Shown in pieces: positions 1 to 64,000 of a stretch of DNA of 64,000 nt. Source of the DNA: an uncultured delta proteobacterium (GTDB taxonomy: Bacteria > Desulfobacterota > Desulfobaccia > Desulfobaccales > 0-14-0-80-60-11). The stretch is taken from assembly GCA_963773285.1 (NCBI GenBank), contig CAVZAM010000006.1, forward strand, positions 25,786 through 89,785, given 5' to 3'. Position numbers and translations under genes: made by a program. Below the pieces are notes generated by a model, which was given only the letters and a program-made list of their open reading frames with translations, made no database searches and had not been told where the DNA came from. Position 1 is the first letter of the stretch. The number at the start of each line of letters is the position of its first letter.

Positions 1-903
1 GAAATAAAAATAGTCATCCACCTTGAACCAGGAAACCGGTTTGCCGTCGGCCTCGGTGTCTTTCACCAGGTTATAGTAACAGGAGCCCAGGATGTCCCGG
101 TAAACGCTGAGAAGGGCGATGATGTTATCCACCCGGGAATAAAAGTGGCTTCGGCCCAGGCGCAGGTCCTCGGCGTAGGCCCGCAGGTCCTGGATAGCCT
201 CCTGGTACTTGCCGGAGGCGGAGGGAAACCAGTATTTATCGGGGCTCACCATGAGGAAATTCATGGCCTCGTTGACCTCGGGATTGTGGGCCTCGGTGAC
301 CGCGAACCGGGTCATGTTTTCGTTCAGGACAATCACCGTACGCCGGGCCACTTCCAGCACCCCGAGCTGCTGGTTGTTGACATTGTCCGTCAGGCCGAAC
401 TTGCCGAAAATGATGGTATTGGGACGCCAGCCGAAAAAGGATTTGTTCACCTGGTCGTCTATGATCTTGGCCAGGGCATGGGTAAAGGCCTGGCCTCTGA
501 CTTTTTCCAGCGGGGGAGCCACGTGGGGCGCGGCCTGGACCGGGACCAAAGGTGGAGGCGCCGCGGCGGCGTGCCGGGGTTTTTCCGGCTGGGGCGCGGC
601 CTCCACCACGGCCTTGGGCGGGGTGAGCTTGGGCTCGGTAATTTCCACCTTGGCATGCTCAGCAGCATGTTCAGCCGGGGCTGGCGCCGCCGGCACCAGG
701 GGCCGGACTGCCACCGGGGTTTCCCGGTGCACCGGGGCCGTCGCGGTCTTGCCTTGAAAAAACCACCCCAGGCCGAAAATAACCACGAAAAAAAGGACGA
801 CGGCCAGGGCCGCCAGGAGAATCCGGTGCTCCAGCAAGGCCTTTAAGCCTCGCGGCGGTTCGGGTTCCGGGGGCAGGGGCATGGGCAGTTTTTCAAGAGT
901 CAT
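1..903 (-). CDS. DUF2333-like membrane-anchored protein (C-terminus lies beyond the window edge)
   Basis: Minus-strand frame is open from ATG at 903 to position 1 (301 codons, no stop, so absent from the ORF track). It has an N-terminal TM segment ILLAALAVVLFFVVIFGLGWFF, a Pro/Ala linker, then a globular part FFGWRPNTIIFG...NQQLGVLEV. The + strand ORFs 145..846 and 209..757 are antisense shadows. The family assignment is from memory only. Confidence 0.6.
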   Translation of the reverse strand, partial: MTLEKLPMPLPPEPEPPRGLKALLEHRILLAALAVVLFFVVIFGLGWFFQGKTATAPVHRETPVAVRPLVPAAPAPAEHAAEHAKVEITEPKLTPPKAVVEAAPQPEKPRHAAAAPPPLVPVQAAPHVAPPLEKVRGQAFTHALAKIIDDQVNKSFFGWRPNTIIFGKFGLTDNVNNQQLGVLEVARRTVIVLNENMTRFAVTEAHNPEVNEAMNFLMVSPDKYWFPSASGKYQEAIQDLRAYAEDLRLGRSHFYSRVDNIIALLSVYRDILGSCYYNLVKDTEADGKPVSWFKVDDYFYF

Positions 904-912
904 GGGACAGGC

Positions 913-1581
913 TCATTTTTTTGGAGGCTCATGGAGAATTTTGGCGCTAAAAATAAAAAGGCGCGTGTGAGGGTCTTCCCAGGCGTCCTGGGGGAGACCC
1001 GCTTTGACAGAAGTCTGCTTCAGAAAGGTGCGGCGGTCCCAGCCGTATTCGGTGGCCACCTGGGGGAGGAGCAGCCCCCGGTAGGGGCCCTGTTCCAGGT
1101 AAATGCCGTCCCGGCCTACCTCGATCTCCTCGATGTTTTTGATCCGGCGCATGGGGCTGAGGACGGAAATCTCCAGGTCGAGGCCGGCCACCTCTTCCTG
1201 CCGCAATGGCGGGAAGCGGGGGTCATTGAAGGCCGCGGCTGTGGCCATGTCCTGCACCGCGGCCAAAAGGGGTTTCATGGCTTCGAGGTAGCCGATGCAC
1301 CCCCGCAGGCGGCCATTAAGGTGCAGGGTGACAAACACCCCGCTGGGCCGGGAAAGAGCCGGAGAAGCATCCGTGGGCAAGGGGGCTTTTTCACCTTTGA
1401 GATGGGCTTGGATGCTCTCCCGGGCCACCCGGAACAGTATTGCTTGGTCAGCGGCGCTAAGATCCATGGCTACTTCCCCTCCGAAGGCGGGCAGGGCCAT
1501 CCCGGCCAGAAGCGGGATGAGCAGGAAAGCAAGGCACCTTTTTACCAGGGGTGTTGACATTGGCGGCGAAGGCAAAGACAT
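913..1581 (-). CDS. AMMECR1-domain protein with hydrophobic N-terminal signal/anchor
   Basis: 222-aa ORF with AMMECR1 hallmarks GVFVTLH..GRLRGCIGY and GLLLPQVA. The N-terminus CLAFLLIPLLAGMALPAFGG is hydrophobic. An alternative ATG lies at 1560. Confidence 0.85.
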   Translation of the reverse strand: MSLPSPPMSTPLVKRCLAFLLIPLLAGMALPAFGGEVAMDLSAADQAILFRVARESIQAHLKGEKAPLPTDASPALSRPSGVFVTLHLNGRLRGCIGYLEAMKPLLAAVQDMATAAAFNDPRFPPLRQEEVAGLDLEISVLSPMRRIKNIEEIEVGRDGIYLEQGPYRGLLLPQVATEYGWDRRTFLKQTSVKAGLPQDAWEDPHTRLFIFSAKILHEPPKK

Positions 1582-1726
1582 TGTGGCTGAGTCCCCATAT
1601 AATCAGGAATCTGCGGCCCTGTCAATGGCAAAGGCTAAGCGCGCCGGGCCCGGCGGTTAAGGGGAATCTTGCATCCGGCGGCCTGCCTTGATAAAGTAAA
1701 TAGTTAAAAATTCAACCGCTTCTAAT

Positions 1727-2422
1727 ATGAAGACTTACCCCATCTTCGCCCTCATCGAAGACCGCGCCTGCCTGGTGGTGGGAGGCGGTGCCGTGGGGGA
1801 GCGCAAGGTCGGGGACCTTCTCCTGGCCGGGGCCCGGGTGACCGTAGTGAGCCGGGAGCTGACCCCGGGGCTGATGCAATTGGCCGGACAAGGGAATATT
1901 CAGGTTATCAGGGCTGATTTTACCCCGGACCACCTTGATGGCATGACTTTGGTGGTGGGGGCTACGGACGACCCCCAGGTCAACCGGGAGGTGAGCGCCG
2001 CGGCAAAGAATCGGGGTCTTTTTGTCAATATTGTGGACGCCCCGGAACTGTGCACCTTCATCGTGCCGGCCCAGGTGCGCCGGGGGCCCCTCACCATCGC
2101 GGTCAGCACCGGCGGGGCCTCCCCGGCCCTGGCCCGCCGGGTGCGGGAGGAACTGGAAGAGCGCTTCGGCCCCGGGTACGGCCGTTTTCTCCGGGTCCTC
2201 CAGGCAGTCCGGGTGCGGGTCCTGGCCCGGCGGCGGGCCCACCCGGACAACCCCCGCCTCTTTCAGCGCCTGGTGGCCGGCCCCCTGGAAGAGGCACTCG
2301 CCCGGGAGGACCGGGCCCGGGCCCTGGCAGCCCTGGAAGAGACGCTGGGCGGCATCCTGGCCCCTGAAGAACTGGCCGCCGCCCTGGACGAAACCTGGGA
2401 GGATAAGGAAGAGGGAAGGTAA
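1727..2422 (+). CDS. sirC: precorrin-2 dehydrogenase / sirohydrochlorin ferrochelatase (siroheme synthase N-terminal-domain type)
   Basis: 231-aa ORF with Rossmann motif VVGGGAVGERK, FVNIVD and SPALARRVREELE segments typical of CysG-N/SirC. It lies upstream of hemA. Confidence 0.8.
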   Translation: MKTYPIFALIEDRACLVVGGGAVGERKVGDLLLAGARVTVVSRELTPGLMQLAGQGNIQVIRADFTPDHLDGMTLVVGATDDPQVNREVSAAAKNRGLFVNIVDAPELCTFIVPAQVRRGPLTIAVSTGGASPALARRVREELEERFGPGYGRFLRVLQAVRVRVLARRRAHPDNPRLFQRLVAGPLEEALAREDRARALAALEETLGGILAPEELAAALDETWEDKEEGR

Positions 2423-2430
2423 GATTTTTC

Positions 2431-2616
2431 TTGGGGGAGGGGGCTAAGGGCCGTGGGCCCTTACCCCCTCCCCCAAGCCCCCTCCCCCCATCCCTTAGTG
2501 GGGAATAAAAAAACAGGAGAAGCAGGGCCGTATCCCCGCCTTCTCCCGCCCATTAAAAGGGTTGGGAGGGGGGCCGGGGGGAGGGCAGGGAGCCGCTGCT
2601 CCCTGGCCCTCCCCCC
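2431..2616 (+). repeat. G/C-tract modular intergenic repeat, copy 1 (full length, forward)
   Basis: TTGGGGGAGGGGGCTAAGGGCCgtgGGCCCTTACCCCCTCCCCC...CCCTTAG[centre]AAAAGGGTTGGGAGGGGGG..GGGGGAGGGCAGGGAGCcgctGCTCCCTGGCCCTCCCCCC. It lies between the sirC stop and the ccsA-like start. Confidence 0.9.
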
Positions 2617-2648
2617 GCCTAACAATACATAATAAAACCGAGCGGTTG

Positions 2649-3479
2649 ATGGCCAATATTTTTTTCTCCCTGACCTTGCTGGCCTATTACAGCGCCAGCG
2701 CCCTGTTTATCGCCTATTTCCTGGCCCAGCGGGAGTCTTTCTGCCGCCTGGGCACCAGGCTCCTGGCGGTGGGGTTGGGATTTCACACCGCGGCCCTGGC
2801 TCTCGTCGCCATGACCCTGGGACGGCTGCCGGCAGCCACCCTGGGGGAGGCGCTCCTGGTTTTTTCCTGGACCTTGGTCCTGGCGTTTCTCCTGCTCTTT
2901 TGGCGCTTCCCCATCCGGGTGCTGGGGGCCCTGGCCGCGCCCCTGGCGGCCCTCATGCTGTCGGCGGGGCTCATTGAGCCCATGGGCAAAAACGCCGTCT
3001 CGCCGCTGTTAAAAAACTTTTGGGTAATGCTGCACGTCGGCCTTACCTTCCTGGGGACGGCCGCCCTGTCCCTGGCCGGCCTGGGCGGGCTGTTTTACCT
3101 GGTGCAGGAGCGCCAGATCAAGAAGAAAAAGTTCGGTTTTTTCTACCGGCGCCTGCCGTCCCTGGAGCAGCTGGACGCGCTGAGCTACTGGTGCCTTTCC
3201 GTGGGCTTTCCCCTGCTCACCGCCGGCATGGTCACCGGCTCGCTCTACGCCCAGTATACCTTGGGGAGGTTTTTCAGCTTCGATCCCAAGGAGATCCTGA
3301 CCCTCATTGCCTGGCTGATCTACGCCGTCCTCCTGCACGAACGCCTGACCGTGGGCTGGCGGGGCCGCCGGGCGGCTATCCTGGCCCTGTGCGGCCTCAG
3401 CGTCCTCATCATCACTTTTCTGGGCGGCTTATGGTTGGGGGGGTACCACAGCTTCGCCAGTTTTAGCGGGAAGCCATGA
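2649..3479 (+). CDS. cytochrome c assembly protein family (CcsA/HemX-like) integral membrane protein
   Basis: The ORF track gives 2562..3479, but the first 29 codons read through the repeat. ATG at 2649 starts a polytopic membrane protein. Its stop overlaps the hemA start (ATGA at 3476-3479), the hemA-linked position known for HemX/CcsA-like genes. Confidence 0.75.
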   Translation: MANIFFSLTLLAYYSASALFIAYFLAQRESFCRLGTRLLAVGLGFHTAALALVAMTLGRLPAATLGEALLVFSWTLVLAFLLLFWRFPIRVLGALAAPLAALMLSAGLIEPMGKNAVSPLLKNFWVMLHVGLTFLGTAALSLAGLGGLFYLVQERQIKKKKFGFFYRRLPSLEQLDALSYWCLSVGFPLLTAGMVTGSLYAQYTLGRFFSFDPKEILTLIAWLIYAVLLHERLTVGWRGRRAAILALCGLSVLIITFLGGLWLGGYHSFASFSGKP

Positions 3480-4771
3480 ATCTCCTCCTGACCGGCGTCA
3501 ATCACCAGACCGCAGGGGTGGAACTGCGTGAGAAGCTCTGCGCCCTCCTTCCCGACGCAGAGGGGTCCTTCCCCCTCCTGCTGGCCGCCCCGGAAATCCA
3601 TGAAGTCCTGTATTACGCCACCTGCAACCGGGTGGAGGTGCTGTGTGTCACGGACTCTCCGGAAGAGGCCCGGGGAGTGGTGGCTGCCTTCCTTGGCCGC
3701 CACCCGGAGGTGACCCCCCCGGACCTGGCCCGGGCCCTCTATGTGCACCAGGACCAGGAGGCGGTGCGTCACCTGTTTCGGGTGGCCGCGAGTCTGGACG
3801 CCCTGGTGGTGGGGGAGCCCCAGATCCTGGGGCAGGTGAAGGAGGCCTACCGCCGGGCCACGGAATTTCAGGCCACCGGGCCCATTTTAAACCGGCTCCT
3901 CCACAAGACCTTCACCGTGGCCAAACGGGTGCGCACCGAAACCGGCATCGGCGACCACGCCGTGAGCGTCAGCTACGCCGCCTTGGCCCTGGGCAAGAAG
4001 ATTTTCGGGGACCTGCGGGGGAAAAATGTGCTCCTGCTGGGGGCCGGGGAAATGGCCGAGCTGGCCCTGGAGCACCTGCAGGGTCAGGGGGCCGGGCGGG
4101 TCGTCATCGCCAACCGCACCCTGGAGCGGGGCTTGCGCCTGGCCGAACGTTTCGGCGGCGAGGCCGTCTCCCTGGAGGAACTGGAGTCCCAGCTGCTCGT
4201 TGCCGACATCCTGCTCAGCTCCACGGGTTCGGCCTCCTACCTCCTCACCCGGGACCAGGTGCGGGGGGTGATGCGCCGCCGCCGGCAGCGCCCCCTGTTC
4301 ATGATCGACATCGGCGTCCCCCGGGACCTGGACCCCGGGATCAACGACCTGGACAACGTCTACCTGTACAATATCGACGACCTGAAGGAAGTGGTGGCGG
4401 AAAACCGGGAGCGCCGCCGGGAAGCCGCGGTGGAGGCCGATCGCCTGGTGGCCGCCGAAACCCTGAAATTCACGGACTGGCTGAAAACGTTGTCGGTGTA
4501 TCCCACCATTATTTCCTTGCGGGAAAAGGCCCAGACTATCTGCCGGGCGGAACTGAAAAAGACTCTCGGCCACTTGGGACCGCTCACCCCCGAGCAGGAG
4601 CAGGCCCTGCTGGTCATGACCGAGGCCATCACCAACAAGCTCCTCCACGACCCCATCATCTTTCTCAAGGGCCACCACCACCGCACCCGGGGCGAGGCCG
4701 AGCTGGCCATGGTGCGGCGCCTGTTCAATCTGGACCCCACGGCCCGGGAGGAACCGCCGGAGAAGGCTTGA
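3476..4771 (+). CDS. hemA: glutamyl-tRNA reductase
   Basis: 431-aa ORF with N-terminal LLLTGVNHQTAGVELREK, catalytic-region motif YATCNRVEV, NADPH motif LLLGAGEMAE and a dimerisation helix. Confidence 0.95.
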   Translation: MNLLLTGVNHQTAGVELREKLCALLPDAEGSFPLLLAAPEIHEVLYYATCNRVEVLCVTDSPEEARGVVAAFLGRHPEVTPPDLARALYVHQDQEAVRHLFRVAASLDALVVGEPQILGQVKEAYRRATEFQATGPILNRLLHKTFTVAKRVRTETGIGDHAVSVSYAALALGKKIFGDLRGKNVLLLGAGEMAELALEHLQGQGAGRVVIANRTLERGLRLAERFGGEAVSLEELESQLLVADILLSSTGSASYLLTRDQVRGVMRRRRQRPLFMIDIGVPRDLDPGINDLDNVYLYNIDDLKEVVAENRERRREAAVEADRLVAAETLKFTDWLKTLSVYPTIISLREKAQTICRAELKKTLGHLGPLTPEQEQALLVMTEAITNKLLHDPIIFLKGHHHRTRGEAELAMVRRLFNLDPTAREEPPEKA

Positions 4772-4902
4772 GGGCCGGCCAGGTTCCATCCCGGTTCATC
4801 CAGCGTCAGAATATTTTGTTGATTATCAGCCCGGTATAAATTTTCCTTGGCCTTGACTGACACGGCTGCCGCGGAAATGTGAGTTAGTCTTCCTGATGCT
4901 TA

Positions 4903-4911
4903 TGGTATAAT
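4903..4911 (+). promoter_or_regulatory. possible extended -10 promoter element (TGgTATAAT)
   Basis: TGGTATAAT lies 42 nt upstream of the ATG at 4953. No good -35 hexamer sits at 17 bp. Confidence 0.3.
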
Positions 4912-4952
4912 TACCCATAGGCATTCGAGGGTTGAGCCCCTTTGAGGTCCCC

Positions 4953-5342
4953 ATGACCAACATCATCGACATAGAAGACCGCCTGAAGCTGGAGCAGAAA
5001 AAGAAGCTCAAGGTGGACAAGGCCAAGAAGATGGAGGCGGTGCGCAAGATCCTGCAGTGCACCCGTTGCCTGGCCCGCTGCCACAAATGCGGCATGCAGT
5101 TTGACACCACCGGCATGTACAGACGCTACAAGAGTCCGTTCCGCTTCTGTGAAAGCTGCCAGGAAGAATATGACGAGTTTATGCGCCTGAAGACCGAAGG
5201 CGGGGAGAGCCACTTTTACTGGCACAACCGGGCCTGGCAGACCCTGTGGCAGACCTGGCTGGACTATCAGCAGGCCCTGAAGGATTACGGGGAGTCCCCG
5301 GAGTTCATCGAACTGGTGCGGGAAGTGGAATGGGACCGGTGA
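4953..5342 (+). CDS. hypothetical Cys-rich (putative zinc-ribbon) protein
   Basis: ATG at 4953 is preceded by GAGGT. The motifs CTRCLARCHKCG and CESC suggest metal binding, and the N-terminus is Lys-rich. The ORF-track start at 4932 is a TTG. Confidence 0.6.
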   Translation: MTNIIDIEDRLKLEQKKKLKVDKAKKMEAVRKILQCTRCLARCHKCGMQFDTTGMYRRYKSPFRFCESCQEEYDEFMRLKTEGGESHFYWHNRAWQTLWQTWLDYQQALKDYGESPEFIELVREVEWDR

Positions 5343-5376
5343 CCGCCGCCACCGGCCCCAGGGCCCAGGCCGGGTC

Positions 5377-5568
5377 TCAGGCTCCTTCCCCCAGGCGGTA
5401 GGCGTGCTGCAGGATTTCCATGGCCAGGTTGAAGGCATTCTCCCGGGTTATAGTGAATTCGAAATGGGTAATGCCCCCTTTGTACAACATAATCTTGAGC
5501 ACTCCTTCGGGTTTCTGGGCCACCGCGACTTCCCCTTTGGGCTCAAGGGTCTCAAAGGTCCGATTCAT
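5377..5568 (-). CDS. small hypothetical protein (63 aa)
   Basis: An internal ATG at 5568 is preceded by GGAGGAAGCT. The sequence is MNRTFETLEPKGEV...; I recognise no family. Confidence 0.45.
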   Translation of the reverse strand: MNRTFETLEPKGEVAVAQKPEGVLKIMLYKGGITHFEFTITRENAFNLAMEILQHAYRLGEGA

Positions 5569-5744
5569 AGCTTCCTCCACTGCTGAAATTCCCTGAAGTG
5601 GCAATCCACGACAGAGTAGTTGTGCCTGTAGCGGGCGTTGAGCCAAGGCCTTCAGGCCGGGCCATGTAAGCCTGGGCGCGCCTCGGGTGAAAAGTCCAAC
5701 AGCTTAGTAACTTAAACAAAAATCATCGGTAATTCAACTGTGAA

Positions 5745-7637
5745 ATGCCCTCCATGGCTGTTTATCCCACAGAATTTGACCTGATTGTGGTGGGGGCCGG
5801 GCACGCCGGCTGCGAAGGGGCCCTGGCGGCCGCCCGCATGGGCCTCAAGGTCCTGCTGCTCAGCCTCAACCTGGACACGGTGGCGGCCATGGCCTGCAAC
5901 CCGGCGGTGGGGGGCCTGGCCAAGGGGCACCTGGTGAAGGAAATCGACGCCTTGGGCGGGGCCATGGGGCACGCCGCCGACCTCACCGGGGTGCAGTTCC
6001 GCACCCTGAACCTCTCCAAGGGGCCGGCCGTCCGGGGGACCTGGGTCCAGTGCGACAAGCAGGCCTACCGCCTGGCCATGAAGGCCAAGGTGGAAGGGAC
6101 CCGGAACCTCACCGTCCGGGAGGCCATGGTTGAGCGGCTCCTGATGGAGGACGGCCGGGTGACGGGCGTGTTGGACTCCCTGGGGCTGGTCACCAGGGCC
6201 CGGGCCGTGCTCATCACCACGGGGACATTCTTGAACGGCCTTATTCACATCGGCGAGGTGAAAATCCAGGCGGGGCGGGCCGGGGAGTTCGCCGCCCTGG
6301 GGCTGGCCGCCCACCTGCAGGAACTGGGCTTCAGGATGGGCCGCTTAAAGACCGGCACGCCCCCGCGTCTCAGGGCCTCGTCCATCGATTTTTCCCTTCT
6401 TACCCGCCAGGAAGGGGACCCCAGGCCCCGGCCTTTTTCCTGGCGCACGGCTGCCCTGGCCGTGGAGCAGTTGCCGTGTTTTATCAGCCACACTACCTCT
6501 GAGACCCACCGCATCGTCCGCGACAACATCGGCCTTTCCCCCCTGTACAGCGGGGTCATCACCGGGGTGAGCGCCCGCTACTGCCCGTCCCTCGAGGACA
6601 AGGTGATGCGCTTCACCGACAAGCCCAGCCACCAGGTGACCCTGGAGCGGGAAGGCCGGGACACCGAGGAGATTTACGCCAAGGGCCTGGGGAACTGCCT
6701 GCCGGTGGCGATCCAGCTGCGGCTCTTTAGATCCGTGCCGGGCCTGGAGGAAGTGGAGGTCATGCGGCCGGCCTACGCCATCGAGTACGATTTCGTCGAC
6801 CCTACCGAGCTCAAGCCCACCCTCGAGACCAAAAGAATCGCCGGCCTGTATATGGCCGGGCAGATCAACGGCACTTCGGGCTACGAGGAGGCCGCGGCCC
6901 AGGGCCTCTGGGCCGGGGTCAACGCTGCCTGCGCCGTGACCGGCCGCCCGCCCTTCCTGCCGGACCGCTCCCAGGCCTACATGGCCGTGCTGGTGGACGA
7001 TCTGGTCACCAAGGGCACCCGGGAGCCCTACCGCCTGTTCACCTCCCGGGCCGAATACCGCCTGCTCCTCCGGGAGGACAACGCCGACCTGCGCCTCACG
7101 GAATGGGGCCATGACCTTGGCCTGGTGGACCGGGAAGCGGTGGCGCGCCTCAGGGAGAAAAAGCGCCTCATGGCCGAAGAAAACGCCCGCCTGGCCACCA
7201 AAAAGGTAATTTCCACCCCCGGGGTAAATCAGGAACTGGCGGCCCGGGGCACGGCCCCCATCAGCGAACCCACGCCGCTCCTGCGCCTGGTGAAACGTCC
7301 GGAACTGGACCTCATCACCTGCCTCAGGCTGGCGGGGGAGGAGACCCCGGCCGCGCCCCCGGCGGTCCTGGAGCAGATCGAAATCGAGCACAAGTACGCC
7401 GGTTACCTCAAGCGTCAGGCGGAGATGGCCCAGAAAATGGCCCAGTGGGAAGAGAAACGTATTCCGGAGGGCTTTGATTACGACGCGGTGCCGGGGCTGA
7501 GCAACGAAATCCGGCAGAAACTCAAGGAGGTGCGGCCCCGTTCCCTGGGGCAGGCAGGCCGCATGAGCGGCGTCACCCCGGCGGCGGTGGCCCTGCTCAT
7601 GGTCTACGTGAAACGGTATTGTGGGGGAGGGGGCTAA
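5745..7637 (+). CDS. mnmG: tRNA uridine-5-carboxymethylaminomethyl(34) synthesis enzyme MnmG (GidA)
   Basis: 630-aa ORF with FAD motif [19 protein letters not shown] and conserved [16 protein letters not shown]. The last 5 codons plus the stop (CGGGG-TAA) lie inside repeat copy 2. Confidence 0.95.
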
Positions 7638-7805
7638 GGGTGGAACCCTTACCCCCTCCCCCACGCCCCCTCCCCCAATCCCTTGAGTGGGGTGAGAGAA
7701 TTGTCGACGGCCGGTGCATAGCTCTGGCCGTCGACACCCACTAACAGGGTTGGGAGGGGGGTGTGGGGGGAGGGCAGGGAGCCGCGGCTCCCTGGCCCTC
7801 CCCCC
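7619..7805 (+). repeat. G/C-tract modular intergenic repeat, copy 2 (full length, forward)
   Basis: Matches the consensus. The centre carries a perfect 10-bp hairpin GTCGACGGCC..GGCCGTCGAC. Confidence 0.9.
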
Positions 7806-7813
7806 AAAGATCT

Positions 7814-7846
7814 AAAAACAAAGGGCCGGCTGACCGGTGACCGGCC
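7814..7846 (-). terminator. putative intrinsic terminator of the glycine-zipper lipoprotein gene
   Basis: The minus-strand RNA has GGCCGG-11 nt-CCGGCC followed by CUUUGUUUUU. Confidence 0.55.
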
Positions 7847-7879
7847 AACTGGCCCGAGCATGATGCGGCGCTGGCAGCT

Positions 7880-8122
7880 TTACTGCTGGTCTGTGCCGCG
7901 GGATTTCTCAAACTGGTCGTAAATCAAGCCCCCCAAGGCCCCGGCGCCGCCACCCACAGCGGCTCCCACCGCGGGGTTGCCGGCGGCCCAACCGACCAGG
8001 GCCCCGCCGCTGGCGCCGATGGCGCCGCCCGAGAGCACCCGTTGTTCGGTAGTGGACATGCCAGCACAACCGGCGAACACAAAAGTGGCCGCCACCGCCA
8101 AAATGAGCATCTGTTTTTTCAT
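7880..8122 (-). CDS. glycine-zipper lipoprotein (YMGG/Gly-zipper type)
   Basis: ATG at 8122 follows GGGGGAGG. The lipobox is FAGC, followed by a GxxxG-rich segment GGAIGASGGALVGWAAGNPAVGAAVGGGAGALGG. Confidence 0.75.
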   Translation of the reverse strand: MKKQMLILAVAATFVFAGCAGMSTTEQRVLSGGAIGASGGALVGWAAGNPAVGAAVGGGAGALGGLIYDQFEKSRGTDQQ

Positions 8123-8339
8123 ACCTCCCCCCTTCTTTTGATGTACTCCTTCTTGATTGGGGCTTTCCTGCGATCTCCCCAAGGCCGCAGGAACGCGGTG
8201 ATTAATGGATGTCTTACTTCTCCCTCAAACAGGATAAGAGCTTTTTCCTAAATTGCCAGCCGTTCTTCCTGGATAAAGCCATAGCAAAGCCACGCGGCGC
8301 GGCACTGGAGGACTCAACGATTCCTCTTTAGAGGGCTGC

Positions 8340-8678
8340 TCAAGAAGCGCTGGCGGCCACCTTGCTCCTGGGTTTGGCGGCAGGGCACTTTTTCTTGGCG
8401 GTCTTGCTGACTTTTTTGACGCCGCTCGGTTTGGCCGCCCCCACCGCGCAGGTTTTTTGGGTTGATTTTTTGCTTTTGACCACCGGGGTGGCCGGACAAA
8501 CGGGCTTGGCCACGTCCAGATTCGGGGACCGGGGCTCCGGTTGCTGGTTGGCCGGCATGGCCAGGGGGCGCTGGGTTTCCAGCATGGGTGGAACGCCCGA
8601 GCTCGTCTGGGAGAAGCCGGCGCCGGGCAGGACACTCAAGAAAAAGGCCGCAGTGCACAAGCCGAGAAATCGCTTCAT
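8340..8678 (-). CDS. secreted Lys-rich, three-Cys small protein (paralog A)
   Basis: An internal ATG at 8678 gives MKRFLGLCTAAFFLSVLPGAGFS as signal peptide. The mature part has a Pro-rich half followed by a basic half: KPVCPATPVVKSKKSTQKTCAVG..KKKCPAAKPRSK. Confidence 0.55.
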   Translation of the reverse strand: MKRFLGLCTAAFFLSVLPGAGFSQTSSGVPPMLETQRPLAMPANQQPEPRSPNLDVAKPVCPATPVVKSKKSTQKTCAVGAAKPSGVKKVSKTAKKKCPAAKPRSKVAASAS

Positions 8679-8787
8679 GAATTTTACCTCGCCAACAAGT
8701 CTTCGACACGGCACCGGGGAGACGACTCCCTTACGGGAATAGCCTCCCCGGCTGATAATGACGACAATAGCTTGGTGTAATACCGCG

Positions 8788-9051
8788 TTACGCAACCTTT
8801 TTCGGTTTGCAACTTTTCTTTTTGACCACGGGTTTCTTGCAGGTTTTATGGGTCTTTTTGTGTGCTACTTTCTTCTTGCAGCTCTTTTTCTCGGGCGCCG
8901 GCAGGTTTTCAGCCGGGGCCGAGGGCGCCGGAGATTCCATCTGCGGCGGCGTGAAAGATTCTGGAGCCTTTTCCTCTTTCTGAGCCAGGGCAGTTCCCTG
9001 CAGGCTCAGGGCAAACAGACCGGCGACAACCCAAACTACTCCCCTCTTCAT
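8788..9051 (-). CDS. secreted Lys-rich, three-Cys small protein (paralog B)
   Basis: A strong RBS (GGGGGAGGAAAAAC) precedes the ATG. The signal peptide ends ALA/QK. The C-terminus is KKSCKKKVAHKKTHKTCKKPVVKKKSCKPKKVA. Confidence 0.6.
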   Translation of the reverse strand: MKRGVVWVVAGLFALSLQGTALAQKEEKAPESFTPPQMESPAPSAPAENLPAPEKKSCKKKVAHKKTHKTCKKPVVKKKSCKPKKVA

Positions 9052-9089
9052 GTTTTTCCTCCCCCTGCGAAACGATGAAGTTAATAATA

Positions 9090-9166
9090 TGGTGGCGGTG
9101 CAGGGATTCGAACCCCGGACGCTGCGGATATGAGCCGCATGCTCTAACCAACTGAGCTACACCGCC
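9090..9166 (-). tRNA. tRNA-Met (anticodon CAU; elongator type, or possibly tRNA-Ile2 if lysidinylated)
   Basis: Hand-folded cloverleaf: acceptor GGCGGTG/CACCGCC, D arm GCTCAGTTGGTTAGAGC, anticodon loop CTCATAT, T arm CGGGGTTCGAATCCCTG, encoded CCA. Confidence 0.9.
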
Positions 9167-9176
9167 GGTTTTTTGA

Positions 9177-9205
9177 AATATATTCCTCTAGGTACGTTCT
9201 GTCAA
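9177..9205 (-). promoter_or_regulatory. sigma70-type promoter for tRNA-Met
   Basis: On the minus strand TTGACA (9205-9200), a 17-nt spacer and TATATT (9182-9177) end 10 nt before the tRNA 5' end. Confidence 0.55.
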
Positions 9206-9424
9206 ACAAATTCCTGGGCGTGAGGGCCAGGCAGGGCTTCTCTTTCCGCGGCGAAGAGGCGGCAGCCACCAGGTGAAAAAGGCCGGGCGGGAGACTTACG
9301 TGAAATTAAGGCGTTAACGTTACCGGCCTGGGCCCTTCTAATTGGGTAAGACTGCCCCGGCCAAAATGTTTCCGGGGCCTAACTCAAGCTTCGGTTCAGA
9401 TAACCGGAGGTCAGGTGGTTCACT

Positions 9425-11900
9425 ATGGTTGCATGGCTCAAATCGACGGGAGTGCGGAACATCTTCACCGCCAGGCTCCGCACCGGACTTGGCTTTTTGG
9501 CGGTCATACTGGCTTGCCTGTCAGTCCTGGCGTTTAAACCCATGACGCCAGGGGCTTTGTCCGAAAGTGCGGACCAAGAGGACAAGACCCTGTCCCCGTA
9601 TTTTGTGGTGATGAGCGATGACCCAGCAACCGACGCCCTGCCTTTAAAGAGCACGACGGCGGCGGTGAAGATCGCCGGGAAGGTGGCGGACGTCACGGTT
9701 ACCCAGGTATACCGGAACGAGGGCAAAAAGGCCCTGGAAGCCGTCTATGTTTTCCCCGCCTCCACCCGGGCCGCAGTCCATGCCCTGCGCATGACCGTGG
9801 GGGAGCGCATCATCGAGGCCGACATCATGGAGCGCCAGAAGGCCCGTGAGACCTACGAGGATGCTAAAAAAGCGGGCCAGACCACGACACTTCTCGAGCA
9901 GCAGCGCCCCAATGTCTTTCAGATGAACGTGGCCAATATTCTCCCCGGGGACGAGGTCAAGGTGGAACTCAAGTACCTGGAGCTGGTGCGGGCGGAGGAC
10001 AAGGTCTACGAGTTTGTCTATCCCACGGTGGTGGGGCCGCGCTATGCCAACCAGCCGGCGGCCGGGGCTCCGGACACGGAAAAGTGGGTGGCCAGCCCCT
10101 ATCTCCATGAGGGCCAGGCCCCGCCCTACAGCTTCGGTCTGAGCGCGGAGGTCCGGGGGGGCGTGCCCCTGGCCAAACTGGCCAGCCCCAGTCATGACAT
10201 CCAGGTAAACTACACCAGTCCCGAGGTTGCCCAGGTGACCCTGAAAGACGACAAAACTGGGGGCAACCGGGATTTCGTGCTGCGCTACGCCCTGGCCGGA
10301 GACAAAGTCGATGCAGGTCTCCTGCTTTATCCGGGGCAGGATGAGAATTTCTTTCTCATGGTCATGGAGCCGCCGGAACGGGTCAAAAAAGAGGCGGCCC
10401 CGCCCCGGGAGTACATCTTTATCGTGGACGTCTCCGGGTCCATGCACGGCTACCCCCTGGAGACCTCCAAGGCCCTCATGAAGGACATCATCACCAGGCT
10501 GCGGCCCCAGGATTTCATGAACATCCTCCTGTTTGAGAGCGGTTCCCAGGTGCTCTCCCAGGACGGGTCGCTGCCCGGCCACGGCGGACAACAAGAAACA
10601 GGCCCTGGAGTTCATCCAGTCCCAGCCGGGAAGCGGCGGCACCGAGATCCTGCCGGCCTTCAAACGGGCCCTGGCCCTGCCCCGGGCCAAGGGAGCTTCC
10701 CGCATCGTCGTGGTGGCCACCGACGGCTATGTTAACGTGGAAGCCGAGCTGTTCGAGCTCATCCGCCAGAACCTGGGGGAGGCCAACCTCTTCCCCTTCG
10801 GGATCGGCACCGCGGTGAACCGCTTCCTCATCGAGGGCATGGCCCGGGCGGGTAGAGGCGAGCCTTTTGTCATCGAGAAGCAGGGGCAAGCCGCCGCCCA
10901 GGCGGCCCGCTTCCAGCGCTACATCGAGACGCCGGTGCTCACCAACATTAAGGTGGCCTTCCCGGGCTTCGAGGCCTATGACGTCGAGCCGTCGGCCCTG
11001 CCGGACCTGTTTGCCCTGCGGCCCCTGACCCTTCTGGGGAAATACCGGGGCACACCCCAGGGAGCGGTGGTGGTCACGGGCCAAACCGCGGCGGGGCCAT
11101 TTCACCGGGAGCTCAAGGTGGAGGCGGCCCAGGCCAGCCCGGATAATGCCGCCTTGAGGTTCCTGTGGGCCCGGGAGCGTATAGCCCGTTTGTCCGATTA
11201 CCAGCACTTTGCCAGGGGCAGTGACGCCGCCCAAATTAAGGAGATCACCGACCTTGGCCTCAAATACACCCTCATGACCGCGTACACTTCTTTTGTGGCG
11301 GTGGACAAGGTCAAGCGGGGCGACGGCACGGTGGAGACCGTGAAGCAGCCCCTGCCCCTCCCCGAAGGCGTCTCCGACCTGGCGGTGGGGGGAGGTGGGC
11401 CTTACGCCGCCAATCTCAAGGCCAGGATGAGCCCGGGCTTTCACGGGGGGTTCGGGATGATGGCCAGCCGGAAGGATATGGCATTGAGTCCGGTACCGCC
11501 CAGCCCCTCCACCGAGCCCGCCTCAGGCCCGGGGGGCTCCGGCCAACCGGAGGCAACCCTCGAAACGCCTGCTGCCCCAACCCTGACGGTGCAGGTCCTG
11601 GAGATAAAAGGTGAGCTCGAGGCCGCCGCGGCCCAACAGACTCTGGAAGCAGGGCTGCCGCAGTTCGAGAAGTGCTATGGCGGCGCCAGGGCCAGGGGGG
11701 TGAAGCTGCCCACCGCGCTGAAACTCCGGGTGACCGTCAGCTCCGAGGGCAAGGTGACCAGGGTGCAGTGGGCTGAAAACGGCCGCCCCGATGCTACCCT
11801 GGGGAAATGCCTGATGGAGGCGGTGCAAGGGATTACCTTCCCGAAGCCGGCCTCGGGAGAGGTGGAATTGACCCTGCAGTTCAGCCTGGCTGGTCAGTAG
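9425..11900 (+). pseudogene. VIT-domain / von Willebrand factor A-domain protein, frame broken by one extra base
   Basis: ORFs 9425..10735 and 10533..11900 are one gene. It has an N-terminal anchor, a VIT region (AAVKIAGKVADVTVTQVYRNEG) and vWA MIDAS FIVDVSGSMHG. Removing one C from CCC at 10574-10576 joins ..FESGSQVLSQDGSLP to ATADNKKQALEFIQ. Confidence 0.8.
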
Positions 11901-11902
11901 AT

Positions 11903-11965
11903 GGCGGGGTAGGGGGCTAAGGGCTAGAGGGCCCTTACCCCTTCCCCCGCACCCCCTCCCCCCAA
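11903..11965 (+). repeat. G/C-tract repeat, copy 3 (left half only)
   Basis: GGCGGGGTAGGGGGCTAAGGGCtagaggGCCCTTACCCCTTCCCCCGCACCCCCTCCCCCC, then the homology stops. Confidence 0.8.
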
Positions 11966-11972
11966 AGGCCCA

Positions 11973-12620
11973 TCAATTAAAGAGATCTGCCAGCTGGGAG
12001 AAGCTGCTGCAGGTGTAGTCCGGCTCCAGGGCGGCAAGGGCCCCGGGTTCGCCGTAGCCAGAGGTCAGGGCCACGGTGCGGGCCCCGGCCCCCTGGCCTG
12101 TCAGGACGTCCTCGGGCTTGTCCCCCACCATAAAGCTCCGGGCCGGCTCACTGCCCAATTCTTTGATGAGGGCGGCAAGGCCCTCGGGCGAGGGCTTGAG
12201 CACGCCGTAGCTGTCCCCGCCCCGCACCGACTGAAAAAAACCGGCCAGGCCCGTGATCTCCACCACCTGCCGGGTGAGGTCGGCGCGCTTGTTGGATAAT
12301 ACTGCCATTTTAAGGGGGCGAAGCGCTGCCAGGGTCTCAGTCACCCCCGGGTAGGCGCGGCTTTGATCGCCCAGGTGGCGGGAATAATACTCCAGATAAA
12401 GGGCCAGGGCCTGGTCAAACAGGTCCTGGTGGTCCGGCCCCAGAAACCGCCGCACGTAATTCTTTTCCCCGGCGCCGATCATCTTTTTGTGGGCCTCGGG
12501 GGGGTGCTCCGGGAGACCCAAACGGCGCAGGGCATGGTTGGCCGCGGTGGCCAGGTCCGGGAGGGAGTCCACCAGTGTGCCGTCCAGGTCAAAGACAATC
12601 AGGTCGAGGTCTCGGGTCAT
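11973..12620 (-). CDS. gph: HAD-superfamily hydrolase, phosphoglycolate phosphatase-like
   Basis: An internal ATG at 12620 gives MTRDLDLIVFDLDGTLVDS (HAD motif I); later motifs are SNK and GDKPEDV. Confidence 0.8.
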   Translation of the reverse strand: MTRDLDLIVFDLDGTLVDSLPDLATAANHALRRLGLPEHPPEAHKKMIGAGEKNYVRRFLGPDHQDLFDQALALYLEYYSRHLGDQSRAYPGVTETLAALRPLKMAVLSNKRADLTRQVVEITGLAGFFQSVRGGDSYGVLKPSPEGLAALIKELGSEPARSFMVGDKPEDVLTGQGAGARTVALTSGYGEPGALAALEPDYTCSSFSQLADLFN

Positions 12621-12637
12621 GGCAGTAGCTTTACCTT

Positions 12638-13642
12638 TTAGGTGCTGGGGCGTTCGGTCGCCCTTAATTCTGGACAATGCCGCCGGTTCTTTTGCAATTC
12701 CCGGCAACCGGGGAGGCCGCCCAGCCCCTCGGCCTCGCTGACGGCGTTTAAAATGGCGGCTTCCAGGGCAGCCTGGGCTAAAAGTCCCACGACGTGGAGG
12801 TCCACGCTCACCTCAGGGTGGGCCAGGACAAAGACCATGTCGCCGTCAAACAGGGTGTGCACCGGGCGGATGGTGCGGGCCAGGCCGTTTTGCCCCATCT
12901 GGGCGACTTTTTGGGCCTGCTCCCGGGTCAGGCGGGCGTTTACGGCCACTACCCCGATGGTGGTGTTGGGCTCCCCGAAGGGCTGCCGCACCATGCCCTG
13001 GCGGATAAGGGCGGCGGAGTCGGCAAATTCCTGGCTGTCCGGGGTGATGCGGGCCCCGGCGACGATGGCGCCGGTGTCAGGATCAACCACATCGCCAAAG
13101 GCATTGACCACGGCCAGGGCCCCCACCAGCAGGCCGTCCGGGCCTTGCAGGCAGGCGCTCCCCAGGCCGCCCTTGGTGGCGTGGCCGATGCCCAGGAGTT
13201 TGCCCACGCTGGCCCCGGTGCCGGCCCCGAGACTCCCGGCCCCCTGGAAATCGGGGCGGGCCGCCCGGCAGGCGGCGTAGCCCATGGCCTTGTCCGGCCG
13301 GACCCGGCAGCTGCCCACCGACAGGTCGTAAATCACGGCGCTGGGGACGGTGGGCACCCGGGTGACGGTAACATCGAAGCCCCGGCCTCCTTCCTCGAGG
13401 AATTGCATGACGCCGCCGGCGGCATCCAGGCCGAAGGCGCTCCCCCCGGCCAGAAGGACGGCGTTTACCTCTTCCACGATATGCAGCCCCGACAGGGCGT
13501 CCAGCTGGCGGGTGCCGGACGCCGAGCCCCGGATGTCGACACTTCCCACGGTGCCGGGGGGACACAGGATAACGGAACAACCGGTGAGGTTGTTAAAGTC
13601 GCTGGCGTGGCCGACAGCAAAGCCCGGGACGCAGGTGATCAC
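12638..13642 (-). CDS. P1/S58 family peptidase (DmpA-type L-aminopeptidase)
   Basis: 334-aa ORF with GFAVGHASD..TGCSVIL, GSASGTRQ and LLAGGSAFGLDAAGGV. Its GTG start overlaps the upstream stop (GTGA). Confidence 0.85.
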   Translation of the reverse strand: MITCVPGFAVGHASDFNNLTGCSVILCPPGTVGSVDIRGSASGTRQLDALSGLHIVEEVNAVLLAGGSAFGLDAAGGVMQFLEEGGRGFDVTVTRVPTVPSAVIYDLSVGSCRVRPDKAMGYAACRAARPDFQGAGSLGAGTGASVGKLLGIGHATKGGLGSACLQGPDGLLVGALAVVNAFGDVVDPDTGAIVAGARITPDSQEFADSAALIRQGMVRQPFGEPNTTIGVVAVNARLTREQAQKVAQMGQNGLARTIRPVHTLFDGDMVFVLAHPEVSVDLHVVGLLAQAALEAAILNAVSEAEGLGGLPGCRELQKNRRHCPELRATERPST

Positions 13643-15478
13643 GGCTGCACCGCCGCGGGCCGGGTGGCCATCTGCACCTGGCCATTATTAATCGTGAGGA
13701 TGTACATGGTCAGCTCGGCCTGGCGGTCCGATGTAAAGCCCTTGAACCAGGGCGCATCGGCAACGTCCCGGAGGGCCTGGAGCTTCTGGGGCAGCTCGCT
13801 TCTGGACGGCGGCGTTTGACCGGACAGGACCCGGGCCATAAGGCGGACCATCATGAAGCCCTGGGCGGCGAGGTAACCGGGCTCGCTATGGTAGCGCTGG
13901 CGATAGGCGGTGATAAAGCTCTGGACGGCAGGGTTGGCATCCCCCTTGAAAAAGGCGTCCGGGAAAATAAGGCCATTTAGAGCTTGGTCCGCCCCTGTCT
14001 GCCCCTTGGGGTGGGCCAGGTTGCTGCCGAGGAGCTGCACTTTGCCCAGGCCCTGCTTGGCCAGCTGGGTGGCGATGGCGGCCACGGTGCCGGCTTCGTC
14101 AGGGATAAACAGGGCATCCACCCCCGGGGACCCTTCGGAGCCGGACTTCAGGGCGGTAACCAGGGGGCTCAGAGACGTGTCCAAGTCCTGGGAGTCCGGG
14201 GAATAGGTGGCCTGGCTTACCAGGGTGCCGTCCTGCTTGGCCAGCTCATCCTCGAAAACCTGGGCCATGGTGCGTCCGTAAGATGAGTCGGGGGTGAACA
14301 TGGCATAGCGCTTGAGGCCCCGCTCCCCCAGGGTATAGTGCAGGAGAGCCCGGACCTGGAGAAGGGGGGTAAGGAAGACCTGGAAGACCGAGGTCCCGGC
14401 CGTGGTCAAGTCCTGTTTCTGGGAGAGGGCGATGAGAGGCAGGCCGGCAGACTGCGCGGCCCCGGCCGCAGCCTCGGCGTCCGTGGACGTGAGGGGGCCT
14501 AAGAGGGCCACCACCCGGGAGTCCTGGGAGAGTTCCTGGACCGTCTTGGCCGCTTGGGCGGGGTCGTTGGGGCAGTTACGGAACGCCAGCTCGAGCCGGG
14601 TGCCCTGGGCTGCCAGCTCCATGCCCTGCTTCACCTCCTGGCCATATTCCGCGTAGTTGCCGCTCAAGGGCAGGAGACAGCCCACCACCGGGCGGCCGGC
14701 CGGGGAATTGGCGGCGGCCCGGGCTTCTTTGCTGCCGGGGAAGCGTTCCTTGAGGACCTGCAGCCACTTGGCGGCATCCTCGGGGTGCCCGGCTTCCTGG
14801 GCCAAGCGGGCCAGCCGCAGGAGCATGGGCGCAGTGAGGGAGGAATCCCGGTACAGATTGACCAGGGCTTCCAGCTCCCCGGGGGTGGCCTGCTCCACCA
14901 GCCGGGTCTTCAGGTCATCAAACCACTCCTGGTCGCCCGCGGCCAGATCCCGGGAGGCGAGCCTGAGGCGCGTAAAAGCCGGCTCCACGGCCCCTTTTTT
15001 GAGGGCAATTTCCGCCAGCAAGGCGTTGGTGGAGAACCGCAAAGGCTCCGGGAGATCCGAGGCGGTGAGGCTTTCCAGGATTTCGCTGGCGAGCTCATAG
15101 CGGCCCAGCTTGAAGTAGGCCCGGCCGATGCCGTATCGGACCTGATAGTCGGCGCCGGCTGCCGCACCCTGGTTGGCGATGCTCTTGTAGGTGTTGAGGG
15201 AGCCCTGCCAGTCTCCCAGGAGGCCCAGAATTTCCGCCTCCCGGAGGCGGGCCTGGGTGACCCTGATCGCCCTGGGGGTTTTGTTGCACATAGGCGGCAA
15301 AGGTTTGCCAGGCCCGGCGATAATCATGGCGGCGGTAGTAGCTCTCCGCCTCCAGGTAGAGGTTTTCACCCTGGTTTTGTGCCACGGGGGGCCGGGCCGT
15401 GGGGTATTGGGGGGCCCTTCCCTGACAGGCGGACACCAGCATCAGGGCCAGGGGGATGAGAACAAGTTTAAACCGCAT
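13639..15478 (-). pseudogene. TPR-repeat lipoprotein with periplasmic Leu/Ile/Val-binding-type (LpoA-like) domain, frame broken by one extra base
   Basis: ORF 15095..15529 supplies MRFKLVLIPLALMLVSAC (lipobox) and the first TPR. ORF 13639..15369 supplies the rest (VVGCLLPLSGNYAEYGQEVKQGMELA...). Removing one G from G5 at 15274-15278 joins AAYVQQNP to RAIRVTQARLREAE. Confidence 0.75.
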
Positions 15479-15630
15479 GACTGCAACCTTTGGGTGAGAT
15501 GATGAAAGGAGGGAGCCAGAGTGTATCACCCTTGCCCCCTCCTTTTTATATGCTGCCTTTATAGCTGTATATTTAAGTCACGGCGTTGACGGCAAGCCGG
15601 GAGACGACCTTCCGGCCTTCCCCGCCTGAC

Positions 15631-17565
<1,935 letters not shown>

Positions 17566-17577
17566 GAAATCTTCCTC

Positions 17578-18063
17578 CTAAGCTGTTGTATCTATGTTGA
17601 TTTTAATGGGTGATTTTTCGCTGTTCCTGGCAACTACTACCATGGCCGGGCGCAGCAGGCGGTTCTGCAAGAGATACCCCTTCTGCAATTCCTTCAGCAC
17701 CGTTTGATCCTCCACTTCGGGAGCCTCTTCCTCCAGGACGGCATGGTGGAAGGCCGGGTCGAAACGCTCCCCCACGCTGTTGATGGGGGTGACCCCGAAG
17801 CGGCCCAGGACCTTGAGAAAATCCTGCCTCACCAGGTCCAGGCCTTCCATGAGGGCTTCGGGGGCCTCGGCTTGGCGGCCGTGCTCCAGGGCCCGCTCCA
17901 GGTTGTCCAGAACCGGCAGCAACTCCTTCAAAAGGTTGTCGTTGGCGAACTGGCGCAGCTCCGAGACTTCCCGTTCCTGCCGCTTCTTGATATTCTCCAG
18001 TTCAGCCGCCAGCCGCAGGTAGCGGTTGTAATTCTCCTGGGCCTCCGTGGTTTTTTCGGCCAA
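17578..18063 (-). CDS. grpE: nucleotide exchange factor GrpE (true start probably at 18166, masked by a 1-nt indel)
   Basis: The GrpE core is YLRLAAELENIKKR...VLKELQKGY. The track start is a TTG. The ATG at 18166 (RBS GGAGG) comes into frame if one G of G5 at 18135-18139 is removed, adding about 34 aa. Confidence 0.88.
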   Translation of the reverse strand: MAEKTTEAQENYNRYLRLAAELENIKKRQEREVSELRQFANDNLLKELLPVLDNLERALEHGRQAEAPEALMEGLDLVRQDFLKVLGRFGVTPINSVGERFDPAFHHAVLEEEAPEVEDQTVLKELQKGYLLQNRLLRPAMVVVARNSEKSPIKINIDTTA

Positions 18064-18246
18064 GAGGCTTTGCAGCGCTTCGGTGTCCTGGGGGAGCTCC
18101 TCGGCGGGGGCGGCAGTCTCGTCCAGCGCCCTCCGGGGGCTCTCCCGGTTTATATATGCGGTTCATTAGGTTTCGAGAACCTCCCGTTGTACAAAGTTAT
18201 GCTCCCGCGGCGTCATGTCAGCTATCGGCCACTTGCTTAGAATAAA

Positions 18247-19299
18247 TCAATTGTGCCGCTTGGTAAACCACTTGCTGACCAGCAGGGCGGTGTAGTTGAC
18301 GATGGGCACCACCCGGGCATAGTCCATGCGCATGGGTCCTATGACCCCGAGGCTGCCCACCGGCGCCTGGTCGCTCCGGTACGAGGAGGCCACCAGGCTG
18401 AGCTCCATTTCTGGAAAATGCTCATCCGGGCTGATGACGATGTGCACCCCCTGGGCCTTTAGAGCCTGGTCCAGGAGCGTGATGAGGTGGTGCTTCTCCT
18501 CGAAGGCCTTGAAGATCAGCCGGATTTTTTCCACGTCGGCGGCAACTTCGGGGTAGTCCAGGATATGGCTGGTGCCCTCGATGTAAAGCCCCTCGTCGTC
18601 GTCCTCCGATTGCAGGGCTTGACGGCTCAAACTCAGGGCATGGGAGACTACCTTGTCGAAAAGATTCCGGTCTTCCTCCATCTGCCGGAGGACCCGGTAG
18701 CGAGCCTCAGCCAGCGTTAAATTTTGGCAGATTTCATTCAAGTAGCGGCTGAAGCGGTCCAACTGCTCCTGGGTGTAGGAAGTCTCCACCCGCAGAAAAC
18801 GGGTTTGCACCTGTTGGTCCTGGGCCACCAGCAGGCATAAAATACCGTCGCCCCCCAGGGCGATGAGCTGTATGTGCCTGAGGGTCATCCCCTGGGGCCG
18901 GGGACTCAAGACCAAGGCCGGGTGCCCCGAGGCCGTGGACAGGGCCCGGGAGGCCTGGCGAAAGAGCTCCTGGGGATCCACCGCCGAGGGGGAAAAGGCC
19001 TCCTCGATCTGCCGCTGCATGCCTTCGCCCAGGTCCTTGATGGGGAGGATCCGGTCCACGTAATACCGGAATCCCAGCGGGGTGGGGACCCGGCCGGCGG
19101 AGGTGTGGGGCTGCCTGAGGTAACCCCGCTCCTCCAACTCCAGCATCAAATTCCGGATGGTGGCCGCCGACAGGTTGAGCCCGCAGTTCTTCGCCACAAG
19201 GCGCGACCCCACCGGCTCGCCCGTCTGTATATAATGGGCCAACACCGTCCCTAAGACCAGTGTTTCCCGTTCTGCCAAAATTTCCGTACAGTTACCCAT
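18247..19299 (-). CDS. hrcA: heat-inducible transcription repressor HrcA
   Basis: 350-aa ORF with the N-terminal winged helix PVGSRLVAKN..LSAATIRNLMLELEERGYL. Confidence 0.93.
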   Translation of the reverse strand: MGNCTEILAERETLVLGTVLAHYIQTGEPVGSRLVAKNCGLNLSAATIRNLMLELEERGYLRQPHTSAGRVPTPLGFRYYVDRILPIKDLGEGMQRQIEEAFSPSAVDPQELFRQASRALSTASGHPALVLSPRPQGMTLRHIQLIALGGDGILCLLVAQDQQVQTRFLRVETSYTQEQLDRFSRYLNEICQNLTLAEARYRVLRQMEEDRNLFDKVVSHALSLSRQALQSEDDDEGLYIEGTSHILDYPEVAADVEKIRLIFKAFEEKHHLITLLDQALKAQGVHIVISPDEHFPEMELSLVASSYRSDQAPVGSLGVIGPMRMDYARVVPIVNYTALLVSKWFTKRHN

Positions 19300-19314
19300 T
19301 CTGCCGATTCTATT

Positions 19315-19342
19315 AAAATAAGCCTCATTGGCGATTTGTCAA
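19315..19342 (-). promoter_or_regulatory. possible sigma70-type promoter of hrcA-grpE-dnaK
   Basis: On the minus strand TTGACA (19342-19337), a 16-nt spacer and TATTTT (19320-19315). It would give a very short leader with no SD. Confidence 0.35.
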
Positions 19343-19395
19343 GGGAGAGGGAAGGATGTCCGGTGCCCACAGTGGCATGCATGCCGTGGCGCCGG

Positions 19396-20074
19396 CTAGC
19401 CCTGGCAGCGGTGGCGGATACTTTCCCCTTCCACCATGTACACCACCTGTTCGGCAATGTTGGTGGCGTGGTCGCCGGCCCGCTCCAGGTTCCTGACCAC
19501 GGTGATCTGGGCGAGACCGAGGGCCAGAGCCTCCCGGGACCGGCCCATGTATTCGAGGAGTTCCCGGATGAGAGCCCGGTCGAGATAATCAACCTCGTCG
19601 TCCTGCTTGCACACCTCCCGGGCCAGGACCGCGTCCTGGGAGAGGAAGGACCGCAGACTGTCCCGGAGCATGTGCTGCACCATCTTGGTCATGCGGGCCA
19701 GGTCCCGGTGGAGTTCCGTGGCGGGCAGCTCCTCCAGGTTCAGGGCCTCCTCCGCCACGTTCACCGCCAGGTCCCCCAGGCGCTCCAGCTCCACGATGAG
19801 ATGGTCAACGGCCATGACCTGGCGCAGGTCCACGGCCACCGGCTGGTAAAGGGCGATGACCCGCACGCAGGCGTTGTCCAGCTCCTCCTCCAGCTCGTTG
19901 ATGACCGTATCCCCTTTGATAACCTCCCGGGCCAGGTCGGCGTCCCGGGTCATGAGGGCCGTAATGCTGCGGTCGAGAGCGGCTTCGGCCAGGCCGGCCA
20001 TCTTCATGAGCTGCTCTTTTAAGCACCTCGATATCCCGGTGAAACTTGTCCCTGGGCATAAGCTTTTCATCCAT
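19396..20074 (-). CDS. phoU: phosphate signalling regulator PhoU (N-terminal 19 codons shifted by one extra base)
   Basis: The PhoU repeats are intact. ATG at 20074 gives MDEKLMPRDKFHRDIEVLK. Removing one T of T4 at 20017-20020 joins it to EQLMKMAGLAEAALD. Confidence 0.88.
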
Positions 20075-20172
20075 GACGAACCTCACTGGGTTGCGGGAGA
20101 CATTCCTGGAGTCTATCAACTTTGCCTGGTCAGGACAATCTTTAAGGGGGCCTGTTGCCTCGGGGAAAAAGT

Positions 20173-20356
20173 TTGCGGGGGAGGGGGCTAAGGGCCAGAG
20201 GGCCCTTACCCCCTCCCGCACCCCCTCCCCCAATCCCTTGAGTTTTTCGGATCTTCCAGAGCCGTGGCCAACGGCCCCGGCTCTGGAAAAAACTTAAAGG
20301 GTTGGGAGGGGGGTGTGGGGGAGGGCAGGGAGCCACCGCTCCCTGGCCCTCCCCCC
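20173..20356 (+). repeat. G/C-tract modular intergenic repeat, copy 4 (full length)
   Basis: Matches the consensus. The centre hairpin is TTCCAGAGCCG..CGGCTCTGGAA. It lies between the phoU start and the glmS stop. Confidence 0.9.
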
Positions 20357-20368
20357 AAAAAATCTCAC

Positions 20369-22198
20369 CTATTCCACGGTGACGCTTTTTGCCAGGTTGC
20401 GGGGCTGGTCCACGTCCGTGCCCCTGAGGTCGGCAATGTGGTAGGCCAAAAGCTGCAGAGGGGCTGAGAGCACGATGGGGGCGAGCTCCTGGGGCACCGC
20501 GGGCACCGGTATGAAGCTTTCCACCCGCTCGATGACCTGATAGTTGTCCGCTTCGGTCAGGGCGATGAGGCGGCCGCCCCGGGCCGCCACTTCCTCCAGG
20601 TTGCCCTGGATTTTCTCCAGGACCGGACTCCTGGTGGCCAGGACCACCACCGGCATGTTCTGGTCGATGAGGGCGATGGGACCGTGCTTCATTTCCCCGG
20701 CGGCGTAACCCTCGGCGTGGATGTAGGAGATTTCCTTGAGTTTCAAGGCCCCTTCCAGGGCTATGGGGTAGTTAAGGCCCCGCCCGAGGTACAGGAAGTT
20801 CTGGGCGTTCATATAGGTTTGGGCCACATCCCTGATCTTCATGTCCAGGTCCAGGGTCTCCTGCACCCAGGTGGGCAGGCGTACCAGCTGCCCCAGGCGC
20901 TGGCGGATCTCCGCACGGGTGAGCTTCCCCCGGACCTGGCCCAGGTACAGCGCAATAAGATATAAGGCCACCAGCTGGGTGGTGAAGGCCTTGGTGGAGG
21001 CCACCCCGATCTCCGGGCCGGCATGGGTGTAGAAAACGCAGTCCGCGTCCCGGGCGATACTCGACCCCACCGCATTGACGATGGCCAGGCTTTTCGCCCC
21101 CCGTTCCTTGCCGGCGGTGAGTCCCGCCCGGGTGTCCGCGGTTTCCCCGGACTGGGAGATGGGGATCAACAGGCTCGTCTCGTCCAGCATGGGGTCCCGG
21201 TAGCGGAACTCGGAGCCCAGGTCAACTTCCACCGGCAGACGGCACATGCCTTCGATGAGGTGTTTCCCCACCATGGCGGCATGAAAGGAGGTGCCGCAGG
21301 CCACGATGAAAATCTTCTTGATGGCCTGCAGGTCCTCCCGGGAGAAGGGTACCTCTTCCAGCACCACCTCCCCTTCTTCCTGCTTGATGCGGCTCCGGAA
21401 AGTGTCGATGAGGGCCCGGGGCTGCTCAAAGATCTCCTTTTGCATGAAATGCTTGTACCCGGCCTTTTCCGCCATGGCCGGACTCCAGGTGATGGCGTGC
21501 TCCGGCCGATGCAGCTGTTGGCCGTCGCCGTCCGTGATTTGGAAGCCGCCGTCCTTGATCAGCACCAGGTCGTGGTCCTCCAGAAAGATCACCCGGCGGG
21601 TGTAGGGGAGGATGGCCGGGATGTCCGAGGCCAGGAAAAATTCCCCGTCGCCCAGCCCCAGGATCAGGGGGCTTTCCTTGCGGGCCGCCACCAAAAGGCG
21701 CGGCTCCCTGGCATTGACGATGGCCAGGGCATAAGAGCCCTTGATTTCCTGCAAAGTCTGGCGAATGGCGCTCAGGTAATCCGCCCCCTCGTTTAAGTGG
21801 CGCACCACCAGGTGGGAGACGATCTCCGTGTCGGTCTCGGAGGCGAAGCGGTGGCCGGCCTTTAAAAGCTTTTCCTTGAGATCCAGGTAGTTCTCGATGA
21901 TGCCGTTGTGGACCACGGCGATTTCCCCCACCTGGTGGGGGTGGGCGTTGGCCTCGGAGGGCCGCCCGTGAGTGGCCCAGCGGGTGTGGCCGATGCCTAC
22001 CGTGCCCGACAGGGGTTTTTCCTGCAGGACTTTTTCCAGTTCCCGGAGCTTTCCCAGACTCCGGCGAATGGCCAGGCCGTTGGCCCCTATGACCGCCACC
22101 CCGGCGGAGTCATAGCCCCGGTATTCCAGACGCTTCAAGCCGTCCAGGAGAATGGGCATGGCCTCCTGGGGGCCGAGATAACCGATAATGCCGCACAT
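20369..22198 (-). CDS. glmS: glutamine--fructose-6-phosphate aminotransferase
   Basis: 609-aa ORF with N-terminal MCGIIGY and a C-terminal ...KSVTVE. Confidence 0.97.
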   Translation of the reverse strand: MCGIIGYLGPQEAMPILLDGLKRLEYRGYDSAGVAVIGANGLAIRRSLGKLRELEKVLQEKPLSGTVGIGHTRWATHGRPSEANAHPHQVGEIAVVHNGIIENYLDLKEKLLKAGHRFASETDTEIVSHLVVRHLNEGADYLSAIRQTLQEIKGSYALAIVNAREPRLLVAARKESPLILGLGDGEFFLASDIPAILPYTRRVIFLEDHDLVLIKDGGFQITDGDGQQLHRPEHAITWSPAMAEKAGYKHFMQKEIFEQPRALIDTFRSRIKQEEGEVVLEEVPFSREDLQAIKKIFIVACGTSFHAAMVGKHLIEGMCRLPVEVDLGSEFRYRDPMLDETSLLIPISQSGETADTRAGLTAGKERGAKSLAIVNAVGSSIARDADCVFYTHAGPEIGVASTKAFTTQLVALYLIALYLGQVRGKLTRAEIRQRLGQLVRLPTWVQETLDLDMKIRDVAQTYMNAQNFLYLGRGLNYPIALEGALKLKEISYIHAEGYAAGEMKHGPIALIDQNMPVVVLATRSPVLEKIQGNLEEVAARGGRLIALTEADNYQVIERVESFIPVPAVPQELAPIVLSAPLQLLAYHIADLRGTDVDQPRNLAKSVTVE

Positions 22199-22235
22199 AG
22201 TGGCCTCTTTTAAATTAAGAAGTGCAATCCTTCAG

Positions 22236-22595
22236 TTAGGAAGTGTAATGGGCGATGTCCCGTAGTACCTGGTGGTTGCCATCGAAATAAAAAACCTCGG
22301 CGACGCCTTTGCCGTGGACACCTTGGTGGTAAACGACAATACTATCAACGCCCAACATAACTTCTATCAACTTCATGTGTAGATCCGAGTACCGTTCCAG
22401 GGCCTTGGCCCAATAAGCCCGGATATTTTCTTTGCCTTTAAGGATGCCGCTTTGCTCCTGCGCCAGATCAGCAATGAAAGGTGAGGTCACCTCGATATCA
22501 TTGGCACAGAGTGACATGATCCGATCCAGGTTGTGAGAATTCCACGCATCTATCCACTGTTGGGCGAACTCCTGGGCAAACTGGGCTGTGATCAT
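22236..22595 (-). CDS. SnoaL-like / NTF2-fold protein
   Basis: 119-aa ORF with the pattern QQWIDAWNSHNLDRIMSLCANDIEV. GC is visibly lower than in the flanking genes. Confidence 0.65.
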   Translation of the reverse strand: MITAQFAQEFAQQWIDAWNSHNLDRIMSLCANDIEVTSPFIADLAQEQSGILKGKENIRAYWAKALERYSDLHMKLIEVMLGVDSIVVYHQGVHGKGVAEVFYFDGNHQVLRDIAHYTS

Positions 22596-22700
22596 GGCTT
22601 ATTTCTCCCGAACTGGTCATTAGGTGCTCTGCGCGGAGCAGTTATTATGGTCCCGAGCTGTTGGGGCCGGGTGGTTATTACCGAGCAACTTCGTTTAGGC

Positions 22701-24107
22701 CTATTTTTTCTTCAGGAGGCGCCGTTCCATGATCACCTGCCGGGCCCGGCTGAGGCCCAGCTTCCCCGGGGGCACCTCCCTGGTGATGGTGGAGCCCGCG
22801 CCCACGTAAGCCCCGGCGCCGATGGTCACCGGCGCCACCAGGGCGGTGTTGCTGCCGATGAAGGCCCCTTCGCCGATGATGGTCTTGTGTTTGTTGACCC
22901 CGTCGTAGTTGCAGGTGATGGTGCCGGCGCCGACGTTGGTCCCGGCCCCCACCTCGGCGTCGCCCAGATAGGTGAGGTGGTTGGCCTTGACGCCGGGGTA
23001 AAGTATAGACTTTTTCACTTCGACGAAATTGCCCACCCGGGCCCCTGCCCTCAAGTCGCTCAAGGGCCTGAGGTGCGAATACGGCCCCACCTGCACCCCT
23101 TCGGCCAGGCGGCTTTCGGTGATGACCGAGCCCATTTTGACGTGGACGTTAGCGGCCAGGGTGGCGTCGCTGATCTTGACGTTGGGCTCGATGAGGCAAT
23201 CCTCGCCGATCCTGGTGCGCCCTTCCAGGTAGACGTTGGGGTAGACCACCGTGTCCCGGCCGATGACCACCTGGGGGCCGATATAGGTGCTTTCGGGGTC
23301 CACCAGGGTGACCCCGGCAGCCATGTGGGCCTCGTTGATGCGCATTTTCAGGGTCCGGGTGGCCTCGGCCAGTTCTTTGCGGCTGTTGATGCCCAGAAGA
23401 TCGGGCCAGTCCGGGTCCAGCAGGGCCTCCACGGTGCCGCCGTGGTGCCGGGCCAGGTGAATCATATCGGTAAGGTAGATTTCCCCGGTTACCGGGCTCA
23501 CTTTTAGCTCGGGGAGGAGCTGGCGCAGTGACGCGGCGTCAAAGCAGTAGGCCCCGGTGTTGATTTCCCGGATGGCCAGGATGTCGGGGCGGTCGGCCGC
23601 GTCCTTGGTTTGGAGCACGTCCAGCACCCGGCCCTCGGCATCCCGCACCACCCGGCCATAATGGCCGCCATCCGGCAGTTCCACGGTCTGGACGGTCACC
23701 TTGGCGCCAGACTGCTTATGCAGCCGGTAAAGGGCCTCGATGCTGTCGCCGGAGATAAGGGGCACATCGCCGCACAGCACCATGACGGTCTCAGCATCCG
23801 GCGGCACCGAGGGCATGGCCACCTGCACGGCGTGACCGGTCCCCAGCAGGGGCTCCTGGATCACGAACCGGAGTCCCTCTACCTCTTCCGTGGCCAGGGC
23901 GCCGATGACTTTCTCAGACTGATAGCCCACCACCACCAGGATATCGGTGATCCCTATCGAATTGAGAGCGTCGATAAGATAGGTGATCATGGGCCGCCCC
24001 AGGATCTGGTGGAGGACCTTGGGATGGCCTGATTTCATGCGGGTCCCCTGGCCCGCGGCCAGGATGACGGCGGTGGTGGAATTCAATTTTTCACCCATAT
24101 GGGTCAT
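22701..24107 (-). CDS. glmU: bifunctional UDP-GlcNAc pyrophosphorylase / GlcN-1-P acetyltransferase
   Basis: 468-aa ORF with the LAAGQGTRMKS motif and C-terminal hexapeptide repeats. Confidence 0.95.
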   Translation of the reverse strand: MTHMGEKLNSTTAVILAAGQGTRMKSGHPKVLHQILGRPMITYLIDALNSIGITDILVVVGYQSEKVIGALATEEVEGLRFVIQEPLLGTGHAVQVAMPSVPPDAETVMVLCGDVPLISGDSIEALYRLHKQSGAKVTVQTVELPDGGHYGRVVRDAEGRVLDVLQTKDAADRPDILAIREINTGAYCFDAASLRQLLPELKVSPVTGEIYLTDMIHLARHHGGTVEALLDPDWPDLLGINSRKELAEATRTLKMRINEAHMAAGVTLVDPESTYIGPQVVIGRDTVVYPNVYLEGRTRIGEDCLIEPNVKISDATLAANVHVKMGSVITESRLAEGVQVGPYSHLRPLSDLRAGARVGNFVEVKKSILYPGVKANHLTYLGDAEVGAGTNVGAGTITCNYDGVNKHKTIIGEGAFIGSNTALVAPVTIGAGAYVGAGSTITREVPPGKLGLSRARQVIMERRLLKKK

Positions 24108-24139
24108 ATCCTTTGCAGGAGTTGTACCAAAATTTTTTG

Positions 24140-24159
24140 GTGCGTAAGACGCACCCTAC
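24140..24159. repeat. REP-like palindrome (GTGCGTAAGACGCACCCTAC), left member of an inverted pair
   Basis: 19/20 identical to the reverse complement of 24508-24527. Read on the minus strand it is GTAGGG + hairpin GTGCGT/ACGCAC. Confidence 0.7.
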
Positions 24160-24179
24160 ATTTCTGAGTTCCCCGAGGA

Positions 24180-24488
24180 CTATTTTTGTAGCTTTTTGAG
24201 AACTTCCGCCCTTGCAGAAGGAGAAAGTTGTTCGAAGGAATCCTCAACATTCTCTACCAATTCATCGCTCCGGTCTTTGAGATATTCGTGAAACCTTTTG
24301 ATTTGAGCCTCGGTGACTAGCTTATTTTGCAGCAGATGAGATTCCTCTTGGTCCTCCATCTCGCTAAAGAGATTAAGATTCAAAGATTTCACCTGAGCTT
24401 CGGGGGTCACTAAAAGGCCTTCGGCATCAGCTGTTTTTTCAATGAAAATAAAATATAGATTTGAGCTTTTATTTTTGCATGTCTCCAT
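24180..24488 (-). CDS. hypothetical acidic protein (102 aa)
   Basis: An internal ATG at 24488 (METCKNK...). It is AT-rich and lies entirely between the two REP-like palindromes. I recognise no family. Confidence 0.4.
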   Translation of the reverse strand: METCKNKSSNLYFIFIEKTADAEGLLVTPEAQVKSLNLNLFSEMEDQEESHLLQNKLVTEAQIKRFHEYLKDRSDELVENVEDSFEQLSPSARAEVLKKLQK

Positions 24489-24507
24489 ATCGCTCTTTCC
24501 TATATAC

Positions 24508-24527
24508 GTAGGGTGCGTTTTACGCAC
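24508..24527. repeat. REP-like palindrome (GTAGGGTGCGTTTTACGCAC), right member of the inverted pair
   Basis: A GTAG tetranucleotide followed by a 6-bp stem with a T4 loop. Confidence 0.7.
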
Positions 24528-24579
24528 TATAATCATTCACCAAAATTATCAGACAGATACTCATCAGCGCCTCCTTTCT

Positions 24580-24777
24580 CTACCCCATCACCGCATAATC
24601 CATCGCTCGAGGGTTATCCATGCGCTTGGAGGCATCCAAAATTTCCATGCCGACGATATGCCCTTCTTTATCATAGTCGATAATAACCCCCGGCTTGTCC
24701 TCATCGCTTTCCTCAATGAGGGCGTTTCTAAATATAATGCGTAGCAAGTCAATTTCAGGATCGTAAGTTATCTTCAT
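24580..24777 (-). CDS. DUF2283-domain protein
   Basis: 65-aa ORF MKITYDPEIDLLRIIF...IIDYDKEGHIVGMEILDAS, the typical DUF2283 pattern. Confidence 0.75.
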   Translation of the reverse strand: MKITYDPEIDLLRIIFRNALIEESDEDKPGVIIDYDKEGHIVGMEILDASKRMDNPRAMDYAVMG

Positions 24778-24958
24778 CGGTTGGCTTTAATAAATGATAA
24801 CCCTGCAAGCTTTGGTCGTCCCATTCAGCCCGTAGCTCTTCCTGATAAGCCAGGCCGTCTCCCTTGTTCCAGATGCCAGTGGTGTTTCCACTAACCTTTG
24901 ATAAATCCTCTTGCGTTCCCTCTTGTTCATTTGCCTGATCCTGTTGATAGTAGGCCAA
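24755..24958 (-). CDS. hypothetical small protein (possible antitoxin-like remnant)
   Basis: 67-aa ORF with a TTG start. The tail GIWNKGDGLAYQEELRAEWD resembles antitoxin C-termini I recall, but this is weak. Confidence 0.3.
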   Translation of the reverse strand: MAYYQQDQANEQEGTQEDLSKVSGNTTGIWNKGDGLAYQEELRAEWDDQSLQGYHLLKPTDEDNLRS

Positions 24959-24990
24959 AAATGGGAAGCCTGGTTAACAATAGTCCAGTT

Positions 24991-25015
24991 GGCGCAGGCT
25001 AAAGCCTGCGGCTAC
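24991..25015. repeat. second REP-like GTAG palindrome (minus-strand GTAGCCGCAGGCTTTAGCCTGCGCC)
   Basis: GTAG followed by a 6-bp stem GCAGGC/GCCTGC with a 4-nt loop. Confidence 0.55.
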
Positions 25016-25071
25016 AGGCTTAGACCTTCTCAATCTTATCTATAAATAATACATCGACAAGGTAAGTTTGT

Positions 25072-25109
25072 AAAAAAAGAAAGGCAAGCCCGGAAACCCA
25101 GGCTTGCCT
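25072..25109 (-). terminator. rho-independent terminator of the atp operon
   Basis: The minus-strand RNA has AGGCAAGCC-10 nt-GGCUUGCCU followed by UUCUUUUUUU, 30 nt after the atpC stop. Confidence 0.8.
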
Positions 25110-25139
25110 GTGATGTGTCTATGGTTATAGGGTCAGCGG

Positions 25140-25544
25140 TTAACGGCCGGCCACCTTCATGCGGACCATGGCCCGGCGGAGGGCCGCCTCGGCCCGGGCC
25201 CAATCGACATCTTCGGTCCTGGCCTTGGCCAGCCGTTTCTCGGCCCGCTCCAAGGCCCGGCGGGCCCGCTCGATATCGATCTCTTTGCCGACCTCAGCGG
25301 CCTCGGCCACGATGGTGACCTTCTTGCCAGTGACCTCGGCGAAACCGCCGCCCACTGACAGGAACTCGGTTTTACCGCCGTCCCGGTAATACATTTCCCC
25401 GATATCCAGGGCCGAGAGGAAGGGGACGTGCCCGTAAAGGACGCCGAACTGGCCTTCCACCCCCGGGAGTACCACCACATCCGCTTCGGCGGAGAGGAGC
25501 TTCCGGTCCGGGGTGACAACTTCCAACAATAACTTCTCTGCCAT
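25140..25544 (-). CDS. atpC: F1 ATP synthase epsilon subunit
   Basis: 134-aa ORF beginning LLLEVVTPDRKL.., last in the atp cluster. Confidence 0.93.
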   Translation of the reverse strand: MAEKLLLEVVTPDRKLLSAEADVVVLPGVEGQFGVLYGHVPFLSALDIGEMYYRDGGKTEFLSVGGGFAEVTGKKVTIVAEAAEVGKEIDIERARRALERAEKRLAKARTEDVDWARAEAALRRAMVRMKVAGR

Positions 25545-25564
25545 TGTGCTGGCCTCCCCGGGGC

Positions 25565-27878
<2,314 letters not shown>

Positions 27879-27897
27879 GGCTTATCCTCCAGCTCCC

Positions 27898-29424
27898 TTA
27901 AGCAGCTGCGTCGATGGTGGACTGGAAGACGCTATCGAACTCCGTAAAGGCAGCCTTCATGCGGTTGTCGAGATCCTCGGAGATGGCTTTGGACTCTTTG
28001 ATCTCCTTCAGAAGCTCAATGTGCTTGGATTCCAGGAAGGAGTAGAGCTGCTGCTCGTATTGATGGAGCGCATCCACCGGGTACTTGTCCAGGAAGCCCC
28101 GGGTGCCGGCATAAATAATAGAAATCTGCCGTTCCATGACGAGGGGCTGGTACTGGGGCTGCTTCAGGATTTCCACCAGCCGGATGCCCCGGTTGAGCTG
28201 CTGCTGGGTGGACTTATCGAGCTCGGAGCCGAACTGGGCAAAAGCGGCCAGTTCCCGGTACTGGGCCAACTCCAGGCGCAGCATGCCGGCCACCTGCTTC
28301 ATGGCCTTGACCTGGGCGGCGCCGCCGACCCGGGAGACCGACAGACCGACGTTGATGGCGGGGCGGATACCGGAGAAGAACAGACTGGGCTCCAGGTACA
28401 CCTGGCCGTCGGTGATGGAAATAACGTTGGTGGGAATGTAGGCCGACACGTCGCCCTGCTGGGTCTCGATGATGGGCAGGGCCGTCATGGACCCGCCGCC
28501 CAGCGCGTCGTTCAGCTTGGCGGCCCGCTCCAGGAGGCGGGAGTGGTTATAAAAGATGTCCCCCGGATAGGCCTCACGACCCGGCGGGCGGCGCAGCAGC
28601 AGGGAAATCTGCCGGTAGGCCTGGGCCTGCTTGGTGAGGTCATCGTAGATGATCAGGGCGTGGCGGCCGGAGTCACGGTAGTATTCCCCCATGGCGCAAC
28701 CGGAATAGGCGGCCACGTATTGCAAGGCCGCGGGCTCCGAGGCGGAAGCATTGACCACGATGGTGTGTTTCATGGCGCCGTGGCGCTCGAGGGCGTCCAC
28801 CACCTGGGCCACCGTGGACTTCTTCTGGCCGACGGCCACGTAAATGCAGATGACGCCCGAGTCTTTCTGGTTAATGATGGCGTCTACGCACAGGGCGGTT
28901 TTGCCGATCTGGCGGTCGCCGATGACCAGTTCCCGCTGACCGCGGCCCACCGGGGTCATGGCGTCGATGGCCTTGTAGCCCGTGTACATGGGTTCGTTCA
29001 CCGGCTGGCGCTCGATGACGCCCGGCGCCTTCATCTCGATGCGGCGGAATTCCTTGGCCTCGATGGGGCCCTTGCCGTCGATGGGGTTGCCCACCGGGTC
29101 GATGACCCGGCCGATGACCGCGTCGCCCACCGGCACCTCAGCGATGCGCGCGGTGCGCTTGACGATATCGCCCTCTTTAATGTGGGTATCTTCGCCGAGG
29201 ATGGCGCATCCCACGTTATCCTCTTCGAGATTGAGGGCGATGCCGTAGATTTTGCCCGGGAACTCGAGAAGTTCCATGGCCATGCACTTTTCCACCCCGT
29301 AGACCCGGGCGATGCCGTCACCCACGGAGAGGACCGTGCCGGTCTCGGCCACTTCCACCTTCTTTTCATAATCCTTGATTTGCGTGCGGATAATTTGGCT
29401 GATTTCCTCGGCTCTGATTTCCAT
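27898..29424 (-). CDS. atpA: F1 ATP synthase alpha subunit
   Basis: 508-aa ORF with Walker [10 protein letters not shown]. Confidence 0.98.
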
Positions 29425-29976
29425 TTATACGACCTCGCCTTTAGTTAAAGATTCTCGCATAGCGTCAAGCTGGGTGCGGACACTGCCGTCCAGCACCAGG
29501 TCCCCCACCATGGCGACGACGCCGCCGATGATGCCGGGGTCTTCTTCAAATTCCATGACCACCTTGGACTTGGTCATCTTTTCCAGGGCCTTCTGCAGGC
29601 GCTCCTGCATGCCTTCATCCAGGGGGACCGCAGATTTGATCCGGGCCCGTTTGAGATTCTCCATTTCGTCGGCCAGGTGCTGGTAAACCTCGGAAATGCC
29701 GGGAAGAGCGGCGAGACGGAGCTTGTCAAACAGGAGTTTCAGAAAATTGCTCACCATGGGGGAGAGCTTCAAGAGTTCAGCGATGCGCAGCAGGAGGCTT
29801 TTGCGCTCCTCCATGCTGTGCACCGGGTTGAGCAGGGCATCCTTGAGTTCCGGTTCCCGCTCCATGAGCTGGGTGAAAGTCTTCAGCTCGTCCCCGTACT
29901 CCTTGAATTTGCCATCGTCCTGGCCCAACATCATCAAGGCCCTGGCGTAGCGTCGGGAAACGGTCAGGTCGATCAA
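29425..29976 (-). CDS. atpH: F1 ATP synthase delta subunit (OSCP)
   Basis: 183-aa ORF beginning VSRRYARAL, positioned between atpF and atpA. Confidence 0.9.
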   Translation of the reverse strand: MIDLTVSRRYARALMMLGQDDGKFKEYGDELKTFTQLMEREPELKDALLNPVHSMEERKSLLLRIAELLKLSPMVSNFLKLLFDKLRLAALPGISEVYQHLADEMENLKRARIKSAVPLDEGMQERLQKALEKMTKSKVVMEFEEDPGIIGGVVAMVGDLVLDGSVRTQLDAMRESLTKGEVV

Positions 29977-30593
29977 TGTTTCTGTACCACCTTATGTAGG
30001 TATTCCTCCACCAACTTGGACTGGTCAGTGGAAGTGATTTCCTTTTTGATGAGCGCTTCCGCCATCTGGGTGGCCTTTTCCGCCACTTCCTGCTTGAGCT
30101 CCAGGGCGGCTTTCTTGGTCTCCTGCTCGATGCTCACCGCAGCCATTTCCTTGATGCGGGTGGCCACCATCTCGGCCTTCTCGATGATCTTTTTCTTCTC
30201 CAGCTCGCCCTCGGCAATGAACTGCTTGATGAGATCTTCCCGCTTATCGGCTACTTCGGCCAGCATTTTCCGGGCTTCCTTGAGGGCGGCCTCGGCCTCG
30301 GTCTTTTTGGTCTCCAGATCCTCCAGGGTTTCGCCGATTTCCTCAGTGCGCTTGGCGAAAAAGGCCTTGGCGGGCTTGGCGACCAGCTTCACCAGGATGG
30401 CGGCGAACACCACGAAGTTAAGGGTGCGCCACATAAAATCGTTGAGCTTTTCCGGGGTGATGGCATGGCCGTGGGCGGCGGCGCCGTGTGCGGCTTCCTC
30501 GCTGGCCCACACCAGGCTCGCGGTCAAAAGCAGCGTGCCCAGTCCCAGGAGAGTCCCCATGCACCACTGTGAGCTTTTCCATCTGTTTTTCAT
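29973..30593 (-). CDS. atpF: Fo ATP synthase subunit b
   Basis: 206-aa ORF with one TM segment followed by a long charged coiled coil. It has a 4-nt overlap with atpH. Confidence 0.85.
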   Translation of the reverse strand: MKNRWKSSQWCMGTLLGLGTLLLTASLVWASEEAAHGAAAHGHAITPEKLNDFMWRTLNFVVFAAILVKLVAKPAKAFFAKRTEEIGETLEDLETKKTEAEAALKEARKMLAEVADKREDLIKQFIAEGELEKKKIIEKAEMVATRIKEMAAVSIEQETKKAALELKQEVAEKATQMAEALIKKEITSTDQSKLVEEYLHKVVQKH

Positions 30594-31018
30594 GAGAGTT
30601 TCCTCCCCAGAATTTTGGTGGCCAGAGCCATGGCGAAATCCTGGGTTTGAGCCTGCAAGGCTTCCCGGGCTTTCCCGACATCTTTCTTAATCTTGGCTTC
30701 CACCTTGGTCCACTGGGCGTCCACTTCTTTTTTCACCTGCTCGAGCAGGGAACTCTCAGCCTGGGAACCCTCCTGACGCAGGGTTTCCCGAAGTCCCAAA
30801 CCTTCCCGCCGGGCCTGAACCAGCTCTTCGTCCACCTTTCCCAGGATACCCAGGCGGTTGTCCGCCAGCCCGGTGATGTCCTCCTCGAAGCCGGCCAACC
30901 GGGCTTTCCGTTCCAGGAGGATCTTCCTGATGGGTCTGAAGAGCACCATGTTCAAAAGGAACACCAGCACGAGAAAATTGAGAATTTGTGCAAACAATGT
31001 CCAATCGATATCAATCAT
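30590..31018 (-). CDS. Fo ATP synthase subunit b' (second b-type subunit)
   Basis: 142-aa ORF with TM segment FAQILNFLVLVFLLNMVLF followed by a coiled coil. It has a 4-nt overlap with atpF. Confidence 0.85.
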   Translation of the reverse strand: MIDIDWTLFAQILNFLVLVFLLNMVLFRPIRKILLERKARLAGFEEDITGLADNRLGILGKVDEELVQARREGLGLRETLRQEGSQAESSLLEQVKKEVDAQWTKVEAKIKKDVGKAREALQAQTQDFAMALATKILGRKLS

Positions 31019-31166
31019 CTCGGAGGGCCACCTCTTAATTTTATTTGCATATTAAAGGGTTACTTAAAAAAAGCCCAGGTGCGGAAAAAGGAGCACATGT
31101 GTATCTTTTCACGAATGCCCTTTTATCCTATTTTCAAGCACCTGTCAAAATGTTTTTTGAAAAAAT

Positions 31167-31247
31167 TTCACCCGCCCAACAGAAAGCGGCGCATGCGCAG
31201 GTTGAGCAGCAGGCCCACGGCCAGCATGGTGGTGATGAGAGAGGACC
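31167..31247 (-). repeat. orphan duplicate of the rodA 3' end (25 codons plus stop)
   Basis: The 70-nt core 31167-31236 differs at 2 positions from 31758-31827. It still encodes SSLITTMLAVGLLLNLRMRRFLLGG-stop, with synonymous differences at its upstream end. Confidence 0.85.
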
Positions 31248-31283
31248 TCGGAGTTATACTTTGGGACTCCCCTCTTATACGCG

Positions 31284-31523
31284 TTAGATTTTTTCCTTGG
31301 TCAGCCAGTCTATAAGGACATCCCGAGAGACATCCACGTCATGGAGAATTTTATTAACTAGTCCCCGGCCTAAATCTTCTCCTTTATGAAAAGGGACTGT
31401 AGCGGTGCGGCCGTCAGCATGTCGAAAAAAAATGTGGCTGCCGTGCTGTCTACTTTTCTTGAACCCTCGCGCTACCAGGAATTTTACCATCAGAATAGAG
31501 CTGATGGTAGGCAGACGGCTCAT
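31284..31523 (-). CDS. hicA: type II toxin HicA (mRNA interferase)
   Basis: 79-aa ORF with FLVARGFKKSRQHGSHIFFRHADGRTATVPFH, the HicA/YcfA signature. Confidence 0.9.
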   Translation of the reverse strand: MSRLPTISSILMVKFLVARGFKKSRQHGSHIFFRHADGRTATVPFHKGEDLGRGLVNKILHDVDVSRDVLIDWLTKEKI

Positions 31524-31732
31524 GCGTTGATCTCAATCTGTTGTACTGCCTCAAAACTCATGGGCACCGGTTCTTCTTCCAGGAGGCAAAGCTCAATGAC
31601 CTCCTTGACCCTGGGAAGTAGCTCTTCCATGGTTTTTCCCTGAGTATAACAGCTTTTCAAAGAAGGTACGGTGGCCACCAGGAGGCCATCTTCATCCCGT
31701 TCAATTAATACCGTGAAAAGATGTTTTTTCAT
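31520..31732 (-). CDS. hicB: type II antitoxin HicB (short UPF0150 type)
   Basis: 70-aa ORF with FTVLIERDEDGLLVATVPSLKSCYTQGKTMEEL. It has a 4-nt overlap with hicA. Confidence 0.88.
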   Translation of the reverse strand: MKKHLFTVLIERDEDGLLVATVPSLKSCYTQGKTMEELLPRVKEVIELCLLEEEPVPMSFEAVQQIEINA

Positions 31733-31758
31733 CGCTCGATCATCCCTTTTTTATTCCT

Positions 31759-32865
31759 TCACCCGCCCAGCAGAAAGCGGCGCATGCGCAAGTTGAGCAG
31801 CAGGCCCACGGCCAGCATGGTGGTGATCAGGGAAGAGCCGCCGTAGCTGAACAGCGGCAGGGGAATCCCCACCACGGGCATGAGCCCCGTCACCATGCAC
31901 AGATTGATGAATACCTGCCAGAACAACAGGGCGGTCACCCCCAGGGCCAGCAGCTGCCCGAAGCGCTCCTTGCAGTTCCTGGCGATGAGCAGGCCCCAGA
32001 GAGCCAGGGCCAGGTAAAGGAATACCAGGAAGGCCGAGCCCACGAAGCCCCATTCCTCGGCAAAGACCGAAAAGGCGAAGTCGGTGTGCTGCTCGGGGAG
32101 GAAATGGAGCTGGCTCTGGGTCCCCTGCAAAAAGCCCTTGCCCCAGAACTGCCCCGAACCCACGGCAATCTTGGACTGGATAATGTGGTAGCCCGCCCCC
32201 AGGGGGTCCCGCTCCGGGTCGAGAAAGATGCGCACCCGCTGGCGCTGGTATTCCTTGAGAAAAGGCCACACCACCGGGATGGAGCCCAGAAGGGCCATGA
32301 CGCCTACCAGCAGGGTGCGCCAGTGTACCCCCACCAGCAGGATCATCGACACCCCCACCATGGTCACGAGTATGGCGGAGCCCAGATCGGGCTGCCTGGC
32401 GATGAGGGCCGCGGGGATGACGATGAGCACCAGAGGGTAGATGATGTCCTTGAAATACAGGGAGCCCTCCGGGGCCAGGCGGTGGAAATGCCGGGCCAGC
32501 ACCAGGATGATGGCGATCTTGACCAGCTCCGAGGGCTGGAAGGTGAAAAAGCCCGCCCCCAGCCAGCGCTTGGAGCCGGAGACGGTCTTGCCCCCCACCA
32601 TCACCGCCAGGAGCAGGATGATGCTCAGGATGTAGAGGGGGTAGGCCAGCCTCTCCAGGTAGCGGTAGTCGATGGTGATGGTGATGAATAAAATAAAGAG
32701 GCCCACCAGGAGCCAGTAGCTCTGCTTGAGGTAAACCGCGGTGCTGCCGCCGGGGGTGTGGTTGAAGCCGGCGCTGTATAAATTGACGATGCCGATGCCG
32801 GCAATGAGGAGAATCAAAGCCAGCAAGAGCCAGTCAAAGTTTTGCACTAAACGGCGGTCAATCAT
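31759..32865 (-). CDS. rodA: peptidoglycan glycosyltransferase RodA (SEDS family)
   Basis: 368-aa polytopic ORF with the motifs QPSELVKI and GIPLPLFSYGGSS. Confidence 0.93.
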   Translation of the reverse strand: MIDRRLVQNFDWLLLALILLIAGIGIVNLYSAGFNHTPGGSTAVYLKQSYWLLVGLFILFITITIDYRYLERLAYPLYILSIILLLAVMVGGKTVSGSKRWLGAGFFTFQPSELVKIAIILVLARHFHRLAPEGSLYFKDIIYPLVLIVIPAALIARQPDLGSAILVTMVGVSMILLVGVHWRTLLVGVMALLGSIPVVWPFLKEYQRQRVRIFLDPERDPLGAGYHIIQSKIAVGSGQFWGKGFLQGTQSQLHFLPEQHTDFAFSVFAEEWGFVGSAFLVFLYLALALWGLLIARNCKERFGQLLALGVTALLFWQVFINLCMVTGLMPVVGIPLPLFSYGGSSLITTMLAVGLLLNLRMRRFLLGG

Positions 32866-32868
32866 GGG

Positions 32869-32896
32869 TGAGCAGTTAGCAGTAAGCAGTGAGCAG
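32869..32896. repeat. tandem heptamer array (TGAGCAG TTAGCAG TAAGCAG TGAGCAG)
   Basis: Four exact-length TNAGCAG units begin 4 nt upstream of the rodA ATG. An imperfectly inverted counterpart lies at 33507-33536. Confidence 0.8.
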
Positions 32897-32920
32897 AAAA
32901 GTTATATCTTGGTTCTTTTC

Positions 32921-33463
32921 TTAAATTTTCCACCAATCCTTATGAGATAGTGGATTTGATCTTTCCGGACGCCTCACAGGAGGTGTCCCCGTCTTAATTC
33001 TTAATTTTTCTAAAAACACAGAAGGTCTTAATATTGTTACTGTTGTTTTGCAGGATAAATTCTTAAGAAAATCTTTGTCGTTAGTTAACATTATATTCAT
33101 CCCGCTCAACAAAGCTTCAGCCAATAATTGACAATCATTTTCTTTTGGGTGATCAACAAAGAATTCTGATTTTAACTGATTAAGCCTGTTTTGATCAAGC
33201 GTCTATGGACGACTGCTAAAAACTACAAGTTTGCCCATGGAATGAAGAAACCGCCTCTGATCATCAGAAATTTGCTGCCATTCTCTATCGACTATAGGTA
33301 AAATATATAGACGATTTTCTCTTACATCAGTATACAATGCTGTTCTAAGAGTACAAATTTTTTCTTTTCTTAATGCTTCATGGTCATTTAATGGGTCGTA
33401 ATTTGGCAAAGTAACGTCAACAAAATACGAAAGGATATTTGAGTCTATGGCTACTTTATTCAT
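32921..33463 (-). pseudogene. PIN-domain (VapC-like) toxin gene interrupted by an in-frame TAG
   Basis: ORFs 33203..33463 and 32921..33124 are in the same frame, with the single amber codon at 33203-33205. PIN acidic motifs are IDSNIL and NDCQLLAEALLSGMNIMLTNDKDF. It is AT-rich and has no adjacent antitoxin ORF. Confidence 0.8.
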
Positions 33464-33506
33464 TGTTCAGTATTGGCAGTCTAAGAGGTTAGGCCATCGT
33501 AATGAT

Positions 33507-33536
33507 CTGCTTACTGCTCAGCTATTTTACTGCTCT
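33507..33536. repeat. inverted heptamer array (CTGCTTA CTGCTCA ... CTGCTCT)
   Basis: It carries the reverse-complement TNAGCAG motif and ends 4 nt before the recR stop. Confidence 0.7.
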
Positions 33537-33539
33537 CTA

Positions 33540-34145
33540 TCACGTTTCCACGCGGTAGCTCAGGGCCTCCCGCAGGGTGTCCCGGTCGGCGTACTTGATG
33601 TCGCCCCCCATGGGGAGGCCGTAGGCGATGCGGCTCACCTTGACCCCCAGGGGCTTCAATTCCTGGCTGAGATAGGTGGTGGTGGTCTCGCCCTCCAGGC
33701 TGGGGTTCAGGGCCAGGATCACCTCGGTAATGCCCTCCGCCGTGACGCGCTCCAGGAGTTCCTTGATGTGCAGATCATCCGGCCCCACCCCCTCCAGGGG
33801 CGAGAGCACCCCCCCCAGGACGTGGTAGCGGCCCTGGTACCAGCCCACCTTTTCGATGGCCAGCAGATCGCCGGGGTCGGCCACCACCATGAGCACGCTC
33901 CCCTGGCGGGCCGGGTTGGCGCACAGGGGGCAGAGCTCCTGGTCCGCAAACGCGAAGCAGCGCCGGCACAGGTGCACCTTTTCCTTGAGATCCGCCAACG
34001 CCTGGACCAACTCCGTCACTTCCGCGTCCGGGGCCCGGAGCAGAAACAACGCCTGCCGGGCGGCCGTCTTCTCACCCACCCCGGGCCACCGGGATAGAGC
34101 CGCCACCACCCGCTGCAACGCCTCCGGATACGCGCCTTTTGCCAT
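33540..34145 (-). CDS. recR: recombination protein RecR
   Basis: 201-aa ORF with zinc finger CRRCFAFADQELCPLC and a Toprim region. Confidence 0.95.
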   Translation of the reverse strand: MAKGAYPEALQRVVAALSRWPGVGEKTAARQALFLLRAPDAEVTELVQALADLKEKVHLCRRCFAFADQELCPLCANPARQGSVLMVVADPGDLLAIEKVGWYQGRYHVLGGVLSPLEGVGPDDLHIKELLERVTAEGITEVILALNPSLEGETTTTYLSQELKPLGVKVSRIAYGLPMGGDIKYADRDTLREALSYRVET

Positions 34146-34166
34146 GCAATGTCCTCGTTGTTGTGG

Positions 34167-34363
34167 TTGTGGGGGAGGGGGTTCCCACGGGCTGGAAGCC
34201 CGTGCTACCGGGGCCAGCGGCCCTCACGCCCCCTCCCCCAATCCCTTGAGTTGGGGAAATTTATGGTCCAGATCGAGGCCAAGCCTCGCCTGGACCGTAA
34301 ACTCAAAGGGTTGGGAGGGGTGTGGGGGAGGGCAGGGAGCCTCTGCTCCCTGGCCCTCCCCCC
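34167..34363 (+). repeat. G/C-tract modular repeat, copy 5 (variant left hairpin)
   Basis: The left unit is replaced by GGGGGAGGGGGTTCCCACGGGCtggaaGCCCGTG...; the right units match the consensus. The centre is shared with copies 6 and 12. Confidence 0.88.
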
Positions 34364-34371
34364 ATAAACTC

Positions 34372-34682
34372 TTACCCGAACATCCCCGGGATGGACATGC
34401 CGCCGGTTAGTTTGCTCATTTCCTGGGCCACCATTTCCCGGGAGCGGTTCAGGGCTTCATTGATGGCAGCCAGGACCAGGTCCTGGAGCATATCGACGTC
34501 GTCGGGGGTGGCCACTTCCGGGTCGATTTTCAGGGACACCAGTTCCTGGCGGCCGTTGACCACAGCCTCCACCATGCCGCCGCCGGCCTGGGCGGTGACG
34601 GTGCGTTCACCAAGTTCGGCCTGGAGATCCTGCATCTTCTTTTGCAGGGCCTGGGCCTGTTTCATAAGGCCGCCAAGGTTTT

Positions 34683-34686
<4 letters not shown>
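34372..34686 (-). CDS. ybaB: nucleoid-associated protein YbaB/EbfC
   Basis: 104-aa ORF beginning MKQAQALQKKMQDLQAEL. GTG start with RBS AGGAGG. Confidence 0.93.
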
Positions 34687-36300
<1,614 letters not shown>

Positions 36301-36354
36301 AAGGCACTATTAAGGCGTTGTACAATAAGTCAAGCCAGGCTCGAGGCGCGTGTG

Positions 36355-36734
36355 CTACTGAGCCTGGGGGTTATTTTCCCAGAGACCGAAGCCGTTGTTT
36401 TCCGGGTCAAGGCAGACGGCAAAATAGCCCATGCCAGGGATGGCCATCTTCGGGAACCACCACCTGGCCGCCCAAGGCTTTTGACCTTGGCCGTGGCTTC
36501 ATCTACCGACGGCACGTCGATGTACACGATGGTTTTCTGCTCCGGGTCCTGCCGCTTCATCATGCCGCCGTCGACCCCCATCTGGCCCTCTTCCCGGCCG
36601 GTATTGATCATCCAGTATTCCATGGGGGTGTCGCCGCTAAATTTTTCTATTTTCCAGCCGAACAGCTCCCCATAGAATTTCCTGGCCCTTGCCACATCGT
36701 CCGCGGGAATTTCAAAATGAACTACGGTAGCCAT
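36355..36734 (-). pseudogene. VOC/glyoxalase-family protein with two nearby 1-nt insertions
   Basis: MATVVHFEIPADDVARARKFYGELFGW... Removing one G from GGG at 36471-36473 and one from GGG at 36452-36454 restores SLGGQVVVPKMAIPGMGYFAVCLDPENNGFGLWENNPQAQ-stop. Confidence 0.8.
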
Positions 36735-36837
36735 AATCTTTGCCTCCGTTCCCTCCAGTTTAGAGAAAAGGTAGGCACTGCCACCGGCCGCGGCAAGAGG
36801 CTCGAAGAGGGGTATGCTAAACCGCCAGGCACTTAAA

Positions 36838-36930
36838 TGGCGGAGAGAGAGGGATTCGAACCCTCGGTAAGTCTTTTGGACCTACACGCGATTTCCAGTC
36901 GCGCCCCTTCAGCCGCTCGGGCATCTCTCC
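36838..36930 (-). tRNA. tRNA-Ser (anticodon GGA)
   Basis: Acceptor GGAGAGA/TCTCTCC, anticodon loop CTGGAAA, long variable arm, T loop GGTTCGAATCC, encoded CCA. Confidence 0.9.
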
Positions 36931-36959
36931 GGTAAATTAAATTTTGGTTTGTTCTCTGT

Positions 36960-37319
36960 TTATTTCTTTTGAGCGTAATCTACCATGCCTTGAAAATCAA
37001 CCACGATAACCGGTTCCTGGCCCACCACCCAGGCATCGTGCCCGGGGGGAAGCGATGCTACGTCCCCTGCCTTCAGGTCCACTGCCGTGCCGTCATCCAT
37101 GACCACGTGCAGGGTGCCGGCCAGATGATACTGGAAATGGGGGGCCAGGCAACTCGGCGTTTGAGCCAGGGGCTTGACATGCTCCGACCAAATCCAGCCC
37201 GGCTCGAAGGTGGCCCGCCCCACGGTGACGCCGCCCAGGTTGACCAACTCCACTTTTCCTTTGGGGAAGGTTCTCACTTCATCCGGTTTATCGAGGCTTT
37301 TCACTGCCAGTTTGGTCAT
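36960..37319 (-). CDS. cupin-domain protein
   Basis: An internal ATG at 37319 follows GGGAGG. The cupin core is PHFQYHLAGTLHVVMDDGT..GDVASLPPGHDAW. Confidence 0.75.
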   Translation of the reverse strand: MTKLAVKSLDKPDEVRTFPKGKVELVNLGGVTVGRATFEPGWIWSEHVKPLAQTPSCLAPHFQYHLAGTLHVVMDDGTAVDLKAGDVASLPPGHDAWVVGQEPVIVVDFQGMVDYAQKK

Positions 37320-37359
37320 GGTTGATGAACCTCCCACAAGACAGACCGAAAACCAGGTT

Positions 37360-37453
37360 TGGCGGAGGGGGTGGGATTCGAACCCACGTGGGAGTGATTA
37401 GCCCCCAAGTCGATTTCGAGTCGACCCCGTTACGGCCTCTTCGGTACCCCTCC
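37360..37453 (-). tRNA. tRNA-Ser (anticodon CGA)
   Basis: Acceptor GGAGGGG/CCCCTCC, anticodon stem-loop GTCGA-CTCGAAA-TCGAC, long variable arm, encoded CCA. Confidence 0.9.
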
Positions 37454-37543
37454 GTTGATAGCAATAAGCTCCAGCCTTAAGCTATAAGCTTAAAAAGTCA
37501 GAATGGACATCTTGCGCACCAAAAGCGGCGCTCCACAGTTGAA

Positions 37544-38041
37544 CTACCATTTAGCGGACTCGCGCCGCTCCCGGAAAAAATTCTGCATCAACTCCCGGCA
37601 CTCGGCCTCCCGGACGCCGCCGGTGACCTCCAGGCGGTGGTTGAGCCGCGGGTCCTCGGGAATGCGGTACAGGGACACGCAGGCCCCGGCCTTGGGGTCC
37701 GTGGCGCCGAAGACCAGGCGCTTGATCCGGGCGTAAATCAGGGCCCCGGTGCACATGAGGCACGGCTCCATAGTAACATAGAGGGTGGTGCCGGGCAACC
37801 GGTAATTCCCCAGGATTTCAGCAGCCTGGCGCAGGGCCAGGATCTCGGCGTGGGCCGTGGGGTCGTTTAGGGAGATGGGAAAATTGTGGGCATGGGCCAC
37901 CATCTGGCCGCCTTCGATGACCAGCACCGCGCCCACCGGCACCTCCCCGGCCTCCAGGGACAGCCGGGCCTGGTACAGGGCCTCCCCCATGTATTGCTCA
38001 TCAAGGCTTGCGCCCGGGTCCCCGGAAAAATGTTGCACCAT
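37544..38041 (-). CDS. tadA: tRNA adenosine(34) deaminase
   Basis: 165-aa ORF with the deaminase motifs HAEILAL and PCLMCTGA. Confidence 0.92.
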   Translation of the reverse strand: MVQHFSGDPGASLDEQYMGEALYQARLSLEAGEVPVGAVLVIEGGQMVAHAHNFPISLNDPTAHAEILALRQAAEILGNYRLPGTTLYVTMEPCLMCTGALIYARIKRLVFGATDPKAGACVSLYRIPEDPRLNHRLEVTGGVREAECRELMQNFFRERRESAKW

Positions 38042-38089
38042 AACCCCCCACGTCTGCCGGCAAAGAACGATTAAGCGGCTGCCAAAAAG

Positions 38090-38461
38090 TTAATCCGCCC
38101 CGGGTTTGGCCTTGCCGGCCTGCCAGGGCCAGCGGCCGGTGATTTCCACTTCCAGGGAGAAACTCAGGAAGGTGCGGATAAGGACCAAAAGTCCCAGCAC
38201 CGACAGGTCCTGCAGGGTGGGGCCGATGGCCACCGTCCCCACGATGTCCGCGGCCACCAGGAATTCCAGGCCCAGGAGGATGGCCCTGCCGAAGTCGCTG
38301 CGGAACTGCGTGAAGGCAGCGTTGGGGCCCACCTGCACGGACCGCCGGAGAAAAGCCGCGGTGGTGCCGATGGCCCCGATGACCACAATGGCCACCCCGG
38401 CGGTTTCCAGGCCTGACGAGATGAAGAGCCAGAGGGTACTCAGGAATTCAGTCTGTTTCAA
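38090..38461 (-). CDS. DUF1622-domain membrane protein
   Basis: 123-aa ORF with the segments RAILLGLEFLVAADIV and LIRTFLSFSLEVE. Its TTG start overlaps the upstream stop (TTGA). Confidence 0.7.
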   Translation of the reverse strand: MKQTEFLSTLWLFISSGLETAGVAIVVIGAIGTTAAFLRRSVQVGPNAAFTQFRSDFGRAILLGLEFLVAADIVGTVAIGPTLQDLSVLGLLVLIRTFLSFSLEVEITGRWPWQAGKAKPGAD

Positions 38462-38904
38462 GGTCCTTCACCGGGAGAAAAAGAGCTGTCTTTATGCTCA
38501 GATGCCCCACTGCGGCCGGGTTTGCTGCCCCGGGGTTGCCCCAGGAGCTGCAAAGCTGCTGCGGTGTAACCCTGCAATAATGCCGTGGCCTTGTCTTCCT
38601 GCTCAAGGAGGGCCTGGCCCCGGCTCCTCAAATTTTGGGGGAGGTCCTGGTCGAGGAGGGCCACTACGGCCTGACGCTGCTCCTTATGCCTGGTGGCCAG
38701 CAAACGCAGGCGCAGGACCAGGAGTTGGGTAAGCACCGGGTCCTCCGCAAAGGGCAGCCATTTCAGGGCCCGGGGGAAGTCTTCCTCCTCCAGGGCCGCC
38801 AGGGCCAGGTGGCGGTAAAAACCGGCTGGCAGGAGCCCCGTGTCAGCCAGGGCCGCGGTCGCTACCCGGCGCCCCAGGGCCACCAGAATGCCGATGCCAA
38901 ACAT
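38458..38904 (-). CDS. hypothetical protein (148 aa)
   Basis: ORF with an ATG start and an N-terminal hydrophobic segment. I recognise no family. Confidence 0.45.
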   Translation of the reverse strand: MFGIGILVALGRRVATAALADTGLLPAGFYRHLALAALEEEDFPRALKWLPFAEDPVLTQLLVLRLRLLATRHKEQRQAVVALLDQDLPQNLRSRGQALLEQEDKATALLQGYTAAALQLLGQPRGSKPGRSGASEHKDSSFSPGEGP

Positions 38905-38930
38905 GATCTGGCCCGCAAGACTAGGCTAAA

Positions 38931-38975
38931 TGAGGGGAGGGCCGGGGGACCAGTGGGGCCCCCGCCCTCTCACCC
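38931..38975 (-). repeat. G/C-tract repeat, solitary right-hand hairpin unit (inverted)
   Basis: TGAGGGGAGGGCCGGGGGACCAGTGGGGCCCCCGCCCTCTCACCC closely matches the reverse complement of the right unit of copy 7. Confidence 0.7.
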
Positions 38976-38998
38976 GCAAATTTTTCCCCCAACTAACG

Positions 38999-39322
38999 TT
39001 ACGCCCGGTGGGCCTGGATGCCTTCGTCCACCAGGTTCTGGAGGATTTCCCGGAGTTCCGGCAAATCTTCCGTCAAATCGGTGATGCGCTGTTTCACCTG
39101 GCGGTAGTCGTCGTCGTTGCCCTCCCGGCTTTTATCCAGGGTATCTCGCAAGGCCACGGCGAGGCGCCGGTCCAGCCGGATGAGCCCGGCCGCGGCGCCG
39201 GTCAGTTCCAGTACCCCTTGGGTGAAGTGGTGGCCGGTGACTTCATAGATGGTGATTTCGGTCACCAGGCCCGCCAGAGCGCCCACAAAGGCTCCGGTGA
39301 CGGAAAGATTTTTATTGGCCAT
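38999..39322 (-). CDS. hypothetical protein (107 aa)
   Basis: An internal ATG at 39322 follows GGAAGGGGG. It has a Gly/Ala hydrophobic N-terminus and a charged helical C-terminus. Confidence 0.5.
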   Translation of the reverse strand: MANKNLSVTGAFVGALAGLVTEITIYEVTGHHFTQGVLELTGAAAGLIRLDRRLAVALRDTLDKSREGNDDDYRQVKQRITDLTEDLPELREILQNLVDEGIQAHRA

Positions 39323-39434
39323 GACAGCCCCCTTCCTGACTTGCAGGATTGTTTTCAGAAAAGTGCCTGAAAAGATCGACATTGACAAAGTGTAATTTAA
39401 TCCGGGCCCCGGCGAAACTCCAAAATCTTGGAGA

Positions 39435-39695
39435 TTAAATACCGCCCTGACCTGTTTCCTGGGGCTTCCCCTGGGCCAGCTTTTCTGCCAGACGCTCGGT
39501 TTCGTGCAGCATGCGGCTCACGTGCCGGTCCTTTTCGCCCAGGCGGCGCTTGAGTTCACGATTTTCCCGCGCCAGGCGGCCCACTTCGGATTTCCCCAGC
39601 CAGGACCTTACCCGGCCGGCCAGCCAGACCAGCCCTATCCCCAGACCGAGCCCGGCGGCCAGCCCCAGGGAGAATTCTAACACATGAAATTCCAT
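39435..39695 (-). CDS. small membrane-anchored coiled-coil protein
   Basis: 86-aa ORF with TM segment GLAAGLGLGIGLVWLAG followed by a Arg/Glu-rich helix. No SD is present, and TATAAT abuts the ATG, so it may be leaderless. Confidence 0.45.
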   Translation of the reverse strand: MEFHVLEFSLGLAAGLGLGIGLVWLAGRVRSWLGKSEVGRLARENRELKRRLGEKDRHVSRMLHETERLAEKLAQGKPQETGQGGI

Positions 39696-39905
39696 ATTAT
39701 ATTAGACCCATGATGAAGCAAAACGTGAAGGCGATAAGCCCTCCTCACCATGCTTTCACCTGGCCCACACCTTTTTCTTACCACCCAATTTTATTGACAT
39801 ATTAGCACCAGTCGCCCTGATCGTCAATGTGCCCGGCGAGGCTCGGCAAGGCCCCGATCAGGCTTGCTTGGGGATCGGGAAGCCGGGGGATAAGGGAAGC
39901 CCTCC

Positions 39906-40778
39906 CTACTCGGTGCCGATGAAAAAGGGCCGAAAATCCGATTCCGGCCGGGTCAGGGCCTTTTTGAGGATTGCCAGCATCTGGTCACGGTCTTCAGGGA
40001 GGCTGCCCGACACGTTGACGTAATTAGTGTAATGATCGCTCTCCACCCGCACGGGCATAGTGATACCCGCGAGGAGAGCCGCAGTTTCGGCCAGCACCTG
40101 GTGGGGGCCGAGCATGACGAAGCGCCCGGCCTGCACATCTTCCAGAAGAGGCGTGTTCACCTTGGGGACGAAGGTACGCAGGCGCAGCACCGTGGGCGGG
40201 GCTTCGTTCACCAGGGCCGCGGTTTTGCTGGCATGGGCCGCGGTTCTTTCCTGGCCGCCGATGCCCAACATGACGTAGGCATTGAGCTCGATCCCCGCTT
40301 CCCGCAGCAGCCGGGACGCCTCGGCATGCACCTCCCGGGTGGCGCCTTTTTTGACCGCCGCCAGAATATCGTCATCGCCGCTCTCCCAGCCCACGTGAAT
40401 CCGACTGAGCCCGGCTTCGGCCAGGAGGCGCAGCTCATCAAGCCCCTTTTTCACGATAAACTGCGAGGACCCGTACACCGTGAGGCGCGTCAGATTCGGG
40501 AACAGGTCCCGGGCGTGACGGCAAATCTCGGCCAGGGCAGGGGTGGGCATGGCGATGGTATTCCCGGCCGGGAAAAAAATCGTCCGCACCCGGTCCCCGT
40601 CTTGACGGGCCGCCTCCGCCAGGTCTTCCTTGATCTCCTGGACCGGCCGCACCTTGAACCGGGTGTTCTTGTATACCAGACAAAAAGTGCAGCGGTTGTG
40701 GGGACAACCCACCGTGGCCTGGACCAGAAGACTCCTGGCCTCGCTGGGCGGCCGATATATGGGACCTTCGTAGCGCAT
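39906..40778 (-). CDS. radical SAM protein
   Basis: 290-aa ORF with the CxxxCxxC cluster GCPHNRCTFC near the N-terminus. The subfamily is not identified. Confidence 0.85.
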   Translation of the reverse strand: MRYEGPIYRPPSEARSLLVQATVGCPHNRCTFCLVYKNTRFKVRPVQEIKEDLAEAARQDGDRVRTIFFPAGNTIAMPTPALAEICRHARDLFPNLTRLTVYGSSQFIVKKGLDELRLLAEAGLSRIHVGWESGDDDILAAVKKGATREVHAEASRLLREAGIELNAYVMLGIGGQERTAAHASKTAALVNEAPPTVLRLRTFVPKVNTPLLEDVQAGRFVMLGPHQVLAETAALLAGITMPVRVESDHYTNYVNVSGSLPEDRDQMLAILKKALTRPESDFRPFFIGTE

Positions 40779-40788
40779 GGTGTGTAGG

Positions 40789-40979
40789 TTGGCGGGGGAG
40801 GGGGCTAAGGGCCGGTGGGACCCTTACCCCCTCCCCCGCACCCCCTCCCCCAATCCCTTGAGTTTGGGAAATTTATAGTCCAGGCTCGAGGCCTAGCTTC
40901 GCCTGGACCATATACTCAAAGGGTTGGGAGGGGGGCTTGGGGGGAGGGCAGGGAGCCGCGGCTCCCTGGCCCTCCCCCC
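40789..40979 (+). repeat. G/C-tract modular repeat, copy 6 (full length)
   Basis: Matches the consensus. The centre GGGAAATTTATAGTCCAGGC..GCCTGGACC is shared with copy 5. Confidence 0.9.
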
Positions 40980-40996
40980 AAGACATAAACTTCCAA

Positions 40997-41311
40997 TCAA
41001 ATCGGCGGGGCGATGGTGACGAGGAGGCGCAGGTCGGTGGTGGCCATGAGGCCGTGGGGTTCGGCGATGTCGCAGACCAGCACGTCGCCTTTCCTGGCGG
41101 GCAGGGGTTCGGCCCCGCCGAGAAACTCACCTTCTCCCTCAAGAATCACCATGCTCACCTGGCCTTCGAGGTCGTGGCTGTGCACCGCCATCTGCTGCCC
41201 GGCTTTGAAGTTGAAATTGAGGATCTTCATGTAGGGCGAGTCATTGACCAGGAGCCGTTTAAAGCTCTGGTCGCTGAAGGCACCGGCCTCATACAGGTTG
41301 ATTTTATGCAT
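40997..41311 (-). CDS. cupin-domain protein
   Basis: 104-aa ORF with the cupin core GQQMAVHSHDLEGQVSMVILEGEG...GDVLVCDIAEPHG. Confidence 0.8.
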   Translation of the reverse strand: MHKINLYEAGAFSDQSFKRLLVNDSPYMKILNFNFKAGQQMAVHSHDLEGQVSMVILEGEGEFLGGAEPLPARKGDVLVCDIAEPHGLMATTDLRLLVTIAPPI

Positions 41312-41350
41312 GGGGTCCTCCTACCCAAATTCCGCCCTGGGTTTCAGGCC

Positions 41351-42661
41351 TTATAAATAGCGGCCGCCTCTTTGCCCGGCAAAGGCGTTGCGGGTATCCA
41401 CGATGAGGCGGGCCTTTGTGGCGATCCCGGCGTAGTCGTAGGCGCTGTGGTCAGTCACCAGGAGCACGCAGTCGGCCTGTGCAAGGTTTTCCGGGGACAG
41501 CTCCAGGCTCTTGAGGTTGAGGCCCGGGTAGTGCCGCCCGCCCTTCAGGTGGGGGATATGGGGATCGTTATAGCTCACCTCCGCCCCCTTTTGTTGCAAC
41601 AGGGAGATGATCTTCAACCCGGGGGATTCCCGGGGGTCGTCCACGTCTTTTTTGTAGGCCGCGCCCAACACCAGGATTTTGGAGCCCTTGAGGGCCTTCC
41701 CCTGGTCGTTCAGGGCATCGGCGACCCGCTGCACCACAAAATACGGCATGGAGGCATTGACTTCGCCGGCCAGCTCGATGAAGCGGGTGGAAAGGTCGTA
41801 CTGACGGGCCTTCCAGGTCAGGTAAAAGGGGTCGATGGGGATGCAGTGCCCGCCCAGGCCCGGCCCGGGGTAAAAGGCCTGGAACCCGAAGGGCTTGGTC
41901 CGGGAGGCCTCGATGACCTCGAAGACGTCCAGCCCCATACGGAGGCACAGCACCTTGAGTTCGTTGATGAGGGCGATGTTCACCGACCGGTAAATGTTCT
42001 CCAGGAGCTTGGTCATCTCCGCCGCCTGGGTGGATGACACCGGCACCACCCGGTCCACCACCTGGCTGTACAGGGCCACCCCGTTTTCCCGGCAGGCGGG
42101 CGTGATGCCCCCCACCACCTTGGGGATGTTTTGCACGTGGAAGGAGGGGTTGCCCGGGTCCTCCCGCTCCGGGGAAAAGACCAGGAAAAAGTCCTGGCCC
42201 ACCGCCAGTTTTTTGCTCAACAGAGGCAGGAGCACCTCCACGGTGGTGCCGGGGTAGGTGGTTGACTCCAGCGACACCAGCTGGCCGGGGCGCAGGGCAT
42301 GGGCGATATCCCGGGTGGTATTTTCCACGTACTTGAGGTCCGGCTCCCGGGACGGGGTCAGGGGCGTGGGCACGCAAATCAGCAGGGCATCCGGCTCCGA
42401 CAGGCGCGCCATGTCATGGGTGGCGGCAAAACGCGGCCTATCACCCCTGGCAGCCACCATCTCCGCCACCTGGCTGGAGGGGATATGCTTGATGTAGGAC
42501 TCGCCCCGGTTGAGGTGGTCCACCTTGGCCCGGTCCGTGTCAAACCCCAGCACCGGGAAACCCATCTCCCAAAACCGCAACACCAGGGGCAACCCTACAT
42601 ACCCCAGGCCAATCACCCCGATCAGGGCTTCCTTCTGGTCGATTTTCTCACGAAATGTCAT
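41351..42661 (-). CDS. nucleotide-sugar dehydrogenase (UDP-glucose/GDP-mannose dehydrogenase family)
   Basis: 436-aa ORF with Rossmann motif GVIGLGYVGLPL and catalytic region GLGGHCIPIDP. Substrate is not assignable. Confidence 0.88.
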   Translation of the reverse strand: MTFREKIDQKEALIGVIGLGYVGLPLVLRFWEMGFPVLGFDTDRAKVDHLNRGESYIKHIPSSQVAEMVAARGDRPRFAATHDMARLSEPDALLICVPTPLTPSREPDLKYVENTTRDIAHALRPGQLVSLESTTYPGTTVEVLLPLLSKKLAVGQDFFLVFSPEREDPGNPSFHVQNIPKVVGGITPACRENGVALYSQVVDRVVPVSSTQAAEMTKLLENIYRSVNIALINELKVLCLRMGLDVFEVIEASRTKPFGFQAFYPGPGLGGHCIPIDPFYLTWKARQYDLSTRFIELAGEVNASMPYFVVQRVADALNDQGKALKGSKILVLGAAYKKDVDDPRESPGLKIISLLQQKGAEVSYNDPHIPHLKGGRHYPGLNLKSLELSPENLAQADCVLLVTDHSAYDYAGIATKARLIVDTRNAFAGQRGGRYL

Positions 42662-42686
42662 GTCTCTCTCTTGGCTTGAAGTAGTT

Positions 42687-42880
42687 TTGTGGGGGAGGGG
42701 GCTAAGGGTCAGAGACCCTTACCCCCTCCCCCACGCCCCCACCCCCAATCCCTTGAGTTGGGTTTAATGCAGCTAAAGTCGAGGCCGGAAAGCCTCAGCT
42801 TTAGTCCAACTCAAAGGGGGTTGGGAGGGGAGTGTGAGGGGAGGGCGGGGGAGCCACCGCTCCCCCGGCCCTCCCCTCAC
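42687..42880 (+). repeat. G/C-tract modular repeat, copy 7 (full length, variant right unit)
   Basis: The left unit matches the consensus. The right unit is GAGGGGAGGGCGGGGGAGCcaccGCTCCCCCGGCCCTCCCCTC. It ends 3 nt before the purH stop. Confidence 0.9.
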
Positions 42881-42883
42881 ATC

Positions 42884-44176
42884 TCAATGCTTGAAGCAGC
42901 GTTGGCCGGTGAAGACCATGGCCACCGGCGGGTCGGCTTCGTTGCAGGCCTCGATGGATTCGTGGTCCCGCATGGACCCCCCGGCGTGGGCGATGGCGGC
43001 AATGCCCTGGCGGATGGCCACGTCCACCCCGTCCCTGAAGGGAAAGAAGGCGTCTGAGACCATGGCGGCGCCGATGAGCCCGCCCCTGGCCTCTTCGGTT
43101 TCCTTGTCGATGTCCACCTTGTCGGAGTTTTCCCGCTGACGCTGGAGGATGCCCAATTCCAGTTCCTTGTAGGGGATGCCGAAGCGCTCGAAGCAGAGCT
43201 TGTCGGCGTACTTGGTGTAGGCCTTGTAGATGGCGATTTCGGCCACCCCCACCCGGTCCTGTTCGCCGGTGCCGATGCCCTGGGTGACGCCGTCCTTGAC
43301 GAACAGGACGGAATTGGAGGTCACCCCCTGCTCCACCCACCAGCCGAACAGCAGGTCGTCGTATTCCCGGTCGGTGGGCTGGCGCCGGCAGCGGTATTCC
43401 TTGCCCTGGTAGGTGGCCACCGCGGGCTTGAAGTCTTCTTTCTTCAGGATGGCGTTCTGGGGGGACTGCTGCACGATAATGCCGCCGTCCACCAGGCTTT
43501 TGAAGTCCACGAAACGCTTGTGCAGGAGCTCTTTGAGCCGGTCGAAGCGGGGCACCCGGATGATGCGCAGGTCCTTGGATTTTTTCAGGATGTTAAGTGC
43601 GCCGGCCTCGAAATCCGGCGCGGCCACCACCTCCAGGTAGTTTTTGCTGATGAGCTCCGCGGCGACTTTGTCCAGGGGGCGGTTGAACACCGCGGCCCCC
43701 CCGAACGCGGCGATGCGGTCGGCCATGTTGGCCTTGTCGTAGGCCCGGGCCGGGGAATCCCCCCAGGCGGCGCCGCAGGGGTTGTTGTGCTTGAGGATGA
43801 CGCAGGCGGGTTTTTTATCCAGGAATTTTATAATATTGAGGCCGTTGTCCAGGTCGGTGAGGTTAATTTTGCCCGGGTGCTTGCCCGCCTGGAGCATGCC
43901 CGCTTCGTCCAGGGCGCTCACCAGGCCCGAGCCCGGCTCGACGAACTGGCAGTTGCCCAGGGTGAGATTGCCACCCACCAGCTCATAGAGGGCCGCCTCC
44001 TGGTCCGGATTTTCGCCGTAGCGCAGCCCGCTGTCGATGACCTCGCCACTTTTGGGGTCGGGGATCTTCCAGGTGCGCTTCCGGTAGACGAGCTTCTGGT
44101 CGCCGAAGGTGATGGTCATTTCCGGGGGAAAGTGGTCTGCCAGGATGGTGCGGTACATGGCCTTGGTGGTGCTCAT
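42884..44176 (-). CDS. purH: AICAR formyltransferase (PurH-type AICARFT domain without the N-terminal IMP cyclohydrolase/MGS domain)
   Basis: ATG at 44176 follows GGAGGAGAGG. LRYGENPDQ lies about 55 aa from the N-terminus, and the C-terminus is ..GGSMRDHESIEA...TGQRCFKH. Confidence 0.88.
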   Translation of the reverse strand: MSTTKAMYRTILADHFPPEMTITFGDQKLVYRKRTWKIPDPKSGEVIDSGLRYGENPDQEAALYELVGGNLTLGNCQFVEPGSGLVSALDEAGMLQAGKHPGKINLTDLDNGLNIIKFLDKKPACVILKHNNPCGAAWGDSPARAYDKANMADRIAAFGGAAVFNRPLDKVAAELISKNYLEVVAAPDFEAGALNILKKSKDLRIIRVPRFDRLKELLHKRFVDFKSLVDGGIIVQQSPQNAILKKEDFKPAVATYQGKEYRCRRQPTDREYDDLLFGWWVEQGVTSNSVLFVKDGVTQGIGTGEQDRVGVAEIAIYKAYTKYADKLCFERFGIPYKELELGILQRQRENSDKVDIDKETEEARGGLIGAAMVSDAFFPFRDGVDVAIRQGIAAIAHAGGSMRDHESIEACNEADPPVAMVFTGQRCFKH

Positions 44177-44236
44177 AGATGCCTCTCCTCCATGGTTGAT
44201 ATGGGCCCGCGTCACAGGGACCGGCGGCCGGGGCCG

Positions 44237-45076
44237 TCAACGGCCCTTGGGCTCCTGGTAGTTGTTGTACGTCTTCACCAGTTCCAGGTAGCGCAGGGGG
44301 TCGAAGTTCACAAAGCGGTACTGCTGGAAGACCTTGCCGCCGCTCAAATAGCTGTGCACCAGGCGCTTCTGGAATTCCACGAAACCGAGGCCCTGCGGCT
44401 GCGTCAGATGCTGGCTCATGAAATCGGGGGTCCTGCGGTCCGACAGGTACTCCGGGATCGGGTCGTTGACGAATTCGTCGGCATGGTAGAGGCCGAACAG
44501 GTGTCCCAGTTCGTGGATCATGACGTTGGCCAGCTTCTGGGGGTTGTACCTCGCTTCCCTGGGCCCGTTGCTGCAGATGTCTTTTTCGAAGTGCTTGAAA
44601 TCCAGGTGGATGGTGGACAGGTTGAGGTGGGCGAAGGCGTACTTGTCCCGGCAGACCGCGGTGAACCGGGTCCGGTAGGGCGGTTCCACCTGAAAGGCCT
44701 TGAAGGTGCGGTCCAGCCAGGCCTCGTGAGTCAGGGCCTCGAAGCGCAGGTGCTTGCCCGGGGCCAGATTGCCGGGCGTGGTTTGCCCGGGGACCATCTC
44801 CAGCATGACCCCCATTTTCGCGTAAAATGCCTGGACCGTGGGCCAGGCTTCCTGTGAGAGGCGGTGGAAGGAGTTCATCTCCGGGTTAGGCGAGGCGTAA
44901 ATCTCCACCATCACGTGCTTGGGGCTCATGTCCAGGGGGCCGAGATCGGCAAGGGAAAAAAGGGCCGCCTCCCGGGCCGGGGTCAAGGGTTCGGCGGTTC
45001 TCCCCCGGGAGCCGATCACGGAAAGAATCAGCAACAGCAGGCCTACGACCGAGCCCAGAAAAAATTTTTTCCACAT
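44237..45076 (-). CDS. putative secreted/anchored zinc metalloprotease (HExxHxxGxxH)
   Basis: An internal ATG at 45076 ([20 protein letters not shown]) and the metzincin-type motif [11 protein letters not shown]. Confidence 0.7.
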
Positions 45077-45135
45077 TACTTTGTTTTTTTCAAAATTCAC
45101 GTAAACTAAAAAATTCGAAGAAAGGAGCAAGCACC

Positions 45136-45330
45136 ATGGCTTTCGTCTGTGAAATTTGCGGTAAACGGCCCCAAGTGGGGAACAATGTCAGCCACGCTAA
45201 CAACCACACCAAGCGGCGCTGGAAGCCCAACCTGAAGCGCGTCCGGGCCTTGCGGGAGGGTTCCGTCCAGTATATCCGGGTCTGCACCCGCTGCCTGCGC
45301 TCCGGCTACGTGGTGAAAAAGTCGGCCTGA
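45136..45330 (+). CDS. rpmB: 50S ribosomal protein L28
   Basis: 64-aa [36 protein letters not shown]. Confidence 0.95.
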
Positions 45331-45334
45331 AATT

Positions 45335-45467
45335 AAGCAGTCAGCAGCCGGCTGTAAGCAGTCGGAACAATCATAGTTTTGCCGATGGCAGGCACACAGG
45401 GATGCCTGAGGTTTGGGTGGGCAACCTAGCCCGGCCGCACGCGTGAACTGACTGCTGACTGCTTTTT
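45335..45467 (+). terminator. long-range 13-bp inverted repeat built from TNAGCAG heptamers, followed by T5 (possible rpmB terminator or small structured element)
   Basis: AAGCAGTCAGCAG (45335-45347) pairs perfectly with CTGCTGACTGCTT (45452-45464), followed by TTTTT. The 104-nt interior holds a CAGGCA/TGCCTG hairpin. Confidence 0.45.
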
Positions 45468-45491
45468 GCATACCCTGCACTCCTCTACCCC

Positions 45492-47642
45492 TCACGTCTT
45501 CACCCTTTTTACGGAAATCACTTCCTTCAGCCTCTTCAACGCGGTAAACACCCGGTCCAGGTGCTGCTGATCGGACACCTGCACGGTGAAATTGGCGATG
45601 CCCTTCAGTTCGGTGGTGGTGGTCACCGAGGCCTTGGTGACATTGACGTCGGCGGTCTTCAAGGCATTGCTGATGTCGGCCAGCAGCCCCGGCTTGTCCA
45701 CCGTAACCACCTGGATGTTGGCGGGGTAGAGGTCCTGGGGGCGGCCGTCCCACTCCGCCGGGATTTGCCGGAAGGACTCGGTCCTGGCCAGGTAGGCGCA
45801 GTCGCTCCGGTGGATGGTGACCCCCTTGCCCTTGGTGATGTAGCCCACGATGGGGTCCCCCGGGATGGGCTGGCAGCACGCGGCCAGGTGGATAAGCAGG
45901 TCCTGGAGCCCCTTGATGCGGATGGGGCCGGCCTCCTTGGGGGGGCGCACCTCCGCTTCGATGGGGAGCGCGGCCCCTTCGGCGGCGGGGGAAATAAGCT
46001 TCTGGAGGCGCCCGTTCACCTGGCCCGGGGACAGCTTGCCGTGGCCGATGGCCTCGAGGAGGTCGTCAAGACTGTGAAAGGAGAAATCCGCGGTCACCTT
46101 TTTCAGGTCATCGCTGTTTTTCATGAGCTTCTGGATGCTCAGGCCGCCTTTACGCAGTTCCCGCTCCAGGAGTTCCTTGCCTAGCCCGATGCTCTGCTCC
46201 CGCTCGGCCGCCTTGAGCCACTGGCGGATCTTGTGCCGGGCCTTGGAGGTCTTGACGAACTGGAGCCAATCACGGTTGGGGCGCTGGTTCGTGCTGGTGG
46301 TGATTTCCACCGTGTCGCCGTTCTGGAGCTCGTGGCGCAGGGGCACCATGCGGCCGTTGACCTTGGCGCCGGTGCAGGCGTTGCCCACCTCGGAGTGGAT
46401 GGCGTAGGCGAAGTCGACCGGGGTGGCGCCCCGGGGCAGCTCCTTGACCTCGCCCTGGGGGGTGAAGACATACACCTCGTCCGGAATGAGTTCAAGGCGC
46501 ATACCTTCCAGGAGTTCTTCCGGCGTCTTCAGTTCCTTTTGCAGGTCCACCAGCTGCCGCAGCCAGGCGAATTGCTGGGCATCTTTTTCCTTGAAAGGCC
46601 TTTTTTCCTTGTAGCTCCAGTGCGCGGCGATGCCTTCCTCGGCGATGCGGTGCATCTCCTGGGTGCGGATCTGCACCTCCATGCGCTCGCCGTAGGGCCC
46701 GATAACCGTGGTGTGGATGGACTGGTAGAAGTTGGCCTTGGGCATGCCGATGTAGTCCTTGAGGCGCCCGGGCACCGGCCGGAAGAGGTTGTTCACCACG
46801 CCCAGGGCCTCGTAGCATTCGCTCACGGTGCTGAGGACGATGCGGAAGGCCAGGATGTCGTGGAGTTCCTCCAGGGACATCTCCTGGGCCTGGAGCTTCC
46901 GGTAAATGCTGTAAATCTGCTTCAGCCGGCCGCTCACTTCCCCCTCTAAACCGTGTTCCTTGAGCTTTGTCCGCAAAAGCTCGCTGATCTCCTCGAGGTA
47001 TTTTTCCCGTTCCCCTTTCTTGAGGATCAGGCCTTCCTGGATCAGCTTGTAGGCCTCGGGCTCGAGATAAAAAAAGGCCAGGTCCTCCAGTTCGGCCTTG
47101 ATCCGGAACATGCCCAGGCGGCCGGCCAAGGGGGCGTAGATGTCCATGGTTTCCCGGGCGATGCGCTTCTGCTTGGCGGGCTCCATGAAGCCCAGGGTGC
47201 GCATGTTGTGGGCCCGGTCGGCCAGCTTCACCAGGAGCACCCGGATGTCATGGGACATGGACAGGACCATCTTGCGGATGTACTCGGCCTGCTGGGTGGC
47301 CTTGTCCCCGAAGACCAGCTGGCCGATCTTGGTGACGCCGTTGACGATGTCGGTGACTTCCTCGCCGAAATACTCGTCCAGGTCGTCGAGGCTGGCCACG
47401 GTGTCTTCCACCGTGTCGTGGAGGAGGCCGGCGGAGACGGTTACCGGGCCTAAACCCATCTGGGCCAGGAGGTAGCCCACTTCTAAAGGGTGGGAGAGGT
47501 AGGGCTCCCCGGACAGACGCAATTGGCCTTCGTGGGCCTTGGCGGAAAAGACGTAGGCCTTCTGGATCAGGCTGGTATCCACCTCAGGATGGTGCTTGAG
47601 GACCTCTCCTTCAATGTCCTGGAGGCGGATAATTCTATTCAT
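45492..47642 (-). CDS. relA: bifunctional (p)ppGpp synthetase/hydrolase (RelA/SpoT homolog)
   Basis: The true ATG is at 47642 (MNRIIRLQDIEG); upstream codons in the track ORF read through proS. It has an HD hydrolase motif HPLEV..HDTVEDT, a synthetase domain, and TGS and ACT regions. Confidence 0.95.
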   Translation of the reverse strand: MNRIIRLQDIEGEVLKHHPEVDTSLIQKAYVFSAKAHEGQLRLSGEPYLSHPLEVGYLLAQMGLGPVTVSAGLLHDTVEDTVASLDDLDEYFGEEVTDIVNGVTKIGQLVFGDKATQQAEYIRKMVLSMSHDIRVLLVKLADRAHNMRTLGFMEPAKQKRIARETMDIYAPLAGRLGMFRIKAELEDLAFFYLEPEAYKLIQEGLILKKGEREKYLEEISELLRTKLKEHGLEGEVSGRLKQIYSIYRKLQAQEMSLEELHDILAFRIVLSTVSECYEALGVVNNLFRPVPGRLKDYIGMPKANFYQSIHTTVIGPYGERMEVQIRTQEMHRIAEEGIAAHWSYKEKRPFKEKDAQQFAWLRQLVDLQKELKTPEELLEGMRLELIPDEVYVFTPQGEVKELPRGATPVDFAYAIHSEVGNACTGAKVNGRMVPLRHELQNGDTVEITTSTNQRPNRDWLQFVKTSKARHKIRQWLKAAEREQSIGLGKELLERELRKGGLSIQKLMKNSDDLKKVTADFSFHSLDDLLEAIGHGKLSPGQVNGRLQKLISPAAEGAALPIEAEVRPPKEAGPIRIKGLQDLLIHLAACCQPIPGDPIVGYITKGKGVTIHRSDCAYLARTESFRQIPAEWDGRPQDLYPANIQVVTVDKPGLLADISNALKTADVNVTKASVTTTTELKGIANFTVQVSDQQHLDRVFTALKRLKEVISVKRVKT

Positions 47643-49351
47643 GGAGCCCTTGGTCCATGAGGTCCTGGATAGCGGGGAGCAGCCGGTCCAGGTCCACCAG
47701 GGACATTTCCCGGGAGCGCCGCCGGCGCACCTCGGCCTGGCCCTTGGCCAGGGTCTTGGGGCCCACCACCACCCGCACGGGGAGACCCAGGAGGTCCATG
47801 TCCTTGAACTTGACCCCCGGCCGTTCGTCCCGGTCGTCCAGGAGGACCTCCAGGCCCGCGGCCTCAAACTCGTCGTGGAGGCGCTGGACCGTGTCCCGGG
47901 TGGCTTCGTCGTTCATGTTGATGGGGACCAGGCCCACCTGGAAGGGGGCCAGGGGCACGGGCCAGATGATACCGTCGTCGTCATGGCCCTGCTCGATGGC
48001 CGCAGCCATGATGCGGCTCACCCCGATGCCGTAGCAGCCCATATAAATGTATTGTTCCCCGCCGTCCGCATCCAGAAACTTGGCATTCATGGCCTTGGAG
48101 TATTTGTAGCCCAGCTTGAAGACGTGCCCCACCTCGATGCCCTTGAGGATGGTCAGGGCGGCCCCGCAGCGGGGGCAGGGGTCCTGGTCGGTAGCCAGGC
48201 GCAGGTCGGCCACCCGGGTGAAATGTCAAATCCCGCCCGGGGTGCACCCCGGTGAGGTGATGGCCGGTCTGGTTGGCGCCGGTGACCATGGCGGGAAGCG
48301 CGGCCACGGCCTGGTCGGCGTAAACCGGGATGGACAGGCCCATGGGCCCCGTAAAGCCCACCTCGGCGGAGGTCAACTCCCGCACCCGGTCCGGGCCGGC
48401 CAGCAGGAGTTCGGTGGCGCCCAGGAGATTTTTCACCTTCACTTCGTTTACTTCGTGATCGCCCCGGATGAGCACGGCCACCGGGCCCAGGTCGGTTTCG
48501 TAAATCAGGGTCTTGACGATGTCCCGGGGCTGCACCATGAGGAAGGCCGCCACCTCCTCCACGGTGCGCACCCCGGGGGTGGCCACGAGATGCGGGGCGC
48601 CCGGGGGCGGTGATCCGGAACTTACTGCCATGGCAGGCACTTCGGCTTTTTCCAGGTTGGCGGCGTAATCACAGGCGGTGCAGGAGGCCAGGAAATCCTC
48701 GCCGGTGTCCGCCAGGACCATGAATTCGTGGGAGAAGCTGCCGCCGATGGGACCGCTGTCCGCCTCCACGGCCTTGAAGGTGAGGCCACAGCGGCGGAAG
48801 ATGCGGCTGTAAGCCTCGTACATGGCTTTATAGGTGCACTCCGCCCCGGCCTCGTCAATGTCGAAGCTGTAGGCGTCCTTCATGATAAACTCGCGGCCCC
48901 GGATGAGCCCGAAGCGGGGCCGGATTTCATCCCGGAACTTCACCTGGATCTGGTAGAGGTTCAAGGGGAGCTGGCGGTAGGAGTGGACTTCCCGCCGCAC
49001 CAGGTCGGTGATCACCTCTTCGTGGGTGGGGCCGAAACAGCAGTCCCGGCCGTGGCGGTCCTGGAAGCGCAGCAGTTCCTTGCCGTAAATCTGCCAGCGC
49101 CCCGACTCCTGCCACAATTCGGCCGGCTGCACGGCGGGGAGCAGCACTTCCTGGGCCCCGGCCCGGTTCATCTCCTGCCGGACGATGGCCTCCACCTTGC
49201 GCAAGACCCGCAGACCCACGGGGAGATAATCGTAAATCCCCGAGGCCAGCTTGCGGATCATCCCGGCCCGAAACAGCAAAATATGGGACGCGGCTTCGGC
49301 TTCAGCCGGGACTTCCTTTAACGTGGGAATGAGCAGTTGACTGTAGCGCAT
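47635..49351 (-). pseudogene. proS: prolyl-tRNA synthetase, frame broken by one extra base
   Basis: ORFs 47981..49351 and 47635..48213 are one gene. Class II motifs are present. One extra base within 48212-48223 separates ..[10 protein letters not shown] from [18 protein letters not shown]. The stop overlaps the relA start by 8 nt. Confidence 0.9.
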
Positions 49352-49430
49352 AGTTTTCTCAGGGTAATTAGTTTACCATATATTGCACTAAACACCACGC
49401 TTTAAGGCCCCTTGGCCAATATGAAATTTA

Positions 49431-49615
49431 GGGGGGAGGGCCAGGGACCTGCGGTCCCTGCCCTCCCCCCACACCCCCTCCCAACCCTTTGAGTTTGGCT
49501 GAAATTGAGGCCTAAAGCCCACAACTTCAGCCGGATTAAACTCAACTCAGGGGATTGGGGGAGGGGGCGTGGGGGAGGGGGTAAGGGCCTGCGGTCCTTA
49601 GCCCTCTCCCCACAA
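49431..49615 (-). repeat. G/C-tract modular repeat, copy 8 (full length, inverted)
   Basis: It is the reverse complement of the consensus. The right-unit stem is changed to GGGACC/GGTCCC, a compensatory pair flip. Confidence 0.9.
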
Positions 49616-49622
49616 CCTGCGC

Positions 49623-50624
49623 TTACCCCGGTCCCAGGTGGATAAGGGCGTATTCCAGCCAGAGGCGGGGGGTGGAGGCGCTGGTTTTCAAGGAAAGGTC
49701 GGCCTGGTGCAGAAGTTTGAGGTGGGCTCGCAAGGCCTGGAGGGAAAAATTTTTCGCCTGCCGCGCCAGGCGGTCCACCTGCCAGGGAGACAGACCCAGT
49801 TTTTTTGCCAGGTCACCCGGGGGGGACTGGGGGCCAAGCTCTTTGCAACGGATGAGAAGGCGGAGTTGCCGGGCCAGCATGGTGAGAATGCGGGGCGGGG
49901 GTTCCCCCAGTTCCAGGAGGTGGTCCAGGGCTGCCAGGCGGCGTTGCACCGCTTTTTCCCCCAGGGCTTCCACCAGGGCGAAGATGTTGTAGGTGCGGCT
50001 GTGACTGGCAAGCTGGCTTACCTGCTGGGGGGTGAGGGTGGCCTGGTCGCCGGCGAACAGCGCCAGTTTTTCCAGTTCCTGGTTAAGTTCCAGGAGGTTG
50101 TCCCCCACCACCTCCACCAGGCGCTGGGCCGCGGCCGGCGGCAGGGTCTTCCCCAGGCGCCTGGCCTCCTTGGCCAGCCAGGAAAACAGGTCAGCATCCC
50201 TAAGGCGGGAAAACCCCAGGGCAGCCTGGTCTTTCTGCAGGCGGCCGAACACGGCGTGTTTTTCCACGGCCCTGGCCTTGAGGCTGGGGGCGGTAAGGAC
50301 GACCAGGCTGCGGGGGGCCGGGTGGCGGAGGTAGTCGGTCACGGCGCTTAAGGCCTCGGCGGGGTAAGTGTCCGCCCGGCGCAGGATGAGCAGCTGCGTT
50401 TCGCCCCACAGCGTGGTCATGCGGGCCTGGGCGAGAAATTCCTCCAGGCTCACTTCCGGGGCCTCCCGCACCACCCGCAGCACGGGCTCGCCGGAGGCCT
50501 CGGCCAACGCCGTCTCCAGGCGCCGCAGGGCCCGCTCCAGCAAGAACTCTTCTTCACCATAGAAGAGATAGAGGGGCCTTAAACTCCGGCTTTCCAAGTG
50601 GCGTTTCAGGATAGGGTGGGACAT
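49623..50624 (-). CDS. holA: DNA polymerase III delta subunit
   Basis: The true ATG is at 50624 (MSHPILKRHLE..LYLFYGEEEFL); the 49 upstream codons in the track ORF read through repeat copy 9. Confidence 0.88.
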   Translation of the reverse strand: MSHPILKRHLESRSLRPLYLFYGEEEFLLERALRRLETALAEASGEPVLRVVREAPEVSLEEFLAQARMTTLWGETQLLILRRADTYPAEALSAVTDYLRHPAPRSLVVLTAPSLKARAVEKHAVFGRLQKDQAALGFSRLRDADLFSWLAKEARRLGKTLPPAAAQRLVEVVGDNLLELNQELEKLALFAGDQATLTPQQVSQLASHSRTYNIFALVEALGEKAVQRRLAALDHLLELGEPPPRILTMLARQLRLLIRCKELGPQSPPGDLAKKLGLSPWQVDRLARQAKNFSLQALRAHLKLLHQADLSLKTSASTPRLWLEYALIHLGPG

Positions 50625-50648
50625 GGGAAACCTTAGAAAGTTTTTAGT

Positions 50649-50764
50649 GGGGGGAGGGCCAGGGAGCAGTGGCTCCCTGCCCTCCCCCCACGCCCCCCTC
50701 CCAACCCTTTGAGACTCAAGGGATTGGGGGAGGGGGTAAGTTCTGCCCTTAGCCTCCTCCCCGC
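50649..50764 (-). repeat. G/C-tract repeat, copy 9 (inverted, compact, no centre)
   Basis: The arms CCCAACCCTTTGAG and CTCAAGGGATTGGG are separated by a single base. The left unit is degenerate and lacks the second C-tract. Confidence 0.85.
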
Positions 50765-50776
50765 TATGCAATATCC

Positions 50777-51241
50777 TTAAATCACCAGCAAAACCTTGTC
50801 CAGCATCCTCTGGGCCAGGCTGGCGGCGCCCCGGCGTACACCCATGTCTTTCAGGGCCTCCCCTTCCTGGTAGGTCTGGTTCACGACGTAGTCTTCCTGG
50901 ACAATGCCGTGGTCCTTCCAGATCACCTTGCCGGTGCTGCGGCGTTTCAGCTGCAGCTCGACCCGGATGGTGGCCCGGCGCACCACGGAGCGGTTGATGT
51001 TGAAGTAGGCGGTGGAGGAGAAGGCCACCGAGGCGATTTTGCCTTCCAGGACCAGGTCGGCATTCTCCGGCCGGGGGGTGACCCGCATGGCCTGGCTGTG
51101 GGCGAAGGTCTCGATGAAGGTGTTGGCGAACAGGGATTCCAGGCCTATCTCAGTGGAATTATTGGAAAACAATGGAATGGCCACCACCGGGCGGGGGGCA
51201 TGGGCCGCGGTGGTCTCGCCGTGGGCCCCGCTATTCGCCAC
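50777..51241 (-). CDS. lptE: LPS-assembly lipoprotein LptE (signal peptide probably displaced by a missing base)
   Basis: The position between leuS and holA fits lptE. The frame continues upstream as LVVPFSWSPTGCGYHL (lipobox-like). A TTG at 51330 plus one base restored in A4 at 51296-51299 would give MSDQPKTFSLIFLALVVPF... Confidence 0.75.
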   Translation of the reverse strand: MANSGAHGETTAAHAPRPVVAIPLFSNNSTEIGLESLFANTFIETFAHSQAMRVTPRPENADLVLEGKIASVAFSSTAYFNINRSVVRRATIRVELQLKRRSTGKVIWKDHGIVQEDYVVNQTYQEGEALKDMGVRRGAASLAQRMLDKVLLVI

Positions 51242-51340
51242 CAGGTGATAGCCGCAGCCGGTCGGGGACCAGGAAAATGGTACAACCAGGGCCAGAAAAT
51301 CAGGCTGAATGTCTTTGGTTGATCAGACAAGGTTACGAGC

Positions 51341-53830
51341 TCAGGTGACGATGTTGATCAGTCTTGCCCCGGGCCAGCACCACCCGCCGGGGTTCCCCCT
51401 TGAGCCATTTTGCACCGACGGGTCCTGAAGGGCAAGTGTTTTAACTGCTCCTCGGTGGCGCTCACCGGGGCCTCGATCCTGCTCCGCACCTTGCCGTCCA
51501 CCTGCACCACCAGGGTGAAGACCGACTCCACCAGGGCCTCCGGTTGGGCCTCGGGCCAGGGCTGCAGCTGCAGGGAGTCTTCATAACCCAGGGCCTGCCA
51601 GAGTTCCTCGGCCAGGTGGGGCACCATGGGGTTCAGAAAGCTTCACTAGGGTCTCGAAGGCCTTCCCGCCAGACCTCGGAAGGTGGGCTCTTCCTTGGGC
51701 AGGGTCTCCAGGGTCAGGTAGAAGGTGTTCACCAGTTCCATCACCGTGGCGATGGCCGTGTTGAAGTGAAACCGCTCCTCGATGTCTTCGGTGACTTTCT
51801 GGATGGCCTGATGCACCTTGCGCCGAAGTTCCTGGAGCCTCGGGTTTCAGATCGGCCCCGGTGCCCCGGTAGGCCGAGACTCCCTTAATGTCGGGGAGGA
51901 TGGTCTGGGTCAGGGTCGAAGACCCGGTGCAGGAAGCGGTGCGCTCCGGCCACCCCCTGGTCGTTCCACTCGAGGTCCCGCTCCGGCGGCGCCGCAAAAA
52001 GCAGAAACAGGCGGGTGGTATCGGTGCCGTAGGTTTGAATCATGTCGTTGGGGTCCACCACGTTGCCCTTGGACTTGGACATCTTGGCCCCGTCCTTCAC
52101 CACCATGCCCTGGGTGAGCAGGCGCGCGAAGGGCTCGGCGACATTCACGTGCCCCAGGTCCCGGAGGACCTTGGTGAAAAAACGGGCGTAGAGCAGGTGC
52201 AGCACCGCGTGCTCGATGCCGCCGATGTACTGGTCCACCGGGGCCCAGTAATTCACCCGGGCCGGGTCCAGGATGCCGCCGGTGTAGTCCGGGCAGGCAA
52301 AGCGCAGGAAATACCAGGAGGACTCCACGAAGGTGTCCATGGTGTCCACCTCCCGGCGGGCCGGCCCCCCGCAGGCGGGGCAGGGCACCTTCCAGAAGGA
52401 CTCCAGTTCGGCGAGCGGTGAGGCCCCCACCTGCTTGATGTGCACATCGAGGGGCAGGACCACGGGCAGGTCTTGTTCGGGGACCGGCACCGCGCCGCAG
52501 GCCTCACAATAAATAATGGGGATGGGCGCGCCCCAGTAACGCTGGCGGGAAATACCCCAGTCCCGCAGGCGGAACTGCTCCGCCGCCTCGCCAAGGTTAT
52601 GTTCGGCCAGATATTTGGCGATGGCGGCCTTGGCCGGGCCGCTCTCCATGCCGGTAAAGGGGCCGGAGTCCACCAGGACGCCGTCCTCCTCGTAGGCCTG
52701 GGTGAGGCTGTCGGCCGCCAGCTTCTCCCCCGGGGGCTGGATCACCACCTTGATCTGCTGGCCGTATTTCCGGGCGAACTCAAAGTCCCGCTGGTCGTGG
52801 GCCGGCACCGCCATGACCGCGCCGGTGCCGTAGCCCATGAGCACAAAATTGGCCACAAAAATGGGCATGTCCCAGCCGGTGACGGGGTTCACGCAGGAGC
52901 GCCCGGTGAATACCCCTTCCTTGGTGATCTCCTCCAGGGCCCCCCGGCTTTTATCCACGGCCCGCCAGTGCGTCGACGAAGCGGCGCACCTCGTCTTCCT
53001 GGGGGGTGCCCTGGGCCAGGGCCAGGGCCCGGGGGTGCTCCGGGGCGAGGCTCATGAAGGTGGCGCCCCACAGGGTGTCCGGGCGGGTGGTGAACACGGT
53101 GATGGGCTCGGCCTCGCCCTTTACCGGAAAATGAATGTGGGCGCCCGATGGACTTGCCGATCCAGTTCCGCTGCATGGTGAGGACCCGCTCCGGCCAGTG
53201 CGTGAGGCGGTCCAGGTCCTGCAGCAGTTCTTCGGCATAGGCGGTGATCTTGAAGAACCACTGCTCCAGCTCCTTTAGGACCACCTCGCTGTCGCAGCGC
53301 CAACAGAGGCCGTCCTCCACCTGCTCGTTGGCCAGGACGGTATGGCAGCTGGGGCACCAGTTCACCGGCGCGGTTTTTTTAAAGGCCAGGCCCCGCTTGA
53401 ACATCTCGATGAACACCAGCTGCTCCCAGCGGTAGTAGTCGGGGTCGCAGGTGGCGATTTCCCGGCGCCAGTCGTAGCTGTAGCCCAGGGCCTTGAGTTG
53501 GCCCCGCATGTAGGCGATGTTGTCGTAGGTCCAGGCAGCCGGGTGGATGCCGGCCTTGAGTGCGGCGTTTTCGGCGGGGAGGCCGAACGCGTCCCAACCC
53601 ATGGGGTGCAGCACGTTAAAGCCCCGCATCCACTTGTAGCGGGCCACCACGTCGCCGATGGTGTAGTTGCGCACGTGGCCCATGTGAATGCGCCCCGAGG
53701 GGTAGGGGAACATCTCCAGCACGTAATATTTGGGCCGGGCCGGGTCCTCGGCGGCATCGAACAGCTGGGTGTCCTCCCAGATCTGCTGCCACTTGGCCTC
53801 CACCCGGTGCGGTTCGTAGCGGCTTGCCAT
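51341..53830 (-). pseudogene. leuS: leucyl-tRNA synthetase with about nine frame disruptions
   Basis: Its pieces are ORFs 52889..53830, 52951..53238, 51885..52958, 51581..51997 and 51358..51627. The HIGH motif ([11 protein letters not shown]) and KMSKS are present. My inferred indel sites are 53144-46, 52961-63, 51913-15, 51834-36, ~51665, 51637-39, 51439-42, 51408-11 and ~51361. Confidence 0.9.
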
Positions 53831-54194
53831 GCAAAACTCCCGGATAAATCTGTGGTTGACTCTCTACTTTATCAAAAAAAATTTTTGTTGGTGGGAGATT
53901 TTTCACGTGCCTGCCACCACCGGCACCTCCCGGGAAGCCGCGTGTACGCCTTAAGGCCCAGGCATCTTATCTCTTTGAAGTTTCCCGAGATTTTGATAAG
54001 TTTCCTGTGGATATGCGGGTCAGCGTCATCATCCCCCGAAAGGCGGGGAGGTGGGGCGAAGCTCGGGAATATGACGCTATAAGCTGTAAGCTGAAACGAA
54101 AAATCAGGCAATAAATTCTCTTTGGCGAATTCAGACCTTATCAACCTCTTTTTCTTTAAAAGCCTAAGGCTTAAAGCTCAACTTAGGAGGAAAC

Positions 54195-54767
54195 ATGGAC
54201 CTGTATGATGCCATTCTGAACCGGCGCAGCCACCGTTTTTACAAGCCCGAGATGCCGCCCCGGGAAGTGCTGGAAAAGGTGATCAACGCGGCCCTGTGGG
54301 CCCCCTCGGGCACCAACGCCCAGCCCTGGGAGATTACCCTGATGGCCGGGCGCTACCGGGAGGAGTTCGTGGCGCGGGCGGCCCACTGCATCGCCCACAT
54401 GATCCCCATCCTCAAGGCGGCCCAGGTCCCGGAAAAGGGCCAGGAGATGGTCATCAAGTTCTTCAAGGACCTGGGGGGCGCGCCGGTGGTCATCGCGGTG
54501 ACCATCCAGAAACTCGAGGATCCCGGCATGATGGAGGCCTTTGTCCAGTCCGGCGCGGCCCTCATGCAAAACCTCCTCCTCGCCGCCCACGCCGAGGGGT
54601 TGGGGACCTGCTGGATGACCGGCCCTAATTTCGTGGCCACGGAATTGCTGGACTACCTGGGGAAACCCGACCAGCACCTCCTGGCCATGACCCCCATCGG
54701 CTACTCCGCCAAGGAGCCGCCGGTGCCTTCCAGAAAGCCCCGGGAAATCCGCTGGCTGGGTTTTTGA
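54195..54767 (+). CDS. nitroreductase-family protein
   Basis: 190-aa ORF with RBS AGGAGG and the pattern ILNRRSHRFY..APSGTNAQPW. Confidence 0.88.
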   Translation: MDLYDAILNRRSHRFYKPEMPPREVLEKVINAALWAPSGTNAQPWEITLMAGRYREEFVARAAHCIAHMIPILKAAQVPEKGQEMVIKFFKDLGGAPVVIAVTIQKLEDPGMMEAFVQSGAALMQNLLLAAHAEGLGTCWMTGPNFVATELLDYLGKPDQHLLAMTPIGYSAKEPPVPSRKPREIRWLGF

Positions 54768-54779
54768 TTAGAATAAGAG

Positions 54780-54956
54780 TTGTGGGGGAGGGGGCTAAGG
54801 GTCGAGGACCCTTACCCCCTCCCCCACGCCCCCACCCCCAATCCCTTGAGTTGGATAATCGGTTAGAGTTGGGCATATGCCTCGACTCTAACCGGCTCAA
54901 AGGGTTGGAGGGGGTGTGGGGGAGGGCAGGGAGCCACTGCTCCCGGCCCTCACCCC
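54780..54956 (+). repeat. G/C-tract modular repeat, copy 10 (full length)
   Basis: Matches the consensus. The centre hairpin is GGTTAGAGT..ACTCTAACC. Confidence 0.9.
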
Positions 54957-55024
54957 AGAATAATTTTTTGCGAAGCAAAGGATAATATTTGCAAGGTCTG
55001 AAAACAACCGAAGCGCCGCTGCTC

Positions 55025-55816
55025 ATGATGCAGGGGGCCACCGTGGTCAAAAACGGCCGGCGCATCCTGGACGATATCACCCTGACGATCCGCCAGGGTG
55101 AACACACCGTCATCCTGGGGCCCAACGGCGCCGGCAAGTCCTCCCTCATGCGCCTCATCACCCGGCAGGACTACCCCCTGGCCCACGCCGACGGCACCCC
55201 GCCCCTGCTCCTGTTCGGCCAAAGCCTCTGGAATGTCTTTCAATTGCGGGCCCTTATGGGTATCATTTCGGAGGAACTGCAGATTGCCTTCATCACCCGC
55301 ACCCTGCCCGGCCGCACCCGGGGCCTGGACGTGGTGATATCCGGTTTTTTCGCCACCTACGGGGTGTTTCCCTATCAGCACGTCACCGAGGCCATGCGGG
55401 ACCGGGCCCGTGAGACCCTGGCCCTCATGGAGGCGTCCCATCTCGCCGACGCCGCCATTGAAACCATGTCGACGGGAGAAGCCCGGCGCCTCATGATCGC
55501 CCGGGCCCTGGTCTCGGACCCTAAGGCCCTCATGCTGGACGAGCCCACCGCGGGGCTGGACCTGCCGGCCCGGCAGCGGTTCCTGGGGACCCTGCAAAGA
55601 ATCGCCCGGCACGGCAAGACCATCATCCTGGTCACCCACCGGGTGGAGGAGATTTTTCCGGAAATCAACCGGGCCATCCTCTTAAAACAGGGCCGGGTCC
55701 TCCTGGACGGCGACAAAAAGGACACCCTGACCTCAGAACATTTGTCCACCCTGTTCGAGGCGCCCATCACGGTGCATCAACACCACGGCTACTACAGCGC
55801 CGTGTGCGGGGTTTAG
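55025..55816 (+). CDS. ABC transporter ATP-binding protein (stand-alone ATPase)
   Basis: Walker A GPNGAGKSS, signature-like MSTGEARR, Walker B LMLDEPTAGLD. I chose ATG 55025 over the TTG at 54989. Confidence 0.85.
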   Translation: MMQGATVVKNGRRILDDITLTIRQGEHTVILGPNGAGKSSLMRLITRQDYPLAHADGTPPLLLFGQSLWNVFQLRALMGIISEELQIAFITRTLPGRTRGLDVVISGFFATYGVFPYQHVTEAMRDRARETLALMEASHLADAAIETMSTGEARRLMIARALVSDPKALMLDEPTAGLDLPARQRFLGTLQRIARHGKTIILVTHRVEEIFPEINRAILLKQGRVLLDGDKKDTLTSEHLSTLFEAPITVHQHHGYYSAVCGV

Positions 55817-55836
55817 GGAATGGGGTAAAAGGAAGC

Positions 55837-56029
55837 TTGCGGGGGAGGGGGCTAAGGGTCGCAGACCCTTACCCCCTCCCCCGCACCCCCTCCCCCAATC
55901 CCTTGAGGGGGTTAATTTGGCCGGCTGGATCCGTGGCCTCAAGGCCCCGGCTTCAAGCCGACCCCTTAAAGGGTTGGGAGGGGGGCGTGGGGGGAGGGCA
56001 GGGAGCCGCTGCTCCCTGGCCCTCCCCCC
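55837..56029 (+). repeat. G/C-tract modular repeat, copy 11 (full length)
   Basis: Matches the consensus. It lies between the ABC ATPase stop and the tyrS start. Confidence 0.9.
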
Positions 56030-56059
56030 ATAGCACAATCATAATAATGGAGAACATAC

Positions 56060-57283
56060 GTGAAATCAGTTGCAGAGCAGATGGCCCTCATTAAACAAGG
56101 CTGTCAGGAAATCATTCGAGAAGAAGAGCTCAAACAGAGGTTGGAGAAATCCCTGGCCACCGGGAAGCCGCTCCGGGTCAAGGCCGGGTTTGATCCCACC
56201 GCGCCGGACCTGCACCTGGGGCACACCGTCCTCATCCACAAGCTCAAGCATTTCCAGGACCTGGGGCACCAGGTGATTTTTCTCATCGGGGACTTCACCG
56301 GCCTCATCGGCGACCCCTCGGGGAAAAGCGAGACCCGGCCGCCCCTGACCGAAGATCAGGTCAAGGCCAACGCCGCCACCTACGAGCGCCAGATCTTCAA
56401 GGTGCTGGACCCGGAGCGCACCATCATCGACTTCAACAGCCGCTGGATGAAGGCCATGGGGGCCCAGGACCTCATCCGGCTGGCGGCCCGGCACACCGTG
56501 GCCCGGATGCTGGAACGGGACGACTTCCACAAGCGCTACCAGTCCCAGACCCCCATCGCGGTGCACGAATTCCTCTATCCCCTCATCCAGGCCTATGACT
56601 CGGTGGCCCTGGAGGCCGACGTGGAACTGGGGGGCACCGACCAGAAGTTCAACCTCCTGGTGGGCCGTGACATCCAGCGGGAATACGGGCAGATCCCCCA
56701 GATCGTCATCACCCTGCCGCTCCTGGAGGGGCTGGACGGGGTGCAGAAGATGAGCAAATCCCTGGGGAATTACGTGGGCATCGACGAGCCCCCCCAGACC
56801 ATGTTCGGCAAAATCATGTCTCTCCCGGACGCCCTGATGCTCCGGTACTACGAACTCTTAAGCGACCTGGGCCCGGCTGATCTGGCCAAACTGGCCCGGG
56901 ACCTGGAAACGGGCGCCAGGCACCCCCGGGACGCCAAGGAGGAGTTGGCCCGGGAAATCACCGCCCGCTACCACGGGGCCGCCGCCGCAGAAAACGCGGT
57001 GAGGGAATTTGCCCAGGTCTTCAGGGAGGGGGGGCTGCCGGACGACATCGAGGCGGTAACCGTCAGGGCCGATCAGGAGAGGGTGTGGCTGCCCAAAGTC
57101 ATGGTGGCGGCGGGGTTGGCCGGGGGCACCTCCGAGGGCCGGCGCCTCATCAGCCAGGGGGGCGTGTCGGTGGACGGGGAAAAAATCAGCGACGTCAACG
57201 CCGAATTGCCGGCAGGGGGCACTTTTTTGTTGCAGGTAGGGAAAAGAAGGTTTAAGCGCGTGACCCTAAAAGCCGATACGTAA
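56060..57283 (+). CDS. tyrS: tyrosyl-tRNA synthetase
   Basis: 407-aa ORF with a GTG start, HIGH-type motif PDLHLGH, KMSKS, and a C-terminal S4-like domain. Confidence 0.95.
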
Positions 57284-57332
57284 GGAGAGAGCCTGAAGGT
57301 TCACCTTATCACCCGTTTTTTGCAGGAGCGAG

Positions 57333-58284
57333 ATGCCTCGCCGGCCAGACCTTACCTGGGCCATGTTTGTGGCCGGCCTTATCTTTCTGGGGGTGTCCCT
57401 GTCCCACCGGGGATGGTGCCGGGAAAATACCGGTGCGCCCACACCCATTGAGAAACACGCCCAGGCCGTCGCCGTCGTAATCCCGCCCCAGCCGCCGCAC
57501 CTGGCCGCGCATCAAGCCTCGCCAGGCAATCCCACCCGGCCGGAAGGTTCTGCCGCCGCACGCTCCATCTGCAACTCCCAGAGGTTCCGCTGGCTCACCG
57601 GGGGCTTCCTGGGCTCCACCCTGTGCTATTATGCCTACGGCTACCCCTTGAGCCAGGTCTGGCAGGAGGGGCTGTGGCCTCCGGGCCTCCTTGATCTTCT
57701 GGGGCTGGCAGCCTTTGTTTACCTGGTTTACCGGCTGTACCAGAGGCTCAAGGGAGGGGATCAGGCCCCGGCGGAGGCGCGGCCGAGCTTCATGAGGCCC
57801 GACTCAGGCGACCCGCCCCCCATCGACGTCAGAGAAGAGGCCGGACCGGGGCTGACCGCCATAAAGGAGACGGACCCGGATTTTAGCGTCGAGGTTTTTG
57901 GGGAAGAGGTGTACCGGTTGCTCCTGGAAGTTTATGCCGCCTGGAACCAGGAGCACATCAACGGCCTGAACGGCAGGGTGAAGGAAAGTCTTCTGGAGTA
58001 TCTCCTGATGGGCCTCAAGATCATGTCCTTAAGGGAGGAAAGAAGCTACCTGGAGGATATGATCCTGGAGGGCGTCACGGTCACCCAGGCCAGGGTCGAA
58101 GACGGCCGGGAGCTTATCACGGTGTGCTTTCGGGGGCGGCTCCTGGATTACGTGCTGGATAAAGTGAGCGGCAAGCTCCTGCTGGGAAGCCTGGCCTACC
58201 CCGCCACCTTCCAGGAATACTGGGACCTGGAACGGCCCCGGGGCCACGGGCCCCTGGGTGCTCCAGGACATCAGGGACGGCTGA
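57333..58284 (+). pseudogene. Tim44-like-domain membrane protein, last 11 codons shifted by one extra base
   Basis: It has TM segments followed by a Tim44-like C-terminal domain. Removing one C of C4 at 58251-58254 gives ..RGHGPWVLQDIRDG-stop at 58282-58284 instead of reading through into repeat copy 12. Confidence 0.7.
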
Positions 58285-58373
58285 GGCGGGCCTCGCCTGG
58301 ACCATAAACTCAAAGGGTGGGGAGGGGGGTGTGGGGGGAGGGCAGGGAGCCACCGCTCCCTGGCCCTCCCCCC
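58284..58373 (+). repeat. G/C-tract repeat, copy 12 (right half only)
   Basis: GCCTCGCCTGGACCATAAACTCAAAGGGTGGGGAGGGGGGTGTGGGGGGAGGGCAGGGAGCcaccGCTCCCTGGCCCTCCCCCC. Its centre fragment matches copies 5 and 6. Confidence 0.85.
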
Positions 58374-58383
58374 AAAAGACCAT

Positions 58384-59316
58384 TCATTCCTTTTCCAGGG
58401 CCAGCTCGATCAGCCGATCCAGGAGTTGCGGGAATTCCAGGCCGTAGGCCCTGGCCGCCTGGGGAAAGAGGCTGGTGGCGGTCATGCCGGGGATGGTGTT
58501 GGTCTCCAGGACATAAATATCCCCGCCCTTGATGATCATGTCGGTGCGGCTGTAGCCCCGGCAGTGCAGGGCCCGGTGCGCGGTGAGGGCGATTTCCTGG
58601 GCCCTTTTCGTGGTGGCATCGTCCACCCGGGCCGGGCAGACTTCCCTGGAGGCCCCCGGCTTGTACTTGGCCTCGTAATCGAAAAAGGCGTACTGGTCCG
58701 AGGGGATGATCTCCACCAGGGGGAGAGCGGTGAGCTCGGCGTTCCCCAGCACCCCCCCGGTCACCTCCACTCCGTCCAGGAACTCCTCCACCAGGACGCG
58801 GTGGTCGTGACCAAAGGCGGCCTCCAGACCCCTCTCCAGTTCCTCGATGGTGCCGGCCTTGGTAATGCCGATGCTGGAGCCCTCGTGCACCGGTTTGATG
58901 ACCACCGGCAACCCCAGTTCGGCAGCCACCTCCCGGGGATCGGCGGCTTCGCCCCGGGACAGAAACAGGGCCCGGCTCACCTTCAGGCCGGCCTGCTGAT
59001 AAAGCATTTTGCTCAATTCCTTGTTCATCGCCAAAGCACTGCCCAAAACGCCGGAGCCCTGGTAGGGAATTTCCAGGAGGTCCAGCATGCCCTGGAGGGT
59101 GCCGTCCTCGCCGCCCCGGCCGTGGAGGATCACCAGGGCCGCGTCGAGGTCACGGGCATCGTGGGCCAGGCGCTCCAGGTCGTCTCTCGGGTCGTAGCGG
59201 CGGATGTCGTACCTGGTTTGGTCCAGGGCCTGATAGACCTGTTCCCCGCTGTTTAAGGACACTTCCCGCTCGGCGGAGTTGCCGCCGGCGATCAGGGCCA
59301 GACGCAGTTTGGTCAT
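58384..59316 (-). CDS. ddl: D-alanine--D-alanine ligase
   Basis: The true ATG is at 59316 (MTKLRLALIAGGNSAEREVS). It has an ATP-grasp region and a C-terminal ETNTIPGMT. Confidence 0.93.
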   Translation of the reverse strand: MTKLRLALIAGGNSAEREVSLNSGEQVYQALDQTRYDIRRYDPRDDLERLAHDARDLDAALVILHGRGGEDGTLQGMLDLLEIPYQGSGVLGSALAMNKELSKMLYQQAGLKVSRALFLSRGEAADPREVAAELGLPVVIKPVHEGSSIGITKAGTIEELERGLEAAFGHDHRVLVEEFLDGVEVTGGVLGNAELTALPLVEIIPSDQYAFFDYEAKYKPGASREVCPARVDDATTKRAQEIALTAHRALHCRGYSRTDMIIKGGDIYVLETNTIPGMTATSLFPQAARAYGLEFPQLLDRLIELALEKE

Positions 59317-59906
59317 AACTCTCTCCTGGCATGATTGAGTTCCAGCAGGTCCGCAAGGGTCGAAGCTCAATCGACCGAAAAGTTTCGCCTCCAGGCGCCG
59401 GGCCGCCTGCTCCAAGCCGGCTATGCGGCTGCGGGCCTCGGGGCTCTTGCCATAGCGAACCCTCAGGTCGGCGAAGCGCTCGCTTAAGCGTCACCACCCG
59501 GGCGTGGAGTACCCTCTTGTCGGCGTAATTGACCACCTCGGCCTCCCGCACGGGCCGGGGGTCTTTCCCCGGGGGCTGCAAAAAGACGTGCTCCCGGACT
59601 ACCTGGGCCACTTCGGGAAAGCCGGCGGCGTCCAGGGCCTTGGCCCCCCACTCGGCGTGGTTGTCGGCAGTGCCCAGGCACGCCGTCTTGCCCAAATCGT
59701 GGAGCAGGGCCCCGGCGTCGATGAGAGTCGAGGTGCAGGGCCAGGCCGGCCTCCGTGAGCCAGGTCCCCAGGCGCAGGGCCACCTCCCGCACCAGCAGGG
59801 AATGTTCCCGGATGTTGGGCAGCATGTCATGAGCCGCCATGAGGGCCAGGCAGTCGGAGGGGGTGGGAATGTCAATCCCCTGGAATTTTCCGGCGGTGGC
59901 GTCCAT
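59313..59906 (-). pseudogene. HD-domain phosphohydrolase with three 1-nt insertions
   Basis: Its pieces lie in ORFs 59484..59906, 59150..59875 and the 5' extension of the ddl ORF. The HD motif is ALLHDLGK. Inferred extra bases lie near 59724-27, 59484-87 and 59355-56. The corrected tail ..LSFDPADLLELNHARREL-TGA overlaps the ddl ATG. Confidence 0.7.
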
Positions 59907-59909
59907 GAC

Positions 59910-60415
59910 CTATCCCAGCTCCTGAGGGAACGGCAGGGGGGGCGATTCCCGGGTCACCAGGACCACGGCATAGGCGGCGATGCCCTCCTCCCGGCCGGCA
60001 AAGCCCATCTGCTCGGTGCTGGTGGCCTTGATGCTCACCGCGCCGGGATCGAGGCCCAGGATGGGGGCGATTTTTTCGATCATCCGTGGGATGTGGGGCG
60101 CTAATTTGGGTTTTTCCGCCACCACCGTGACATCGACGTTGACCGGCTTATAGCCCTTGGAGTGCACCACGGCCACGATGCGCTCCAGCAAAACCAGGCT
60201 GGAGATGCCCCGGTAAGTGGGGTCGTTGTCAGGGAAATGGCGCCCCAGGTCCCCCGCCGCCACCGCGCCCAGCAGGGCATCCCCCAGGGCGTGGGTGAGG
60301 ACATCGGCATCGGAGTGGCCGCTTAAACCCAGGTGATAAGGGATCTCCACCCCCCCCAGGATGAGGGGGCGGCCCGCGGCCAGCCGGTGGGCGTCGTAAC
60401 CGAATCCGACCCGCA

Positions 60416-60416
<1 letters not shown>
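59910..60416 (-). CDS. ispF: 2-C-methyl-D-erythritol 2,4-cyclodiphosphate synthase
   Basis: 168-aa ORF MRVGFGYDAHRL...SDADVLTHA. Confidence 0.95.
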
Positions 60417-61117
<701 letters not shown>

Positions 61118-61121
<4 letters not shown>

Positions 61122-62039
61122 GCCCGGGCCTCCACGGCGCCCTGGCGGGAGACGGTGCCGGCCCGGCCGGGGAGGCGCCCCTGGTAGACCGGGCAGACAG
61201 GCAAGTCCTGCCGGTGCTTATCAAGCTCCCGGGCCCAGTCGGCCAGGCGGAAGAAGGCCACCCCCCGGTCCCGGCACCGGTCCAGAAAGCCGGCGAAGTC
61301 CGCCAGGAAAGGCCCGCCCTCCAGTTCGGCATGGAGGGTGAGGACCTGGGGCCGGCCGTTTTCCAGGCGGGCAAGGATCAGGTCGAAGAAGTCCGCCGGC
61401 GTGCACCGGTGGAATCCCACCAGCTCATCCAGGGTGGGGAGCGTCGTGGGGATTTCCAGCAAGGGACTGATCCTGGCGCCGAAGCGGGGAAAAAACGGCC
61501 GGGTCCCCCGGGTGTCGCTGGCGTAGGCAAACCCGGCTTCGGCCAGCGCGGCCCGGCTCGTTGCACTGGCCTGCCAGCCGGGCGCGGCGAAAGAGGCGGC
61601 CGGGGCTCCCATAATTTCGGTATACATGGCCTGGGCCCGGTGGATTTCCCGGTTTACTTCTTCCCGGGTCATGGTGAGCAGCTTATCGTGCCAGCCCACG
61701 TGGTCATAGCCATGGAGGCCCACTTCGTGGCCGGCGGCCCGACAGGCGGGGCAACAGGCCAAACGCGGCCCGGCCGATGCTGGGGGCCGGCAGCACGGTG
61801 CCGTACAGCATGGTGGGGAAACCGTAAACCGAAGGAGCCCGGGTACGCAGCATTTTCTCCAGAAAACCCCGCTGGCGGAACACCCGAAATATGGCCCGGC
61901 CAGAGTTGTCCGGCCCCAGGGCCACAAAAAAAGAGGCCCTGATATCCCGGGCGGCGAAAACTTTAAGGAGGGCGGGTACGCCCTCAGTCAGGCCGCCCAG
62001 GGTGTCAACGTCCACTTTCAGACCTAAACGCACCGGCAA
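61118..62039 (-). pseudogene. arnD: ArnD-like polysaccharide deacetylase (4-deoxy-4-formamido-L-arabinose deformylase type), frame broken by one extra base
   Basis: The N-terminal part VRLGLKVDVDTLGGLTEGVP..FFVALGPDNSG and C-terminal part HEVGLHGYDH.. parallel E. coli ArnD from memory. An extra G in G4 at 61748-61751 is inferred. The start (TTG 62039 or GTG 62033) is uncertain. The stop overlaps the ispD ATG. Confidence 0.75.
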
Positions 62040-62064
62040 TAGCCCTATCGACAGCGAAGCGTTT

Positions 62065-62117
62065 TGGGAGGAGGGCCAGGGACTTGCAAGCCACTGTCCC
62101 CGGACCCTCTCTTCCCA
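62065..62117 (-). repeat. degenerate G/C-tract hairpin unit (inverted)
   Basis: TGGGAGGAGGGCCAGGGAC..GTCCCCGGACCCTCTCTTCCCA resembles a decayed right-hand unit. It lies between the arnA-DH stop and the arnD start. Confidence 0.5.
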
Positions 62118-62137
62118 AAAGCTCCCGTCAATCAATC

Positions 62138-63187
62138 TCAAATTTTCCCCCGGCTTTCCCGGACCTCCGCCAGGAAGGCATCCAGAGTGATGGACAGGGA
62201 GGTCGCCAGGTCAGTCCTGGGCTCCCAGCCCAACAAGTTCCGGGCCTTGTCGATGGAGGGCTTCCGGGTCAGGATGTCCTGGTAGCCCTGGCCATAATAG
62301 GAATCCGCCGAAGTCTCGACGATCTTTGAGTAAGTACCGTCGCCGGCGTGGTCCGGGTGCCGGCGGAAGAGGTCCCGCAAGAGCTCGGCCAATTCCTTCA
62401 CCGAGGCCTCGTTGGCCGGGTTGCCGATGTTGAAAATCTGGCCGTCAGCCTGGCCCCCGGGATTTTCGATGATGGTCATGAGGCCGTCGATGCCGTCTTC
62501 CACGTAGGTGAAGCAGCGCTTTTGCCCGCCCCCGTCCACCAGCCTGATGGGCTCCCGCTCAAGGAGGTTCAGGATGAACTGGGTCACCACCCGGGAGCTC
62601 CCTTCCTTGGCGGCGTACAGGTCGTCCAGCTTGGGGCCGATCCAGTTGAAGGGGCGGAACAGGGTGAACCGGAGGCTGCCTTCCTGGCCGTAAGCCCAGA
62701 TGACCCGGTCCAGGAGCTGTTTGCTGCAGGAATAAATCCAGCGCTGCTTGTTGATGGGGCCCAGGATCAGGGGGCTCACGTCTTCGGAGAACTCCGCATC
62801 GGCGCACATGCCGTAGACCTCGGAGGTGGAGGGGAAGATGATGCGGGTGCCGTATTTGACGCACTGGCGCACCACCCTGAGGTTCTCCTCGAAGTCCAGT
62901 TCGAAGACGGTGAGGGGTTTTTTCACGTAAGTCATGGGGGTGGCGATGGCCACCAGGGGCAGGACCACATCGCACTTCTTGATGTGGTACTCGATCCACT
63001 CCTTGTTGATGGCAATGTCCCCCTCGAGGAAGTGAAACCGGGGGTTTCCCAGGCTCTCGGCAATTTTGTTGGAGTAGAGGTCCATGCCGAAGACCTCCCA
63101 ATCCCGGGTGGCCAGGATGCGCCGGACCAGGGCATTGCCGATGAAGCCGTTGACGCCGAGGATAAGTATATTCATAGGGTTTTTCAA
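62138..63187 (-). CDS. arnA: UDP-glucuronate decarboxylase-type SDR (ArnA C-terminal dehydrogenase domain as a separate gene)
   Basis: 349-aa ORF with Rossmann motif [14 protein letters not shown] and YSCSK. It is collinear with the E. coli ArnA C-terminal half from memory. Confidence 0.85.
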
Positions 63188-63238
63188 TTCAGACGCCGCC
63201 TTGGGTGGCGGCGCTTCATTCTACAACGTCAGAAGAAA

Positions 63239-64000
63239 TTATTCCAGCCGGGAGCCCACCAGATCCTCCCAGGTGGCCACCACGGGCCCCAGAAACTCCG
63301 GTTCCCCCTCCCACTGGGCCCGCTCGATGAGAAAATGGCCGTCGCCGGTGGCCACTAAAAGACCCTCACCCAGAAGGCGCGCCATGACCTGGCCCGGCAC
63401 CCCGACGGCCGCGACCGGCTCGGCCAGGGCACGTCCCCACCAGATGAAGAGCTTGCGCCCGTTAAGAAAAGTGAAGGCCCCGGGGTAAGGGTGGGTCACG
63501 GCCCGCACCAGATTATAAATCTCTTTGGCCGGCCTGGTCCACTGAATATGTCCGTCTTCCGGCCGCCGGCCGCCGAAATACGAGGCCCCGGCGTGATCCT
63601 GGGGCACCCGGGGGGCCTGGCCGGCCCGCAATAACGGGTAGGTTTCCTGCAAGATTTCCTCGGCGGCCACGGTCATTTTGGCAAACAGGGTAACGGCCGT
63701 ATCCTCCGGGGTGATGGGGACTCTTTTCTGGGCCACGATGTCGCCCCGGTCGGCCTTGGCCTCCATGTAGTGCAGGGTCATGCCGGTCTCGGTTTCGCCG
63801 TGGACCAGGACCCAGTTCACCGGCACCCGGCCCCGGTATTTGGGGAGGAGGCTGCCGTGCATATTGAGGGCCCCCCGGGTGGGGAGCGCCAACAGGGGCG
63901 GCTTCAGCATGTGCCGGTAATAGCAGGAAAAAAGAAAGTCAGGGGCCAGGCGGGCCATGGCGGCCACGAAGGCCGGGTCGTTGGGGTCCTCCGGCTGGTA
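63239..64000 (-). CDS. formyltransferase (ArnA N-terminal-domain type), N-terminus beyond the window edge
   Basis: The frame is open to position 64000. It has the formyltransferase motif NMHGSLLPKYRG and a C-terminal OB-like domain. Confidence 0.85.
   Translation of the reverse strand, partial: YQPEDPNDPAFVAAMARLAPDFLFSCYYRHMLKPPLLALPTRGALNMHGSLLPKYRGRVPVNWVLVHGETETGMTLHYMEAKADRGDIVAQKRVPITPEDTAVTLFAKMTVAAEEILQETYPLLRAGQAPRVPQDHAGASYFGGRRPEDGHIQWTRPAKEIYNLVRAVTHPYPGAFTFLNGRKLFIWWGRALAEPVAAVGVPGQVMARLLGEGLLVATGDGHFLIERAQWEGEPEFLGPVVATWEDLVGSRLE

Follow-up and report, generated by a model that had tools for sequence, protein, structure and literature searches.

A G-rich intergenic repeat family of Desulfobaccales genomes that folds into four hairpins and retains base pairing by compensatory changes

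The 188 bases at positions 7619-7806 of the window, the 64-kb stretch of DNA analysed here, are a single copy of a hairpin-forming repeat of about 190 bases, and base pairing in this repeat is kept by compensatory changes. The copy (copy 2, plus strand) is a full-length element with complete model coverage, scoring 158.5 bits with nhmmer and 185.3 bits with the CM, and it shows the fold described below. Our literature search returned no published description of the motif or of Desulfobacca repeats. Bacterial REP/REPIN- and MITE-like repeats are known to keep their pairing in this way, which makes the family an ordinary one in kind, albeit undescribed. With moderate confidence we regard the element as an intergenic palindromic repeat of about 190 nt, similar to REPINs, BIMEs and MITEs, that is or was mobile and is selected as a folded single strand. 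The family is abundant in the uncultured order Desulfobaccales and unusual in its four hairpins and high G content.

Architecture and copies of the repeat

The minimum-free-energy fold of 7619-7806 reproduced the three hairpin units proposed in the initial annotation. As RNA, the plus strand of copy 2 reached −150.5 kcal/mol compared with −96.8±4.8 kcal/mol for shuffled sequences (z = −11.2) and the minus strand −148.2 kcal/mol (z = −11.7), while the value for DNA was −82.3 kcal/mol (z = −11.7). Hairpin 1 (7621-7664, plus strand; TGT-GGGGGAGGGGGCTAAGGG-tgga-ACCCTTACCCCCTCCCCC-ACG) contains the annotated unit 1, GGGGGAGGGGGCTAAGGG/CCCTTACCCCCTCCCCC at 7623-7662, and its single bulge is a C. Hairpin 2 is formed by a left arm at 7666-7687 (CCCCCTCCCCCAATCCCTTGAG) and a right arm at 7741-7761, both on the plus strand. 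The two arms pair as described, but the right arm originally quoted corresponds to the family consensus, whereas copy 2 has CTAACAGGGTTGGGAGGGGGG. Hairpin 3, likewise as annotated, occupies 7765-7805 of the plus strand (GGGGGGAGGGCAGGGAGC-cgcg-GCTCCCTGGCCCTCCCCCC). Between the arms of hairpin 2 lies the variable centre module (7688-7740, plus strand), which had been treated as unstructured. It actually comprises an unpaired A/T-rich stretch and a 13-bp hairpin of its own at 7702-7736, the fourth hairpin of the element and the main site of covariation. The hairpin feet in the family read TGT-GGGGG...CCCCC-ACA. A sigma-70 promoter in the A/T-rich spacer of the centre was considered and rejected by inspection, the spacing of TTGAG-TTTAAT being far too short.

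Overall, two terminal modules of about 68 nt in inverted orientation flank the variable central hairpin. Each consists of a tail and a hairpin based on G5AG5, hairpin 1 in one module and hairpin 3 in the other, and the two tails pair with each other to form hairpin 2. The modules are non-coding terminal inverted repeats. The left one aligns with the reverse complement of the right one over about 68 nt, and the reverse strand of the whole element still obtains 92-110 bits with the CM. We counted 43 occurrences of the motif GGGGGAGGG in the window, where 6.8±2.3 would be expected.

The window contains 12 copies, nine of them full-length. Besides copy 2, full copies are located on the plus strand at 2431-2616 (copy 1), 20173-20357 (copy 4, between glmS and phoU), 40792-40980 (copy 6), 42687-42876 (copy 7), 54780-54957 (copy 10) and 55837-56030 (copy 11, upstream of tyrS), and on the minus strand at 49430-49613 (copy 8, between holA and proS). 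In copy 5 (34167-34364, plus strand), which lies between ybaB and recR, a small hairpin nested at 34186-34204 (CACGGGCTGGAAGCCCGTG) disrupts hairpin 1. Two plus-strand copies are partial: copy 3 (11904-11964) retains hairpin 1 and the beginning of the left arm of hairpin 2, and copy 12 (58291-58374) the right half of the centre, the right arm of hairpin 2 and hairpin 3. Copy 9 (50648-50762, minus strand) is a short form that lacks the centre module (…CCCTTGAG-T-CTCAAAGGG…). Small CACRGGC..GCCYGTG hairpins were found inside hairpin 1 or the centre. Extrapolated from the density in the window, a genome would hold several hundred sites.

Compensatory changes and sequence conservation

The check proposed with the initial annotation, a covariation test on aligned copies, gave a significant result both in eight window copies and in 27 copies. 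For the smaller set, the eight full window copies were aligned with MAFFT blind to structure and 73 pairs were scored. Both-sided changes occurred at 17 of the 73 pairs as against 9.8±1.7 in shuffles (0 of 500 shuffles), and the covariation score was 0.170 compared with 0.105 after shuffling and 0.04-0.085 when partners were slid by 1-3 columns. The larger alignment holds the top-strand full copies from the window and related Desulfobaccales genomes, drawn from 116 CM matches that mix both strands and fragments. Here, the result was 29 pairs, 95% of the cells were paired (cells in both tests tally sequences, not events), and the score was 0.280, compared with 0.102 shuffled and 0.03-0.08 slid. 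Individual variants agree with those listed previously: the apex of unit 1 reads GGGCC/GGCCC in copies 1 and 4, GGGTC/GACCC in copies 7, 10 and 11 and GGGT/ACCC in copy 2, the unit-3 stem of copy 8 is GGGACC/GGTCCC, and all loop sequences are as given.

Covariation is strongest in the centre hairpin, where 10 of 10 pairs covary in the 27 copies and 96% of the cells are paired despite an identity of only about 39% across copies. With their own arms, centres fold at a mean of −33.9 kcal/mol, compared with −19.9 kcal/mol for chimeras of the left half of one copy and the right half of another. Thus, centre hairpins are self-complementary, yet not complementary to one another's arms.

Such patterns could in principle arise as a by-product of DNA-level processes instead of structural selection, be it intra-strand template switching at quasi-palindromes, gene conversion between inverted arms or copies, or amplification of a few sub-families that each carry one double change. 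Consistent with this, the numbers of G.T and A.C mismatches are close to symmetry, which would be expected of equivalent strands (58 versus 33 on the plus strand, mostly from a few sub-family positions), and sub-family variants are common within genomes. For instance, hairpin 3 with GGGACC-TCA-GGTCCC, loop included, is identical in about 10 copies from two MAGs. The tallying of sequences rather than events in the cell counts also leaves room for such an origin. We nevertheless consider it unlikely, as up to four pair types occur at the same position in the 27 copies, all ten centre pairs covary, and slid-partner controls, in which relatedness is kept, score 3-8 times lower. Moreover, copies 7 and 8, whose centres are closely related, show three compensated differences there, and hairpin 1 at the orthologous copy 7 site of one relative (L036) shows compensated changes across species.

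The earlier conclusion that pairing and not sequence is preserved holds in so far as paired positions co-change well above shuffled and slid controls. It does not extend to the G5AG5-type arms, which are nearly invariant. In the 27 copies, no variation occurs at 20 of the 73 pairs, nor at most of the arm pairs; the G5AG5/C5TC5 tracts are about 96% identical, and the arms average about 80% identity compared with the 39% of the centre. The arm sequence is therefore constrained beyond the needs of pairing. One conceivable reason is that the arms serve as a double-stranded or non-B DNA site, either bound by a nucleoid or topology protein or forming a G-quadruplex, i-motif or cruciform that organises the chromosome. 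BIMEs bind IHF and gyrase. Apart from the near-invariance of the G5AG5 tracts, which pairing alone would allow to change, this explanation would accommodate the canonical G-quadruplex motif, (G3+N1-7)x4, present in every copy where the right arm of hairpin 2 meets the left arm of hairpin 3, with GGGTTGGGAGGGGGGTGTGGGGGGAGGGCAGGG as the predicted G-quadruplex-forming sequence. A function independent of orientation would also fit the missing orientation preference reported below. However, the covariation backs the hairpin fold and not a G-quadruplex, and the 'address' segments specific to each arm (CTAAGGG/CCCTTA, AATCCC/GGGTT, CAGGGAGC/GCTCCCTG) are meaningful only for the choice of a hairpin partner. 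With the binding protein being hypothetical, we regard this explanation as very improbable.

Distribution, genomic context and insertion polymorphism

A pattern scan with 19 specified bases over 185,579 species genomes yielded 35 loci. All element-bearing loci belong to MAGs labelled Desulfobaccales, 'delta proteobacterium', Syntrophobacterales or unclassified 'uncultured bacterium', whereas the element was absent at the pattern matches in other phyla (six) and in one unclassified MAG (L008). Viral contigs and a plasmid collection were searched and contained no copies. Judged from these scans, the family is confined to Desulfobaccales-type genomes; the host lineage is one of uncultured sulfate reducers. 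A metagenome scan with UDP-glucose dehydrogenase provided few close relatives, of which only L036 and L039 were useful.

All 12 window copies lie between ORFs or overlap just the last codons of one ORF, and none is otherwise found in genes. The neighbours are housekeeping genes, and copies also reside inside conserved operons (ybaB-recR, lptE-holA). Upstream stop codons are located within about 25 nt of the copy starts, and spacers between co-directional genes are filled by copies. At least five loci have the stop codon of the upstream gene supplied by the element, and at least five genes carry an element-encoded ...GGGG* tail at the 3′ end. At copy 2, the native C-terminus of mnmG (gidA; 5745-7637, plus strand), which reads ...FSGGN/K.. 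in relatives, is replaced by the element-encoded ...YCGGGG*; the last 17 nt of the ORF are the left arm of hairpin 1, and the stop codon is TAA at 7635-7637. A native hairpin between the convergent genes (GGGCCGG...CTGGCCC, 7823-7855) is outside the repeat and is kept in relatives without the element.

Comparison of orthologous sites indicates that copies have been gained and lost between related species, movement itself not being seen directly. The copy 2 site is empty in three relatives (L117, L118 and L119), and a fourth (L116) has a single hairpin there. The copy 6 site is variable in L014, L036 and L039, and L014 and L119 bear elements at places that are empty in the window. Presence/absence polymorphism thus comprises the copy 2, copy 6, hemA-downstream and tadA-downstream sites. 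Compared with the three empty sites, the copy 2 junctions (TATTGT... and ...AAAGAT) show no direct repeat, i.e. no target-site duplication. The left junction is blurred, since about 11 nt of native mnmG sequence resemble the element end (TTTGYGGGGGA), a likeness that would also fit homology-driven copying instead of transposition. The L119 copy lies within a host inverted repeat. In place of an ordinary transposase-driven repeat, one might further envisage palindromes nested in one another throughout the order, each hairpin being able to receive further modules in its loop or centre. The centre would then be actively diversified, or copies would spread through homology or through copying templated on hairpins. 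Alternatively, the invariant G-tracts could turn each of the several hundred extrapolated sites per genome into a regulatory switch between hairpin and G-quadruplex. Nesting is suggested by the CACRGGC..GCCYGTG hairpins in hairpin 1 or the centre, by the L119 copy and by the position of the centre within hairpin 2, yet we attach little probability to either version.

The copy 7 site is filled in three species, i.e. the window and two others, with a different centre in each and a nearly identical hairpin 3, loop included. Its retention could reflect host-level selection and counts against a mobile repeat. An RNA element serving the host is possible, if doubtful: co-transcribed 3′-UTR or intercistronic hairpins would block 3′-to-5′ exonucleases, set differential expression within operons, or insulate or terminate transcription, the RNA hairpin being the function. 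Such mRNA-level roles have been shown for E. coli REPs. The positions close to upstream stops in co-directional spacers, the element-supplied stop codons, the extreme hairpin stability on either strand, the shared copy 7 site and the mild excess of G.T over A.C all agree with this idea. However, orientation relative to transcription between co-directional genes shows no preference (13 sense, 11 antisense), close relatives often lack a copy at the orthologous site, so that no individual copy is required, and the arms are conserved far past pairing needs. Rfam 15 returned no relevant match at the gathering or a permissive threshold; only three tRNAs in the window reached threshold, and sub-threshold matches were generic miRNA-hairpin models with 17-32 bits against cut-offs of 47-197. 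With strand orientation at random and G.U (58) barely exceeding A.C (33), strand-specific RNA features are missing. As the same pattern has also been described for REPINs, covariation is not by itself a pointer to functional RNA here. The family cautions that strong, significant covariation in a genomic repeat is insufficient evidence for one.

Returning to a mobile repeat selected as a folded single strand, we infer that a trans-acting enzyme encoded elsewhere in the genome copies, or once copied, the element to new intergenic sites. Its targets, by analogy with HUH/Y1 enzymes (RAYT, IS200/IS605-type), would be the conserved G-rich hairpins of the single-stranded DNA. Propagation and persistence would favour copies that still fold, and mutations in one arm would therefore be retained mainly if compensated. 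The arms contacted by the protein would stay constant in sequence, while the centre would need only to remain a hairpin. Because they are located directly after stop codons and inside operons, copies should be co-transcribed, and in either orientation they probably serve, in addition, as highly stable hairpins of the mRNA, tolerated or exploited by the host. A co-opted role of these mRNA hairpins is possible. Since the elements rewrite gene 3′ ends, sit in essential operons and will interfere with assembly, with the prediction of terminators and with screens for ncRNAs in these MAGs, their recognition is of practical value, and the data offer clean filled and empty sites as well as orthologous copies across species.

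Comparison with known elements

Like intrinsic (Rho-independent) terminators, the family forms G+C-rich stem-loops just 3′ of genes, and an A-run, hence a T-run of the complementary strand, precedes the centre hairpin in some relatives. Unlike terminators, copy 2 and most window copies lack a U-tract on either strand, and copies occur within operons in both orientations. No terminator-like site was called in 7619-7806 on either strand, and no T-run follows any hairpin of copy 2. Intrinsic termination as a general function was rejected, the A-run being uncorrelated with gene direction and missing from copy 2.

With MITEs and the Correia, ERIC and BOX elements, the family shares the size class of 100-200 nt, long imperfect terminal inverted repeats, a non-coding nature, insertion polymorphism between relatives, co-transcription with neighbouring genes and modular variants such as the centre-less copy 9 and nested insertions. 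In contrast, it is very G+C-rich and not A+T-rich, and it differs from classical MITEs by the absent target-site duplication in the single filled/empty comparison (copy 2). We know of no parent IS with ends matching the family.

Another close parallel is found in REP and REPIN sequences, with which the family shares high copy number, strictly extragenic location and short palindromic units in alternating orientation. In genomes with REPs or REPINs, a RAYT (Y1_Tnp) gene is typically flanked by the repeats. Here, Pfam assigned the 60 window ORFs to housekeeping genes and unknowns without a transposase of any kind, and a crude motif scan of 316 kb found no RAYT-like HUH...Y motif. The family further deviates in that its elements are about 190 nt long and have four hairpins, nested or adjacent, instead of one, and in that it occurs in Thermodesulfobacteriota MAGs and not in Gammaproteobacteria. 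Its arms are G5AG5 tracts and lack the GTAG or CGTC tetranucleotide that is conserved at the base of classical REP palindromes (PMC3733652). As in REPINs (PMC3116915, PMC3337134), conserved inverted ends enclose a less conserved spacer, target-site duplications are missing, copies persist vertically within the lineage and partial 'singlet' remnants occur. Conserved ends around a variable hairpin spacer with compensatory changes have already been described for REPINs (Bertels & Rainey 2011, PMC3116915), and the centre hairpin of the present family is kept in the same way. If a cognate enzyme is found, REPIN-like systems would extend to a new phylum.

Architecture of a hairpin-forming intergenic repeat

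The element at window positions 7619-7806 (copy 2) belongs to a non-coding, high-copy family of palindromic intergenic repeats of about 190 nt, of which blastn, nhmmer and a covariance model identified 12 members in the 64-kb window. Nine of these are complete or almost complete, eight on the plus strand (2431-2616, 7619-7806, 20173-20357, 34167-34364, 40792-40980, 42687-42876, 54780-54957 and 55837-56030) and copy 8 on the minus strand (49430-49613). The partial copies are a lone hairpin 1 (copy 3, 11904-11964), a minus-strand copy without any centre, reading …CCCTTGAG-T-CTCAAAGGG… (copy 9, 50648-50762), and a right half (copy 12, 58291-58374). The motif GGGGGAGGG occurs 43 times in the window, against 6.8±2.3 expected. 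Ten of the 12 copies lie in plus orientation while cumulative GC skew climbs across the window; this excess might reflect a replication-strand bias, for which 12 copies are too small a sample to say.

The minimum-free-energy fold of copy 2 consists of exactly the three helices that the initial annotation had proposed. Read directly, hairpin 1 is TTGT-GGGGGAGGGGGCTAAGGG-tgga-ACCCTTACCCCCTCCCCC-ACG, the left (CCCCCTCCCCCAATCCCTTGAG) and right (CTAACAGGGTTGGGAGGGGGG) arms of hairpin 2 enclose a centre of 53 nt, and hairpin 3 is TGT-GGGGGGAGGGCAGGGAGC-cgcg-GCTCCCTGGCCCTCCCCCC-A. The plus-strand RNA folds at -150.5 kcal/mol as compared with -96.8±4.8 in dinucleotide shuffles (z = -11.2), and folding is equally good for the reverse strand (-148.2, z = -11.7) and for single-stranded DNA (-82.3, z = -11.7). 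The centre, previously regarded as a mere variable region, is itself structured, with an A/T-rich unpaired stretch followed by a 13-bp hairpin (7702-7736). Several copies (window 2503-2516; loci L016, L017, L021, L032 and L034 from related genomes), especially those of MAG MFD00032, carry a run of six to seven A before the centre hairpin, the opposite strand of which has the canonical hairpin and T-run form of a terminator. This feature did not correlate with the direction of neighbouring genes.

Over about 68 nt, the left module, made up of hairpin 1 and the left arm of hairpin 2, can be aligned to the reverse complement of the right module, which comprises the other arm of hairpin 2 and hairpin 3. 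Thus, the element is a centre flanked at either end by a long module, the two modules being imperfect inverted copies of each other. In each hairpin, the common G5AG5/C5TC5 tract is adjoined by a hairpin-specific 'address' (CTAAGGG/CCCTTA in hairpin 1, AATCCC/GGGTT in hairpin 2 and CAGGGAGC/GCTCCCTG in hairpin 3), and these addresses set the choice of partner between arms.

Pairing is kept through compensatory change

Re-reading of the window copies bore out the apex variants described initially for hairpin 1 (copies 1 and 4; 7, 10 and 11; 2), the GGGACC/GGTCCC flip in copy 8 and all loop sequences. The covariation that these variants suggested also stood up to statistics. In a MAFFT alignment of the eight full copies of the window, made blind to structure, 17 of 73 pairs had changed on both sides as compared with 9.8±1.7 in shuffles (0/500), and the covariation score was 0.170 versus 0.105, falling to 0.04-0.085 when partners were slid by 1-3 columns. 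A larger set, 27 full-length copies on the top strand taken from the window plus 17 loci in related genomes, was aligned to the covariance model and is biased to its structure, a bias from which the window-only result is free. Here, 95.1% of cells were paired (85.6% in shuffles), 29 pairs (19.4±1.9) and 185 cells (56) had changed on both sides, the cell counts being sequences rather than independent events, and the score reached 0.280 versus 0.102, with slid controls at 0.03-0.08. In an alignment-free comparison, centres with their own arms folded at -33.9±6.6 kcal/mol and chimeras of left and right halves from different copies at -19.9±6.1, only 3% of the chimeras reaching the own-arm mean. 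Between copies, arms are about 80% identical and centres about 39%. Thus, pairing is preserved, but so is arm sequence, beyond the need of pairing; the earlier claim that pairing and not sequence is maintained holds in its first half only.

The window contains split genes: leuS (51885-53830, minus strand) is broken up into two or more ORFs that overlap (52889-53830 and 51885-52958) and a VIT/VWA gene (9425-11900, plus strand) into two (9425-10735 and 10533-11900). These frameshifts or pseudogenes suggest assembly indel errors, because of which differences between G5 and G6 runs are untrustworthy; substitution-based covariation is unaffected.

Covariation is unevenly spread along the 27 copies. 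All ten pairs of the centre hairpin covary, with up to four pair types. Hairpin 1 covaries at its apex (C-G 15, U-A 7, G-C 4), in the CTAAGG stem and at the flanking pair (TGT/ACA to TGC/GCA), and hairpin 3 at its apex (G-C 12, C-G 10, A-U 4, U-A 1) and through a CAGGGA/CGGGGGA variant. Pairs of the G-tracts change almost never. This invariance and the canonical G4 motif in each copy would fit a putative G-quadruplex or protein-binding site in double-stranded or non-B DNA, which we regard as very unlikely. The covariation could alternatively be a by-product of palindrome correction at the DNA level, gene conversion or amplification of sub-families, as the strand symmetry and the variants common to several copies would allow; the several pair types at one position, the three compensated changes that set the sister centres of copies 7 and 8 apart, and the low values of the slid controls make this an improbable origin.

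Gene neighbourhood and insertion history

According to Pfam, the 60 window ORFs represent a core chromosomal region (hemA, mnmG, hrcA-grpE-dnaK, glmS/glmU-like, the ATP synthase operon, rodA, dnaX-ybaB-recR, tadA-like, relA/spoT, proS, holA, lptE, leuS, tyrS, ddl, ispDF) and include no transposase. Near rodA, a 79-nt direct repeat of 94% identity (31167-31245 and 31758-31836) copies the rodA 3′ end and brackets two small minus-strand ORFs (31284-31523 and 31520-31732), by eye resembling a HicA/HicB toxin-antitoxin pair, in a region of lower G+C, an arrangement that suggests the insertion of a small cassette where rodA ends.

Copies of the repeat fill gene spacers, even in conserved operons (ybaB/recR, lptE/holA), usually starting no more than about 25 nt from a stop codon and ending 8-30 nt from the next gene. 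By heuristic ORF calls in the loci, 24 copies in the window and loci lie between co-directional genes (13 sense, 11 antisense), 12 between convergent genes and five in spacers called divergent, at least one of these a miscall by the crude ORF caller. Orientation is independent of transcription. G.T mismatches exceed A.C mismatches on the element plus strand (58 to 33), mostly at few sub-family positions. This modest surplus and the near-even sense/antisense split give no sign of one RNA strand as the selected form. A host RNA function as 3′-end barrier or in operon tuning or insulation would agree with the position of the copies and the stability of their hairpins; as orientation is random with respect to transcription, individual copies are dispensable and U-tracts are lacking in copy 2 and most window copies, it appears unlikely, though worth consideration.

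The family is polymorphic for presence and absence. At the mnmG 3′ end, the site of copy 2 is empty in three relatives (L117, L118, L119; MnmG 88-89% identical), where behind the native gene end (…FSGRNSAR*, …FSGGNKSSSEKA*, …FSGGRKPP*) come a short spacer and then a hairpin conserved between the convergent genes, GGGCCAG…CTGGCCC. In L116, the closest relative (93%), the native stop is present together with a single degenerate hairpin-3-like hairpin that runs in the opposite polarity. The window has the full element joined to mnmG across a common TTTGYGGGGGA, and the ORF, reading …YCGGGG*, stops at a TAA that the element supplies. This filled/empty pair shows no target-site duplication. Upstream ORFs run into the element in the frame GGG GGA GGG GGC TAA and end in a '…GGGG*' tail that the element encodes; this affects at least five unrelated genes (window 7619-7637, mnmG; L001 3755; L017 5652; L023 1923; L024 7898); mnmG of relatives natively ends …FSGGN/K...

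The window, L014 and L036 all have the site of copy 7 (42687-42876) filled, and the copies face the same way. The window and L014 have almost the same hairpin 3, loop included, hairpin 1 of L036 carries compensated substitutions, and the centres differ in each (one hairpin in L036, two small ones in L014). Where the window has the full copy 6 (40792-40980), L039 has a short copy that faces the other way, L036 has just one hairpin and L014 lacks the element. L014 and L119 have copies at sites without one in the window. Thus, the family is insertionally dynamic, yet able to persist at a site over genus-level divergence.

A block from a radical-SAM gene to a purH-like gene (39907-44179) is inverted relative to L014, with breakpoints near 39.7-39.9 kb and 44.2 kb that are not at window copies of the repeat. 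One copy (L119 440-700) is enclosed by a host inverted repeat (CCTTTGCTCTGCAAAG … CCTTTTGCAGAGCAAAGG) at a distance of about 18 nt on either side, as if it had entered the loop of a hairpin already there. Related genomes (L014 3966-4006 and 6905-6923; L016 2292; L018 160, 5011 and 5051; L025 607; L027 2181; L032 5418-5455 and 5696) also contain a second hairpin repeat of smaller size, CACRGGC-N5-GCCYGTG, of which the window has a single copy (34186-34204). Often it is nested inside the larger element, where it occupies the apex of hairpin 1 or replaces the centre.

Proposed propagation and resemblance to known families

When a single genome from each of 185,579 species was scanned for CCCNCCCCCAATCCCTTGAG, 35 loci matched. 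By nhmmer, elements were present only in MAGs labelled Desulfobaccales, Desulfobaccia, 'delta proteobacterium', Syntrophobacterales or unclassified 'uncultured bacterium'; six matches in other phyla (Chloroflexota, cyanobacteria, Alphaproteobacteria, Methylobacterium) and one in an unclassified MAG (L008) were bare pattern matches without an element. The comparison sequences are mostly MAG contigs; L014, for instance, shares its gene order with window 37.5-44.8 kb, at an amino-acid identity of about 80-89%, and MnmG homologues of 85-93% identity are annotated Desulfobaccales. Viral contigs and plasmids that were scanned contained zero copies, and the literature searched held no description of the repeat.

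We suggest that a trans-acting enzyme copies, or once copied, the element by recognising its constant G-rich hairpins in single-stranded DNA. HUH/Y1-type enzymes such as RAYTs and IS200/IS605 TnpA recognise their targets in this manner and do not duplicate the target site. The fold would be kept by selection on the element itself, and the centre may drift with compensation because it need only be a hairpin. Being co-transcribed, the copies may plausibly serve in addition as very stable mRNA hairpins, whichever way they face. Our confidence in this reading as a whole is moderate, limited by the lack of such an enzyme in the sequence scanned and by the left junction of copy 2, which fits homology-driven copying too. 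Enzymatic copying and the three alternatives are not mutually exclusive.

The terminator-site test of 7619-7806 ruled out an intrinsic terminator, and no Rfam family matches the repeat. Like REP/REPIN sequences, the element is abundant and extragenic and forms an inverted doublet with a compensating spacer, but it lacks their GTAG/CGTC head. Pfam on the 60 window ORFs and a crude HUH…Y motif scan of 316 kb returned no RAYT. It shares terminal inverted repeats and insertion polymorphism with MITEs, but not the target-site duplication, as judged from copy 2. In behaviour it resembles REPIN/BIME and MITE elements, and it is at most a putative member of either.

Follow-up and report, generated by a model that had tools for sequence, protein, structure and literature searches.

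Several integrative elements bring a new 3′ end to the gene that they target, as phage 21 and e14 do in icd and as islands do in tRNA and tmRNA genes. These elements have a tyrosine integrase beside the att site, and the terminus that they carry has a history of its own. A different arrangement, insertion with long target duplication, has been described for restriction-modification systems (Nobusato et al. 2000, Gene 259:99; Furuta, Abe & Kobayashi 2010, PMC2853133), and its mechanism is unknown (PMC2853133). According to Furuta et al. 2010 (PMC2853133), such a case is recognised when the insert is absent from a related genome, where both repeats align to one copy, when the duplication is longer than 30 bp and the insert shorter than 20 kb, when no mobility gene is present and when the repeat is not multicopy. 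Among toxin–antitoxin systems, Microcystis aeruginosa PCC 7806 harbors a ParE/ParD-like module that is flanked by a pair of 152-bp direct repeats (Klemencic et al. 2021, PMC7935541). Other chromosomal pairs occupy intercistronic hot spots, such as mazEF in relA-mazG and ccdO157 in folA-apaH (Fraikin et al. 2020, PMC7167474), and according to this review, how chromosomal toxin–antitoxin systems integrate “remains unelucidated” (PMC7167474).

The locus described here lies in the window, the whole 64-kb stretch of DNA that was analysed, where the 3′ end of rodA occurs twice around a hicB-hicA cassette (Table 1). A repeat search detects the two copies, A and B, as a 79-nt direct repeat with a spacing of 591 and 94% identity; the 5 mismatches are all synonymous and include TCC TCT CTC against TCT TCC CTG. 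Within the repeat, a 70-nt core (31167-31236 vs 31758-31827) is 97.1% identical, and a 51-nt core pattern occurs exactly twice in the window and never in 100 shuffles. Copy B comprises RodA codons 344-368 (S344-G368, the last 25), the stop codon and 1 nt more, and tblastn finds these residues again at 31245-31171 (100% identical at the amino-acid level). The duplicated segment thus lies within the rodA coding end over 78 of its 79 nt and extends 1 nt beyond the stop codon; identity falls sharply, from about 97% to none, 0-2 nt from that codon. In related loci the duplication measures 111-114 nt, starting from codon 332, and the insert about 560-760 bp. The 510 bp between the copies in the window (31248-31757) have a GC content of 0.47-0.50, vs 0.62-0.65 for rodA, and contain only a 70-aa HicB-like ORF and a 79-aa HicA ORF. 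The sequence-only reading had described this core with its 2 differences, and an AT-richer segment holding hicB-hicA and nothing else, and both were reproduced. No inverted repeats were found at the cassette ends by the repeat search. The trailer that separates hicA from the orphan copy may still contain degraded sequence from rodA codons about 331-343 (31263-31274, GAGGGGAGTCCC, vs GTGGGGATTCCC in rodA), an ambiguous resemblance.

Table 1. Features of the rodA-hicBA-atpF' locus, with positions in the window.
Feature	Positions	Strand	Basis and remarks
rodA (SEDS peptidoglycan polymerase family)	31759..32865	-	Intact, 368 aa; Pfam FTSW_RODA_SPOVE, E 5e-107; recR-rodA-atpF' synteny in relatives
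Copy B, functional rodA terminus	31758..31836	-	Repeat search and codon view; abuts the cassette right after the stop codon
Leader, rodA stop to hicB start	31733..31757	-	Sequence: AGGAATAAAA...hicB
hicB-like antitoxin gene, short form, 70 aa (predicted)	31520..31732	-	Without DNA-binding domain; Pfam HicB_lk_antitox, 25.4 bits
hicA toxin gene, 79 aa (predicted)	31284..31523	-	Pfam HicA_toxin, 58.7 bits; G-S-H motif
Trailer, hicA stop to orphan copy	31246..31283	-	Sequence ends ...CTCCGAGG
Copy A, orphan rodA terminus, at the ancestral rodA-end position	31167..31245	-	Followed by the conserved spacer; tblastn 100%
rodA-atpF' spacer with putative atp promoter	31019..31166	-	Conservation; AATTTTTTC is the spacer sequence after the tail
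atpF' (ATP synthase b' subunit), first gene of the downstream atp operon	30590..31018	-	Pfam ATP-synt_B; synteny

From its domain matches, hicBA is a predicted type II toxin–antitoxin pair. The toxin matches PF07927 (HicA_toxin) well above the cut-off of 27 bits and PDB entry 1whz (E 2.3e-6), and its G-S-H motif is seen in the translation (RQHGSHIFF). The HicB-like partner scores just under the cut-off of 27 bits for PF15919 (HicB_lk_antitox); it matches PDB entry 2yzt (TTHA1756) with an E of 8.8e-9, and HicB 6g1c with an E of only 0.93. The antitoxin gene precedes the toxin gene, and the two overlap by 4 nt (ATGA). The HicB protein is 100% identical in seven assemblies of the species, while hicA is frameshifted in strains L146, L147 and L149 (loci are numbered with L throughout), a pattern that would fit toxin-first decay.

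The putative atp promoter in the spacer that follows the orphan copy consists of TTGACA (31143-31148) and TAAAAG (31120-31125), 17 nt apart, and is deduced from conservation: 17 loci have a spacer of 148-153 nt with TTGACA...TAAAA(A/G) downstream of the stop codon of rodA or of the orphan. The consensus promoter scan did not flag this conserved site. No promoter-like site was found in the leader (31733-31757) either, so that hicBA is probably read through from rodA. The leader of related loci is 74-197 nt long, and its similarity to a decayed copy of the atp spacer is too weak for such an origin to be claimed. The orphan copy together with the spacer gave nothing above thresholds against Rfam and a fold z-score of only -2.3; the presence of a recognised RNA family or of a pronounced fold was therefore rejected.

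Relatives without the cassette provide the empty site. Eleven close relatives (L001-L010 and L064) lack both hicBA and the orphan rodA tail, and ten of them have the recR-rodA-atpF' layout, with a spacer of about 150 bp in nine of those ten. L003 has 1.5 kb of other DNA between rodA and atpF', and L010 has no atpF' beside rodA. In L001-L009 (except L003) and in L064, a single tail is followed by the same spacer that follows the orphan in the window. In all relatives rodA terminates at the point occupied here by the orphan copy, immediately upstream of the conserved atp spacer, so that copy A marks the ancestral rodA end. The comparison is closest for L007, an empty site 90% identical to L089 and L099, as copies A and B of both filled loci map onto its single tail (6988-7101), with 90-96% identity for the L089 copies. 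Import of the L089 cassette by flanking homologous recombination from a diverged donor was rejected, since no extra divergence is seen beside the insert in comparison with L007.

The rodA-hicB-hicA-orphan-atpF' layout is also found in L085, L088, L089, L094, L099 and L132, as well as in L091, where little of the orphan is left. On the host tree, the loci with hicBA form three clades, each with an empty sister. Every hicBA at the rodA site is accompanied by an orphan or its remnant, and a second rodA tail is absent from all 79 genome loci that lack cargo. All seven separate metagenome assemblies of the window's species are filled, so no empty site was found among them. The claim made from the sequence, that the segment was inserted at the rodA 3′ end between the copies of the terminus, is borne out by the clean single-tail sites. 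The empty rodA-atp junction that this claim called for was found, as was the same module beyond the window, in three host clades; the case that would have spoken against it, a duplicated tail in relatives without hicBA, was not encountered in the 79 cargo-free loci. An assembly artefact is excluded by the recurrence of the structure in seven independent assemblies and several diverged lineages. That long flanking repeats are a general trait of this hicBA family is only partly true: its closest relatives outside rodA (L086, L115 and L128, between alaS and lemA, L087 and L090) have no flanking duplication, and the repeats that flank L114, L119, L126 and L133, considered as target duplications, were identified as multicopy intergenic repeats instead.

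The cassette appears to be an old resident. Among 10 genome pairs with a divergence above a few percent, 9 have a hicB/hicA dS equal to or higher than that of rodA/atpF', although estimates from genes of 58-365 codons are noisy. Between the window and L089, for instance, dS is 1.49 for hicB, saturated for hicA, 0.70 for rodA and 2.2 for atpF'; the exception is L091 vs L089 (hicB 0.98 vs rodA 1.17, over 58 codons). Because the cassette is at least as diverged as its host genes, the insertion is considered old and mostly inherited vertically rather than recently integrated. Recent horizontal spread, hinted at by HicB being 91% identical where RodA is 68%, was rejected on the same dS values, and the high identity of the protein is attributed to strong purifying selection. 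Inheritance does not seem to have been strictly vertical, since hicA of L091 and L094 is far more diverged (dS 1.76) than their atpF' (0.34). GC3 of hicBA is 0.48-0.64 in every lineage, vs 0.7-0.9 for host genes; such slight amelioration for an age of saturated dS makes repeated re-acquisition from an AT-richer pool possible. On the host tree, a single old gain needs at least five or six scarless losses.

The two copies have not evolved separately. When the window is compared with L089, the orphan follows the functional tail of its own genome at 18 of the 22 sites that vary between the genomes, and in other comparisons it does so at 14 of 22 and 16 of 17 variable sites. Within the species, both copies read TTG in L146 and CTG in L150; in L147 both read CGG, and the CTG and CTC states are swapped between them. 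The strains of the species thus show conversion between copies A and B in both directions. The TCC TCT ... CTG TTG state of the orphan is that of the functional tail in the sister lineage L085, and comparison with L085 and the seven strains ruled out that the differences between A and B are donor and host alleles. The synonymous codons had been taken as the sign of a foreign replacement terminus, a claim that does not survive these comparisons: gene conversion from the functional tail is sufficient to leave only synonymous differences, and no foreign terminus is needed. The orphan also decays: it carries non-synonymous changes in L132, has lost 15 nt in L085 and is almost wholly deleted in L091.

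Orphan gene tails also occur elsewhere. In L036 (Geobacteraceae), an independent orphan rodA tail starts at most 6 codons from the same position and accompanies other toxin–antitoxin cargo, which makes a site-preferring mechanism possible. In L002 the recR tail is duplicated around an MntA/HepT pair, from the RIAYGLP block onwards, and in L005 an orphan recR tail is present with no recognisable toxin–antitoxin genes between the copies. No second recR tail was found beside the PIN islet in the 64-kb window.

With some but not strong confidence, we propose an old hicBA insertion with long duplication of the rodA terminus, which was inherited vertically and whose copies are kept alike by recombination. 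According to this model, the hicB-hicA cassette would have entered the rodA 3′ end together with a long terminus duplication, originally from about codon 332 to the stop codon (111-114 nt), of which 79 nt are still recognisable in the window. The upstream copy would complete a functional rodA and the downstream orphan would keep the native junction with the atp promoter spacer, so that neither essential neighbour is damaged. The old cassette would then have been passed down in at least three related clades and lost without scar from their sister lineages, for which recombination between the copies is the simplest route. The orphan is presumably overwritten with the functional tail by homologous recombination, that is, gene conversion with copy B, to which exchange with the rodA tails of other strains possibly adds. 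It would erode from its edges or by deletion, as its own 5′ third in the window and the states of L085, L091 and L132 suggest, and the toxin gene is already frameshifted in part of the population. No dedicated recombinase would be involved today. The low GC3 of hicBA, the divergence of hicA between L091 and L094 and the number of losses required weigh against this account, as do two further observations: the sharp boundary at the stop codon is not predicted by random staggered target duplication, and the independent L036 orphan, with nearly the same start and other cargo, hints at site preference.

Both observations bear on the alternatives, which differ in how the terminus came to be duplicated. 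The cassette might travel with one: a small circle of hicBA and one conserved rodA terminus would integrate into the rodA tail by host recombination in the manner of Campbell, which restores rodA and leaves an orphan, and would exit by recombination between the copies. The carried terminus would start at the most conserved RodA block, GIPLPLFSYGG, and could thus pair with diverged hosts. Such a cycle, which we consider unlikely, accounts for scarless empty sites with both copies mapping to one tail, for a repeat that begins at a conserved SEDS block and ends exactly at the stop, and for a recombinase gene being found neither in the cassette nor among its neighbours nor among 30 window ORFs. 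It also accommodates the reciprocal-looking CTG/CTC swap in L147 and the two-way conversion, but gene conversion alone explains these exchange patterns. The unrelated cargo at the same start in L036 and the recR tail of L002, which likewise starts at a conserved block, point in its direction, but the former coincidence is only moderately unlikely, about 1 in 10 by an estimate from typical repeat lengths. Furthermore, no recent horizontal spread is seen, as cassette dS equals or exceeds host dS, and all seven assemblies of the species are filled. A broader conclusion, that these Thermodesulfobacteriota have recombinase-free, homology-targeted toxin–antitoxin units using the conserved terminus of an essential gene (rodA, recR) as attachment sequence, is equally doubtful. 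If true, it would explain the sharp stop- and start-codon boundaries at three unrelated sites, the GIPLPLFSYGG start shared with different cargo in Geobacteraceae, and the reciprocal copy exchanges.

The sequence-only reading had instead seen a site-specific integrative cassette that targets the rodA 3′ end, with its own replacement terminus, the copies as attL/attR-like boundaries and a cognate integrase to be sought. In such a model the integrase would now be lost or act in trans. Direct repeats that bound the insert, the existence of empty sites, the exact boundary at the stop codon, the start position recurring in L036 and the precedent of phage 21 and e14 at icd speak for it. The integrase, however, did not turn up: Pfam scans of the cassette, its neighbours (recR, rodA and atp genes) and 30 long window ORFs detected no integrase or transposase, and no recombinase ORF was found in related inserts or in the 2.6-kb L036 cargo. 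The 80-114-nt segment of identity tracks the host allele rather than having the separate history of an element-borne sequence, the age of the cassette matches that of the host splits, and its ends have neither inverted repeats nor attC-like structure. We consider this explanation decidedly improbable. An integron gene cassette, expected to end in an attC site (an imperfect inverted repeat with RYYYAAC/GTTRRRY cores) and to have intI nearby, also finds no match, as the repeat search gave no inverted repeat at the cassette ends, the window ORFs scanned gave no integrase domain, and the flanking repeat is rodA coding sequence; nor does a transposon, IS or MITE, for which terminal inverted repeats are missing and a duplication below 15 bp is expected vs the 79-114 nt found. 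It is hardly credible that a tandem rodA-end duplication came first and received the cassette by chance, or that the structure arose in assembly. Nothing specific argues for this apart from the L005 recR tail, and against it stand the 79 cargo-free loci with no second tail, the orphan or remnant beside every hicBA at rodA and the structure shared by seven assemblies and diverged lineages. Since the duplication ends exactly at the stop and L036 starts at about the same codon, the idea of a carried terminus is kept alive, and it is possible that the first event, in the old insertion that we favour, occurred by a site-specific or homology-targeted mechanism of that kind.

How chromosomal toxin–antitoxin pairs enter and leave is an acknowledged gap (PMC7167474), and this locus is an unusually well-kept insertion footprint, with a long essential-gene-end duplication, clean empty sites, stages of decay and ongoing recombination within a species. 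It suggests a specific path, open to testing, by which such pairs could be lost without a scar and perhaps enter again. It also cautions that a gene end and its orphan may differ at synonymous sites alone without any foreign terminus, as conversion from the selected copy looks alike.

Like the elements that replace a gene's 3′ end, the hicBA cassette is inserted within the 3′ end of a conserved gene, which it leaves intact, and it shares with them an orphan terminus and synonymous differences between the copies. Unlike them, its cassette has no integrase in the window scans, and its orphan tracks the host allele. As in the hot-spot pairs, hicBA is wedged between unrelated housekeeping genes and patchy among relatives, and its toxin decays; a flanking gene-terminus duplication such as that at rodA is not described for the mazEF and ccdO157 loci (PMC7167474). 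The Microcystis module was the only case found in the literature on toxin–antitoxin cassettes flanked by duplicated gene termini. It is likewise a chromosomal type II pair downstream of an unrelated gene with long direct repeats, identical in that case (PMC7935541), but these are intergenic, start 14 bp past the upstream stop, contain an inverted repeat and do not duplicate the terminus of a gene; the paper reports neither an empty-site comparison nor an evolutionary one (PMC7935541).

The restriction-modification insertions remain the closest parallel. L089 and L099 against L007 give an empty site to which both copies align, the 79-nt duplication (111-114 nt in related loci) and the 510-bp insert (about 560-760 bp) lie within the sizes used by Furuta et al., the insert holds only hicB and hicA, and the repeat occurs exactly twice in the window; the cargo is HicB/HicA instead of a restriction-modification system. 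Unlike those insertions, the one at rodA carries a type II toxin–antitoxin pair, is old and common to several clades, duplicates almost only the coding end of an essential gene, and has repeats homogenised by recombination, which is not described in that work (PMC2853133). As in those insertions, a small addiction-type unit without mobility genes and with a GC content below that of the host is bounded by direct repeats of tens to hundreds of bp, both aligning to a single empty-site copy, and some of their repeats also overlap the 3′ end of a neighbouring gene. By this analogy, the anatomy matches the insertion with long target duplication of restriction-modification systems, a pattern that would thereby be extended to toxin–antitoxin systems.

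The locus is best described as an old insertion of a toxin–antitoxin pair, accompanied by a long duplicated rodA terminus. All genes of the recR–rodA–hicBA–atp stretch lie on the minus strand, and a repeat search identified a single pair of 79-nt direct repeats, with five mismatches and a spacing of 591 nt. Copy B corresponds to codons 344–368 plus the stop of the functional RodA, and copy A is an orphan in which tblastn recovered the same 25 residues at 100% identity, all five nucleotide differences being synonymous. The 70-nt core, with two mismatches between the copies, occurs just twice in the 64-kb window and not once in shuffled sequence. The 510 bp between the copies have a GC content of 0.47–0.50, that of rodA being 0.62–0.65. 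Every checked detail of the structure described in the sequence-only reading (the duplicated rodA end, its core with two mismatches, the AT-rich 510 bp) proved correct.

Features of the rodA–hicBA locus and of other AT-rich islets and repeats (window coordinates)
Feature	Coordinates	Strand
recR	33540-34145	minus
AT-rich islet between recR and rodA	32866-33539	
islet ORFs	33203-33463, 32921-33124	
inverted arrays of 7-nt repeats flanking the islet	32864-32882, 33507-33525	
rodA	31759-32865	minus
rodA terminus, copy B	31758-31836	minus
hicB	31520-31732	minus
hicA	31284-31523	minus
orphan rodA piece, copy A	31167-31245	minus
spacer, 148 nt, between copy A and atpF'; then atpF', atpF, atpH, atpA		minus
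AT-rich islet between atpC and glmU	24108-25139	
DUF2283 ORF	24580-24777	
small ORFs	24755-24958, 24180-24536	
25-nt palindromic element	24135-24159, 24508-24532	
REP-like palindrome, ~65 nt	34290-34370, 49425-49500, 50643-50720, 54890-54965, 55959-56038, 58303-58382	both

Relatives retrieved by RodA keep the order recR–rodA–atpF'–atpF–atpH, and in nine of the ten closest the rodA–atpF' spacer measures about 150 nt; it starts straight after the rodA stop with an A/T tract and TTGACA...TAAAA. In the window this conserved spacer adjoins the orphan copy and not the functional one, whose stop lies 25 nt ahead of the hicB start codon. Because the spacer that follows the stop in relatives follows the orphan here, the orphan marks the old rodA end, and the inserted unit is 591 bp, comprising one rodA tail, hicB, hicA and short non-coding ends. 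Neither hicBA nor an orphan rodA tail was found in any of the related loci L001–L010 and L064; L003 has about 1.5 kb of other DNA, with no Pfam matches, between rodA and atpF', and in L010 atpF' is not adjacent to rodA. Single-tail relatives lacking hicBA, for which a search had been proposed, therefore exist. One of them, L007, is 90% identical to the cassette-bearing L089 and L099 across all of rodA and the atp side, with no patch of extra divergence beside the cassette, and both L089 copies align to its single tail (6988–7101). The comparison with this empty site is textbook for an insertion with target duplication.

Exact-protein look-ups found identical architecture in seven separate assemblies of the window's species (ERZ25039463, 467, 488, 490, 517, 537 and 558), which contradicts the assembly artefact that the sequence-only reading had considered. 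Both repeat copies are present in every assembly of the species that was checked, and no empty site was found among the seven; the cassette is fixed in this species. HicA has a Pfam score above threshold and a PDB match, 1whz. Its HicB-like partner is short (70 aa) and lacks a DNA-binding domain; its Pfam score falls just short of the threshold, and its PDB match is 2yzt (E 8.8e-9). The two genes overlap by 4 nt. Because a promoter scan found no promoter-like site upstream of hicB in the window, and the rodA stop lies so close, hicBA is likely transcribed by read-through from rodA; related loci have AT-rich leaders of 74–197 nt ahead of hicB. HicB is 100% identical across all seven assemblies, and hicA is frameshifted in three of them (L146, 3244–3447; L147 and L149, 3226–3448). 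The positions common to L147 and L149 argue against random sequencing error, which is possible for L149, where other genes are broken too. Frameshifted hicA with intact HicB is probably the usual toxin-first decay.

Other AT-rich islets occur nearby. The recR–rodA islet (GC 0.30–0.39) holds two ORFs with no Pfam match that together read like a PIN-domain toxin split in two; homologues of both occur in L008 (5393–5926). This spacer is very variable among strains with identical HicB, measuring only 112–116 nt in L147 and L149 and holding a 365-aa ORF in L146. The islet between atpC and glmU (GC ~0.45) carries a DUF2283 ORF (Pfam E 1e-18) and two small ORFs without family matches, and lacks long direct repeats at its flanks. 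Its two palindromic elements (GTAGGGTGCGT..ACGCACC) are inverted relative to each other; L087 has similar elements close to its hicBA. A GC-rich, REP-like intergenic palindrome (AAAGGGTTGGGAGGGG..GGGGGGAGGGCAGGGAGC..GCTCCCTGGCCCTCCCCCC) has at least six copies in the window, some of which have been taken into ORF calls as 5' extensions.

Scanning metagenomes with HicA located related cassette loci whose RodA is 68–98% identical to the window's. The order rodA–hicB–hicA–orphan tail–atpF' recurs in L085, L088, L089, L094, L099 and L132. In all of these except L085 the duplicated stretch begins near codon 332 (G-I-P-L-P-L-F-S-Y-G-G...) and ends at the stop, covering 111–114 nt at 86–98% identity within a genome, with both ends sharp; in the window and L085, similarity is left in the last 25 codons or fewer only. 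The longer duplication in related loci indicates that the window orphan is a partly eroded version, and a possible remnant of codons 331–334, of ambiguous reading, lies at 31263–31274. The orphan has a 15-nt deletion in L085 and non-synonymous changes in L132, and about 15 nt of it are left in L091.

Away from rodA, the closest hicBA relatives are L086, L115 and L128 (HicA 76–81% identical; HicB 83–87% identical in L086 and L115), with lemA downstream in all three, alaS upstream in L115, and no flanking duplication detected around hicBA in any. Their place beside lemA means that the cassette family has occupied more than one conserved site. HicBA-like pairs also stand within tandem arrays of small toxin–antitoxin cassettes (L114 79–1737, L133 168–1490, L126 2870–3848), separated by recurring 60–70-nt repeats that are not gene termini; they may represent arrays of integron-like cassettes or islets with REP boundaries.

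On a host tree built from the spacer and atpF', hicBA-bearing loci fall in three clades, each with an empty sister: the window and L085 (sister L001); L132, L091 and L094 (L002/L008); and L088, L089 and L099 (L007). The protein identity of HicB (91%), set against that of RodA (68%), first suggested recent transfer. This is countered by synonymous divergence (Nei–Gojobori dS, noisy for such short genes), which in almost all pairs compared is at least as high for hicB and hicA as for rodA and atpF'. For rodA, hicB, hicA and atpF' respectively, dS is 0.32, 0.66, 0.48 and 0.36 between the window and L085, and 0.70, 1.49, saturated and 2.2 between the window and L089. The cassette lineages thus have roughly the age of the host lineages, and the best fit is a single old gain with scarless losses afterwards. 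Two further observations call for caution here: the hicA of L091 is discordant, its dS to L094 being 1.76 against 0.34 for atpF', and GC3 of hicBA stays at 0.48–0.64 in all lineages, that of host genes being 0.7–0.9.

An orphan drifting since before the clade splits should be unrecognisable by now. Where functional tails differ between genomes, the orphan matches the tail of its own genome: it follows its own tail 18 times, with the orphans agreeing together 3 times, in the window and L089, 16 and 1 in L085 and L089, and 12 and 2 in L089 and L132. For window/L085 and L089/L099, each pair clearly sharing one insertion, the figures are 3 and 2 of five variable sites and 2 and 2 of four. Near the stop, most strains of the window's species have CTG in B and TTG in A, but both copies read TTG in L146 and CTG in L150. 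L147 has CGG in both copies where all other strains have CGC, and its B=CTC, A=CTG reverses the window's B=CTG, A=CTC. Conversion between the copies is ongoing within this species and has been caught in the act. Across all strains, the A/B differences (~8 distinct changes) are 100% synonymous in the rodA frame, for which the chance under random substitution is roughly estimated at 1 in 10^4–10^5. In the simplest reading, functional rodA tails would repeatedly overwrite the orphan, the source being its own copy B and possibly the tails of other strains, and selection on rodA would limit which sequence can be copied. L089 and L099 are near-identical (dS 0.05), and the L099 orphan equals its own functional tail except for the first 2 nt; that of L089 has seven differences in its first 24 nt (L089 2174–2200, L099 1842–1865), which points to import by recombination rather than point mutations. 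The window orphan's TCC TCT ... CTG TTG state is the functional tail of L085, so the A/B differences are ordinary changes within the system and not, as had been proposed from the synonymous codons, the sign of a foreign replacement terminus.

The duplication ends 0–2 nt from the rodA stop, where identity steps from ~97% to none, and a boundary at an ORF end is also seen at two unrelated sites. In L002 (4830–5702) the last 34 recR codons to the stop (100 nt, 88–90% identity; nine synonymous and three non-synonymous differences) are duplicated around an MntA (NTP_transf_2) gene and its HepT-like partner. L005 (5497–5889) holds a degenerate orphan recR tail, which starts one codon later than that of L002 and follows an array of 7-nt tandem repeats; toxin–antitoxin genes could not be recognised there. 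Both recR structures are of the same kind as at rodA, one gene upstream. In L093 (483–1138) and L138 (204–802), hicBA (HicA 64% and 51% identical to the window's, respectively) is flanked by a 60–70-nt duplication of the ~20 first codons of the downstream gene, which encodes an FAD-binding molybdopterin-dehydrogenase subunit (Pfam FAD_binding_5); the duplication begins exactly at the ATG, and its orphan copy lies upstream. Such a coincidence is not expected from random staggered duplication, and had the duplication once reached further, gene conversion would have preserved the likeness of the extra part too. A Geobacteraceae MAG (L036, CAIUSO010000050.1, 6976–10225; RodA 56% identical) has an orphan rodA tail (tblastn E 1e-11) 2.9 kb downstream of the gene itself, with a 12-nt deletion and 78–80% identity to the functional tail; here the duplication also spans ~240 nt past the stop (93–95% identity). 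The ~2.6-kb cargo comprises hipA-like, XRE/hipB-like, DUF4160-like and DUF2442-like genes, named from their translations. The start of the L036 orphan at about codon 331/332 is nearly that of the related hicBA loci and lies at the most conserved SEDS block, which hints at a preferred insertion site; alternatively, a conserved pairing segment may have been selected for. The coincidence, estimated at about 1 in 10, is suggestive, not decisive.

The ORF-end boundary and the recurring start leave room for a model of a cassette that brings a gene terminus with it and integrates by recombination inside that terminus. Of its two versions, entry by homologous recombination is preferred here, though it is itself unlikely; site-specific recombination by a trans-acting enzyme, as the sequence-only reading had it, is more doubtful still. 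The structural part of that proposal stood, and its mechanism has only partial support. The insert contains no mobility genes, and housekeeping genes surround it. Among 30 long ORFs of the window, roughly half of its likely genes, Pfam scans revealed neither integrase nor transposase nor resolvase, so that the expected cognate integrase did not appear in any of these places, and a repeat search detected no terminal inverted repeats or attC-like structure at the cassette. In the favoured description as an old insertion with long target duplication, gene conversion maintains the two repeats, which probably mediate scarless loss of the cassette.

The locus is of moderate interest for its bearing on the gain and loss of chromosomal toxin–antitoxin pairs; a 2020 review described the mode of integration of such systems as unknown (PMC7167474). 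The nearest toxin–antitoxin example found in the literature is a Microcystis ParDE-like pair bounded by 152-bp intergenic direct repeats (PMC7935541). The pattern 'insertion with long target duplication' has been described for restriction–modification systems, whose repeats were proposed to permit amplification and release of the insert (Nobusato 2000; Furuta 2010, PMC2853133). As in those systems, the insert is shorter than the 20 kb demanded and lacks mobility genes, the duplication exceeds 30 bp, and an empty-site genome has a single copy to which both repeats align; the sole departure from the published criteria is the cargo, a toxin–antitoxin pair instead of a restriction–modification system. 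The locus is a variant of that pattern with toxin–antitoxin cargo.
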